DNA of 64,000 nucleotides from Podospora anserina (taxonomy: Eukaryota), in NCBI GenBank assembly GCA_017654855.1, contig CM030332.1, positions 2,356,001 through 2,420,000 of the forward strand, read 5' to 3'. Numbering within the stretch: the first letter of the stretch is position 1; the number at the start of each line of letters is the position of its first letter. A model generated the notes under the pieces. The model saw only the letters and a program-made list of their open reading frames with translations. It was not told the origin of the DNA and did not search any database. A program made the translations under genes and the position numbers. Shown here piece by piece: positions 1-64,000 of the stretch.

Positions 1-64
1 CAGCATTTCCCGCCAAACAGCTAAACCTCGTGAGCCTCACAACCTATTCAAAGACACAAGCAAA

Positions 65-1637
65 ATGGATTCACCCACGTCCGATGCCTCCCTCAAGGAG
101 CAGCTCAAAAGCAGATTCGTGGGCAAGACACTCGACCAAGTCCCCACCCCATCAGTGATCCTCGATCTGGCCAAACTCGAGACGAACTGCAATGGAATGC
201 TGGAAGCGACGGAGAAACTTGGTCTGCTCTGGCGGGCTCACATAAAGACGCACAAGGTATAAATCGTCGTTGAGAATAAGTCGCCGGTCATGAGCTGACA
301 TTGTTCAGACAACAGAGCTCACCCGCCTCCAAGTTGGCAATGACAAGTCCACTCCTGTGAACATTGTCGTCTCAACCATCATCGAAGCAGAGAATATCCT
401 CCCATTGCTGAAAGAATACCAGTCCAAGGGGAGAAAAGTCAACGTGCTCTTCTCCTTTCCCCTCTTCCCTTCCGCGGCCTCTCGACTAGCCGATCTATCT
501 GCGCAGTTAGGACCGGATTCCATCTCTCTTATGATTGACCACCCTGACCAACTCGTTTCTGCCGCAACTATTGCTCACACAACGGGTGCTTACCCCCCTC
601 TGGTGTTCATCAAGATTGACGGTGGCTACCACCGAGCAGGCGTACAGCCCTCTCCCAGTTTCGCCACGGGGGAGTCAACCCAGGGGGACAGCAGCCACCC
701 TTCCGAAGTCCTCATCGACGCCGTTCTCGAAGCGGAGAAACAAAACAAGTGTGTCTTGCACGGGGTGTACATCCACGCAGGCCACAGCTACGGCACCAGG
801 ACTGACTGGGCTGCATTGGGCTATCTAGCCCAGGAATTCCAAATCTGTCTCGACTTTGCCGAAGCGATCAGGAAACGAAGCCCAGGGCATAAGCTAGTCC
901 TTTCCGTTGGTGCGACACCTACCGCAACCACCATCCAGCACCCTAGCATCATCTCATCTGGTGACAACAACAACGGTGATAGTTCAGTTCAGAAACTAAA
1001 AGAATTCATCACCGCCCAGTCAAAAAGAGAAAACCCATTCAGCCTTGAAGTCCACGCCGGGGTTTAGTATGTCCCTCCCTGCCCCCTATTCCTAGGTACT
1101 CAGCTAACACCCCCAAGTTCAACCCTCGACCTGCAACAGCTCGCCACCCACGCCCGGGACTCCTCCCTCCTCAAGGCTGACGACATCGCCATCAGTGTCC
1201 TAGCAGAAATAGCCTCCCTCTACCCCTCCCGCGGCAAAAACTCCACCACCGAAGCCCTCATCAACGCAGGCTGCCTCGCCCTCGGCAGAGAACCCGTCAC
1301 CGACAAGGGCAGCATCCCCGGAGTGGATTACTCCGGCTGGGGCTTTCTTATGCCCTGGGGCGGTTACCTCACCTCTAACCCCACCCCAGGTCCTGATTTT
1401 CCCCGTGTTCACCCCGGTTGGCAAGTGGGCAAAGTCTCCCAGGAACATGGCATCTTGGTGTGGGATGGTAAACCCGAAGACGAGATCCCGCTGCAGTATG
1501 GACAGAGGGTGAGAATCTGGCCTAATCACAGCTGCATCGCGGGCGCGTGCTTTGATTGGTATTTGATCGTGGACAGTAGGAGCAAGGGGAGGGAGGACGA
1601 GGTGGTGGATGCTTGGCCTAGGTGGAGGGGATGGTAG
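65..1637 (+). CDS. D-serine dehydratase-like PLP enzyme (alanine racemase fold III); exons 65-256, 309-1066, 1118-1637
   Basis: TPSVILD...RAHIKTHK (PLP lysine), KIDGGYHRAG, HAGHSY, SQEHG and PNHSC motifs typical of the DSD1/D-threonine aldolase family; introns GTATAA..CAG and GTATGT..AAG with CTRAC branch points restore the frame (HAGVY|STLDLQQ). Confidence 0.85.
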
Positions 1638-2196
1638 GTAGAGATTGTGATCACGAAACCAAGTGTCGATGAGAGGGAGCATACAATACTTTGCCGTATT
1701 TTTTTCTAAGAACTAAAAACCCAGAACAAGGCTCGTTGAGCACCTGAAATGAAGCAACAGTCAAAACCAGCGCTGGACCTTTTTAGAGACCACGGTCTTT
1801 TCCCCTACGCTGACTCCTCGTTCGATCAAAGAGAGGTGCCCCCGGAATAATCCACCCCCCTTCTTTCACTTGGCTCACTCAAATTTCACATAACGCCAAC
1901 GCATGCCCTACCCTCCCCCTACGCCCTTACGCCACCCCCCCTTGGAGGTGCTTCATCCCTCTACTTCTTTTCCTCCTCCTCAGCTACTTTCTTCCTCTTC
2001 CCCTTCCCCTCGTCCCTGGTTGCCTCTTCTCCTCCTTGACTTTTTTCCACTTCCTTTTCTCCTCCTCCTCGATCTCCTTCGTCTTCTTTTCCTCCTCCTC
2101 CTCCAGGGCTTCGCTTACCTTCAAGCATACACCGTTGCGAGCTTTTTTCTGACATCTTCACCTTCCTCTCCATCGAAGTCGGGTTGGCCGACCACC

Positions 2197-3680
2197 CTAC
2201 TTGCAGCGCTTCTCCACGATCCCAGGCCCGTTCTCCTCGTATTCCTTTCGTGAGATCCACATCTGGTGGAATGTGCCCAGACTCCCGAGGATGCTGCCAC
2301 CTATCCAGGCCCCGAACCGCCTCTCGCTGCTGAGGCCGGCGGCGTGAAGCTTGACCTTGACGCTGGGGAACATGGCTGTGAGTTCGTGGTTCAGGCGGTC
2401 GGTGAACCCTGGCAACAAGCTTGTGCTCCCGGTAACGACAACGTTGGCCAAAAGGGCAGGTCGAACGTCGACGTCGATGGAGTCGAGTGCTGCCTTGATC
2501 AAGCCGGGCACAGTCTGGGCCTTGGTGATCTTTCCTTCCTCGGTGGCGCTGGGGAAGGCAGCGTTGTCGTCCCACATGCCCTCGGCAGCCTTGAAGCGTT
2601 GCTCGCGCCACATCTGATTGCTGCCATCTGGCATCTCAAACACACGGCCAGGCAGGTTCTTGGCGTAGTCCTCGTTTCCTGGCGCGAGGTATCTCCCAGG
2701 GCCCCTCCAAACCTCTACCACAGACTCCTTGAACTCTTTCAAGACTCTCTCCTCCTCATAGGCCCTGAAGGAGGGTGAAATCTGGAAATCAAAAGTCTTC
2801 AGCCTGGCGTCAGCAGGTTGCCCAGCCTCCACCGGCTTCTTGTTTTCCACCATAAAAGTAGGCACAACCTCCACCTTGGGCTCGCTGGCCTCAAAGAGCG
2901 ACCTGATCTGGCTGCTGAGCCATACACCGCCGACAGGCGACCGCTGGACGCTCCGCTTCAGCACCATGCCGTCAAAAATCGCCGTTACACTGGTGTTAGA
3001 TCCTCCCACGTCCAACACCAAGGCTGTCGCCTTCCCCGCTGCAAAGGCAGCCAGCACCGGGGTCTTGCTCAGCCAAAACGCAGGACACGCCCAATTCTCC
3101 ATGCAAATCTCAATGGCCTTTTCCCTCTGCTTTGGTGAGTTCCATGCCGCCTCTGTCATCAACAGTGGATTCTCCGCCATGGGCTTTTCGTAGTTTTCCG
3201 TCTCGTCTAAATCAGCCTCGTCGGCCATTTCCACATCTTCGCCCTCGGCTGCTGGTTTGGGCTTGTTGTTCAGGCCGTTTTTGCTGGGCGGGGTTGGGCG
3301 GGGGATGCCCAGGCGGTTGACAAGGGCATGCTCCCAGATCTTGGTGGCGGCATCCCAGTCCTCCACGACGCTATCGCGGTTCATGTAATTGCGGATTTCG
3401 AAGTCAGCACGGGGATACATTGCCTGGTCGCCGAAGACATCGCGATTGGAGGAGGTGATATGGCCGTAGAACGAGGGGAGAACCTGCTTAGGCATTTCTT
3501 CGCCCGCGAAGCCGGCACGGGTGTTGATGTAGCCTGGGTCAAGGACGATGGCAGAGACTTCGTCTGAAGGGGCGGAATTGTTAGCATGTGCGCTCCTACT
3601 GGGGGTAGCAGATGATGGAGCATACCTCCGCCATAGACGTCCGTCGGTTGTACCGACGAGGGGAGCGGTTGTTGTGCCAT
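2197..3680 (-). CDS. ARP4: Nuclear actin-related protein Arp4 (NuA4/INO80/SWR1); exons 3680-3626, 3563-2197
   Basis: Spliced N-terminus VYGGDEVSAIVLDPG..RAGFAGE; C-terminus ERRFGAWIGGSILGSLGTFHQMWISRKEYEE characteristic of Arp4/BAF53. Confidence 0.92.
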
Positions 3681-4523
3681 GTTGTAAGTTGTGATGTCGT
3701 ATAATATGATGATGGACTCTGTAGCTATCAATTGAATCTGTGTGGAATCAGTGATGGTGTGTGAAAGATGAGATTTTAAATTTGTTGGGAGTAAGTTGCA
3801 GGCGACAGAGATGGAACCAGTCGCGTGAAGAATGATTGAGCTTCTCGAAGTACGAGGGGTGGGCGCAGAGCTGCAAGACGGCGCGTTCCTGCTCTTAAGA
3901 GAAAACAGTGGGGCATGGAAGGCAGCCTTGGCAAGTACAACCACTGAAAGTCTGCCTCAGTGAGCTGTTGTACTTTGATGGATTTCCATTGCAGTTGCCT
4001 GCCCACACCAGCTCATTGATTCATCAGACGGAGAAGCCACCACAGAAATTTTTAACTGTCAGGACACCTAGCTTTTCCTTCTTTTCTACAACGTACCTCC
4101 TTCGACCAAGACTGCCCGTCAAAAGCACAGACTCCAAACCAAAAAGACCAGCCCAGGTTTTCGGCACCGACCTTCAAAGCCCCACCTGAAAGCGAAGCTG
4201 GGGAAGGCCCCTGCCTGCGAAGCTAATTCTTGGCGCGACTTTGCTTCCCGCCCGCCGCGACTTAACAAAGGCAGCGAGGCCAGCGGAGACAAATCGCAAC
4301 CACACATCGCCAAATCGTGATTCAGCTTTCCCCAGGCTTCCGACCCTGCCACGGCACTCGAGGGCAGCCAAACTCTAGGTCGCCGGCGCTCAAAACGATG
4401 AGATAACCGTGTACCATCCAGCGCATTCCAAACGAGGACCTGAGCTGCGACCTCGCACCTCACCAAACCCTCTCACTACAAACCCATCCCGTTCCCGACA
4501 TTCCAACCGCTACCACTGACACC

Positions 4524-7500
4524 ATGGCGGTCGACGAACTCGACTTTGCCAATCTTAACGACGAGGCTTGGGCTGATGTCGAGGCCCGTGACGAAGCCGC
4601 CATCAAGAAGATCAACAACGCTTTTGAGGACGGCGAACTCAATGGCATCATCGGCAATGTCGCATCAGGCGGCGCCATCGACCAGGCCGACAAAGCCGAC
4701 AATGCTATCGACTTTGAAGACATGGATTTGAGCGACGAAGATGACCTACCCGAGGAGGAGGAAGCGACGGGCCCGCCCTTGGACGCTAATGACGATGAGG
4801 ACGACCTCTTTGGTGACGCCGGCTTCAGGTCCTCCCCGGAACCCGCTGACGGGCTAAACGACGATAACGACGCCGATTCCAATGCTCCTGATGCAGACGG
4901 TATGGATATTGACGAGCCTTCCAAGTCGCTGGAGGAACTGCGGGCCATGAACTTCGACTTTGATCATGACCCTGGCCTGGACGAAACCAACCAAGATCCC
5001 AACATTCCGGCCCCTGCCGAGAATCTCGTGGAAGCCGTCAAGCAAGCCTACCCGGGATTCAAGGAGAACTCTGTTCTGCCTTGGAACGAACTTTTGCGCC
5101 CCAAAGTTGCCACCTGGATCTCCAAGAAACCTCTGAAGCCTCCCAAGCACCTCGTGCCGAGCAAACTGAGCTTGGATTTGGAGGCTGATCAGGAGAAGCT
5201 TTTCAGAATTCCCGGCACTGCCATGTATTCGGTATTTCAGAGGATCAGAGATGCCGAGGCGCGCGGTCTGTGGTCTCTAGAGGAGTATGAGCCCCTGGAG
5301 CAAGCCGATATTGAGGTGTTCAGCGTGGACGATGGGGAGTCTGGCGATGAGAAAATAGGCGGGTACACCCTGCGCGACATCGCCCTTGTGTGCGATGACT
5401 GGGACAGCGTCGTCGGGCTTGCCGAACTCCAAAGCCAAAACCAGGTCGACTCCGTCACTGAAGACAGGCACATTAAGTCTGAGCCTGACGAAGATGACGA
5501 AGACGACGAGTGGGATAGAATGTTTCTGGATAACCAGCCTGCCTCGAAGAAACGGCGGTTGGAGATACCAAAAGGCCTCCCGCCTATCCCAACCTTTACA
5601 GCACCGAACTTTGACAATTACGAACAAGCTGCCTCCAAGCTCGGGAAGCGCGTCATACTGGACATGAACGACCCGTTCCTTCTTGTGGATGATGTCGAGT
5701 CGTCAGAACGAGCCGCCAAGAGACGCAAGACCCAGCACAAGACGGTCCGCCTGGCAAATGGACGCCTTGGCCGCGAATTGACCCAACGATTCAACTTTTC
5801 TTCGGACCAGGCCTACGATGCCCTCAAGGAAAACGCTCAGAGCAAGGTTCGCGCGACGTTGGCGCCCATTCCCGTCGAGCACAGTATGCCTGCCCAGCGG
5901 CTGTCTTGGCCATATTACAAGGTCAAGCTTACTGCCAGCGACCCGCACAGTTATCACCGGCCGCAATTCCATCCAAAGAAGGATGGTCAGCATCTCATCA
6001 GGTTTTCCAAGCCTCAGCCTACAAAACGCAAGTTGATGAGGGCCAAGAAGATTCCAGAGGCCTTCAGGACATCTGCCGACCTCTCAATGAACGACAGCTC
6101 CACCGCTGTACTACTGGAGTACTGCGAGGAGGTTCCCATTGTACTTTCCAACTTCGGCATGGGTCAAAAGATCATCAACTACTACCGTCGCTCAAAGGGC
6201 ACTGACTCCAACTCTAAGGGAGAGAAGAGGGAGCTCGGCGAGAACTGTGTCTTGATGCCTGAGGACCGGTCTCCGTTTGCCATGGTTGGCCAGGTACATC
6301 CGGGCGAAACTGTGCCTACTCTTCATAACCAGATGTTCCGAGCCCCCATCTTCAAGCACAGCCCGAGAAAGACTGATTTCCTCGTTGGTCGCAGCTCCAC
6401 CGGCAAATCAGGGGCGAGCTGGTACATTCGCAACATTGATCATCTCTTCGTCGTCGGTCAGATTCTTCCCTCGATGGAAGTGCCAGGACCTCACTCCCGG
6501 CGTGTGACCAACATTGCCAAAAACCGCCTCAAGATGGTTTCATATCGCCTGCTCAGGAACAGCGACAATGTCACGCTCAGCGATATCACAAAGCACGTCG
6601 CCGAGTCCAACGAGTCACAGAACCGTCAGAAGCTCAAGGAATTTTTAGACTTCCGCAAGGAGCAGCGCAACTGGACGCTCAAGGAAGGCGACGAAATGTT
6701 GCCGGAAAGCGAGATCCGGTCGCTTGTTAGGCCTGAAGAGGTCTGCCTGTTGGATGCCATGCAGGTGGGCGCACACGAACTCGAGAACGGCGGCTATGAA
6801 GTTAATGACAGCATGGTCAACGATGAGAATGAAGCCGGTGACGAGCTACCTCCGGATGCACTTGCTAATAAAATGGCGCCGTGGAGGCTCACCAAGGCTT
6901 TCATTGATGCGAGCCATGGCAAAGCCATGATCGCTGTTCACGGTGCGGGAGACCCGACGGGCAAAGGTCTCGGCGTCAGCTACCTCCGCACCTCGATGAA
7001 GGGTGGTTTCCTAGAGCAGCTTCAAGGTCCCAATGCTACATCCGCCGATGCCATAGAGCGACAACGGAAGGCTAACGGCGGGCACATGTACAACGTCAAG
7101 AACCAAGACACGCTGTACAGTGAAGCTCTCAAGGATATCTGGAACCGCCAGCGAGAAAGTCTGCAGGATGCGCAGGAGCACGATGACGACGATGTTTTGG
7201 CACAGGAAGACGAGGATGATCGCTTCAACACCCAGAGTCAGGCTCCTTCCCGCCCGGCCGTCCCCGATGGCGTCAGCCAGATCAGTCAGAGCCATGCCAG
7301 CGCTGTGGGTGGTGGCAGAAAGCTGAAGATCACCCGGCAAATCAAGGATGAGAACGGCGAGCTTAAAACTGTTGAAGAGGTCGTTCACGACCCCGTGGTC
7401 ATCAATCAATACCTGAAGAGGAGGCGCCAACAAGCCATGGAGAAGATCGAGTATGTTGCTGTCCTCAGAAACAGTCAATTCAACCTGGATTTTGCTGACA

Positions 7501-8363
7501 TGATATCTGTAGCTTTGACAATATCAAGCTTACCGGAGACAAGGAAACCGATACGCTCATTCTTGAAAAGTTAGTATCAACCTACCATTGCAGTGCACGG
7601 AAACTAACACGTTTTGGCAGAGCTGCGATTGAGCTCGAGCGTCTACAGAAGAACAAGATCCGAACAGCCAAACGCACCAAGCAGAAGGATCTTCAGCAGC
7701 GCATGAAGGAAGGCGGCGCCGACGGCCCCGATTCACCCGGTCCCGGCGGAGAAAAGGTCCCGGGCACGACGAGGAAGTGCGCGAACTGCGGCCAGGTCGG
7801 CCATATCAAAACCAACAAGAAGTGTGTATGCCCCAGCCCCTTGTGTGATTCTTTCGACGATGAGGAGCTCTGGGAGGAGATTGAGGAGGAGGAGAAGGAG
7901 GAGGAAGAGGAGGTAGTGGAGCAGCCCAAGGCGAAGCCGAAGAAGCGCAAGCCGTGGAATCGTCCGACTGCTCGCAAAGAGCGGGAGCTGGACACGCAGC
8001 GGAGCAAGCTGCTCACCGATGCTTCCCAGTGGTGAAGTTTGGGCTCTTATGATGTTGCTTTGACAGCAGTCTGGTCAGCAACCCAAGAAAGGCGTGGTCC
8101 AAGGAGACGTAAACCGCCGATATGATCGTGGAAGAGCTGCGAGTCATGATTTCACAAGTTTTCTTTTACTTTTTCTTTTTCTTTTGTCTTTTCTTACTGT
8201 CAACAACTTCATGCTTTGCGTTTACGCAACACTTGGCTGACATTTAACCCCCAAAAGGCTCTGCCCGCTTCTCAATGGGTCTCGACCCCGCGAGCAGAAC
8301 CCCGACGACGCTGCTGGACTTGCATCTGGCGACGCGCCTGTTGCGGCCAGTTTCATTCTTTGA
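4524..8363 (+). CDS. TAF1: TFIID subunit 1; exons 4524-7450, 7513-7569, 7621-7821, 8258-8363
   Basis: Core domain motifs LEYCEEVPIVLSNFGMGQKIINYYRR, APWRLTKAFI, GAGDPTGKGLGVSY; C-terminal zinc knuckle CANCGQVGHIKTNKK|LCPLLNG after splicing; introns inferred from GT..AG and branch sites. Confidence 0.92.
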
Positions 8364-11300
8364 AGAGAGGAGTGTCTCCCGCCGTTGGGGCGAGATGAAG
8401 GGGGTAGGGGTGGGAGGCGCCGCGGTGCGGTGCGGGGGTTGGTATGCTAAACTTGCAGTTCTAATTTGGAGCTATCGATCATGGTCCTTGAGGCAGGAGA
8501 CTGTACGGCAGTCGGGCAACCAATCTATCTGCGACGTACCGGACATCGACCTTTGGCACGCAAGACACGCCAACCCGGTTTACTGGCCAGGAAGGAGATT
8601 ACGGGAGGAGGCATGGAGGTTTGTGTGGGGATACAGCAGAGTATTTTGAGGGGGGATCGGTTTCTCGCTTGAGGCTTACTTACTTACATCATACCCTTTT
8701 ATTTGCGCAGGCGTTTGGTATTTGATTGATGTACTCGGTAATTTGAGGAGGGACAACAATGGGTATCTAGGGATGGGTGGGGGTTTCACGGTTTTGGGAA
8801 AAAGAAGGTGGGCGGCTCGGTCTACATTACATTTGGCGTTACCAAGGGGACAAGACTAAAAGGTCATGGCGTTCAAGGAGAGTGTCTTTTCAACTGCATT
8901 GACGGGGCTAGGATCTGGCGCTCTATGTCTTGAGGTGGGGGGAGGTTTCGCAGTTTGAGGATGAAAGGGCGTTAAGCTGGGGATATCAAGAGAGAGCGTG
9001 TTGATGTTAGTGGAGGTTGTTGCAGTGTACATAATTATGGAAATCGTGTATAATGAATGCGATACATACCAGCCCTATCACGGGACTTGGATGAGTGGTG
9101 ATCAATCTATCTGTTACATGGCCTTGCTGGTGACAATGAATCAGGAGAGCCAAGGAAAGGGGTAAGTTGGAGTACCCAGTTTGAAGGTTGACAAGAAAAG
9201 AATTGGAGATGGCTAAACGCCGGTGAGTGGATGTGAGGTGAAGTCACGTTAGGTTGGTCATGATGCCAAAAATGGGTGCTTAACAGGGGGGTATATAGAT
9301 TCTATGTTTATGAGCGGGTGATGTAAGGTATGTGTGTTGTGGGGGGGAGGTGATGGCGGGTGGTAGTTACACAAGAACCTCGACTGTCAAGAACCGCTGT
9401 CAGCTTACAAGAACGATATCCAGTGTGCACAATCCAAAAAGAGAACAAAAACAACCGGTTGGGTACCAAGATCTGTTGAAATGTGGGGGTTGGCTTGCTA
9501 TTCATTTTGTGAGTAGGTATTCACTCGGTTCTGTCTGTGAGCGGCAACGTGAGTTGACAAAGCTGTGCCTGAGAAGTGTGTACATTGGGGTAAGGCTCTT
9601 GGGGATCTTTGGAGGGGTGATAGATTAAACGGCCACCAAAATCCTGGCGTTTAGATGGGCGCCCACATTCCGATCAGTAATTGTTTGCTCATGTAGGTTT
9701 CCTGGGATAGAACAGATTTGGAGATCTGCCCCCCTGAATCCCGGTAGTTGTATGCATGCCATATGTTGTTGGTTCGTTGATGCTGACCGGGAGGATATAT
9801 TGGGTCCTATACTTGGGGAGAGTAGGTAGGTATGACGGCATATTCAAGAACGCAGTCTTGACAGTCAACAACCTCCCGTATTGTCGCTCTTCTGTGAGTA
9901 GACCGGTTGTCTGAGACGTAGATATGGCACCCAGATACGGCTGCCGAGAAATATAACACCTCATTGGCCCAAAATCTCCTCACAGCCAGCCAGCCAGCCA
10001 CTCAGTCGGTCGACAAAGAAGACTAAACCTCCGGGCCCGCAGTAACGATCTTCGGACCACACGGCCTTTCCACCTGGCCTTGCGCCTTACGGGAGGTGAG
10101 ACAACCGGCCGGTTGGTTCAGCCATCCTTGTTTTGGCCTACTGAGGCCAGCCCGGCCTGTCTTCCTGGTCAAGTCCTCTACAATGTCATGCCTGCCGGCT
10201 CCGAACTCTTGTGTTGTTGGGTCTCGCCTTGGGCCATGCATTGGCCCGGCGGTTCGGTCAGTGTAAGGCTAGGTAGGTAAACAAGGTCTGGATTCCGTAG
10301 GCTTATGCTGCCAAGTGGCATGAGGGAAACGGGGTGTTGATCTCGTGATTTACATACATGCTGGAGACCACACACAGTCTAAAGAGAATGAAGGCTTGTT
10401 CGTGCCGTCATCTTGCTTGCACACGTCCCGTGTGCCCGGCATATCAAAAGGGGGGGTGATGGCGTAAGTCGGCGCTTGCGCTTGCCTGGTCTTGACGACA
10501 GACGCGCTGCCGTCCCAATCGGCACTCGACTGGGCTTCGCTACCGGACAATCTCTTGTACACAGATCTCTTTATTTGGGATATTGGGGGAGATCTAAGTT
10601 TGGGGGCAGAGAGGGAGGGGAGACAATATCACGTACATCATGTGTGGGTTGCAGTTGGGGAGGGTTTTTGGAGATGGGTGACAGTGAGAAAGGGAAATGG
10701 GTTCATCAGAAGTGGGTACACACAACGGTGATATATTGAATGGATGGGATGATGGTTGGCTGAGGACTGGTGAGACTCAAGATGTATGCATGTGGTGGAG
10801 TTGGTGATGATGTCCCTGGTTTGGATGACAGGAAAATAGATTATAGCAACAATGTGATAAACGAGGCCAGCTGATGAAGTGATCTGGTAGGTGGTGATGA
10901 TAATGGGGACGGTGTGCAGAGTGCATACCCGGGGATCAACAGAAAAGTATCGAAAAGCTTATTTTTGCTATGTTTATCATTGTGTTAACCGCCGAACGTT
11001 GCGAACCGGAGCTCTGGGTCGATATTGGAGAGGTTCAACCGTCTGGGCTCGGATGGAATGGGACGGGAGTGCTGGTGATGGCGGGGAAGCCTCCCATTTG
11101 CGGGAGAAAGATGCGAAGACGCACCGCTTACGGATATTCTCAAAGCAGCAGAGCAACGCGTGTGACGAACTGCCGTCAAGGTGATGATGGCTACAAAGAT
11201 GTTGATATGCCAAGCTGCAACTGCTATGAGCAAGTCGGTGTCAAGTCGGTGACAACAGGAAGGCGGACAGATTTGAAGATTGAGCAGCGAATCAGATGTC

Positions 11301-13134
11301 TTGTCTAAGAATAGAAACGTAGCTAATTAGCCCACATCAAGACTCAACACCTCTCGCGGCGCTTACGAGCAAAGTGGGCAAAATTAACGCTCACCAATCA
11401 CGGACGGCAGAGCACCAGGTTGCATTGCTGGGCGGACAGGGTTCAGGAACCACGACCCTCAGTGCCGTTGGCGTTGCTTTCTGCCCCTCACTTTTGCGGT
11501 CGAGTGCCTGTGTTCCTGGGTCGGTGGGGATGCCCAGACGTTGAATTCAACATCGACTACGAGATCGAGGTTAGATCCGGAGCTACATGGCTTCGGTACT
11601 GGTCTGAATGGTCTCGATCCCACCCCGATAACGAAGTCTTGGCCTGGAGGGGGTTGAGCTGCAGGTTGGTTGAAGCAATCAATTTGTTGATGATGGTACG
11701 GTGGCTTCTTTCCCGAAGCTGGAACGGACCTCTTGTTCCAGAGCAGGACCCCTCATCAACCGGTTCCGTGGGTTCGTTCGAAAGAGACTTTCACAAGAGC
11801 CCGAGGCGGAAGACATTCCTCCTCTTTCCAGGTTCTCTGCTTGAATGTTTGAAGTTGATGATGACAGCCGAACCGGGAAGGAGGGGTTCGGCCAGCCTGG
11901 GAGCTCCAAAACGAACCTGTGCACCAACCTGGAACTCGTGCACGGTGCAACTCCACCGTTTGAGGAATGGCGGTTTGGGGCTGATGGCGTCGCATGGTTT
12001 TGCTGTGAATCATCACAACCTGGGGAAAATGATGGAAGAGGAGGAGCGACACAAAACCCTGTAAACGAATATTTTCACCAACCGGAGCGATGGGACCATT
12101 TCAATATGTGCTGCACTACTCATTTGAGCCGAAGTGGTTGATATGGCATTGGAGTTCCATTCGGGTATATTGGTTGATTGGCAGCAACCAGCAAAAGCTT
12201 ACAGAAAAGTACGTATCCCCGGTGCCCAACACTCGAGTCCCGTCGAGCCCTCCAGGGCTCGTCCCCGTCTTTGTTCACTGTCAATGTGAATGAAAGCTCG
12301 AGTCTACACCACGTCTCAGATCTGACATCTCTGGGAACAATGGAGCACTGACTAGAGGCATCTTTTGTCGTCAAAGCCGTTCCCCATTGCCGTTCCTTCA
12401 TTGTGGTTCCTGGATATTGAATCATCTGCTGGATAGATAGACTACAGCAGACTACAGCAGACTACTGCACAGTGCGACCGCATGGCATCCAAGTCCGAAT
12501 TGGCCGACCCTGTTTCCTGTACGGGCATCCGGCCAATACGATGCGTCTCCGAGAGGGTTGCCAAGCCATGTAGAGCTTCTCTGCCCTTTTCTCCTCCCCA
12601 TCCCCCAAGTTCTATTTTTGGATCTCTCTCTCGAACTGACATCGAACGCCGCAAGTTGCGTCGAGTACGTATCTTTTGCGACCCTGGCCCAGAACAAAGG
12701 AATTGACGTCGGCCCATCGACATCTACCACGGCTGCCACTTCCGAAGGCACAAAAAGACGTTGGACCGCCCTTCATCGCCATTGTTGCGGCCCGTTGTGT
12801 TCACGCTTTACGGCTTCACGGAGCACCAGAGACCAGCCCCAGGTCGACATACCCCAGACCCCATCTCCACCATCCGCCCACTTCGAAGCTATCCACAGAT
12901 AGGATAGCCATTCGACCCTGCATACCGGTGGACTCGTCGCCAAACCGATCGTCGACGACGACGTCGCCCAGTGCGCCCTGTCCGAACCACCATCATCTTT
13001 CTTTGTCGCCGACGAAGAGAGGCCGTTCGTTGTCCTTTGCCACGAGCACCGTTGCGATCGTGTCGCATCGCGACGACTTTCGCTCCCTCTAGCAGCTCTC
13101 ACTCCCACACACTTGCCGATACTCAGTCGACAAG

Positions 13135-15153
13135 ATGGGACGCAGAAAGATTGAAATCAAGGCCATCAAGGATGACAGAAATCGCTCTGTGTAAGCTATT
13201 CCCGAAAATCCCAGCGCTGCCGAGATCCCGTCGCTGACCATGCAATTCTGGCGCAACAGCACCTTTTTGAAGCGCAAGGGTGGTCTCTTCAAGAAAGCGC
13301 ACGAGTTATCCGTGCTTTGCTCTGTAGATGTGGCCGTGTTCATTTTCGGCAGTAATAAGAAGCTCTACGAGTATTCATCCTGCGACATGCGCGACCTGAT
13401 CACGCGGTACACCTATGTATGTTTCAAATTCCGATCCCCTGTCTTGGAGAGTTTGGCTAACATGTCGCAACAGCACGGCGGTCCAAATGAGCACAAGGGC
13501 CCATCCGACTTCAATGGCGGTGCCGATGACGAGGAGGAGGATGACGAAAACGGCACTCCACCGCAAGGAGACGGGATGGACGCTCCAATGCTCCATCCTC
13601 ACTTCCAGGCGCAACCTCAGTTCCCCCCACACATCAGACACCACACTCCATCAGCGTCACCTCCTATTCCAAATGGCATGTTCGGCCCAGGGCCTCGAGG
13701 CCATACTCCTCAGCCTCCTCAGATGGGATCGCGGCCATCATCACGCAATGACATCCGAAGAATGGGACCAATGGGTGGTCCTCAAGTTGGTCCGCAAGGC
13801 CCTCCCCCTCAGGCAGTGAACGGATATGCTTTCATGCCCCAGCCAGCTATCTACAACCCTCATAATGCACCCAATATGCCTCCTAATGCTTCTCATGGCC
13901 TGCCACCGCAATATCCTTACCCTGGCCCTCCACCGCACCCGCAACAAATGCAACAATTTGCCGAAGAGCGAAGAAGATCGTCTGTTCCGCCCAACTACCC
14001 ACCGCAGGCACAAGGGCCACCAGCACCGCGTCACTCAGTGTCTCCCCCTCGACCTCAGGCACCACAGCTGCCTCACCAATTGCCAGCTCAGCTTCCTCCT
14101 CGCACTATGCCATCACACATGGTCCCTAGTCCGCCGCAACCACAGATGCATCCCATGCAGAGCCCACCTCAACCTCAGCAACACCTGGCCCCTCCACCAT
14201 CGCACGAACTGCCACAGATCCGGCCACCTCCCCAGGAGCCCCAACCGCCAGCCCCTGTAGAGACCATGGCAAAGCCTGAACTTGTCGACAGACCCCGACA
14301 GCCGCCTCTTTTGGACACCGCCATCAAAAAGGCACCACCGCGCAAGGGTGGCAGCATCTTTACGCCTATTGATGAAAACCGATCTATTCTCTCGCAACAC
14401 TTGGCAGCATTTCACCCAGAAATAAAGTCGGAGCCGCAGGGCAACCGATCGCTTTCATTGGACATGGGAAAGAATGGGACCACAAACTCGCCACCACATC
14501 TCCAACGTTCCAACACCCAAGCCCAGCCACAAATAAAGCGAAATGGCTCGCTATCGTCCATCCCCGAGACTGTGTTTACGCCACCGTCCCGGTCCAATAG
14601 TCTGCGCATCGGAAGCATATCTCGGCCACGACTAAAGGTGCAAATCCCCGACGAGTCTGATGGCGGGAGTGCTACGGCCGAATCGGCATCTCCCCGCAAC
14701 ACAACAACCACGACAGATGCCACCTCACAACCCTCGAGGCGACCCGAGTCGGTTGTTCTCCCGCCCCCTTCCCCATCCGCCTCCTCGCTCCTCTCAGCAG
14801 GCGCAACCGGCCCACCGAACCCGTTTGCCCGACCTCCTCCCGCTTCTCACCAAAACAACTCGATGAACATTGATACCCCTGTTTCCGCGCTCCCATCTCG
14901 ATTTATGACGAATGAGTTTCTCCCAAGTCCCAGCAGCTTTTACCCCGAGTGGAACTTTCGTGGAAGTGACAGCAACACGCTGCCCAGTCCACTAAACTTT
15001 GCTACGCCCGTGGTGAGCACCGGGCCATCCTTTCTGAGGGACGACCCGGTCCCGCAGAAGCGGAAAAGCCCCGAGATTAGCGGCAACGGGCACGGGCCTG
15101 AGCAACATGCTGATATTGGCGGAGATGCGAAGCGTGTAAAGGTTGATTCTTGA
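13135..15153 (+). CDS. RLM1: MEF2-type MADS-box transcription factor (Rlm1/RlmA-like); exons 13135-13190, 13260-13416, 13474-15153
   Basis: MGRRKIEIKAIKDDRNRSV|TFLKRKGGLFKKAHELSVLCSVDVAVFIF MADS box; Pro/Gln-rich middle; RPRLKVQIP MAPK-docking-like motif; TPVSALPSRF...LPSPSSFY C-terminal motifs. Confidence 0.9.
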
Positions 15154-16585
15154 GCGGCAAGGCATGTTTGAACATCCTTTCATGTACCATACTTTGTGTT
15201 TTTCATTCTTCTTGTTGTTGGATACCGTGTAACCCGGTTTTTTTCTTTTCTTTTTATCTTCTTCTATCAGACTTATTCTATTGTAGGGTTCTACTCTGTA
15301 TTTGGCGGGCATTTTCAAGGCGTTTATTTGTATTGTTAAAACTGGACGCGACAGGACAGGCTATGATGAGATTTGGGGAGGATATGGATGAATCGCAATG
15401 AACGATTATCTAGCGTTTTTTGTACTTGGGGAAAATTATGTTTCTAGCGGTGATTTAGGGGTGTGGTATAAAGAAGATATTTTGCAACTTGGAGCTTTAC
15501 ATGCAAGGCCTTTCCCCTTTTGACAGCGAGGATGAAGTGTCGGAGGACTCGGCCGAGGGATGATGTCAGTCCGGTCAAAGCAGCAGTGAGGCAGAAGTTG
15601 AGGCTCTGTGGGGAGCTCTGACCACCGAGCAGGGGAAGCATGGCCTAGACAACTGACCCGACTGTACCCTGAAGCATATCGGAGATGGGGGCGGAGCAGA
15701 AGTTGCGAGCCGTAGGGCTGATTGGGGCGCCAGGGACGGGGAGCTGCGGATGATATGTCTACCGCTTAGCTACACCTTACTTAGCTAAGCTGTTGTTCAA
15801 CTCGTCGCATGGCCTACTCCTCCACCTGAGTCTACCGGGTGGGGTGGTTGTTACCTACCTACCTATCTACCTTGGAGGGTAAATGGGATGGGTAGTATGT
15901 ACGTACAATCGTATATGCCGTCGGATTGATAGTCCAATATGCAAGTAGAGAGTGTGGAAGGGTGGGGGACACATACTACAACGATCCCGGGGAGGTCGGC
16001 GGCTCTGCGGGCGATGGGGTGGGTGGTGGTGGTGGAGTGGGGATGGGTGTTGCTAAAAATAAATCTATTTTTGGTGATGTGTGTGGTTGGGTGGAATGAT
16101 TTACCTGCAGGTGTGAGGTTGCGGCGCACAGCAGCAGCATGTATGCGAGCGAGTGCACATACACATGCCGGTTGGGAGGGAAGGCGGCGGCGGCGGCGGT
16201 GGCGGTGGGAAGACCACGTGGAATTTTGGCTGGGATTGGGATGGATACCTAGAAAGGTAAGCAAGTGGAAGAAGGGTTGTGGATTGTTCGGTGTGCTGAT
16301 CACAGACAGACATAAAGAGTTGTGACAAGAGTAGTGTGAGGGGAGCACGGCATTTTTTTGGGAGGGGAAGGGGATAAAAGTTATGAACTGTTAACAATGC
16401 TGCCGTCTAAACCTCACAGTATCTTCACTGCGGGGAGTATATATGACCGTTTTTGGTCGATATTCCCAACCTTCCTTTTCCTCATCATCATCATCAACAA
16501 CAATTTACTTATACTCATAACCACAGCCCGATTACTAACAACTCCAGTACTAACCCCTAGATCTCACACCACATCATAACCAAAG

Positions 16586-16812
16586 ATGTGCCTCTACCAT
16601 CAACACTAGTGGCGGTGCGGACACAACGTTAGGGGGCCTCCCCGTCTACTACGACGGTGCGACCGGTGGGCTGCCCGGGAGGCTCATGGAGGCGATGATT
16701 ACTCTGCGGTAACTTCAAGAGGGTGAGGTGGGTTGGTTCTTGTGATAAATGCATGAGGGCGAACCCCGATTTACCCAAGCTAACCGTACTAATTAAGTGG
16801 GTGAGAAGGTAA
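16586..16812 (+). pseudogene. Small Cys-rich 'MC' family member, copy 1 (in-frame TAG at codon 8 plus a frameshift)
   Basis: MCLYHQH*WRCGHNVRGPPRLLRRC.. then, in a shifted frame, LCGNFKRVRWVGSCDKC..VRR*; C2/C11/C25 spacing identical to copies 2 and 3; AAGATGTG start context. Confidence 0.7.
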
Positions 16813-17474
16813 GTGCAGAGTCTCCCTGGAGGAGACGTCTATGTTGATGTACTTAATATATTCTATCTTTTTTTCACTAGAAAATATGGACCTGATTAAT
16901 TGCTTGTTAAGATGTGAAAGTGACTACTGATAGACGTTCAATCAATGTGCTTGTGTGCGCGCATGCTGGTCTTCCATTGGGATAGTTTTTCGTCCCACCG
17001 CTAGGTTGAGGTTGATGATGTAATTTCGAGGGGTTTGCTCTTGCTGCGACGAAACTTACCTCAAATGAATTAACAGATACACATGAGAGTGTGATCAATC
17101 ACGGACTCGAACTGGGAGCAAGACGGTGCGTATGGTTGGGATTGAGGACAAAGGATGCTGTTTGTTCCACGCGCAAGGGCACAAAGGACGGAAGAACAGG
17201 GACAATGCTATTGAAGCGGACTGGACAACACAATTATGCAATGGAAGTAGCGCGAGCAATACATTGTTCACAAGTCAGTAGAATTACCCGCTTGAAGCAG
17301 ACTAAACAACCTAATTATCCCCAACTCCCCAAGACAGTATAAAAGCCCCCTTCATCCCTCTCTCCTCTCCATCCATTTTCCTCATCATCAGCATCAAAAA
17401 CTTACTTAAATAGCCCTCCTCACTCTCACTTTGCAGACATTACCCAACAAAACCCCCCAACATCATCACCCAAG

Positions 17475-17675
17475 ATGTGCCTCTGGGAGAAACTTTACTG
17501 CCACTGCGGCATCCCTTCTGATAAGCCTCAAAAGCTTATCATGAACTGCCACTCCTATTCCACTACTGGCCGCTGCAGCGGCGATACGGTCAGACCCAAG
17601 AATAGGGGCTGGCTCTGCTCGAGGTGCCAGGAGATTGAGGATTTGGCTAGGCAGATGGGAAGTTGGAGGGTGTAA
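17475..17675 (+). CDS. Small Cys-rich 'MC' protein, copy 2 (66 aa, intact)
   Basis: C2-C11G-C25-C34-C48xxC51; TATA (17337-17345), TTTTCCTCATCATCA (17376-17390), CAAGATG context, AATAAA downstream. Confidence 0.75.
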   Translation: MCLWEKLYCHCGIPSDKPQKLIMNCHSYSTTGRCSGDTVRPKNRGWLCSRCQEIEDLARQMGSWRV

Positions 17676-18261
17676 GGAGTCTGCAAAAGTGAGAGCGCTG
17701 GGGAGATAAGTCCGGAACGGAATCTGGGTAGGTAAGTGGAAACTTCCCTGGTGGAGGTTGTTGCTGATCATACATACATTAATAAAATAATTTTTTTTTC
17801 CTGTGAAAACTTCAAGTTATCGTTGGTTTCAAATTTCGAAAGTGAGTGAGTGAGTTTTATTTGATATACAAGCTACCTACCATCTACCTGACTGGCATAT
17901 TTTGGACGAAAGGAAGTATGAAATTGCTACAGAAAGATAGGCTTTAAGAGATAAATAAGCAGCCAGCCAAGACACATTGAATGGTTTTATCCTATCCATC
18001 GAGCAACTGTGTCTCTCGAAGCAGGCTAAAGAGAGAGATCTGCCTGCTGGTTGGTTATCCATCTTTTACATGACTGACTTATTTGTGTGTGTGTATGAGG
18101 CACAACGAATGCCCTATCTTCCTTCTTTCTATCCATGATTTATTTGACAGACAGGAGTGAGTGCCCAAAGTGAAAACGAAGAAGACCTTCACGATGGTCG
18201 TCTCTCAGCATTGATCGTTCGACCAGCCAGCTTCGAGATATCCATTCTTAGCAAACATGTG

Positions 18262-18321
18262 TACATACATACATACATACATACATACATACATACATAC
18301 ATACATACATACATACATACA

Positions 18322-18350
<29 letters not shown>
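18262..18350. repeat. (TACA)n tetranucleotide microsatellite, about 22 units
   Basis: Perfect tandem ACAT run seen directly. Confidence 0.97.
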
Positions 18351-18357
<7 letters not shown>

Positions 18358-18656
18358 CATACCTTTTACCATTTCAGCATGAGAGTAGTCTGTCTATCTT
18401 ATTTCCCAATTTTCTCTTTGTTACAGGAACAAGAAATTGTCATCAAATGGCCTATTCCAGTGGCTTTGTTCTTGTAGTAGGACCCCGAGGGCTGAATTGT
18501 TTCAGCGCTTCCGAGTCCAAGGGAAATATCATTCATATACAATTTCACACCGTTAATGCACGTAATCAAGATTAGAAAGCAAAATAAATGGGGCTTATAA
18601 AAGAGTCTGTATTATTCTCACCAACAAAATCACCACCAGGGAGATTTGAATCTCAC

Positions 18657-18842
18657 TTACCTCCTTTCCACATACCTATACTCATGTCTATGAGCTCGGC
18701 AAGGACAATCAAACGTCCTCTGTTCGATTCTAAGGATTTCACAGCTCATACCAATGTGATAAAGGCGGCAGCGATTAACCAAAACGGGCGCAGGATGAAT
18801 GGGGCACCCGCAAAGCCAGAGACCCTGTCGGAAGAGACACAT
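18657..18842 (-). CDS. Small Cys-rich 'MC' protein, copy 3 (61 aa, intact)
   Basis: MCLFRQGLWLCGC..C25..C34..C48xxH51, same spacing as copy 2; true start is the CAAGATG at 18842 inside the longer listed ORF; TATA and TTTTCTCATCATCA upstream on the minus strand. Confidence 0.75.
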   Translation of the reverse strand: MCLFRQGLWLCGCPIHPAPVLVNRCRLYHIGMSCEILRIEQRTFDCPCRAHRHEYRYVERR

Positions 18843-19385
18843 CTTGGGTGATGTGAGGTTGGTAATAGTTTTGAAGGTTGTGAGTTGTGAAGGTTTGTGT
18901 AAGTAGTTAGTTGTGTGGGTTTGTTGCGTTGATGATGAGAAAATATTGACGAGCTCATGGGAGGGCGCCTGGCTTTTTATATAGTGATAAGAAGGGGAGA
19001 CAGAACGGAAACAATCCCATTGTCTTCTTTCACTGGCTTTGTTCACCTCGATACTCCTCTGTTTATAACAATTTTCGTCTCAGCACAGCACCAGTCTAGT
19101 ACTCAGCCAAACCCATAGTTCAGAAACCACTTCACACATCAACTTCGATCAATCCCATCATAATCAAAACAATGCCCCCCTTCCATCTTCAACACCATTG
19201 CTCTTCCAATAATCACATTATACAGACTCCAATGCCACACAATCTCTCCTGTATTTAAACCCTTCCCTCCCTCTCTCCTCAGCAACTTTCCTCATCATCA
19301 TCATCATCATCATCAGATCAAACCACCGAACCAAACACACACACATACCACCACTTCAAACTAACAACCCAAAACAACAAACAAG

Positions 19386-19575
19386 ATGTGCCAATACGAG
19401 CAATTCTCTCTACCACCTCTGCGGCTGCAAGGACGCGGCTGAGGTCCGCATCGAGACCTGTCAGTTAGTCCAAGATGGCGGTGCATGCTCTGATCTGAAG
19501 CCGCTGGTGATCTCCTTTGTTCCTCCTCCGGCAACCTGTGATTACCACGAGGTCTCCTCTGATGATGAGTACTAG
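19386..19575 (+). pseudogene. Small Cys-rich 'MC' family member, copy 4 (frameshift in a CT run after codon 7)
   Basis: MCQYEQF/[tctc]/YHLCGCKDAAEVRIETCQLVQDGGACSDLKPLVISFVPPPATCDYH..*; removing TCTC restores C11-G-C13; same CAAGATGTG context and 5' motif. Confidence 0.7.
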
Positions 19576-20212
19576 TGGATCCCTCGTTGAGCGCAGCCTC
19601 TTGCTCATTACTTGGTGGGTAAATGGCTCTCCTGGAAGGTAAGTAAGGCGAGTGAGTGTTTGATAAAAGGTAAGGTGTGGTGAGGTTGTTGATGCCTGGA
19701 GCATCAATAAACCAAGACATATAATTTCAATACATTTTTTAACAAAACCCTAGACTGCTATATCTCTTTTCGTGCTTGTATTGTGATCCTGTGGTTTAAC
19801 TGTTACTGCAACAGGCAGATGTGTAGCTTTGTGCACTTTCACCTCTTTCGAGATACACCTGCTCCACCTAGGTACATGTGTACAATTCATTCAGTGTTAT
19901 TTTCTCTCATTATACATGTAAAACTCAACCACCATATCTAGTTCTCAGCTTGCCTTTGTACAATAAAGACACCAACCCCTGACGCCATTCCATATGCGTT
20001 TATGACAAGTCATATCCCAAACTTATATACAACGTATATGACTCTAAAAAGCCGCGCCACATCTTCCAAATTATCATCCAATTATGACTCAAATCCAAGA
20101 TCCGAGAGCCGACCGGCCTGCCCCTTTTGAGGTCCGGCAGTCCAACCTTCTCCAGCCAAGACGTTCGTTCCATAACCCGGTCCACCCTTCAAAGATCTGT
20201 CTCGGGAACCCC

Positions 20213-21127
20213 TTAATCAACCTTCCTAACCCCCAATCCACTCCCCTCCCCAACCCCCCTCCCAAGCTCCATATCCCTCCCATCAACCCTAGAATACTGC
20301 CCCCTATCCCTCCTATTCCTCCCCACCGTGCCCCTCTCACTCCTCCTGTTCCTCCCCATCACATTCCCCAAATCGATCCTCCTCACCCCCCTATTACAGC
20401 ACAACGTGCTCATCACAATCGCCATCAAGAAAAACGCGACCGTGGGCAGCGCCACATACAACACCTGATCGTCCGCCGGGTGCCTCTTCCCATCACTCTT
20501 ATTCGGCCCCTTCTTCGGCTTGACAATCTGCACCGTCGGTCCCTGATGCCATTCCGCGGGCGAGCCATCCTCCGGCAGCGCCGCCATCCTCAGGGTTATC
20601 GTCGTTGGTGTGTTCTGCTTGAAGTGTTTCGCCTTGTTTCCCGGTTTTTCATTCCACAATGGGTTGGCGTTGATGAGGTCTTGGGTAATGGACCACTGGT
20701 AAAAACCCCACGCGCACGAGATTTCGCCAGAGTCAAAGGCTTGGTGGGTGTCGCTTTCGGGGGTGAGGTAAAACCCGATGATTTTGACCGTGTGGTTTGC
20801 TTTCTCGTGGGTGTGGCCTTTGGAGAAGAAGGCCGGGTCCCAGGTGATGTACTTGAGGACGCCGGGGTTGAAGGTTTCGTTGTGTTTGGGGAGGCAGAAG
20901 GGTTTGTAATCGCCGTCGAGGTTGTGGCAGACGGCGAATTCGTGACCGGCGAGCTTGGTGGTGTCGATGGCGGGAGGGGCGTCGTTGTCGGTGGGAGGGG
21001 GGACGAGGTCGGCGTCGATGGGTTGACGGGGCGCAAGAGCGTTCGGGTTTTCTGGGCCGGGAAGAGCTGATGCTGTGCCTAGCACGGCCAGCCAGAGGGC
21101 TGACCGGATGAGGTTAGGCGAAACCAT
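20213..21127 (-). CDS. Secretory-pathway single-pass membrane protein, Psg1/YKL077W(DUF4448)-like
   Basis: Signal peptide, C..PFCLP..YITWDPAFF luminal motif, C-terminal TM (VLYVALPTVAFFLMAIVMSTLCC) and basic cytosolic tail; family assignment from recalled motif similarity. Confidence 0.65.
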   Translation of the reverse strand: MVSPNLIRSALWLAVLGTASALPGPENPNALAPRQPIDADLVPPPTDNDAPPAIDTTKLAGHEFAVCHNLDGDYKPFCLPKHNETFNPGVLKYITWDPAFFSKGHTHEKANHTVKIIGFYLTPESDTHQAFDSGEISCAWGFYQWSITQDLINANPLWNEKPGNKAKHFKQNTPTTITLRMAALPEDGSPAEWHQGPTVQIVKPKKGPNKSDGKRHPADDQVLYVALPTVAFFLMAIVMSTLCCNRGVRRIDLGNVMGRNRRSERGTVGRNRRDRGQYSRVDGRDMELGRGVGEGSGLGVRKVD

Positions 21128-21616
21128 CTGTATCCTTTGCGTGTGTGATGTTGCTCGGATGCCTCGGAGCTTTCTTCGTTCAAGCTCTTAGAGAGAAGAA
21201 GAGGCCAGACAGTTGAGTTGAAGGGGTAAGTAGGAAGCCGAGTAAGACACTGCTGGTCGTCTTTCCAGTCAACTGAGTGGACAGAGAAGGCCGTTGAAAA
21301 AGCAGAGGTTCAAGAAGGAAAAAGGAATGGATAACCGACGAGATATCGGCCCGGCGCAACCTTCAGCCCTCGAACTGGAAGCGGCAATTTTGGAAGTCCC
21401 GGAGCTTCCCGCCGTCCGTTGATGGTGAACTTGAGACAGGGAGCTCCCGGCGGACAAAAGCTGCATGAAATCGCGCTAGAAGGCCTGCCAAGCCGGCATG
21501 CCAAGGTCGACAAAGCAGGGGTTCCGGCATCTTAACGCCTCGGCATCTCAGCCTCCACAGACAACACCATGTCGATATTGATGGTTCACTGTACAGAACG
21601 TCTCATTTGCTACCAT

Positions 21617-22892
21617 CTAAGAAACAGTGTTCTTGGCCACGATTCCCCTCGCAAACTCTCCAAAGGTAATATGCTGCTCCATGTCAACCTCCTCACCCAG
21701 GTTCGGCTGGGTAAAAACGGCAAGCGTGTTGCGCGCAATCCGGCCATCGCTCATGGAAGCACGAGCTCCCCGTACAAAATGCGGCACAGCCTTGAACTTG
21801 CCCTCAGTAATCCTCTCCAATGCCTCGCCCGTCTGGAAAGCAATACAGTCGCGGGGAATCTTGACCTGGACCGTTTGCCCAGTACGAGACTTGATGTACA
21901 AACCAGATGCCGGGTCAGGGGACGCATCAAGTTCGGGAATAGGTGCCAACTTCAGCGGCTTGCTGTCGGCCAAAGTTTGTTCAAAAGCCGGTGCGACCGC
22001 TGGCGTCTTGGCTTCGTCGACAAACATGGCCGAAGTCAAACCGGTCAAACAGCCGTGGTCCAGATGGGTAGCACACCAGTCATCCTCGTCGCCGCCCTCG
22101 CCATTCGCGATTTCGCTCGCCTTTGTCGGCGCAGGAGGGGCGTTGGCGGGGTCCTCGGGGAAGTAGTGTAACAGGCGAGCCTTTGTCGTGGTCGAGGTGC
22201 TCACAACCTTTTCCAAGTAACCGTTGGGATAACCGGCAATTTCCTTCTCGGCGAACCTATCGCACGCTCTAGCCACCAAAACGGCAACGTCAATGATCAG
22301 ACGGCAAAGATCCTCGACAGAGTTTTTGAAGCCGGGTAGCGTCGCATCATCCGGCCAGATGTTGGGCGAGAGATACTCAGGGAAGTTATCAGTGTTGAAC
22401 TCCTCGGTCGGCGCTGCGCAAGACAGCTTTGGGTCAACATAGAAAGCACAGTTGGCATAGAAAGAGCCCTTTAATGTGTCGACCTGGCCGTTCTTGAGGG
22501 TTTCCTTTCCAAGGGACCATCCGGTAAGGTACTTGGCCTTTTCATTCTCGAGTTTATCTGTGGCTGGTCAACTTTTTGCTCATAGCCGCCATGACCCTTC
22601 ACATGTAACCTACCCAGCTCAGACTTGGGGAGGTTTCCAAGGTAAGACGAATAGGAGAGGGCATGATGCCTCAGACTCGCAAACTCGGGTGGTACATCTT
22701 TGACAACCAAGATACCCAGAGAATCCGGGCCGAATGCTTGCTGGAGCTTCTCAAACGACACCGTTCCTAGAGATTTTTACACATCAGCGATTGCACTTAC
22801 ACAGATCACCCCGCAAAGTGATCCCTGGACCCTGACTTACCGTCCTTTAGCTCCTGTAGGGAGACAGTCACAGCCTGAGCAATAGGGGCCAT
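21617..22892 (-). CDS. 2-oxoglutarate/Fe(II)-dependent oxygenase (IPNS/clavaminate-synthase-like); exons 22892-22841, 22766-22614, 22557-21617
   Basis: AFGPDSLGILVV, GWSLGKETL..KGSFYAN, RLLHYFP, HxD (WCATHLDHG), distal H (AVPHFV) and R..(ARNTLAVF). Confidence 0.85.
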
Positions 22893-23201
22893 TTTGATCC
22901 AAAGATGTTACAAGACAAATAATCCAACATCCAACAAAAAGAGGGGAAGCAAACTTTTATCTCACGAGATCTACTTACACATCTTCAAGCTCCCTGTACC
23001 AGGTCAGCGGGGCGGACCGCCAAGCATTCCCACTGCCGGTCGACTTGCTCAAGGCGGCAGGTCCCTGTTCACGCCAAGATATTTCCAACGCGCCTATCGA
23101 TAACGATAAGATCATCGTCACCATCATCATCAACCACTTGTCCCAGCCTCACTGACGTTGTTTGCGACTACAGCATCACAATTCATCCCCCCATTGCGAC
23201 A

Positions 23202-24084
23202 ATGGTCAAAGCACTCACCTTCAAAGGAGATAAAAAACCAAAAAAGAGGAAACGCACCGGCGGGGCTAGCGGGAAAGCAGACGACGATGACAACCGCCAG
23301 CTCAAAACCGCCAAACCCTCCACCGAAGCCGACGCCGACGCCGACGCCGACGACGACAGTTGGGTTTCCGCAGACGTAACAGCCGACATCTCCGGCCCGA
23401 TCATGTTCGTCTTACCAACCGAACCACCAACCGCGCTGGCATGCGACGCCATAGGAAAGGTGTTCACCCTCCCAATCGAGAACATCATGGACAACAACCC
23501 CATCACCGCCGAGCCGCACGATGTGCGGCAGGTCTGGGTGGCCAATCGGATTATAGGGACAGAACACTTCCGGTTCAAGGGGCATCATGGAAAGTCAGTA
23601 ACCCCTTCCCCTGAGTGTTGGTGTACGATATTAACAGAAAAATAGATACCTCTCCTGCGACAAAATCGGTCTCTTCTCCGCCACCTCCGAAGCCATCACC
23701 CCCCTCGAGTCTTTTTCCGTCATCCCCACCGCCGACACCCCCGGCACTTTCCAGATCCAAACGCTAAGGGATACCTTCCTTTCTGTGAGAGCGTCGCGGT
23801 CCTCAAAAGCGAATGCTTCCCCTGAGGTCAGGGGGGATGAGACGGAGATTACGTTTGATACTACGTTGAGGATCAGGATGCAGGCGAGGTATAAACCCAA
23901 GTTAAAGGCTTCAAAAGAGGAGAAGGCAAGGGAGAAGATTAGCCGGGCCGAGTTGGAGGCTGCGGTGGGGAGGAGGTTGGATGAGGATGAGGTGAAACGA
24001 CTGAAGAGGGCGAGGAGGGAGGGGGACTACCATGAGGCTGTGTTGGATTTGAAGGTTAAGGGGAAGCATGATAAGTATGGGTAG
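23202..24084 (+). CDS. FRG1: FRG1-like (fascin-fold) protein; exons 23202-23593, 23646-24084
   Basis: MVKALTFKGDKKPKKRKR, AEPHDVRQVWVA, GK|YLSCDK, IRMQAR, ARREGDYHEAVLDLKVKGKHDKY. Confidence 0.88.
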
Positions 24085-24886
24085 GGAGGCTGATGTCAGA
24101 GCTGTTGTGGTAGGAAAATGGCTTGGCTTAGTAGGGTTGGTGTTGTTCTATACTGTGTAATGAGTTTGGGAGTTTCGCTGATGAATCACGGTCTTGGAGA
24201 ATGGGAAGATCAGGGTTTAATAAAAGACTAATTGTATTCGTGGATGGCGAAGACAAAGCCTCAACTTGCTTGTAGGAAAGCAATGCCTCCAATCGAGTTG
24301 AGGCGGGTTCAAATAGTGACTTGTATGAGTGAAGGCGATCTGAGACGAAAGGATACACACCTACGGACTTCCACACTGTTCTGATACCAGTAATGTTATC
24401 GTGGAAAGAGAATCAGCACACTTCGTCCCAGCCTCATGTGCATTTTCAACCACTTTCACCACTTTCCCTAACATTATCCAAACCTCTAGCCCTTCCACTA
24501 ACCATATCCCACTCAGGCAGTGAATAATTCTCCTCGATAACAGTCTTCCCCATGTCGTTGTATCTTCAAATCAACAATATTCAACCATCACATCACACTA
24601 AGCAAGTCAACACAGCGGTTTAAACAAAAACTATCAATCACTTAGGTATACAAAACCCCCCCGCCATACCTATACAATTTCCCAATCTTTTTTCCCAACC
24701 ATCGGTATCCAGCCAGCCCCCCATATCTCTATATCCAACCCCACAATATCAATCTGAAAAAAAATGCCCCCTGGGCAAGACGGGTGTGCTATGTGCAGGT
24801 GATTATACACAGGCTCATGCCACTCCCACCCAAAATATGATCAGTGAGAAGAGAGTGCAAAAGTAAACACAAGAAGAAAAGTAAAA

Positions 24887-27800
24887 CTACTCCCAAGTAA
24901 TCTCCCACCCCTGCACCCAAGCACCACCAGAAAACTTCTCCTTCAGCTCAAACAACTCCAACACACACCTCCCCGCATCATAACTCCAATGCTCCTGCTC
25001 CAGCACCTCACCATCAAGCCACACCTGCTTGGGCTCGTGCTCCAGACCCATGACCGTGGCGTTGCGAAGGGGGTTGGTGTCCGGGTAGTTACCCAGCGGC
25101 TCGACCTTGAGGAAGTTGTTCGAGGCAGTAAACTACTCCCATCATTAGCACCATATTCATCACCTCAAATGTTTGCAACAGTCACTTACCGAAATCCAGC
25201 TCACCTCCTCCGGCTCCAGACTGACCCCATCATCCAAATACAACTTCCCCTCCGCCCGTCCAGTCCCATCCAATCCCACCAACAGTCCCCAAGGATTCTG
25301 CCTACTCTCCGCTGTAGTCATTCCAGGTTCCTGCAACGGAACAACCTTCCCACCCCTCACATAGACAGGAATATGCCCCAACTCCGCCCCAATAGTGACA
25401 TTCTCCCCGGGTCCAACCCCATAACTCACCTTCCCCTTGGTATACCAATCATACCACACCTCCCCCTCTCCCACCCCGGGGAAAACTCCCTTCACCGTAT
25501 CCGCCCCCTGCTCCAAACAGGGCGTAACCATAATCGCATCTCCCAACATGAACTGCCTGTCAGCATCAGCAAGCCACGGCTCATTGGGAAACTCCCACGC
25601 AAGAGCACGCATGACGGTGCTGCCAGCGAGAGAAGCCTGGGTCATGAGCGTGTACATATACGGCAGCAGCGCATACCGTATCGCCATCGCCGACTTGGTA
25701 GCGTCAATCACACTGCTCCACCTGTACGGCTCCTGGTCAATCGCCCCCATCGCATTGTGATTCCGATAAAAGGGGAAAAACGCGCTGAGCTGCATCCACC
25801 GCGAGCAGAGCTCATAGTTTGTGTTGCCGTTGAAGCCGCACGTGTCGACCCCAAACATGGGGAAGCCAAAGATGGAGAAGGACAGTGCTTGCGGGATGCT
25901 AAAGTACAAAAATGCCCAGAGGGCCTCATTGTCACCGCCCCAGTGGCCAGCCCACTTGCCTGAGCCGGCGAAGGTGCCGCGGCCGATGATGAAGGGGCGG
26001 ACGCCCTTTTGGACTTGGAGCAGAGCTGAGTAGGTCGCGTTGAGGACTTGGTGACCGAAGAGGTTGTGGAAATCGTACTCGAGATAACCGCCATTATGCG
26101 TCGAGTTCGGGCTCAGGGCGTGGACTCCTATGTCGCCATGATAGTTGTTGATCACGTACGGGGGCCAGTTGATGTTTCTTGCGCCAGGAGTGGGTGTGCT
26201 CCGGTAGAAGTTCTTCGTTGTTGTGGTTGTGGTGACGGTGGGGACGGCGGTCGCGGTTGGCCCGTAGCTCTGGGTGATGATCGCCTTTGTCGCTGAGATG
26301 GCTTCGGTTTCGTTTGTCTTCGCGAAGCCTTCGGGGTATCTCAAGACAAGATTACCAGGCTCACCGGGCAGCTTGAAGGGCGGATGGGCAGGATTGAGTG
26401 TCAAGTTTCCGGTGCCGCAGCTGCCAACGCAGAAGGAGGCAACTTCGGACATGTCGATCCAGATACCATCGAACTGGACATGTTAGTATTGTCTTATTCA
26501 TTCACATATCATCATGGGAAACTCACCGAGATATTCTTGCTCCACCTCGAAATCTCATCAATCCACCAGTCGATAGTCCCAGCCTCACCAAGCACAGCAC
26601 CAACCCAGTCAGGAAAAACCGTATAACCAGGCCACACAGCCCCATAGTAAATCGACCCATCAGGATTCTTCACAAAGGCATCTGCCTCCAGCCCCCGCTC
26701 ATAGGTAGGATAGCGATCTTCCTCATCCTCTGGGTTAGGCGCATAGATGGCAGAGTCAACAATGGGAACCCAGTGTTGGTGATTCTTGTGAAGCCTGTTC
26801 ATGAACTCCTCTCCTTCGGTGTAGTTCCAGGTATCATGGTCGTTCTCAAAGTCACGGTACTTCTTCATGTAGTCGATATCGGCTATATCCACATGTCAGT
26901 TCAGAAAACCTTTTGTCGGAATATGAAGGGAAAGAAAGACCCACCCCAGACCGTCTCAAGCGGAATCTCAAACTTTGCAAAGTTGTCAATAACCTCTTGC
27001 AAACGTTGCCAGCCAGTATAGCCCCAGCGGCACTGATGGTATCCCAAAGTCCAGTACTGCTGCATAGCCGGAAGGCCAACAGCGCTCTCTTGGTACTTGG
27101 TCGTGACATCTTCAGCCCGAGGACCGCTGTAAAAATAGAGATCGATGCTGCCACCAAGTGTTCTCCAAGTAATACCAGGTTGCCGCAGAAGCACCTCTTG
27201 TGGATGAGCGTTGCGAAGATAGACACCATGTGTATACGATGTGTATCTGGCCGTCTTGTCGTCGGCATAAGGCGCATATGTCAATTTCCCCGACTCATCG
27301 GTGGTGAAGTATCTTGTGTCATGATAGATAGGATGACTGCCATAGATGTTCCAGTCGATGTCGTTGCCAACATCTGCCGCAAAGAGTGTCCCTAGCCTGT
27401 GTGTAAGCTATCTCGCCTGAGCATTGAATATACTTGGTGGTACTTACTGGTGAGATTGTTGCCCAAGCGGAAGCCATGAATAACTTCACCGAGACCATAC
27501 AGGTTGTAGCTCTCGGGCAGAGGGGACACAAACTCGATGAACTGATCTTCGTAGACGAGCTTGCTCCCCTCGGTTGTAAAGAGCGTGTCGTCAGTTGCCT
27601 TTCGCTTCACCGTGAAGGAGAATGTCGGGTCGTTTGACCACGAGACCACAAAGTCGCTGTTGTGCTCCTCGCAAAGAGGATCGTTTTGAGGTTTTGGTAT
27701 CAACACTTCGGGTAATCTGAACCACGTTTCATTCTCCTTCGAGATGTACCGTGGCTCAATCTGAAGGTGAACCCTTTCGTTGGCCTGAAACTCCACCAGT

Positions 27801-28138
27801 AAGGAGAGGTGCTCGATGTCGTTGCCGTAGACGTTGCATGCTGGGCCGGCAAGGTCAAGATCGGCAGTAAACCCGTTTTTCGTGTTTTGGACGTTGGATG
27901 CAGAGTACCCAGGACATACCAGCTGCGGGTTAGCGGCAAGGGGGTCGTCTATGTTGGCTTCAACGTCCTTCCCTTTGTCGGCAGACGCAGGGACTGTGAA
28001 CTGTGGGACTGAGCTGGTGGTGGGAGACGCCGTCTGAAGAAACTTGGCCGGGACCACTGGTGGCCCCTTGTGCCCAGAAGTACCACTCGGCAGCAACGAC
28101 GAGGTCAAAAGGAGCGATATCGAAGTAAGCAAAGCCAT
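24887..28138 (-). CDS. Secreted GH31 alpha-glucosidase; exons 28138-27448, 27391-26945, 26882-26527, 26473-25190, 25132-24887
   Basis: Signal peptide after GCCACCATGG; LYGLGE, GYHQCRWGY, catalytic WIDMSE, HWGGDN, RWMQLSAFFPFYRNHN. Confidence 0.93.
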
Positions 28139-28603
28139 GGTGGCTAGCAACGAAGTGGCTTTGGAAAGGATGCCTTGTCTGGGAACCCTGCGGTTGTACA
28201 ATTTGAAGCCCAAACTAAGAGCAGCGACAAAGACGAGGACTTCCACCTTGAAATAGTCCTGGCCGAAGTCGAGCCCCAGACCCAGATGTGAGGATACGCG
28301 AGCATCTTCGAAGTCTAGACCGGCCCGTGACTCGGAAGAAGCAGTTGGGAGCTCGCTGGTTCCTGGCTCCAAACTCTGATGGTCCCAGGTGATACTGTTA
28401 CCGGCAAATAACTCGGCCGAAGCCAAGGTACTGTTGAAAGCCATAACGAGTGAGAAGAGCGCCAAAAGGGGCGAGCACAGCGGAAAAGGGGCTCTCGGGG
28501 CCGACGCTGACCGGCGACTGAAAGAAGACTGGACGCCAGTGCCTGTTAACCAAGCGTCACACTACCGTTAATATTCTCCACGCGAGACAAGTAAGGGTAA
28601 CGG

Positions 28604-28617
28604 CGGGAAGAGACCGG
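28604..28617. promoter_or_regulatory. CGG-N8-CGG, possible AmyR/COL-26-type Zn2Cys6 site upstream of the GH31 gene
   Basis: CGG GAAGAGAC CGG about 470 bp upstream of the GH31 ATG; single short match. Confidence 0.3.
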
Positions 28618-29683
28618 AGTCAGGAGGGAGATTGAGTTAAATGAAGGGTCGGCGTGACTGGGGATCACAAAAACCTACACTGACTGTTGACTTTGCCTTG
28701 TGAGGCTCGCCCGCGAAACCACAGCCCTGGGACGACATGGCTCTAGTAACGGTGCCCAACAGTGTCGATTTCACCGTTTGTCTCTGTGCTGGCGTCCGTG
28801 TGTTGGCTGTACCAAGTTTGGGGTGTCCCCTTATGCGTAGTGGTAGATGCAGGCGGATATGGTCATGCATGTCGACTGTCATCGCCATGATTGCTGGTCC
28901 AAGTCAATTGATTCGTGTTGGTCTTCCTGTTCTCAACCCGACCCGATAGAATTCAGTTTTGCAATAATCTTCGACATCTGCCGCGTCCCTTGATTGAGAG
29001 GCAAGCTCCAAAACCTGATCTTAGCGTGACTTGAGCTGTGGCGGTTTAGTTTGTCTGCGGAAGCTCGACCGGTGACTGGGCCGATCAGTTGACCACAGGC
29101 GCGGGGTTATCTGCACAGTGTTACTTGCCAATAAGGTTTGTGGCAGGGCGCATGAAACCTGCTTTGGTGGGTTGGCAAGGAAAGAGAGCCGTCTACGGCC
29201 TCATGACCCTTTGTTGACATCCACCGCATATAGACATGTAGGTAGCCTATGACCGGTGACGGGCGCTGTGTGAGAGTAACAGATAGAGAGTAACAATATG
29301 AGTGTATTTACTTGAATGCCCACCTCTGATGCTTTCTGTCTTGTGTCCTGTTGTGCCTCCCCTCCTTGCGCCTTTGCTCAGTCAACACGAGAGGAAAACT
29401 GCTTTGTTCCTCGGATATCATCCCAAGTTTGTTAAACGCCGAAGCCCTAGCCCATAACAACAACCATGTTTGTCAAGAATTGTTTGATCCCCAATAAAAT
29501 CCCAAAAAAAAGTGGCGAGCCCAAATATTTAGTATCCCAAAGCTGGCCGAGATTAATGCCCCCAAACTCCGTCACATCAAAAACTCCGTCGCTGATATCC
29601 ACAACGCTGGTCCGGATATATATCATGATACAAATAGGAAAACCGACAATCGAGTTGACCCCACGGTACAAAAAGCAAAATCA

Positions 29684-31536
29684 TCAGTAACTGAAATCGA
29701 CATGGCCTATTGGAATCGGTAGCTTATCGTCCTGCGAGGATGTCGTCGCCGTATTCGTCGAGCTTCCGCCTGTTTCTGACTGTGATTCGCTGCTGCGTGA
29801 TTGTTGCAGCTCGAGCTGTGGTTCCTGAGGAGGAATGCCACTGTCGGAGAAGCCGAAATCTCGCATCTGCTGGAAACTCCAGCTCGGTTCGAATCGTCGA
29901 CTGTTCCACGCATGGTCCACCCTCTCGTACATTTCGTCGATCTGTTCCAAGCTGATCTTGCTCGTCTCGTAGACCATAAACCAGACAAAGGCGATCGAGA
30001 GAATGCAGAATGCGCCCCAGAGAAAGAAAATGCGAGATCCGAGATCGATTGACCGGGACCCTTCGATTCTATTTGTGTCCACCATGTAAGGGGTCCCATA
30101 GGCAATGCCAAAGTTCAAAAGCCAGTTGGAGGCGGTAGAGACGGACATCGACTTCGCGCGTACCTTCAGCGGATAGATTTCTGATGTGACGACCCAAACC
30201 ACGGGACCCCAGGAGGCTGCGAAAAAGAATATATATATGGCCACGAAAATGATGAGGATGCGGCTCTGCGTCTCCGAATTGCTTCCGTTGGCGGTAGCGA
30301 ACGAGGCAATCAAGAGTTGGCAGATGGCCATGCCGGCGGCTCCGACAATGAGCAGCCTTCGTCTACCCCACGATTCGACGACGAAGAGACCCGGCAGCGT
30401 CGAGACCATGTTAATAATCTGCATGATGAGGGTGATGAGATAGGGGTCGTCGACACCGCCCTTTTGAAAGAAGTCGGTGCCATAGTACATGATGAAATTG
30501 ACACCTGTGAGCTGCTGGAGCATTTGCAGCCCGCAGCCTGTTAGTGTGCGGCGACCCAGATGTGGTTCGCCAAAGAATATATCTTTGTAAGTGTCAGGGC
30601 CAAGAGCTAGTTCGTACTCATGGTTTGCCTGGATTTCTGCGAGCTCCTCGATGAGAGCAGGGTGGGTGATGTCGAGCCGACGTAGACGGCTGAGTGAAAG
30701 AGCAGCGGCATCTTTGTAGCCGCGCTTGATAAGATAACGGGGCGTCTCCGGTAGGATCAGCAGACCAAGGGCCAAAACAACAGCCCAGGTAAGCTGAAGA
30801 CCAATGGGGATGCGATACGCGGCGGCCCCTTTCATATTATGAGTTAAGATATTGACGCCGGCAGCAGCAAATAGACCGGCCGTGATTGATAGCTGGTAGG
30901 CGCAGACGAGCGTTCCACGCACCCACTTTGGTGCCATCTCAGACTGATATAATGGGACAAGAACTGAGACAACGCCCACTCCAATGCCCGCCAGTGTTCT
31001 GATGAGATCAAGTCAATACAAGTCACACTTTGAGGGATGAATTGGACACCAAAAGGGAAAGTGTTACGAACCTCCCGATAACAAGAAGGGCCACATTTGT
31101 CGCGCACACCTGGAAGATAGCACCAACACAAAACACCCCCAGGGCGGCAATAAGTGAGAGCCGTCTGCCCCATAAGTCACCTATTGGCGCCGATATGAGT
31201 GCTCCCACCATCGTTCCTGCACTCAGCATTGCCACAATCAGTGACACTTGGCTTGGGTACATGCCGGGTACTCCCTCCTTGTCGAAGTAGCCGGTGGTGA
31301 AATCCTTCTTGAACGACTCCATCGCCAGAATACCGTTGATCGACCTGCATGCACCAAACGGCTCAGCCAAAAGTCCCTCCAAATCCTAGCGCGTCCGACC
31401 AAAATGGCGCCGAGTCGACTTACCCGGTGTCATATCCAAACAAGAGCCCGCCTGTGGCTACAAAGAGCGATAAAAGGATGGCCGGCGCCGAGGTGCCGGC
31501 GACGTTTGCTGGCTTTCGCCAACCGAAGCCCACCAT
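29684..31536 (-). CDS. rco-3: MFS glucose transporter/sensor RCO-3-like; exons 31536-31424, 31344-31072, 30998-29684
   Basis: N-terminus GWRKPANVAGTSAPAI..GGLLFGYDTG like Neurospora RCO-3; sugar-porter motifs GRR, PETPR, QQLTGVNFIMYY, YETSKISLEQID; C-terminal tail ending HVDFSY. Confidence 0.88.
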
Positions 31537-34535
31537 GACTGCGATTGGAGCGCCTTCATGAAGGGCTCTTCAGAACAGCGTCGAGCGCGGGGGTTTCCAC
31601 CAGGATTGGGGGTCTCCGGACAATCGAGGATATGGTTGTTATTCGACCATGGGGAGCGGTTTGGGTCGTTTCGAGGTGGGAAGGTGGGCGGCGAACGGGT
31701 TTCGACGATGAGATGAACAGTTGAAAGGGTGCGTCCAACAACTGGGATGGTGGACGGGAGTACGTTGAAAGTGGTGGAGAAAGGACCGCCGCCCACCTGA
31801 TTGATGGGCAGCGGAGACTCTGCAAACGTCTGATTGGCTGCACATCAAGACTAGCCCGCTTGGGAATAGCTGTGACCAGAAGGTGGGGCTGACCCGGCTT
31901 TGACTAGCGTGGTGGGGACTCGGCCTGCGCCAAGCCCCAGTCTCGCTCACCCCAGACCCAAATCCGACTTGGGTTCAGCAACGGGCCTCTCGGCTACATT
32001 GAAAATGTCACTCTGTCGGGTTGACAGCTGTGAGAATGCGGTGCTTCTGCGTTGCCTTTGGTAAGAATTTTCCCATTTTTTCTGACCTTGGTGTTGTTCT
32101 GTCCTTTGCCGCTGACCTATGGGATTCATCCGAGTACGAGGTAGACAGACTATATGAGGCTATCTCTGTCAATTTAGTCCCTATTCCTTGGAATCTGAAT
32201 GCCATGAATTCCCACCGTGGTTAGAACCTTGGTGTCTTGGAAACCTGGGGTTTCACCTGGTGCCGTGGTCCATGTGTAAGCCCTCGGTCCCTCTCTTTCA
32301 CGCGCCTCACCAGGCGGCCCCAAAAGCCATCCTCGCTCCCGCTTTCCCAATGCTTCATAGCGGGCGCCCAGCTTCACGCTGGCTTCAGGGGGGGAGACCA
32401 GACCACCAATCGCCAAAGGAACTGCATGATAAATTAATAACTGACCCAGAGTGTGAGCAGAAGGCCACACACACACCATCACATCAACCACACCATTGTC
32501 CCAAGAATCTCTATGCTTTGGAAACGCGCGGCGGGTGCTCTGAAGCCATTGGCTGTCAAGATGGTTGTGCCGCAGCCGGGAGCTGCCCCCCCAGGCTTGC
32601 AGCTTGCAGTCCTCAAATCCTTTGACTGCGTGTTTTTGCTTTTCCCTTCACACCTCTTGACTGTTCGCCGGCTATGCTCGTTTGGGACTCCTAGACAGGT
32701 CATAGCAACACTGCTGGTTCGTGAACCCCAGCCACTAGCTTGCGTCGAGGGGGCAGCAAAAGAAGGAAATGCGGGTCGCTTTTATCACAACTTCCAAGGT
32801 TGAGGCATTCACATCGCTACAATTTTCATCATTCGCTGACCCAAAAGGTGCAGGAGACGCCCGATATAGGAGATGCAGGAGCTTGCATCAATATTCCCAC
32901 AGCATTTCCAGCCACCTTGCTTCAGGTGAGTCTCTGTCTAGGAACACTCCGATCCTGAGAGGGAGGGGGGACCACGATCGGGTCAATGGGCAAACAGTTT
33001 GGGATTTCACGAGGCACGGGTGCTGGTTGTTGCGGCACGATGCTCATGCTCAACCAGTGTTGATTTGTGCTGTCTGTTTGGTATCGGTCTTTTGGTAGGT
33101 CTGAGTTCCGATACGCTCAGGATCTGGTGGAACAGGTCACAGATAACATTAAGGTCCTCAAACCCTCTTACTGACATGAATTTCTTTGGCAACACCCGGT
33201 TCCGGTGCATCCGACATTGGCGGCTCGTGAGAGCACACACTCACAAGCTTTTCCAGTCCGCCCTTTCCCTGTACTTTTGACTGGCTCATTTGCCTAGAAA
33301 CGTGTCACCATGAACAGCATGGATCTCGGAATCAGATCCTGCAGAGTCCCTTTGTGCAAGAGAGGTTGTACAAGGTTGTTGTGGTAAACACAATATCAAG
33401 CACCCGTCTGCCCAGGAAGTGGGAAGCGAAGGCGAAGCGCGATGGCCAAGAAACTTGGGATCGGAGTTCTGCTCCTCATCCTCCCCAAGACCCAGCCACT
33501 ACGTCTCTTGTTTGGTGAGAGGTGGTGGCTTGATATGCGCAGGCACTAGCGTGAAACCTGTATACAGTTCGACCAGGAGAGTCCTCACACCACTGTTGTT
33601 CGGTTGGGAATAGCGCCCATCGCAAAGCCACAAGAGGTTTATGCACGGCTTACTGTGTGAAGTCCGTAGAAACGAACGGCACGATAGAACACATGACCAT
33701 GTAATCTGTCTCAAGTCACCCTGACCTCATGATTTGCTGGGTTTTGATTATAAGCATGTTGTGGCACACCTAAGTTTGTGGTGTCTCTTCAACTTGCTCT
33801 ACCAGGGGCTTGCCGCATGTGCGAGGACAAGCTTGGAATGTGTCAACATGAGTGTCACAGTGGAGAACTCACGTGTATCAGCTGGTGGATGAGACCAAAT
33901 ACCAGGAACATAAAAAGAAAGACATTCGTAACAAGCAGCTCAAGGCGAGGCCGAGGCCCGAAAGCAGCCGGTGGCTTGGAGTAAAGGGCAATCGATATGT
34001 CTTGGATGAAATGTTCTTGATGCTTCAGATGACTTTCGACTTTCTTCTTAAAACCTTTGGTCTTATACCGTCTCTGCCAGCACGAGGATTGAACTTTATA
34101 CGAAGTGAAAACCTAAGGTGTGTAGACTCCCAGAGCTCTAGAAGAATTCGACGCTTCCGAAACTGCTGAGGTGATACTACAAAATATAAATGCCCTCTTC
34201 TGCTGTTCCAGATGTTCAAAGCATTGTTTTTTGCACCTAAGGTAGTGGGATGTTGTCAGAGCAATTCAGGGGTCAATTGCCTTGGCAGTTTGTGCCGAGC
34301 GGGAAGGCCCCGCTAAATTAACTCTCGCGTCCACTGCGAATCGGCGGGGTCCCCACCGATCAACGGCGCGTCTTTTGCTTTGCGATTCAAGCTGGAGCGC
34401 GTCACTCTTCAAGGTCCCCACCGCAGACACCGAACAGCAGTTCGCTACACCACATCTTCCCGAAACATTGGGACCCCAGCATGTAATATTGTTTGAGCGC
34501 AACATATTCTAGGACCGAGAGGACGACTGGGAAGG

Positions 34536-37105
34536 ATGGCGACAAGTATGTGCCTCATGCTAGGCTTAACCAGTGCTTGTACCATAGCTAACAAAACCAA
34601 GGACAGGAGCGCATTCGAGATCGGATGCGCGGTGCTGGGTGAGTATTTTCCCTACGACATCTGCTCAGAGGACCCAATTAACGTCAACAATTATAGTCGT
34701 CATGAAGTAGGGGATGACCTAGACTTTGGCTTTGTGATTCCCATCGCCACAGAACCGGAGCCAGAAGAGACAATCGAGGAAGAGCTCCCAGATGCTTCAC
34801 CACTACCGCCACCTCCAACCACCAGCCGACCAACTCCTAACACATCCGCCAAGCGAATACACCTCGACCGCGATGGCGTTGCGCAATCCTCCCCGTCTAT
34901 GGGCCCCAGCCCCTCTCGTTCTCCCCGCCCTCCCCGGTCTGTATACAGTATACCCGACGGCACCAGTACCGAAAGATCAGCCTCACTGCCACCACGTTCT
35001 CCAGCGTCTGTTCGAGCTCAGGGCTCTTCTCTTCGCCATATGACCCGCCCCCCAGCTTCGGATGAAGTTGAAGAGGCTGAAAATGAGGAGGACCACGACG
35101 TGACTATGCACGACTCGCAACCCGAGCCAGAGGCCGTAGAGGAGGATGTCGACATGGAAGATGCCCCTCCAGCACCATACCCGCGATCCGTTCAAAGAAC
35201 CGCACAAAAGCAACGAGGTCCGCTCTCCTCTGTCATTGCGGCGACAAAGCGGATTACTATCCACACTTCACCCGAGGAGCCAACGCCAACAGTGGAGGAG
35301 GTAGTCATGGAAAGCCCGGCTGATGCACCTGGCAGTGGGAAGCGGCAAAGGACTATCTTGCTCGATCGGAATAGCCCAGTCGTGGGGTCGAGTACGTTAT
35401 TGCACAAGGTTTTGGAGGATCTAGATGAGACTACTCAGCAAAACCCTGGAGGTATCCCGGCAAGTTCTTCACCAGTAGAAAGGAGGGTTAGAACGAGGAT
35501 ACGAAAGAGCGCAGAGATGAGGAAGATGTCGGAGAGTATGAGTATGAGAGGGAGTACAATGTCCGTGACGTCTCCTACGTCTTCGAGGGGCAAGAGGAGG
35601 AGTCCAAGGTTGAGGTCGAGCAGTGTTGTTGAAGGTGAGGAGAATGCAGCTGAGGATGTGGATGTCCCGGATGCCGTTGAGGAAGAGGAGCCAGAGGAAG
35701 AGGAGGAGGAGGAGGAGGAGGAGGAGGAGGAAGGAGAAAGGGAGCCTGAGGCGGAGGAGTCAGCTGTGCTTGGGGCAGATGATGATGATGTGGCCGATGC
35801 GCCAGAACCAGAGCCGGAACTACCGGAGCCAAAACCAGAGGCCGTAGAGGAACCAGAGGAGAAAGAGGCTGAAGAGATTGGTGTGCAAGAGGCTACTAAA
35901 CGAATAGGGAGGAAGCGGCCTACTCGCCGAACCGCCCCTGCTCCTTCACCAGAGCTAGGCTCAGACCAACCACCAATGCCGGTGGCAGAATCACCAGCAC
36001 TGAGAAAACGGCGAAGGAGGGAGGCGGTGGCCAGTCCAGCACAGCAACAGCAGCCTGTCAAGAAGGTACGGACAGGCAAACAACCACCTAAACCACAGCT
36101 TCCACAACACTCATCGCCAGCACAACCTTCACCAGCGCAGCCTTCACCAGCGCAGCCTTCACCAGCGCAGCCCTCACCACGACAACCCTCCCCGCGACCA
36201 CCAACACGCCGATCACAGTCCAAAGTTCAAGAGAAGTCCAAGCCAAAACCAAAACAACAGGCCAAAAAGCCACCAGCAAAGAGGAAACCAAGAACCAACT
36301 CCGACGATGCGGAGGGAAAAGACTTTGGAGATAAAGTCTCCGGCTCCGTCCCCATCACAGTCCAACGGTTCAGCAAGCCCCACATCGACCCTGAAACCGA
36401 AGCTGACGACCTCGACGATGATGAAATTCAATTTTCTCACCGCGGTCCGGGCGTCCATATTCTCGATGTGCTGTCCAAACTCTGCGACGAAATGGCCGAG
36501 AATTACATGGGGAAACTCCGCGCAGCAGAGGAAGCGGCGGAGGATGCCGCCACAAGAAGGGAGAAGAAGGTGATGCTGAGAGCCTTGGAAGCCTTTCATA
36601 GGGAGTTGATGACAAAGCTTTTGGATCACACTATTGCCCTCGATCAGCTTCATGGCTTGCGCAAAAGGGTCAAGGCGGTGCAGAAGGAGAAGATTGCGAT
36701 GAGGGATGAGATCATGCGGGTTAGGGCGGAGAGGGAGCAGGTCGCGTTGAGGATGGATGCGATCAGGATGAAGCATGAGGTGGAGAGCAGGGAGGCGTTG
36801 GTATGTTGTTTTGCTATTGATACAATCGTTATCGGTGACCAAGATTGCTAATTTGTTGGCAGCGACACATCTCTCTCTCGTCGGCCATGCATGATATTGA
36901 TCTTGCGGTGGAAAAGGCGCAAGCAGCACCAGAGCTGTCTGCCGCTGAGCAAAAGAAGGCCGATCTCGCCAATTTTGAACTACTGGTCAGCCGAGTAGCT
37001 GATCAAGCCAGCTCGAAGAGCGATGGTGGGGGCACGTTGAAGCAAATCAAAGAGTTCAATGCCTTTTTAGAAAGAGCGGCTGCGGCGATGGAGAAAAGGA
37101 GGTAG
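34536..37105 (+). CDS. Probable inner kinetochore CENP-U/Ame1-like protein; exons 34536-34545, 34602-34638, 34697-36800, 36863-37105
   Basis: Spliced N-terminus MATRQERIRDRMRGAG; long acidic/Pro disordered region with SPAQP repeats; C-terminal VPITVQR..DVLSKLCDE..coiled coil. The CDS is solid; the family call is from recalled similarity. Confidence 0.65.
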
Positions 37106-37274
37106 CAATACTTCTCACCGCCATTACTGCCATGATATATACAACATGGCCCGTTGATTCGGCCAGTTTTTGACGCCAAAAATGAGCAACGATTTGAACG
37201 AGATCTCTTGTACAAACATTCAACCATGAAGACCCTCATATTCTTACATTTTCCCGTCCCCTTCCCAAGCTAAC

Positions 37275-38288
37275 CTATTTGTTGTTATCCTCCTTCTTCT
37301 CCGTCACCTTCCCCACAGCAACCATGCCCCTAAACCGATCCATAAACGTCTCTTCGCCCTTCTTCTTCCTCTCCTCCCTCTGTTTCGCCTGCTCCTGCCA
37401 CAGGCCTTGAATACTCGCCGCCATCTCGGCATTAGCCCTATAATCCGCCCTCAACGCCGCCTCCTCGGCCGCCCTATCCTGCTCAGGCAACTTCTCCAAC
37501 TTTTCCTTCCAACTCGCGATCAACTCGGCCGGCGGCGGTGGAATATTCACCTTCCCAGCCGCCTCCCCAGCAGTCTCCTGCTGCCGCTGCCTAACCTTTG
37601 CAGCCTCCTCCAGCACACTCCTAAACTCGGGCGCCTCCCTCCCTTCCTCCTTGGCCCTCTTGATCTCCTCCTCCTGCCTCAACATCTGATGATACAGCTC
37701 ATCGGCCCTCATCTGAATCATCTCATCCTCCTCGGCGCTTCTCCCATAGGTGTTCAGGTACCCCAACGCTTTCAAAAGACGGGATTGGTTGTTGTAGCAG
37801 CGCTCGAATTTCTTGACCTCGTCAGAGCACATTGTCAGCCGGGCTTTGACCCCCCCGGATTTCATGCACGTGGCCCAGGTGAATTGCTCGTCGGCGCAAT
37901 TTTCGAGGGCGGCGCGGCCGATGGCGGCTTTGCGGTCTTTGTACGAGTCGAGGACGTCCATGAGTTTTTCGTGGTCGGTTTTGGTTGCTGCTTCGATGGT
38001 GGATTGGGGGGTGTAGGTTTTCCAAAGGTGGGCGTAGCGGCCGTCGGGGAAGAGGGATTCGGGGGGGACGGTGGATTGGGAGGCGGCGGTTTGGTCGTCT
38101 TGGGATTTTTGGTCGAGCTGGCGGTGTGGTGGGACGGCGGGGGTTGGGGGGGAGGATTCGGAGGAGGGGGTGTATTTGACGGGGGCTTCTTTTTGGAGGA
38201 ATTCGCGGAGTTTGGGATCGAGGTGGGCGAGGGGGTCGGAGGAGGAGTTGTCTGCGCTCCCGCCGAACCAGCCGTTGAACCAGCCCAT
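37275..38288 (-). CDS. Conserved fungal hypothetical protein with a twin CX9C motif
   Basis: Start MGWFNGWFGG (CAAAATG); DPKLREFL, ESLFPDGRYAHLWKTY, C-ADEQFTWAT-C and C-SDEVKKFER-C. Confidence 0.8.
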   Translation of the reverse strand: MGWFNGWFGGSADNSSSDPLAHLDPKLREFLQKEAPVKYTPSSESSPPTPAVPPHRQLDQKSQDDQTAASQSTVPPESLFPDGRYAHLWKTYTPQSTIEAATKTDHEKLMDVLDSYKDRKAAIGRAALENCADEQFTWATCMKSGGVKARLTMCSDEVKKFERCYNNQSRLLKALGYLNTYGRSAEEDEMIQMRADELYHQMLRQEEEIKRAKEEGREAPEFRSVLEEAAKVRQRQQETAGEAAGKVNIPPPPAELIASWKEKLEKLPEQDRAAEEAALRADYRANAEMAASIQGLWQEQAKQREERKKKGEETFMDRFRGMVAVGKVTEKKEDNNK

Positions 38289-39923
38289 TTTGAAGGGTGT
38301 GTGTGGGCGGATTTGGGGGTGGGATTGGGGTTTGCGCAAAGTGGTGATGGTGAGGTGGGTTAATGCGACCTGTGGTGGTGATGGTGGTGAGATAGCTTGG
38401 GGAAGCTTGAATTTAGGCGGGGTAAAGTGGCAGAAAGAGGTGCCCCACATTGATCTTTGCCAAGATCGACGCCGTTGGCAAGGGTGGGTTCACCTTGATC
38501 TTGACCACTTTGAGGCCAACGGTTGGAGGTCCATTGGATTTGTATCTGGAAGCTTCATTGGAGAAGAATCGAGATTTTTGTTTGTTTTTGGTTCAAAGTT
38601 CTTATATACGTCTTGACATAATTCCAGACCTTCTCATTCTCAAAGCGACCTACCTCCTTGAGTATTCATTCCACTTCGTGGAGCTTGTGCAAGGCCCGGA
38701 TCTCCAGACCACGACACGACCATCTGGTCACTGTCGATAGGCCCAATCTGATAGTTTTTGTCAGCCGTGTGTTTACATTTCAGTTCAAGCTGGTTTACTC
38801 CAAGGCCCAATTTTAATTTCCAATTAGGCAGGTTCGTAATCCTCCTTCTTCCAGCTATCTTTTGATTAACAACAACGACCCACCATCTTCTGATCTCAGG
38901 CCAGTTCGTGGCATATTTATCTAGATCACTAGACTGAGAACACAACCTGGCGGAGATCAAGCTTGAGGGCCCTTCGAAGATATCAAATGGTCTAGATTGC
39001 ATGGCAAGCTCCATCAGCAACGTCTCCCCAAGTCGACTTCATCCCCCAGCTCCTGCAGTGAATCATCCCAGAGGCACAAGAGTGGCCAATTGTTTAGAGT
39101 TTTGTTTCGACTTTGAATTCTCCCGGATTCCGCCTCGCTTGCCATTGCGTTAGTACATTGGTCTCAATGACACGCTATTCGCTAACAGCTCCAGTGTGCT
39201 TAGTGGCAGGTGGTTTCATCGCTGCAGGGCTCTGTGTCAGAGACGCAGCTTGGACCCCTTTTCACATCTCCGTGTTTCCCCCCACGAGCCGCAACCCCAA
39301 GACGGAACCACACCGGATGAATCCAGATGTGCACCACCTCTTGACGCACACTGCAATTGCCTTGGCTGAGGCGGTTGCATTGGCATCAAGATGCACGGCC
39401 CGACTGTGTCGTTTGTGCCAATCACATCTCCAATTGACTGGAAGCTCTCTCGAAGCAACCCTGCCATGTCGCCTCATCAGGAGACTGTTCCCTTCCCAGC
39501 GGGTCCCCCTGCCTCGAAATGGCACCCTCCTCGAGCCTCTCCACACTGCCGGCGAGGGTGGGAGAGGGGCGGGAGCATGGATGACGTTGAATGGTCTATG
39601 GTCAGACTCCTGATGTCGCAAATCCCCATGAGAATAGAACCGTGTGCCGCCATATATCCCTCCTCTATACCCGGCTTCCCTCGTCTATCTCCTCTTTCCT
39701 TCCTCTTCTGCACTCCAAGTTTTGGTCTGTCTGATGGTATCATAGGGCGATTCTCGTTTCCCTCTCTCTCTCTTCACCTTCCCTTCGTGACTGCAGGTCA
39801 GCTTAATTGTTTAGTTTCTTCTACCTTCATTTTTATACACGGCTGAGCCGTGCAAGTCTTTCTTTACCTACCTTTCGACCCTATCGATTCGATTTTTGAG
39901 TTTCGAGTTTAAAGACAACAACC

Positions 39924-41470
39924 ATGTATTTCTCAACCAGAACTCTCGTCACCATCCTCCTGGCCGCTGTGGCCCGCGATGTTGCTGCTCAGGCAGCCGT
40001 TCAGACCCCAGACGCACCGGCGCCCAGCGCCATCCCTCCAGAGGTACTTGCCAGTCAGGCAGCAAGTGCCAGTGCTGCTGCTTCGGCGGCGGCGGCGGCG
40101 AACGAGGCGGCAGCAGCAGGAGGATTGAGGCCACTACCGGGGCTACAGGGCGGTGAGGCAGAGGCGCCAGCAGAACTTAGACCTTTGCCCAATCTTGCTG
40201 GAGATGCCGCCGTTGTGACTCCTCCGCCCGTGGCGGTAACAGCTCCCGAAGCTGCGGAACCAGTAGCAACAGTGGCACCGACGTTGCCAGCAGAAGAACC
40301 GGCTGTTGAGGTCCCTCCTGCACTAATCCCACCTCCTGGCCTCGACGCGGAGGCTCCGGCCCCTGAGCTCGTGGTCCCTCCAGGTCTTGCTACACCGGTA
40401 AGTATCTTGATGAATATCTTACAGAAACAGTCACTAATTCGATATATCAGGTTGTGGAAACCCCTGTTGTCGAAAGTCCCGCTCCCGAAGCTGCGGCTCC
40501 AGCCCCTGAAGAGCCCCCTGCCGTCATCGGGTCCTTCACCCCTATCGTGGCCGAGCCCACAGCCGAGGAGACTCCCGCTCTGGCTGAACCGACCGAGGCC
40601 GCTGTTGTCCCCCCAGTCGTAGAAGAACCTGCCGCTGCGCCCGTCATCGGCTCCTTCACTCGTATCGTCGCTGAACCGACGGTCGAAGCCCCGGTCGAAA
40701 CCCCGGTCGAAACCCCGGTCGAAGTCCCGGCCGAAACCCCCGCTGCTGAACCTGTCGCTTCCGAAGCCACTGGGCCCGCCGGTGTAGTCGAAACCCCCGC
40801 CCCGGTCCCAATCGGTTCATTCTCTCAAGTCATTGTTGGCACTGCCCCTACTTTGGCCGTCCCTCAACCCGTTCCCACCGGCGCTGGCGGCTTCGTTTTC
40901 CTCAACAGCACAACTGCTGGTGCCGGAGTTGCCCAGCCCACGGGTGGTCTTCTGCCTCTTCCTGGAGTTGCTGCTCCTTCTGGCGGTCTCCTCCCTATTC
41001 CCGGAGTCGCCCAGCCTTCTGGTGTCGCCGCCCCATCTGGTGGTTTGGTAACCCCTCCTGGTCTTGGTGGTGCTGGTGGCGAGACTGGATCTGGCTCTAA
41101 TGGTGGATCTGGATCTGGAAGTGATGGTAGCGGCAGCGGCCTCGTCAACCCAGATGGAAGCACCGGAACTGAGACTCTGGAGACGGATCCTAACGTCACT
41201 GCTGGCCCTGGATCTGGCGGTACTGGGGCAAATGAGGTTTTGACCACTCTTACTACCACCAACGCTGAGGGCGTACCTACCACTTTGGTGACTGCTGTGG
41301 CTCAAACCACAGGGCCAAACGGTGCTCAGGTTACTGGAACTGGCAACCTCGCCAACAACGGATCTACTCCCGCCCTGACGGCTGGTGGAGCCCGCTTGGG
41401 CGAGGGCATCAACATGAAGATGTCAGTTTTGGGAGGTGCTGTCGGTATGCTGGTTGTCCTGATGCTTTAA
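39924..41470 (+). CDS. Ala/Pro/Glu/Gly-rich GPI-anchored cell-wall protein; exons 39924-40397, 40451-41470
   Basis: Signal peptide, low-complexity repeats (PVIGSF, ETPV, GGLLP), C-terminal TAGGAR..hydrophobic GPI signal; GTAAGT..CTAAT..CAG intron. Confidence 0.85.
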
Positions 41471-44158
41471 GGGGTAACTTGAAAATAGTGGGAAAGTTCC
41501 ACAGAGGAGAAGGTGGTGGTGTTTTCATTGGTAATAGAGGGGGGTGCTGTGGTTACACAAAGCAATCTTTACGATGTTGTTCTATTTACTTTAGGGGATG
41601 AATGCTTGAAAAGCGCGAATCAGATTGGGGTTTTACTTTTTACTTTTTACATCACCTTTTTGTATATATACGATTATGATACCTTTTACAGCAACCACAT
41701 CGACGTACGACAGAGTAGATAAAAAAAAAAATTGAGACGAAAATGACACTAGGCTTGGAACGAGGCCACCTGAAAGAATCTGGGGAAGGCACGAGAAAGG
41801 TGTGGGTTGATCTTGCATGGATGACCCCATCGGCTGAACTACCGGCCGTAGGTTCCGAAACGTGGGTGGTTTCCTCTGAAGTTCTGCCATGTGGTGGTGG
41901 AAAAGCCGCGCCTCGGTTGAGAGATAGCTACTCCAGATATCAATTAAGAGCTTCCAGCTTCCGTCTCCCTTGGCTTATCACTCCTTGTACATGTCTATCA
42001 TCCGGTCTTGTAGTTCGTTGAGTACATGACCGCGAGGGAAATTCACTTGTGTGAGGTTCCTTACTGATAGGAATGACAAAAAAGTCGTCCGAGCAGAGAG
42101 AGCTCTCCTTTCAGTAGCACCCCTTACAGAATAATATGTTCTTGCTAATCCCATTCATCGCCATCCTGCGCAATTGACTGTAGTGGGTGTGATCACTCTC
42201 TTTATGTGAACCCCTGAGTAGTACTACTAACTCATTACACTCACTTACCTTGCTGTGCAGTATAAGAAATCTTTGTGGTAACTTCAACAGCACCTATTGG
42301 GAAATAATTCCTCCTTGCTAATCTTGTGTATCACGATCATGGTGGAATTACCACGCTGACAGTGATCATGATCTCTCTGACGACCCCCAAGTAGCACCAA
42401 CCCCGTTACACTCACCTGCCTTGCTACAAAATATCAATGGACTAGTATCTCCAACATGATCGTGAATGGCGTTTCACGCCTCTTCAAGCCAAACTCGCAT
42501 CCATATTCACTGCATACAGTTCCAAAAGTGGGACCATGTCCCCTCTGCACGGCACCTTCTTTTCTTTCGTCTTTCAACTTACACCCACTCTTCATATCAC
42601 CTTGCTCCTTCCACTCTTATCCAGAGTACCTATCTATACCGCCCCCAAAAAATCATCATCGTCTCCTTCCGTCCCCTGCATCCCTAACTCACACCACTCA
42701 ACCCACCTCCTCAATTTATTCTATTACCCTTATTTTCATATCATTGCTCTTTTCTTCCTACCATTTCTCTTATCCTCAAATCATTACTCTTATTCCTTTA
42801 TCTCCAAACAACCTCACCACTCGGTATCTTCCAGAATGATAACATTTTATCAAGCCACCAACCTCACCTATCCAGCACCATCTTTCAACTTCTTTCACCC
42901 ATCCGGGACATCCGCCATACAATCGTGGATCCCCACAAACAACCACTCTCCCCACCCCCTCACCTTGCACCATTACCATCATGTCCCCTTTCCACCCTCC
43001 TCACCAGTGATGATTCCGGCTGAAAGAAGTGCCTTTGTTATCTCTCAAACAACCGCCAAATCCACCTCCCTCCATCCCTTAACCAACCCTACACCTCGCT
43101 AACCCCAACCCCCTGGCCAGCTCCTTCCCGTCGTCTTACATCCGACCACCCATCCCCGCAAGCACACCCCCGTGCTCCTTCCTCCCTTTTATCCCCCCTG
43201 TAGCAACAACTTTCTGCGTCCGTAGTACCTGTGCACCTTCCCTATCTCCCTGACCCCTGTTATACAATCCCCCTTTCCTATCGTCCCTTGTCTTGTTCAC
43301 GCTGCCCTGGCATTGTGTGCGCCCCACTTTTACCCCTGAATTTTGCACAAAGAGACAGGAGGGAGCAAAGAACACAGGCAGCAATCATAATTCACTTGAC
43401 CCTGCAGAAAAAAAAACACAGAGATAGCATAATCAAAATATCGAGAGATGAAAAGTGGGAATTTTATCGCTCCCAAACCGTCTCGTCTCTGCATAAATAG
43501 GTTTACGCCGACATGTTCGTTGCCAAGTCGTCGAGTGTTTGATTTTCACACCAATACCAACTTTACCAAATTCAAACATACTTCGCCGAAACCCCCACCA
43601 AGACAGCTTCTTTTTTTTTTTTTTTTTAAATAAAACGAGTATATTAGGGCTTGTATAAAGGCTATACTATCTGTTATCATCCATCCCTCCAAGACCTCTC
43701 TGATCTAACGCAAGCTTATTGTTGCTAAATTGTAAGAAGACGAAAAAAAAAAAAAGAAGAAAGCTCCCGAAAGCTAATAACCCGAATACCTAGGTTGGAA
43801 GATAAACTTTTCCCCAAGTAAAAGCCATCGTGTTCATGTATTTTCCCTCCTAACCGCCTTCCAACCATGCAAATATCAGTGATTCAGTCGAGGATGCTAG
43901 GAATCAAACGAGATCAAACGCCTTTGTTCGTGTGGGCGGTTCCCACGCCCTCCGCGTCGATGTGACAGCTGACGTGCCAGAAAGCGAGCACTCGCTTTTC
44001 TCCCTCGAAAAAGACTCCGCGCGCGCGATCATCTGGAAGAGGAAGAGGTCAGCTCCTTGAGCTCAGAGCCGCCGGCTGAGCAAATCTTGGTAATGTACAG
44101 AAGGAAGGTGTTGGCCCCGAACCCAAGTGTTGAGGGCCAACGTTGCCCTTCCTCAACC

Positions 44159-45972
44159 TCAGAGATCGAAGTCCTGGCCGACGCTGTCGTGCTGGTCAGC
44201 CGAGTACTGGCCCTGGTTGTACGAGCCGTAGCCCAGATTGCCCAAGTTCTGGGTCATGTTGACCGCCTGGAAGCCGGGCTGGGGCTTGATGTCGGCGGTG
44301 GTGTAGCCCGTGTAGCCCGCGCTGTAGTAGATCGGGCGAGGCTGGGCGCACAACGGGTTGCCCGTGTAGGTGCCGGCATTCGACAACCCGTGCGGATGAT
44401 AGAACGGGGCGGCAGGAATGGATGGCTGGCTGGTGAACGCAGAGGCACCAGCATCCCGAGTGGGAAAGTGGAAGGGCGAATGGGTCCTGACCGCTTCCGA
44501 GGGATGGTTCGTGCTCATGGAGCGCAACGCGTTGCTCCGGCGGCTGTCATACCTGGCAACATGTTAGCGGCCATCGAAGTATTCACTTGAGAATGTCGCT
44601 TCTTTTACTCACCCATAGTCTTCCATCGGGCTGTGGTGGCGGGTCGTCACCAACGGGCCGTTGGTCATCTGCCAACCGCCGCCCATCCAAGAGTGCTGAG
44701 AGGCCGGCTTGGGGCCATCACTGAACACATCGTACGTCTCCGCCGGGAGATGGGTGTGGGTGGCTGGTCCGACATCGTCATCGATCTCACCATCAGCATC
44801 CTCATCCACTTCATCAAGTCGCTCTGTCTTGTGATAATCATTGGGGTCCGCAGTCATCTTTCTGGTCAGGCGGGCCGAAGAACGGCGCGCTTGTCTCGAA
44901 GTGGCAGTAGTGAGCGTACGACGAGCCCGCTTCTTCTTGCTAGGCTCCGCCTCATCCTGGGGGTCGTATTAGTATTGATCTTTGGCCTAAAATGGGATGG
45001 AATGACAACCGCCAACATACCTGACTGCCATCAATGGAAGGGCTGTCATATACATCTCGCTCGCGCAAACGCTTGAGACCCTCCTCGGTCAGCTCGTAGA
45101 CTGTCTCCACGGATGTGATATCTCTCGACGTTTGCTGCATCTTCACCAAAACAGATGCGTCTTTGCGCTGGTTCCGCTTCTTCTTCTGCGGAGTCGTGGC
45201 AGAATCAAAGAGCCCCATTCCCTCATACACAATACCCTTGAGCTTAGTGGCATTGTCGCCCTCATTGGTGTCTTCGGGCATTTCGGTGCTCTCGGACAGG
45301 AGTTCAGATGTCGTCCCACTCACAGCAGTTGACTCAGATGGGAAGCGGCGTCTTCTCAAAATCATGCTGTGCTGCTGCTGAGGGGTGCTGGGAAGCGTGG
45401 CGCTGTCTCGAGAACGACGAGTGGTAGGGGTCTGGAAGCCGGAATTGTCGAAGTACCCCTGACGTGTTGAAGAAGAGGACCAACCGTATATAGCTTGGGC
45501 GTGAAGAATCTCATCAGGCTCGATCTTGATACTATCCATCATCAGAGCAGTGTCATCATCATGAGGGCGGTCTCGAGGCTGCAAGTTGGCCGGGTTGCAT
45601 GATCAGTGTGTGTTCATTGTCTGAATGTCACCTCGGAGGTGGAAGCTAGTAACTAACCCCAGAGGCGGAAGCAAAGTTCCGGGCTCTCTTCTTGCCAGTA
45701 GTCTTCTTCTCTTTACTAGCCAAGCGCTCGGCCAGGAGATCATTGATGCCATAGCGAGCCTCCCAGTCGAGGTAGGCGGCAGTATCGGCCTTGGACTCGG
45801 GGTCAGGTCGCAAGCCAACTTTGAATTTCTGGGACAAGTGGCTCTTGGAAGCGATGTGCGTCAAGAGGTGCGAGAGGTCCGAAAAGGTGGGCTTCTTGGG
45901 GCAGATCAAGCACTGCAGCGGGATGACATTGGCGGCGGGGCCAGGCATTTCCATTGGAGCAATTGCGGCCAT
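44159..45972 (-). CDS. Conserved ascomycete hypothetical protein with an N-terminal C2H2-like Zn finger; exons 45972-45658, 45578-45021, 44956-44613, 44552-44159
   Basis: PLQCLICPKKPTFSDLSHLLTHIASKSH; KLKGIVYEGMGLFDSAT..KKKRNQRKD block; three canonical introns give one continuous frame. Confidence 0.8.
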
Positions 45973-47169
45973 ATTTTCTGGGAGGAAGTGAAAGTCAGCA
46001 GTTGAGAACTCGGATTGCAAGTACGAGATGCATTGTGTAAGCCCCAAGCGGGTGGTAACTCACATAATACACACACAGTGAGATCAGGGGTTGGTGGTTG
46101 GCTGACTGCAAGATCAACCCAGGTAAATCAGGGGGCAGTAAATACAGGTGGGCAGGGCAACCAGACGGAGACGGGAAGTAGATGGAGGTTGAAGGGGACT
46201 TCTTCGACCACACAAGGCAGGTGAGATCGAAGAATGCGTGATGTAGATATCGTCCTTCGGTGCCTCCTGCGAGAGTGTCTGATGGTCCTTGACTTCCAAG
46301 GTGGCGAGGACTGACCACCAGGGTCGTCTGTAGGAGGAGAAGCTGGTGACACAACTCAGGAATTCTTGATAAACTGTATTTCCAGCAAAGCAAAATGCCC
46401 TCGAGGCACCGCCAACCCGGGCTGCGGAGAGGCACCGGTCGGTAGGGAAGATAGTGGAGAAAAGGGGAAGATGAACTGGACTAACCGTTGAGGAAGGCAC
46501 AGGTGGGACGCCGAGATGCGACGGAAGACGGAACGAGGTGAGGCTGTCGATGTGTGGACGAAAAAAGGAAGGAGAGGAAGTGGGAAAGAAGAGAGGGCAG
46601 GCGACGAGGTAAGCGACCCCCGCAGGCAGTGAGGCAGTGGTGCGAAAAGTCGAAAGAGTGGGAGGACTGGGAAGGTGGGGGGCAGATTTTTCAAAAGATT
46701 TTAAAGAAGGAAGGAGCGGGACACTTGACGCAACCAACTTTGCAGTGAAGGAAGGTGCAATAAGAAGAGAGGAAAGAGAGGGTGAAGAGGGAAGGAACAG
46801 ACCCCAAGAATGGTCAAGGCTCAAGATGGCGATAGCCCAAGAATGGTGACTATACATGAACTTAACATCATCTTGTGAACGTATAAAGGGTCTTCTCAGA
46901 GATGTTCTGAATTACTGAGACGTTCACAAGCAAGCCTACAAGAGGCCGCATCGAAGCGCTCCGTGGAAGCGCGTGGTGGCGCGAAATAAAGTACTGGGCG
47001 TGTGTGTTAGCGAATATGTGATTGCGAGCTGGGATGAACACTTGTGTTAGAATACATACGTCTTGAGGGTGTGGCTTCATCACGTATTGATGAAGCAAAG
47101 ACTTTTGTAGCTGGCTCGGACGAAACAAAGTGGAAGAGGAGAAGATGTGAGAGAGGTCCCAGATAAATA

Positions 47170-48900
47170 CTCAGACACTGGGCATCTCGACGACATTGTG
47201 CAAATCACCTGAATAGTGTCTATCATAAATGGGACCATTCTTGAAGCGGGATCATCCTGACTATAAGGGCCTGATAATGAAGCTATATTCTTCCGTTGTG
47301 ATACCGGGCCTTTCCGCCCATATCTAGGTATCGTGATGCCGCCGGCTCCATCGGAGCTTTTTAAGATGGGGTGGAATAAAATAAACCAAACATCTTGCTC
47401 CTGTTAAGACGCCCGCCGTCGCGACGGCACTGTGAAAATCATCTGAATGATTTCTTAAGCGGAGCCCATCATATCATGAGGGCCTCATGATGAAGCTATC
47501 TTCTTCCATTGAGACACCGGGCTATTCCGCCCATGTCTATTATGCTGCCACCTGCTCTGGTGGAGCTTCTTACGACGGGATAAGACGGGGTGAACCAAAT
47601 ATCTTGCTCCCGTTAAACACTCGGTATGTCGACGATATTGTGTAAATCACCTGAATGGGTTCTTAAGCGGGGCCTATCCTGAACATGAAGGCCTGATGAT
47701 AAAGCTGTTTTTTTTCCATTGAGCCACCAGGTTATTCCGACCATATCTATTATAATGTCGCCTGCTCCGTCGAGCTTTCCAGTATGTGATAAGGGGGAAA
47801 GAAGCAGATATCTTGTTCCTGTGAGACGCCGGGCATTCCGGCCTACTCCGTTGGAGCCTTTTAGCATGGGATCAAATGGGACAAAGTAGATAGATATCTT
47901 GCTTCTGCTGAGATACCTGACTGTTCCGGCCATATCCGTGATGCTGTTGCCTGCTCCATGAGATCATTTATTAAGCAGATATCTTGCTCCGTAAAGTTAC
48001 CGGGCCATTCCGGTCATGTCCGTGATGATATTGCCTACTGTCAAAGCCTTTCAAGATGGGACAGGATGCAGTGAAGAAGCTATCTTACTCCGTCAAGTAG
48101 GCCGGAGTCTGAGACGTTAATATCGTCGGAGCTTTCTAACCTGGGACAAGATGGGATAAAGCAGCTATTGTGCTTCGTTGAGAGGATGGGTTCTTCCGGC
48201 GATATCTATGACGATATGACCGGTATTGTTAGAGCTTTCTGGTATAGGATAGAGTAGAGTATTTACTATCGTGCTTTGTTGGAGGGACGGGCGTGTCTGG
48301 CTATATACATGATGATATGGCCTGCTCTGTTGACCATCTTAAGCTGGGACGATGAAAGATATTGAACTTGTTAAGAATGAAGACCTTTTTGTTCATATCT
48401 ATGGTGAAGTGGCCTGCTTTCACAAGTCTTTGAGCATATATTATGAAGCTATCTCATTACTTTAAGCAACAGGCCCTTCCGCCCACGTCCATGAGAATAT
48501 GACCTGCCTCTTTAAAATCACTAGGCAGTTAGGATATGACAATGAAGCTAGGTAGGTAGTGTTTTTCCGTTCAGGAGAAAGTCCTTTTCCGTCATTTTTA
48601 AGATAATGCGGCCTTCCTTAGAGGAGCCGATCAAAGTAGGTATGATATCCATGGAGGAAAAAAGATGTTCCATCTATGTCCATGATATCAATGCCTTCTT
48701 TGGCGGGGTATGTAGAGATAACGTGATGAAGTTGTTATGATCCATTAAATACAGAGGAGAATTCGCGGCTTGACAGGCTGTTCTTCTATGTTTAAGTAGA
48801 TATAGTAATGTGTCTGCCTTCGATGACCAGGTATGTGGAGATGTCAGTAGAGAACATCCAGACAGCTTTCCACCCGGATCCATAATGATGTGAACTGCCT
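47170..48900. repeat. Degenerate tandem repeat array, ~100-bp monomers; the first three units are ~210-bp dimers
   Basis: Recurring GAAGCTAT..CTTCCRTTG..CCGGGC..TTCCG.CCATRTCY..GATG..GCCTGCTC..GAGCTT at about 47279, 47493, 47701, 47890, 47973, 48076, 48160, 48266, 48445, 48545. Confidence 0.8.
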
Positions 48901-51900
48901 CGGCGGATCACATTGCAGTGTTAGTAGTTAGAGAACGGCTTCTCACACATATGAACAATGGTGCGGCGGAATTGGAGGATCATGCCCGCATCAGATGATA
49001 TGTTCTGTTAGGAAGACGTATTTCCCACACATCATCATGATGATGCTTCCTATCTAGAAGGGGCCACAAACCATGAGATATTAGACACTGGGCCGCTTCC
49101 GGATCCTTGGTTGCCATTACTATGGAACCCCTTTTCTTCGACAGAGTATATGGCACCGGCATTGGCTTTCACCCACCTCGTCCGATCTTTTGGGGAGCAA
49201 ATCTCAAAGCTCCTCACAGCCATCAGGGTAGGCGCCCTTCCAAGCCCAACAAACAAAGGGCTTATCTGAACCATGTGCTAGTTTCCAGAAAAGGTTGGAA
49301 AAGCTTGGAAAAGCCACATGATAGGCTATATCTGCCTGACAGACCCCTCCATCAATGTTGACAGCCATCCAGCTCAGGAGAGGAGCTTAAAGCCCATGCA
49401 AGAAGCCATACTCTAAGAGAGCCCTGAACCCTTCAGCCTTCGAGTTGCTGTATGCGGGAGAGAAAGAAAAAAAAGGAACCTATTCACCAGACCTCGTCTC
49501 AAGCCTGCCATCTGATCAAATCTTAAGCCGAGCCAAGCCCTGTTCTCCATCTGACTGCTCTCAGATTAACAGCAGTCACTCATGCCGGTACTTGCATCGA
49601 TGCTTATTGGCATGTGAAACCCAGAGGTATAAAGCATGGGTGTATCGCCTGACTGGAAGATCACCTCAGTCTGGACCCCAACTTTGGCTGTGTTTGCGCG
49701 ATTGCTGTAGCGCCTGGTTGCGTGGAAATCAGTTGGGTTTCTGTGGGAAGGCAGGTTGTCGTCAGTCGCTGTCCGCAAGCAGGGCAGTTCGCCAGAGTCC
49801 ACACTCGCTCACGCGGCGGAAACCCACCAACAGTGCAATTTTACAGATCAGATGAGAAGGATACAGTAGGGCACGCCTGGTATTCCAAATTTTGTCTTTT
49901 AGACGGCGCATGAAGCTTTGGGTGCAAGCTTTTGAAAACTCACTGCTTCTGGCAAGACAAAGACGTCTTTTCCAGTCCTTTCGACTGACGTGCCACTCAC
50001 ATCCTGAACCTCCTGCTCCAGCCACACTTTCCCTGCAAAGAACACTATTTTTCAGACTTGATATCAACAACCCAGGTCGCGACAGAGCAAAATGAACATG
50101 ACTCTCCCCCCATTGCAACAACTTGGAGTAAGTCACACTTTTTTACCCCTACCTCAAATGCATCACCTTCATGCTATGCTCCCATCAACCTTCAAGCTCC
50201 ATACATATCAAAAACGCTGGACATTGCTTGTGGATGAAATGTCTATGGTGAACTGGCCAGATGGGGCACAACATTCACCATCTCATCAGCATCATCAGCC
50301 TTCTCTGCAGTCTTTACAGTTTCTCATAAGTGGTCGATATCTTGTTGCTCTCAACAAAGTGTATGACCTTGCCCGGCTGCCAAATCTGCATACGTGCCAC
50401 GGTGTTTTTCTCCTCCATGGCTTGCTCGCCGTAACATCCGACGTTGAGTGACACTTACACCCATGCCGGAACCTCTGGTTTGGCTCACTGGGCACCCCGA
50501 AGCCCCGAGAACCAACGTCGGAAGGCTGTGGAAGGGTCCGGCCTGACAGATGTGGTGTGAAGTTCTCTGTCTTTGAACAGACTTGGTGTATGATGGTCCA
50601 TCAGCAAGATCTTCCTACCTTGACGATGCCATGCAGTTGCTCTACGCGGATGCCGTTTAAACTGCTGACTAGAAGAGTTGGTGATATAGGCGCGACAAGC
50701 TGTAGGTGAAGCTCATTGAGGAGTTCGCCACGCTTTGCAAACAACAGATATGATGGAAGGAGGTTGCGGAGTGATGGTGCTTTGGGTGCCATGCTCAACC
50801 ACCCACAACGGCTCCCGTTCTATTTTCTCTTATTTACCAAAGCTGGACTAGTATATTCCTTCTCGCGACCATGTCTTTCCCCTGATGTTTCCTCGGGTAA
50901 AGTATGGTACTCGGAGTCTTTCTTCTCATGCCACACATCCTGTCACTTGACTGACAATCATATTTTCTCTCCTATTATTACCTTACTTATATCCATCACT
51001 TTAGAGAGCTCTCATCTCTCTCTCTCTCGCTATGTGCATTGCACTATCCTTACGTCGACGGGAAACTTCAACTACTGCCTTGCAACTCATGGCGACAATG
51101 AATTAGAAGCTTTACAACCTCTCTCTATAAAGACTCATGTGTGGAAAGAGCACTCAATGAGGGGAAAAGACGCAGATGAAACTGTTAATGTGAAAATTCT
51201 AAAGAAAAGAGAAGAAAACAAAAAGGTGCGAGTAAAGAAGAAGCGCAACAAAGCTCTAGGAGCAACCAGTTTGTGGCTCTTACCCAAAGTGGGCCACACC
51301 ACAACACAGGGCTGGTGAGATGAAAAGCTAATACTTCCTTATTCTTCACCTTGAGTTTAGCACGCTCGCGTGACATCGCATCTGGTAACGCTTCTGCTAT
51401 TCATGCGCGCGTGTTGTCGTGAAGGCTAGGCTTAGCGATGGAAGAAGAAAAGGGGGTAGGGTCAAACTTCTGTTTGCGATGAGAGAGAAATAAGGGTGAC
51501 GACAAGTTGGCCGGGCAACGCTCCTCCTCTGTCTAGGACAAAATGGGACAGGCACGCTTGAAGCAAAATTTAGATCTTCGAGTTTATTGGGAAATATACC
51601 CGAAGAATGAGTACTTACCTACGTTAGTGTTAAGTTCAAGCTGAGATCAGCCGATCTTACGTAGATTCCTTTTAGAGGAGCTCCACTGCCAAGTCATGAA
51701 TTGTTCTCATGCGCAAGGCAATCACATACAAGTGAAAGCTGAAGAAGCAGACTTTGGTTCGAATCATTTAGCATCTTACATATCGAACACTTGCTCTCAT
51801 CTCACAATACATGCTACGTAGGAATAGGTCTTGTCTTTACTCTCATTTTTCATTTTATTAGCATTGCCCTCATGCATGGAATCACTCTTTTCTTGTCACT

Positions 51901-53882
51901 CACTTGCTCCCGGCGCGCCAAGGCGCATCAGTCTCGCAAAGCCTACCTCAAGGGCTCCTTTCCACGTGCCGAGACGAGCGTGACCTTCAACACCGGCTAT
52001 GATGATTGGGTTTTTGTTGAGGGAACCTCATGCTAGCGTTGGATTGGCGGTACAGTGTTCACCAGTTTCGCAACGTTGATGTGGTGTGAACCACAACCCC
52101 CAAGCTTTGTGTTATGAGTTTCTCGCTCCGTCCCCATGATCCGGTCTGGTCGCATCAGCCGCGCAAAGCCGACTTCAAGAGCTGCCTTCCACGCGGCGAG
52201 GCGCATCAGTCCTGCAGAGCCGACTTCAAGAGTACAGAGATCCAGCTGTGTTTGCTGGCTACCCTCGTCGCCAGCCAGGTTCAGAACATGTTTATTGACT
52301 ACAAGAACCTCAACTCCTTGCTATCTCCAGAGAAAGTAGGTTCAAAGTCGCGCTCCAAGAGGAGATATGTCAAAATTCGCGCTCTCCCGAGAAAATGGGT
52401 GTGTTGTGGTGCTTGTAGCTGTCGGCGCGCGCGCTGGAGTTTACACTCTCCAGAGTAGATGGTGGAGGCATGGTTGTGCGTTGCCTTCATCTCCATGCGG
52501 ACCGGCTTGCGGGGGCAATTGAATCAGAGGATGAGCTCCCCCGGCTTGTGAGGGCATTTTGAACAGAGGATGGGCTTCTCCGGCTTGGAGAGCAGCTAGC
52601 ATAGTAAGTGAATATCTATCAATCCCCACAGAGGCACTATATTGAAAAGAGTCGAAAGCTCTAAGCCATTTAGGAGATCTGGTATCATGAATGAGAGGAA
52701 GGGAACTGGGAATGAAGCTTTTAAGACAAAAGGTCTTTGCCCGCAGTGTCCCCACTAGCACTACATATTAGATCCTTCACGTTGATGGTATAGCGTCTGT
52801 TGGCACTGCTAAAATGAGGTGGTGAAAAGAGGTGGAATTACTTGGTTACTTCAAAGCTGTAAGCAGCCTCGGGAAATGTAACTGCCTTATCATGCGGACG
52901 AAAGAATATCGCCAGATGTTGGGCTGGTGACCTAGGAAAGTCACTGGCTGCGAAAATGAGGCCAAAATTGGCTAGAAAATGGTACACAAATTAGTATTAC
53001 AGTAGCTGGTTGTTGGTTAAAAAGAAAACAGTAAGAATATCCAGCCCCAAGAGCAAACCGGTGTGGGTCTGGGAAAACCCAGGCCCTTCAGTGTCCCACA
53101 CCAGATCTGTTTACTTAAAAAGATCTGTTTACGAGGTTCAGGGGGCTCGATATATTGTTCACATCTGTTTTTCCAAAACGCCCCTCTTCCATCTCCCGGA
53201 TATGAGTTCAATGTTCAGCACATATTCTTTTCGCCGAAGTTTGTACCTTGATTCACCGCACCAATTCTCTAATCAAAGACTTATCTTTCAGCCTACTCCT
53301 CAATAGCACAATTTATTTCTCCCGGGCGCACAGCCTCAACGGAGACAGTTCTCAATCAAATGCCAGCGGCTCACCATCAAAGAGCCAACCCGCCCCGGCG
53401 CCTCACGGCGTTCGCGTTGCTCTTAGCCGGGTTCAAGCAACTCAATGCTCCGGTTTTGAACCACCTGGCTGAGACTCATAGTCGCCTCCGATCTCCTCGC
53501 ACTTGCAGCACCCACCGGAACATCAAGCAGATAGCCAACGAGATTGTGCCTTGCAACAGAAAGTCCATCAGACGGCTCTTTTCAACAGGAACCCCACGAG
53601 ACGGCTCCTTGTAACAGGAAGTCAACTCCCACCGGAGTCGAACCAGCCGCGCGCACGCGCCGAGATAATTGATGACATGCATGACATTAAGAAGGCAAAA
53701 TCGCTGCTTGATATGATGGAGCAAGAGAAGCAGCTTCGAGATCAGGTTTAGGTACACGCCTTGAGGATGCGGGTAGAGGTTGATGATGAGTTTATCGCGC
53801 GCGCGCTCGAGATAGTTCATCATAAACCTCTACCCGCACCGTCAAGGCGATCACATCGAGGGTATCATGGCGAGGTCTCTGA

Positions 53883-54140
53883 ATGGGTGTGGATACACTG
53901 GCCTCATCTTTCATCACTGAGCGCGATGAGCCCATTGCCTCGGTCCTTACCCGTACCCTTCTCGAGACCGGCCAGGAGATTCCGGATCTCTTGGCCGGCT
54001 ACATCCCGGAGGATGCCGCCCATTTTCGCCTCAAAGCTGATTCAGACCTCGATGAGACCGAGAACGCTGCGGTCAACTTTGGCGGCGATGCCAACGATGG
54101 TGGTGATGGCGGTACGACCTCTGGGGCGCTGGTGATGCTG
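53883..54140 (+). pseudogene. Isolated C-terminal fragment of a Ded1/Vasa-type DEAD-box helicase
   Basis: LASSFITERDEPIASVLTRTLLETGQEIPDLLAGYIPE resembles the segment after motif VI of Ded1-like helicases; no DEAD, SAT or HRIGR motif upstream in frame. Confidence 0.6.
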
Positions 54141-54518
54141 CTCCGGTTGCCCAGCCGACCGCCGAGAAGCGATAGTTGATGGCGTGGACGATGTTGAATA
54201 AGGCATTGTTACTTATAATAGGGGAGCGTGAAGGTTGCTTGCAGGGCAGAGTTTGGAGCAGTCGGCGCGCGTGGTCGCGGAAGTTGACGTTGGACAGCGG
54301 CTCGTGAAGTAACGCAAGGACACCATCAGACACAAGATATGAGTAAAACTTCTAAAACATGAAGTCTTCGAGCCCTAGTAACAGGTAGCAATGTCTCATT
54401 TCAGCTCGGTATGTTAGGTTATACTAGATTCACTTACTCCCTCAATTAACAATAGTTCTGTATTTATCCCACTGATATAGCCCGTAATCTAGGTTTCAAG
54501 TCATCTATCTGATTGGTA

Positions 54519-56462
54519 GGGTGGATGACCAGGAAATGGCCCACCCACGGATATGGACCACCACCCCCACACCAGCCACACAACCTTAATGAGATTACCC
54601 CTGAATGCTTACACTCCCCACAACAAGACCAATATTGGGTCAATTTCTATGGAATTTATACCAAAATGTAGCTCAATCACTGTCAGAGTCAGACATTTCG
54701 TCTGCTTCCCTCTTACGCCGGGTTTGAACCCGATAACGTGTGCTACGCCGCACAGGCTCGGCTGGCTCCGGCTGCTCCACATCCTCCTTAGGCACCACTT
54801 CTTCCTCCACCACCCTCCCTTCAATACGAGCCTCTTCCAGGTCACAAAGCCTTACAAACTTGGAATTCGAATCTTCTCTATTCAACTTGCGCCTTTTCTT
54901 TGCGTCCTGGGCTTTGTGGGCGTTTTGTTGGTGCCTTGCCGCATCAGCTTTGTGGATGGATACCTCAGATCTCAGTGTGAGTATAGTACTGGTGAGAGTC
55001 CTTGCCGCAAGCCGTTTTCCGGCCGGCGTATGGTTCTTGAGTAGGTCCTTGACCTTCTTGGCCACCTGGGAATCCCCCACGGTATGGAAAGTAGGTGTTT
55101 TTGAAGAGAGATCCAACGGCACCACAGGGACTACCACCTGGCTTGAAGAGAGCGGTTTGCGCCTACGTATGGGCCATAATCCTGTCCCACGCCAGCCGCC
55201 GGCAATATTCTCTTTCCTGAAGCCCTGCTTGCGGGCAAAGTCATACAGCCGGACCAAGTCGACCTTGCCGTCAGGCGTACAGTTGGTGAGGGCGTCGTTT
55301 ACAGCCACAAGCCTCTTATACGCCTTCTTCACACTGGAAAAGCAGCCAATATCAAGGGGTTGAAGGACGTGAGAGCAGTGGGGGGGCAGGAAAAGAAGGT
55401 AAATATTGCTCCTGTAGCACCGGATCATAAAGTCGTCAGTGGTATGTGAGCCATGGCCATCACAAATAAGAAGACGTGGTTCTGATGGGTCCTTTGGTTG
55501 AGTCCTTGGGATAAAGACCTCTTCAAGCCATCCAACGGCCAGGTCGTTACTGGTCCAACCGTTCGATGATACGGCCACATACCAGTCCTTATCGAATTGG
55601 TCCTTGAACCATTGCTTTTGAAGGTCTTGGCCTTTGAAGATTACCCCGGGGGGGAGGACTCTCCCATCCTGGGAGATACACTCCAGCATAGTAGTCCAGG
55701 TCCTTTTTCCATTCTGTTTAACGTATACAGACTTTTTATCCCTCATTGAAGACCCCACAACCAAGCCGTTCTCTCCCTAACCTTCCATTATTCCTACTTC
55801 ATCATGGTTATACCTGTTCTTGGGCTTGATCCAGCCAACGGTAGAATAAAGGTTAAAGAACTTGTTGATATTCTCCGGGGTAGCTTCGTTAACTCTAGCG
55901 TAATCAATCTTCTTTCCCACCTTCGTTTTGATACTGGGATGACGGCCAATAAAGCGGGTTACCCAGTGCTTCCCAATGGAGTAGATATCGGCTTGTTCAG
56001 CCAGCATACTGGCCGCCAGAGCTCTTACGTTGGCGTGGGTGGGAGCGTAGCCAAGGCTTTCCTGACGAAGGATCCATTGAACGATGAGGTCTTCCTGGCC
56101 CTGAGTAAGCCGCTGTTGATTTTCATGGGCCTGTTTGCAAACCTGGGTTCCTAAGATGCGGTGCCTCAGTGTAGAACGTGGAACCCCGTGCTTGTCGGAC
56201 GCTTGGCGCTGGCTTATACCAGCAAGAATGTCTTGTTCGGCATTTGCGAGATCTTCCTCGGTATATTTGGCCATTGATGGGTACCTGGAGCAAAAAGAAG
56301 AAAAAGAAATGGTCCATTTTTGACCTCTGGGGGTGGAATATAAAGTTGGGGGGGCTTTCGGAGGTCCAGGGTTGTTGAGGGTTTAATGTGGAAAATGGCA
56401 CTGGTAAGTTCAAGCCAATGTGGGCCACCTCTGTGGGTGGGCCATTTCCTGGTCATCCAACC
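54519..56462 (-). mobile_element. Fot1/pogo-family (Tc1-mariner) DNA transposon, ~1.94 kb, TA target-site duplication
   Basis: Terminal inverted repeats GG(G/T)TGGATGACCAGGAAATGGCCCACCCAC at 54519 and 56462, flanked by TA (54517-18, 56463-64); encloses the transposase. Confidence 0.95.
54673..56274 (-). pseudogene. Fot1-like DDD transposase (HTH-psq, CENP-B HTH, DDE_1) split by a single in-frame TAG at 55779-55777
   Basis: GVPRSTLRHR; YNHDEVG; LICDGHGSH; SHVLQPLD; the two listed ORFs are in the same frame, joined by GIMEG*GENGLVVGSS. Confidence 0.92.
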
Positions 56463-58890
56463 TACACTGTGGTGTATTAGGTATTATGTGGAGAGAGTGT
56501 AAATTGGTTTTCTATGTGTTCCATCCGTGTTCCGAAATTTTGGGTTGATTGCCGTCGGGTGGCAGATTTCAGGGGTAAAAACAAAGTGGGCTGCTGCCAG
56601 AGCAACACTGTTCTTGGCAGAGCAACGTCGAGCCTGGTAGGTAATTTACTCTGCTCCTGCCTTTGCTTTTCTGTGCTTTATTTTCCCTTAACATGCCCCC
56701 GAGCATAACAAGAAGATGAAAACTTTGGGCAGTTCACAATGGCCGTTTTGTCGTGGTGGAAGATTTTGTTCGAGATCAAAGCCAGCTTAAATGGTGAGCC
56801 TGGCCCCGATCTCTGTTCCTTACGGAGTACTTCTAAGCACGGGAGATGGATGGATGATCTTGTAGCATTAAAGAGTCCCTCGTCGCATACCTTTATGTTT
56901 GAAATCCTGCCTTATAGATGGACGGCACTACAGTGAACATTGCCCATTTCATCCATGCCCCAAAGCTAGTTACTTCAGGAGAGTCGAGTCCGTGGGTCTC
57001 TCAAAATTGCTCCAGGCGTTCATTCACTTCAAAATCCATCTTGGGCACCACCAAGCCCGCTAGTTGGGGTCATGACCTCCGCGGCGCGCTCTGCGGCAAG
57101 ATTCCCCAGCGTGGGAGCACGTCCACATGGCGAGTTCATCTTCTCAGCCCCGTATCTCACCATGAACAGGCAGGCCATGGTTTACCAGACCTTTCCCACT
57201 TGAAGGCCACCACCAAGAATACAAGCCTCCTTCGTCTTTTCGGCACGAGCAAGCCCATTGCTAGAAGGTATTCATCGCCGCGGCTACAACTACACCACAT
57301 GCGTTCCATCGCCGTGGCTACAGCTATACCGCATCCGCTCCCTTGGCTTCAGCACGACGAGACCGTCCACCATGTTCAGGGTAGTGAGTGGAAGTGCATC
57401 AGCCGCGCTCTTCTCCCCATGACTTAAACAAGTCGCTGAAGGAAACCTATCCCTCGATGCGAACACCGAAGCTACCCCGCGCCCTCGCACGCGAGGGCAC
57501 GACGTTTTGTATTATTGCCGATGTCTTTTCCTTCTGGTTGCGGGAGTAGCGGGACTTGCTCTTTTGCATCGACGACACATGTCTCTCCAGCGAGTTCACA
57601 ATTGCGATGAAAGATGCTGTCTAATATAAGATAGGAGAAGAGATGTATGAAGAGCAGGTCGTCACTCATCCTGACTTGTAGTAATAGTAATGATTTGCTA
57701 ACAACATACCTAGTAATATGCTAGAGCTTACTTCCCGGAAAGAATTGCAAGCAGTACTCATATTTGAGAGAAGAGACTGCACATCAAACGAAACTCTGTA
57801 ATATGGTCTACACCTGTAAGCAAAATTGAGACGAAAGACATCATACAAAACTTCAGCTTTCCATCTCAAGTTAACTCTTCACCCTATCCAGCTTGGGTGC
57901 ACCATCGTCTGCCAGTCGCAAGCGAGCAAACGCGAGTGCTGAAAGGTGATGAAATGCTCGGGGGAAATTATTAAGAGCAACTTCATAGGTGAGCGAGTGA
58001 AAGCAAGAGTGGTAATGGGAAGAAAGATTCGGGAGTAGTTAGCGATGTCGAGGTTGACGATCTGTTGCCTTCCGGCCGACGTGAAGCGCACCTCACCCAG
58101 CAACTTCCACAACAAATGACCCAGCGTATGTCTCCACAAGTACCACACCAGATATCCCACATGTCTCTCAATCCCAGAAGGTGCCTTAGCAAGCGGTCCA
58201 AAAACAATCCATCTTTGCTCCCACGTAGGCAAAGAAACAACAAGGTCTGGTGGAAATGGAAGAACTGTCAGTCACAACGTGTTTTGGTATTGAAGGAAAG
58301 ATGCCCACACGAACTAGGATTGAAGAAAGGCTGTCTGGGAGCTGAGATCGGGGGAAAGGTTGGCTTCTGGTCCAAAAGTAGACCGAAATAAAGAAGAGAT
58401 GCCTTGAATAATCAGGCAGATACGTGCACTTGTAGAAACCAGCTCAGCATGGTTTGGAGATCTGAACGATGATCCTTGTCTGAACTTGAAATTTGATGAG
58501 GTTTAACGGCCATAAAAACAAGCGTTATAATTGTTGTTGATAGCTGGGACGAAACACCCAGGTACTATCGAGAAGCGTGTGATCAGGATGAAGCAAGTAG
58601 ACAAGATGCTGATGGGCTGGCCAGCCGGGGAGAGATCGATCCCTCCTGTCGACAAGTCAACATTTCTGGCCATGTCAGTACTGTCCCACGTTGTCTGTAT
58701 GGGAGTCAACAGCAACAAAACAGAGGCCAACTTTGTTAATTTTCTCTTGCCTTGTGTCCTGTCCAACATGAAAGAGGTTGGCAGGTTATTAGATTGCAAG
58801 AGGTGAATCAAGCAAACACGGGCATCTTAAAAGAATCATGAAACAGAGCGCCTGCTTGCATTATGTAAAAGTATAACTGAGGAAGGCAGC

Positions 58891-59943
58891 TCATGGACCG
58901 AAGATTCTTGTGATGGTCGATTTGGGCAAGCAGTAGACCTCGTCGACAAACTCCAGGCCGGGGTAGTCCAACAGGCTTAGCCCGGTGATGCCAAACAGCG
59001 TATGCCAGACATCCACCATGTCACCTGGTCGGTCCGAGATACCGCCCTTCTCAGTGTCTTGACATTGAAGGATGAAGTTGATGAGCCTGTCCCGATCGAT
59101 CCAGTGTGTCTTGCCAATCATTTCCAGACTGCTCAGGACCCACCAGCTGTAGCAGACATCCTCCTTCTTCTCTGGTCGACCGTTCAGACCACCGTTGGCG
59201 AGCTGTCTCTCACTCAGCCACTTTCCTAACCGCTCCTTATCGATAAGATCCTGTCTCTTGGCGATCGTTAAGCTGGCCACACAGGTGAATATTTGCCCTG
59301 AGTGGGACTCAGCACCGGGACTGACACCGTAACCTCCGTCAAAGTTGGCACATGCCGCTACATAGTCAACGGCTTTGTCGACATCAATCAAGTCCATGAG
59401 GCCAAGAAGCGACAAGGCGTTGAAAGCACCGTACAGAAACCGAGTATCTTCTTCACCCCACTCGTCACCAGCAAACGTTCCAGTCTGCCGGTTCTGAAGG
59501 TTGGCAATGTCTGGGTCGACGGGTTAGTATCTTCACATAGGATATTGTTTTCCGAATGGCGAGGTTAACGACGCACATTTCCCTACAAGCGCCTTCCCCT
59601 TCCCTCGAGTCTCCAGCTCGTCAAAGGCATCTACCATGGCGAGGATCTGCACAGCGCTAACGGTAGAGAGCATGTGTGCATCGTGACCGGGGGCGGCACC
59701 GAAGCCTCCGTCTTCGTGTTGGCATGATAGTACAAAGTCGATGGTCTCAGAGCGTGGAAGGCCTTCGGGTACGCCGAGAAGGTGTAAGGCTGTCAAACCC
59801 CAATACACACCGTTGAGTCGCAGGTGTTCTGTTAGCCAGTAGTCATACTCGTCTTGTCTCGTATTGAGGCTTTGTATGTATTTGACATGAGCAGAAGTGG
59901 CGAGCTCCAGCTCTTCTGGGAGTTGTTGAAAAGCATCCGTCAT
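58891..59943 (-). CDS. BET2: Rab geranylgeranyltransferase (GGTase II) beta subunit; exons 59943-59577, 59510-58891
   Basis: [64 protein letters not shown]. Confidence 0.95.
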
Positions 59944-62549
59944 GGTGAGGTGGTCGGTTTTATGAGTCCATAGAATTAGCTGTGAGTGTTGTCGAATCCC
60001 AAGCCAACAAAGGAATGACGTTAGTCCACAGGCCCCTGTTGAAGATCTTATGTAATCAGCATGGTAAGGTAAGTGGACCAGGCACCACCACCCCACTCAT
60101 CTCAAGGTCCAGGCAGCTGGTTTCAACGCCAGCTGGCAGATATTGGCCAGGACATCACACAGGTTGCTGACACCTCAGCTATGTAAATATTCCAGCTTCA
60201 CAGCACGGACCAGAAGCTGCCAAATAACATAAACGGCGTTTTGTTGAGGGATACTCGGATTATCCTGATGCGTCGATTTGTTCGTGTTCTGATTGGCCTC
60301 ATTTTCGATATATAGTGTTCCGTTCGCTTGTTCGGCGCTTCGTTACCGCCGCCGTCTAACCACGATACGAGAAAGCAAGCTGCTCCACAACAAGAGCAGG
60401 GCGCCTTGTGCGAACAAGTCTGAATCTCCAGCGAATCGAGCTTGAAAACAAGCCTCGAGGGCCGTGACGCCACCTCATATGCATGCAGTCTGCGAGGTGA
60501 CCATCCCGTACCAGGCAACAAGTCTGGATCGGATCAGTTTGGATGTAACTCGGATACTATAGGAGTCCATTGGGTGTTGTCAAAGATCAACTCATCGAGA
60601 AGGCAGCACTGCATCCTGGATACCCAGCTACCCAGTTTTGGGGCCCGAATTCGTGGCTTGAGCCTCTTCAAACCAAAGGGCATCCATTGTAGTATATACT
60701 GGTGAAGCACTGTGAAGCACTGAAGCCAGGAGGAGTAGAAGACGCTCAGACCAACTGGCAGATGGCCCATAGAAAAAGTGCCGAGTTTCAGAATTGGCTT
60801 TTTGTGTACCTGAAGCTAACCACATCAGGTTTGGTGTTGACAGCGGCCCCTCCTTTTCGATATGGCTTGGTTGGAGATGCGGAAGATGAGGATACAACAG
60901 ATTCACGACCAGAGGTTCCTTCCAGCCTGGAGATGCGGGATTGATGAGGTCTCTATATGTCTCCTGCAAGGAATCACCTGTCTCGTGATTCACAACACAG
61001 ACTAGATAATATCAAGGCCCCCCGAGACATGCGCATCGTGCTAATAATGGTTTCATGGATTTGGGTTCGAAGGGCAGCGACCGCTTGCGTGTGGCACCGA
61101 GACGTCGGGCATCTCGGCCTATCCCTTTCTTTCTTCTTCGAGCACGAGAGAACCATGTGTGCCCAAGGCGCCCAGTACGTGCCGGTTTTCATCAGCCGAA
61201 GAGAACAAAGACTGGCAATGAGCTCGAGAGTCGTTTTCCAGCGGATCAAAGAGTGGGGAGATAAGTGCTCAGAGCGGCACCCAGCCAGTGGCTGATGACC
61301 CCTCACTAGGCTGAGAGGGAGGTGCGAATGGAGCCCAGGTGCTTGGTGTGTTTAAGCACAAACGACCTTCGCCCTTGGTCCTCCTCCGCCTTGCCTTTCC
61401 CAACCAGTTCCAAACATCGCTGGCTGCTCAATAGACAACAGCAATATATTACTGAGAACCTGCCGCCCTCCTAGCGACACGACACCTTTGATCATCAGTC
61501 TCCATTCGTCTCCAAACCTAATGCTGAATACCCCGGCGTCTATTCTACGGAACTTCCCAATTCGACCCTTTGCCCTGACGGAGCTTCAGACAAAGCAGCA
61601 CCCCTGACACCGCTCAGCGGCAGCGCATCGCATCATCGTGTGTCTGCAGCGCGGGCCAGCAGAGTGCTCTTGAGATAATCCCCGTTTCAGATTCCGGGCC
61701 ACTTGGAACCTTGACGACACTCACCTTACTCATTTGGCCGGTTATCGACATTTTGGATACCAATACCAGAATACCTCTCCCATAATAGCTGGGCGTCAGA
61801 TTTCATCGAAGCTGTTGTAACAGTGGTTGCATCCTGGTCGGCCCTGAAATCTGCAGGAACGGGCTTCGAAACGGGTGCATCTCTTCTCCGGGTCCAGCCT
61901 CTATTATCGTTCTTTCTCACCCATCCATTTCCACAATATCAGTCGAAAACGGTGTTGCAGAAACACCCACAAAATTGAGTCGTCCGACAAGGCACAACCC
62001 GAGCGCTCGGTTTCGACTTGTGGGCATCCCTGGTACGAAGTTAGGGTCAACGGGGTGAGGGTTACCTATGCCGCATGCGCTTGTCTTGGAGTAGGTGCGC
62101 AGCCCTGGGAACATCGACCTGACATTTCAACTCCTGGCCTGCGGTTCTTCCCATAACCCAGGGCCCTTTCCTTCCCGGACTCCGTGCCTCCTTGGGGGAG
62201 GGTGCTCACTTGTCGCAGCCTGCAATCTGCCTATTTTCCGCCTCTTTCGAGGCCTGGTACTGTAAGTTTCGGCCCAGCACCCGCTACTGTACCGTTGGGC
62301 TGCTTGGCTGGCGCGTTGCTCGCAAGACCACGCTGCACTGCACTGCTTGTTGCTGCAACAGCTGCGACAAGTCGGGTGGTCTTCGTGTGCGGCAAAGTGC
62401 TCGAGGTGCGAATCAGGAACAACCCAGGAAAAGCAGACGCCTGTTATATCCAGGCCCATCATTATTAGCTCCATCTGAGCGGGTGGCCCGGCGTCTTGCG
62501 CAGCCTCTCTCATTTGGCGTTTGACACCTGGCAGCAGTCTGCTGGCAGC

Positions 62550-64000
62550 ATGGGCCGGAGCAAGCCTGTACCGCAGCCGCTTACGCTGCCGCCCAGCGAC
62601 GACTCTCGTGGTGAAACTGTCCCCAATTCCGCTCGACTGACGACGGCTTCGCCCCGATCCCCGCGCTCCCCTTTCCGCTTCGGCCAAAAAAAGTCTGAGA
62701 ACGCCGGAGAGCCTCTGCAGCTTGCCGACGTCTTGCACCAGCCTGAGAAGCAGAGTCCAATTCACAATCACCAACACGAACACCAGCTTCAGCAGCAACA
62801 ACAACAACAACAGCAGCAGCAGCAGCACCAGCCGCGGCCCCAATACCAGCCCTCAGTCCAAGCCCAGAGCCAACCACACGTCAATTCACCAGGCCAAGCC
62901 CCGCTCCCTACTGAGCAACTAGCTGAGAAACGCCCCCTTGACCACACTCCCACCTCCTCGCCGCCATTGCACTCACCAGGAGACCGGACTGCCGACCAAC
63001 AGAATCGACTGCCCAACCAGCCCCCGCCGCACCTTGGCCACAGAAACCCGCGGCACGACGACGACAAGGCTTCAAAGTCGAGTTTCTTCTTCAACTTTGG
63101 AAAGGCGGCCAGGCCGTCGGACCGTCCCTCCACACACCAACACTCAGACTCCCGCGCTGAAACTATGTCAAGAGATTCTGAACATTCCACGCCTTCGAAT
63201 CAGAGCACTAAGCATTCGGGTATGTCGATCCAAAGTTTATCTTGCTTAGCTTCCACGGCCCACCCTTTTTGACCTACGGCCTGTCCCTCGGCCTAGTGTT
63301 TTGTGCGCGCGCAGCAGCCAACTTGACTGTCTCGCCCGGCTTTGTTTCATGGTTTGACTAACACTCTCTGGTGTCCGAAATTGCAGAACCACCCCAGCAG
63401 GAGACCTCAGCGCAAAGATCCATTCCCCAGTTGCCGTCCAGATCTCAAGTGTCACTAGCCTCGTCTGCCGATCACGATAGCCAAAACAATTCCGCCAACG
63501 CCTCCGGCTCGAAAAAGCACAAACCAAAGCCCTTCAACCTACTGAGCCGAAACAGATCGTTCAAGGACAAGGAAAACAAGGAGACCAAGAGCAGTCCGAG
63601 CCCCAGGGAACAGACTCTGGCACCATTAAAAGCCGGCGACTCGGAGAGGCTTGCCCCTCTGAAAACTGCCCCGCTCCAGGCACACGACCGATCGTTCCGC
63701 GACATGATGTCCTCGGCGGTCCGCAACCATTCGGCGGAAAGGCCGCAGGCGAGAGAGATTGGCGGAGGAAAGGGAAGGGACCAAGATGGGGGACATCGAG
63801 GCTTGCCTTCCTCTCTAAGAGAGGCGGGCGGATCCGCATTTTTCAGTAATCTCAAGAACAGCAAAGCTGCCGGCATTATCAGCACCCGTTTGTTCGGCAA
63901 GGACAGCAAGAACGAGCCCCCAGTACCAAGAGAGCCATTGATAGATGACGAGAGTTATGTGCTCAAAGTCATCAACCTGCCTCTCGTGGAGCAGACACGG
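62550..64000 (+). CDS. Probable RhoGAP, 5' part only (runs off the window); exons 62550-63219, 63387-end
   Basis: Open frame after the GTATGT..CTAAC..CAG intron; polyQ N-terminus; ends in IDDESYVLKVINLPLVEQTR, a block recalled to precede the GAP domain in a fungal RhoGAP family; the GAP domain itself is not in the window. Confidence 0.6.

Follow-up and report, generated by a model that had tools for sequence, protein, structure and literature searches.

Positions 16394-19739 of the window (the whole 64-kb stretch of DNA analysed) hold four paralogous units of ~450-530 bp each, three on the plus strand and one on the minus strand. With a probability of about 0.65, we read them as an intronless mini-gene of a filamentous ascomycete that now stands in four old, tandemly clustered paralogues, of which copies 2 and 3 are coding and copies 1 and 4 are transcribed pseudogenes; the product, of ~60-85 aa, would be non-secreted and intracellular and would bind metal through a conserved Cys scaffold. 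In this model, promoter, leader, start context and 3' UTR would be present separately in each unit. The ancestral scaffold, M-C2-x8-C11-G-x12/13-C25-x8-C34-x11-13-C-x2-(C/H), would fold round metal, either one ion or two and most likely zinc, giving a small beta-beta-alpha-beta-alpha domain that may act as a binding module. Ligand residues, start context and UTRs would have been preserved by selection, with drift or diversification elsewhere in the protein, and the loss of the reading frame in copies 1 and 4 would have come late.

Layout and age of the cluster

In every unit, a TATA-like box and a CT-rich leader precede a CAAG-ATG-TG(C/T) start and a short Cys-rich ORF, after which come a conserved 3' element and a poly(A)-like signal (Table 1). 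The original prediction had placed four MC ORFs or ORF remnants here, in mixed orientation between conserved genes. All four were found, with the start motif AAGATGTGY at 16583(+), 17472(+), 19383(+) and 18845(-) and an unrelated fifth at 22985(-) (5 observed against 1.12 expected; at least 5 in 1 of 100 shuffles), and Pfam confirmed both flanking genes. The paralogy extends across the full length of the units, beyond the start region (alignment A1), and leave-one-out nhmmer profiles recover each omitted unit (E = 4.4e-9, 4.2e-20, 7.4e-7 and 5.8e-12 for units 1 to 4). These profiles find no fifth copy in the 64-kb window; the sole other match has E = 4.1.

Identity between units is 30-42% over most of the CDS, compared with 52-65% and 51-62% in the UTRs, the former figure being that of the leader. 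The duplications are old, and therefore fast turnover is not the picture; to describe the array as "undergoing birth and death" was an overstatement. Its history is one of ancient duplication followed by late loss of two ORFs, with both loci still transcribed. The lower conservation of the coding part relative to the UTRs had gone unnoticed in the original prediction, and is also compatible with relaxed constraint.

Table 1. Coordinates of the units, their elements, RNA-derived sequence and flanking genes
Feature	Position	Strand	Remark
SRF-type MADS-box (RLM1-like) gene, left flank	13195..15153	+	PF00319, E 4.8e-18
Unit 1	16394..16888	+	transcribed pseudogene
Unit 1 TATA-like box	16438-16445	+	
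Unit 1 leader	16478-16490	+	TTCCTCATCATCA
Unit 1 ATG	16586	+	
Unit 1 premature TAG	16607-16609	+	codon 8
Unit 1 RNA contigs	16304-16708; 16364-16892; 16364-16979; 16412-16894		runs X1; X4; X7; X13
Unit 2	17293..17811	+	intact
Unit 2 TATA-like box	17338-17345	+	TATAAAAG
Unit 2 leader	17378-17390	+	
Unit 2 ORF	17475-17675	+	66 aa, begins MCLWEKLYCHCG
Unit 2 3' element	17730-17754	+	AGGTAAGTG..TCCCTGGTGG
Unit 2 AATAAA	17782-17787	+	
Unit 2 RNA	17411-17705; bins 17260-17827		contig, X4; low cover, X1
Unit 3	18580..19029	-	intact, inverted
Unit 3 TATA box	near 18984-18975	-	
Unit 3 leader	18943-18930	-	
Unit 3 ORF	18842-18657	-	61 aa, begins MCLFRQGLWLCGC
Unit 3 3' element	18662-18633	-	
Unit 3 RNA	bin 18680-18963		cover, X1
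Unit 4	19211..19739	+	transcribed pseudogene
Unit 4 TATA-like box	19252-19259	+	TATTTAAA
Unit 4 leader	19288-19300	+	
Unit 4 ATG	19386	+	
Unit 4 splice-site motif	19637-19644	+	AGGTAAGT
Unit 4 AATAAA	19706-19711	+	
Unit 4 RNA	19350-19747		contig, X1, 0 other letters, 0 gaps; low cover, X4
Psg1-family gene, right flank	20213..21187	-	PF14610, E 2e-43

Transcription and the state of the reading frames

As had been proposed, the array holds two intact and two broken copies. In copy 1, frame 0 reads MCLYHQH, meets the TAG and resumes with WRCGH...C25, running to 16723; its CxxC tail (SCDKC) is read in frame +2, which closes at the TAA within AGGTAAGTG (16807-16815). Copy 4 begins MCQYEQF in frame 0 and changes frame after ~7 codons, after which frame +1 reads ...LYHLCGC..C-x8-C..CDYH.. 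and stays open to the TAG at 19573-19575. Since a 62-codon open frame with the scaffold thus follows a single frame change, this ORF was kept open over the greater part of its history. Assembly errors do not account for the lesions: RNA-derived contigs cross copy 1 (three runs) and copy 4 (one run) with 0 other letters and 0 gaps.

Transcripts, which the original prediction had made a test of itself, were found for all four units, with contig cover in 4/4 runs for unit 1, 2/4 for unit 2, 1/4 for unit 3 and 2/4 for unit 4. The contigs lack the two GT..AG introns of the MADS-box gene (13191-13259 and 13417-13473), removed by splicing, and therefore the runs are RNA. The only unit covered in all four is the broken copy 1, so transcription does not track coding integrity.

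[quoted passage not shown] The 3' element survives in both pseudogenes, and the X4, X7 and X13 contigs of unit 1 run across it unspliced. The stop codon of unit 3 is the TAA inside AGGTAAGTG; the present stop of unit 2 comes 19 codons before the TAA within its 3' element and shares its frame.

The cysteine scaffold and competing readings

The Cys residues fall at positions 2, 9, 11, 25, 34, 48 and 51 of copy 2 and at 2, 11, 13, 25, 34, 46 and 48 of copy 3 (7 in 66 and 7 in 61 aa, ~11%), with position 51 Cys in the former and His in the latter. In ungapped register, 11 of 61 residues are identical, five of which are the shared Cys 2, 11, 25, 34 and 48 (hypergeometric P = 7e-5), in line with the predicted picture of paralogous small ORFs in which the scaffold is kept and most other residues have changed. 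The residues are held while their codons vary: across the four copies G12 is GGA, GGC, GGG and GGC, and TGC alternates with TGT at C2, C25 and C34. An HMM of the four peptides, run against 1,835,955,588 proteins, gave two matches at E <= 0.001, the window's own copy 3 ORF and P0002, an 81-aa protein from an ENA metagenome contig (E 1.5e-4). Of the Cys-conserving homologues on which the original prediction had staked itself, there is thus one outside the window, but only one in the 1.84 billion representatives; k-mer searches added none. P0002 shares with the copies the start (MCLF), C2-x8-C11-G-H, C-x8-C and the terminal CxxC (C2-x8-CGH-x10-C-x8-C-x12-CxxC in full), but its interval from C11 to the next Cys is shorter by one residue and its acidic tail is longer. 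Copy 2 has 33% identity to P0002 (pairwise E 2e-8), which makes it nearer to that protein than to the adjacent copy 3 (27%, E 1e-3). The scaffold M-C2-x8-C-G, C-x8-C, C-x2-(C/H), in ~60-80 aa, is complete in copies 2 and 3 and P0002; in copies 1 and 4 it is present but spread across frame breaks.

The copies match no family in Pfam, and the original prediction could name no characterised family for them. Of its third refuting outcome, that the sequences are fragments of a known transposon or larger gene, the Pfam search and the scan of the 64 kb for further copies gave no sign. The FYVE_2 zinc finger (PF02318) scores 15.4 bits (E 0.022) on copy 2, under its 27.2-bit gathering cut-off, and gives no match to copies 3 and 4 or P0002, which is itself a singleton with no Pfam match. 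CCCH zinc fingers of the Cth2/TIS11 type have the spacing C-x8-C-x5-C-x3-H; the copies have only C-x8-C in common with them, continue G-(H/C/I) and give no Pfam zf-CCCH match. Twin CX9C (CHCH) proteins of the mitochondrial intermembrane space carry two CX9C motifs, each in a helix, whereas the copies have CX8C with the first pair in predicted strands. Metallothioneins are far richer in Cys (~30%, in CxC/CxxC clusters), and the copies give no Pfam match to them either. AlphaFold2 predicts the same order of elements in copy 2 (E2-8, E20-23, H26-31, E37-43, H49-60; pLDDT 77.5, 5-sequence alignment) and copy 3 (E2-9, E20-23, H26-29, E37-44; pLDDT 69.7), from alignments that share sequences; only one of five models per protein is confident, the others scoring 44-64. 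No zinc-finger fold was matched among 48,161 chains (best VIA-align Z 2.4), and the best Foldseek rows, small ribosomal zinc-ribbon proteins and PerR-Zn, are non-significant (best E 0.28); there was no PDB sequence match at E <= 10. FYVE_2 and zinc-ribbon/Zn(Cys)4 proteins, all non-significant, are the sole neighbours. Judged from its sequences, the set is probably an undescribed family of small, non-secreted proteins that would bind metal.

The coding reading is supported, and three others must be weighed against it. The units might act, if at all, as RNAs, or be decaying without function, the MC ORFs being relics and the leader and 3' element what selection sees. The stronger conservation of these elements, the two broken ORFs and the full RNA-run cover of broken copy 1 suit such a view, as does the nearly neutral look of copy 3 variation: across assemblies its ORF has 2-3 changes in 61 codons, similar to 4-5 in 68 for a translated upstream non-coding stretch. 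We nevertheless think it unlikely, given the common Cys register, the synonymous variation at invariant Cys and Gly codons and the recurrence of the scaffold in P0002 at an identity where neutral DNA would no longer align. Rfam 15 gave no match at gathering score, with sub-threshold hits confined to the (CATA)n repeat at 18224-18399, and the 3' element has no significant RNA fold (z scores -1.6, -0.3, +1.1 and -1.4). No tRNA was found. The copy 3 variants in other assemblies, P0003 and P0004, keep the ORF intact with all its Cys. When sense and antisense translations from other assemblies are combined, sense codons 1-53 of copy 3 carry 3 non-synonymous and 3 synonymous changes, too few for a test.

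Those six copy 3 changes are all non-synonymous when read on the antisense strand, where true genes would be most improbable. The antisense ORFs of units 2, 3 and 4 (101, 87 and 119 aa) each exceed the sense ORF in length, and the array has no longer ATG-initiated ORFs; they nominally exceed dinucleotide shuffles (p 0.018, 0.087 and 0.012), and two are on record as mechanical ORF calls. However, their peptides have no mutual similarity (best blastp E 0.18) and no Pfam match, the unit 3 ORF shrinks to 55 aa in two other-assembly variants, and the orientation of the TATA-like boxes and AATAAA signals is that of the sense strand. By arithmetic on coordinates, the antisense frame in units 2 and 3 pairs codon for codon with the sense frame as its complement and stays open where TTA, CTA and TCA codons are absent. 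In run X4, adapter remnants, whose identities we presume, differ at the left ends of the unit 2 contig and the minus-strand Psg1 contig, a weak fit to plus-strand unit 2 RNA if the library was dUTP-stranded. Export as disulfide-bonded peptides (leaderless effectors, toxins or precursors) in place of intracellular metal binding seems to us quite improbable. Secreted Cys-rich families typically show variable residues between fixed Cys, tandem duplication and UTRs better conserved than the mature part. Against this, the original prediction was right that there is no signal peptide: copies 2 and 3 lack a hydrophobic N-terminal core (maximal Kyte-Doolittle 12-residue mean over the first 35 residues, 0.53 and 1.26), which likewise removes secreted small cysteine-rich fungal proteins as a class assignment. 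Moreover, a Cys is conserved at residue 2, no processing-site repeats are seen by inspection, and His and Cys alternate at ligand-like positions (C/H51; CGH or CGC), which suits metal ligation better than disulfides.

Relation to known systems

Small unannotated ORFs are a blind spot in fungal genome annotation. Both intact MC ORFs show codon-level constraint and transcription, yet as such they are on record nowhere in a 15-billion-protein collection. Because filamentous fungi commonly have small gene clusters restricted to one lineage, this one comes as no surprise; its value is that of an example now documented and a lead open to testing, and it does not touch any long-standing open question. 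What the family offers is a compact, possibly new, metal-binding scaffold, and a clean instance of UTRs that have changed less than the coding sequence, with a consensus splice-donor motif left unspliced at the 3' end of intronless genes.

Met-Cys N-degron substrates (Cys/Arg branch) combine a Met-Cys N terminus with the presence of an N-terminal cysteine oxidase in the organism. All four copies and P0002 start with Met-Cys; PMC10092093 reports PCO/ADO-like enzymes, among fungi, in chytrids only. PMC4380460 and PMC11629677 describe nuclear retention of mRNAs whose last exon keeps an intact 5' splice-site motif. The MC units resemble these in their conserved AGGTAAGT at the 3' end, which the unit 1 contigs retain unspliced, but the mechanism was described in human cells. 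It is conceivable, if distinctly improbable, that the units encode fast-evolving intracellular metal-binding microproteins gated at the RNA level: with AGGTAAGT over the ancestral stop, then a branch-like GYTGAT box and a poly(A) signal, U1 snRNP would keep the mRNA nuclear or divert it to decay until a given stage or stress, and the variable surface would serve recognition or antagonism between genomes, in keeping with the role suggested in the original prediction. Survival of the element in two pseudogenes would then explain their continued transcription.

Secreted small cysteine-rich fungal families are alike in their fixed Cys scaffold, variable surface, tandem paralogues and pseudogenised members; the MC set departs from them in its leaderless N terminus, Cys at residue 2 and Cys/His alternation. 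The orphan gene clusters of Neurospora, as described in PMC10684091 and PMC11628664, lie near telomeres and beside HET-domain genes. Like the MC array, they are small, fast-diverging, lineage-restricted, locally duplicated and clustered, whereas the MC array sits between two conserved genes, MADS-box and Psg1.

Four units between a MADS-box gene and a Psg1-family gene

Window positions 16394-19739, flanked by an SRF/MADS (RLM1-like) gene on one side and a Psg1-family gene on the other, hold an array of four units, u1 to u4, each about 450-530 bp and alignable end to end (DNA alignment A1). All follow the same order, 5' to 3': TATA-like box, leader, start, Cys-rich frame, 3' element, GYTGAT box and AATAAA-like signal. 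The CT-rich leader TTCCTCATCATCA is matched exactly in three units, the units share the start context CA(T/A)CA(C/A)(C/A)(C/A)AAG-ATG-TG(C/T), and the start word AAGATGTGY occurs five times in the window versus 1.12 expected. An nhmmer profile built from three units recovered the omitted one in every case, with E values of 4.4e-9 (u1), 4.2e-20 (u2), 7.4e-7 (u3) and 5.8e-12 (u4); the sole extra match of these profiles in the rest of the window had an E value of 4.1. The four-copy array of the original prediction is confirmed by this whole-length paralogy and by the presence of two intact and two broken ORFs.

Neither a protein profile nor a scaffold regular expression found further copies in the six frames of the window. 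A fifth copy at 15860-16390, where weak repeats occur, was rejected, as neither nhmmer nor hmmsearch gave a match there. The u2-u3 spacer contains a (CATA)n microsatellite of ~110 bp (18255-18367), which gives rise to sub-threshold Rfam microRNA matches (e.g., mir-297, 40.7 bits versus a gathering score of 90).

Window coordinates of the four units, the antisense ORFs and the splice-donor-like AGGTAAGT sites
Feature	Position	Strand	Remark
u1	16394-16888	+	
u2	17293-17811	+	
u3	19029-18580	-	
u4	19211-19739	+	
Antisense ORF, 101 aa	17466-17771	-	spans u2
Antisense ORF, 87 aa	18588-18851	+	spans u3
Antisense ORF, 119 aa	19361-19720	-	spans u4
AGGTAAGT site	16807-16815		u1
AGGTAAGT site	17730-17738		u2
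AGGTAAGT site	18662-18654	-	u3
AGGTAAGT site	19637-19644		u4

The Cys scaffold and the coding strand

Two copies are intact: copy 2 encodes 66 aa and copy 3 encodes 61 aa. Identical at just 11 of 61 residues, they have in common, in an ungapped register, Cys 2, 11, 25, 34 and 48 and Gly 12 (P = 7e-5); at residue 51, copy 2 has Cys where copy 3 has His. In copy 1, codon 8 is TAG; C11-G-H and C25 are retained in frame 0, and the tail, SCDKC, lies in a different frame from C11-G-H. Copy 4 changes frame after ~7 codons and then continues for 62 open codons, which carry LYHLCGC, C-x8-C and CDYH. Across the copies, Gly 12 is encoded by GGA, GGC, GGG and GGC, and C2, C25 and C34 each by TGC or TGT. 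The TAA within AGGTAAGTG serves as the stop codon of copy 3, is in phase with the copy 2 ORF, which now ends 19 codons further upstream, and also terminates the tail frame of copy 1, which places the end of the ancestral ORF inside the 3' element.

When an HMM of the four peptides was searched against 1.84 billion representative proteins, two matches were obtained at E <= 0.001. One, P0001, corresponds to copy 3 of the window itself, its ORF spuriously extended at the 5' end. The other, P0002, is a protein of 81 aa from a metagenome and shows this scaffold too (E 1.5e-4); copy 2 is nearer to P0002 (33%, pairwise E 2e-8) than to copy 3 (27%, E 1e-3). K-mer protein searches with copy 2, P0002 or the query alignment A3 returned nothing besides these two. 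A pattern scan of metagenome DNA (leader, gap, start) yielded 32 loci, none with an MC..CG ORF; their weak nhmmer matches span the pattern region alone, and we attribute them to chance.

The sense frames are not the longest in the array: the antisense ORFs of u2-u4 exceed them in length, and two figure as mechanical calls in a public collection of ORFs. Their peptides, however, are not similar to one another (best E 0.18) and lack a Pfam match. The u3 antisense ORF is moreover shortened to 55 aa in two other assemblies, and the antisense ORFs of u2 and u3 are codon-aligned complements of their sense frames. We therefore reject the antisense ORFs as the true genes. Copy 3 variants in two other assemblies (P0003 and P0004) retain the ORF and every Cys, in a collection that records open frames only and is thus biased. 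Together with recorded antisense translations, they give three non-synonymous and three synonymous changes in sense codons 1-53, too few for a test; read on the antisense strand, all six are non-synonymous. The evidence supports the sense-frame MC ORFs as coding, paralogous and built on a Cys scaffold. This bears out the predicted family of small Cys-scaffold ORFs through the shared register, the synonymous codons at invariant residues and, from the profile search, a Cys-conserving homologue outside the window, P0002.

Transcription, divergence and late loss

Contigs from four runs (X1, X4, X7 and X13) map onto the window. None of the runs listed for this sequence is catalogued as RNA; that these four derive from RNA follows from the spliced joints of the MADS-box gene in their contigs, two GT..AG introns of that gene being removed in contigs of three and four of the four runs. 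Such contigs, which inform on neither strand nor level, cover u1 in all four runs, u2 and u4 in two each, and u3 in one. Cover is absent from the spacers 16976-17259 and 17828-18395, from u2-u4 in X7 and X13, and from u3 in X4. The lesions are reproduced without differences in three contigs over u1 and one over u4. In X4, the u2 contig and the contig that covers the Psg1 gene, on the minus strand, bear different adapter remnants at their left ends, which fits plus-strand u2 RNA under the assumed adapter identities and library type. Contigs over u1 begin at 16364 in two runs and at 16304 and 16412 in the others, all upstream of the u1 TATA-like box (16438); the u1 transcript therefore also includes a 60-aa ORF (16397-16579), which looks like translated low-complexity leader.

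Elsewhere, RNA-derived contigs lie 3' of the MADS gene (15386-15722, 15415-15789 and 15472-16035). The GC-rich stretch there (15386-16035, 15860-16390) has overlapping ORFs on both strands, including, on the minus strand, one of 70 aa that contains a run of prolines and a CCCC motif and, on the plus strand, one of 128 aa with a run of Arg; none has a Pfam match at threshold. An open frame of 316 aa at 21617-22567 (-) matches 2OG-Fe(II) oxygenases only weakly (E 0.0073), short of the cut-off.

Pairwise identity between units is 52-65% in the leader, 45-57% in the first 45 nt of the CDS, 30-42% in the remainder of the CDS and 51-62% in the 3' element. These values indicate that the duplications are old and that the coding part evolves faster than the UTRs. 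Copies 1 and 4 are pseudogenes with few lesions each, which indicates that their ORFs were maintained for most of their time and lost late. Thus, rather than the birth and death originally proposed, the array is better seen as the outcome of old duplications, with two copies lost late. Only u1 passes the RIP composition thresholds (TpA/ApT 1.06; (CpA+TpG)/(ApC+GpT) 0.94). In the odd-one-out substitution spectrum C>T/G>A is not in excess (6/26), so that RIP is not supported as the origin of the copy 1 lesions.

Predicted fold, putative metal binding and the 3' element

Pfam gave no family at threshold for the MC proteins (best FYVE_2, E 0.022, 15.4 bits versus a 27.2-bit cut-off) and no match for P0002, and a PDB sequence search gave none at E <= 10. 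For each of copies 2 and 3, AlphaFold2 returned a single model of moderate confidence (pLDDT 77.5 and 69.7, respectively), the remaining four models per protein being poor and the two input alignments overlapping. Both models have the same order, strand-strand-helix-strand(-helix); neither Foldseek (best E 0.28) nor VIA-align over 48,161 chains (best Z 2.4) matched a known fold. ESM Atlas neighbours of copy 2 and P0002, unnamed small Ascomycota protein clusters at 0.87-0.90, are leads only, and searches of the open-access literature gave nothing pertinent on a described family. From sequence, the six conserved Cys and the His that recurs (CGH or CGC, C/H51) point to one or two putative metal sites; zinc binding, like a role in recognition or conflict, would be a candidate property, as originally proposed. 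The conserved Met-Cys start is like that of the Cys N-degron substrates known from plants and animals. According to PMC10092093, N-terminal Cys oxidases among fungi are reported in chytrids only, which makes a putative ligand role for Cys2 more likely than an N-degron role.

The 3' element, AGGTAAGTG-(4-12 nt)-YCCCTGGWGG, occurs three times versus 0.00 expected, with a rearranged form in u4; its folding as a hairpin is no better than that of shuffles. In all four units the consensus 5' splice-site word AGGTAAGT sits at the ancestral stop codon; ~35 nt further on comes the branch-like GYTGAT box, and after it the poly(A)-like signal. The true introns of the neighbouring gene have GTAAGC or GTATGT donors and GCTGAC or GCTAAC branch boxes. 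A constitutive intron was rejected because three u1 contigs cross the element unspliced and the hypothetical second exons are, on inspection, unrelated among units; rare spliced isoforms are conceivable. The conserved, unspliced AGGTAAGT over the ancestral stop codon resembles mRNA elements that PMC4380460 and PMC11629677 report to prevent mRNA export in human cells.
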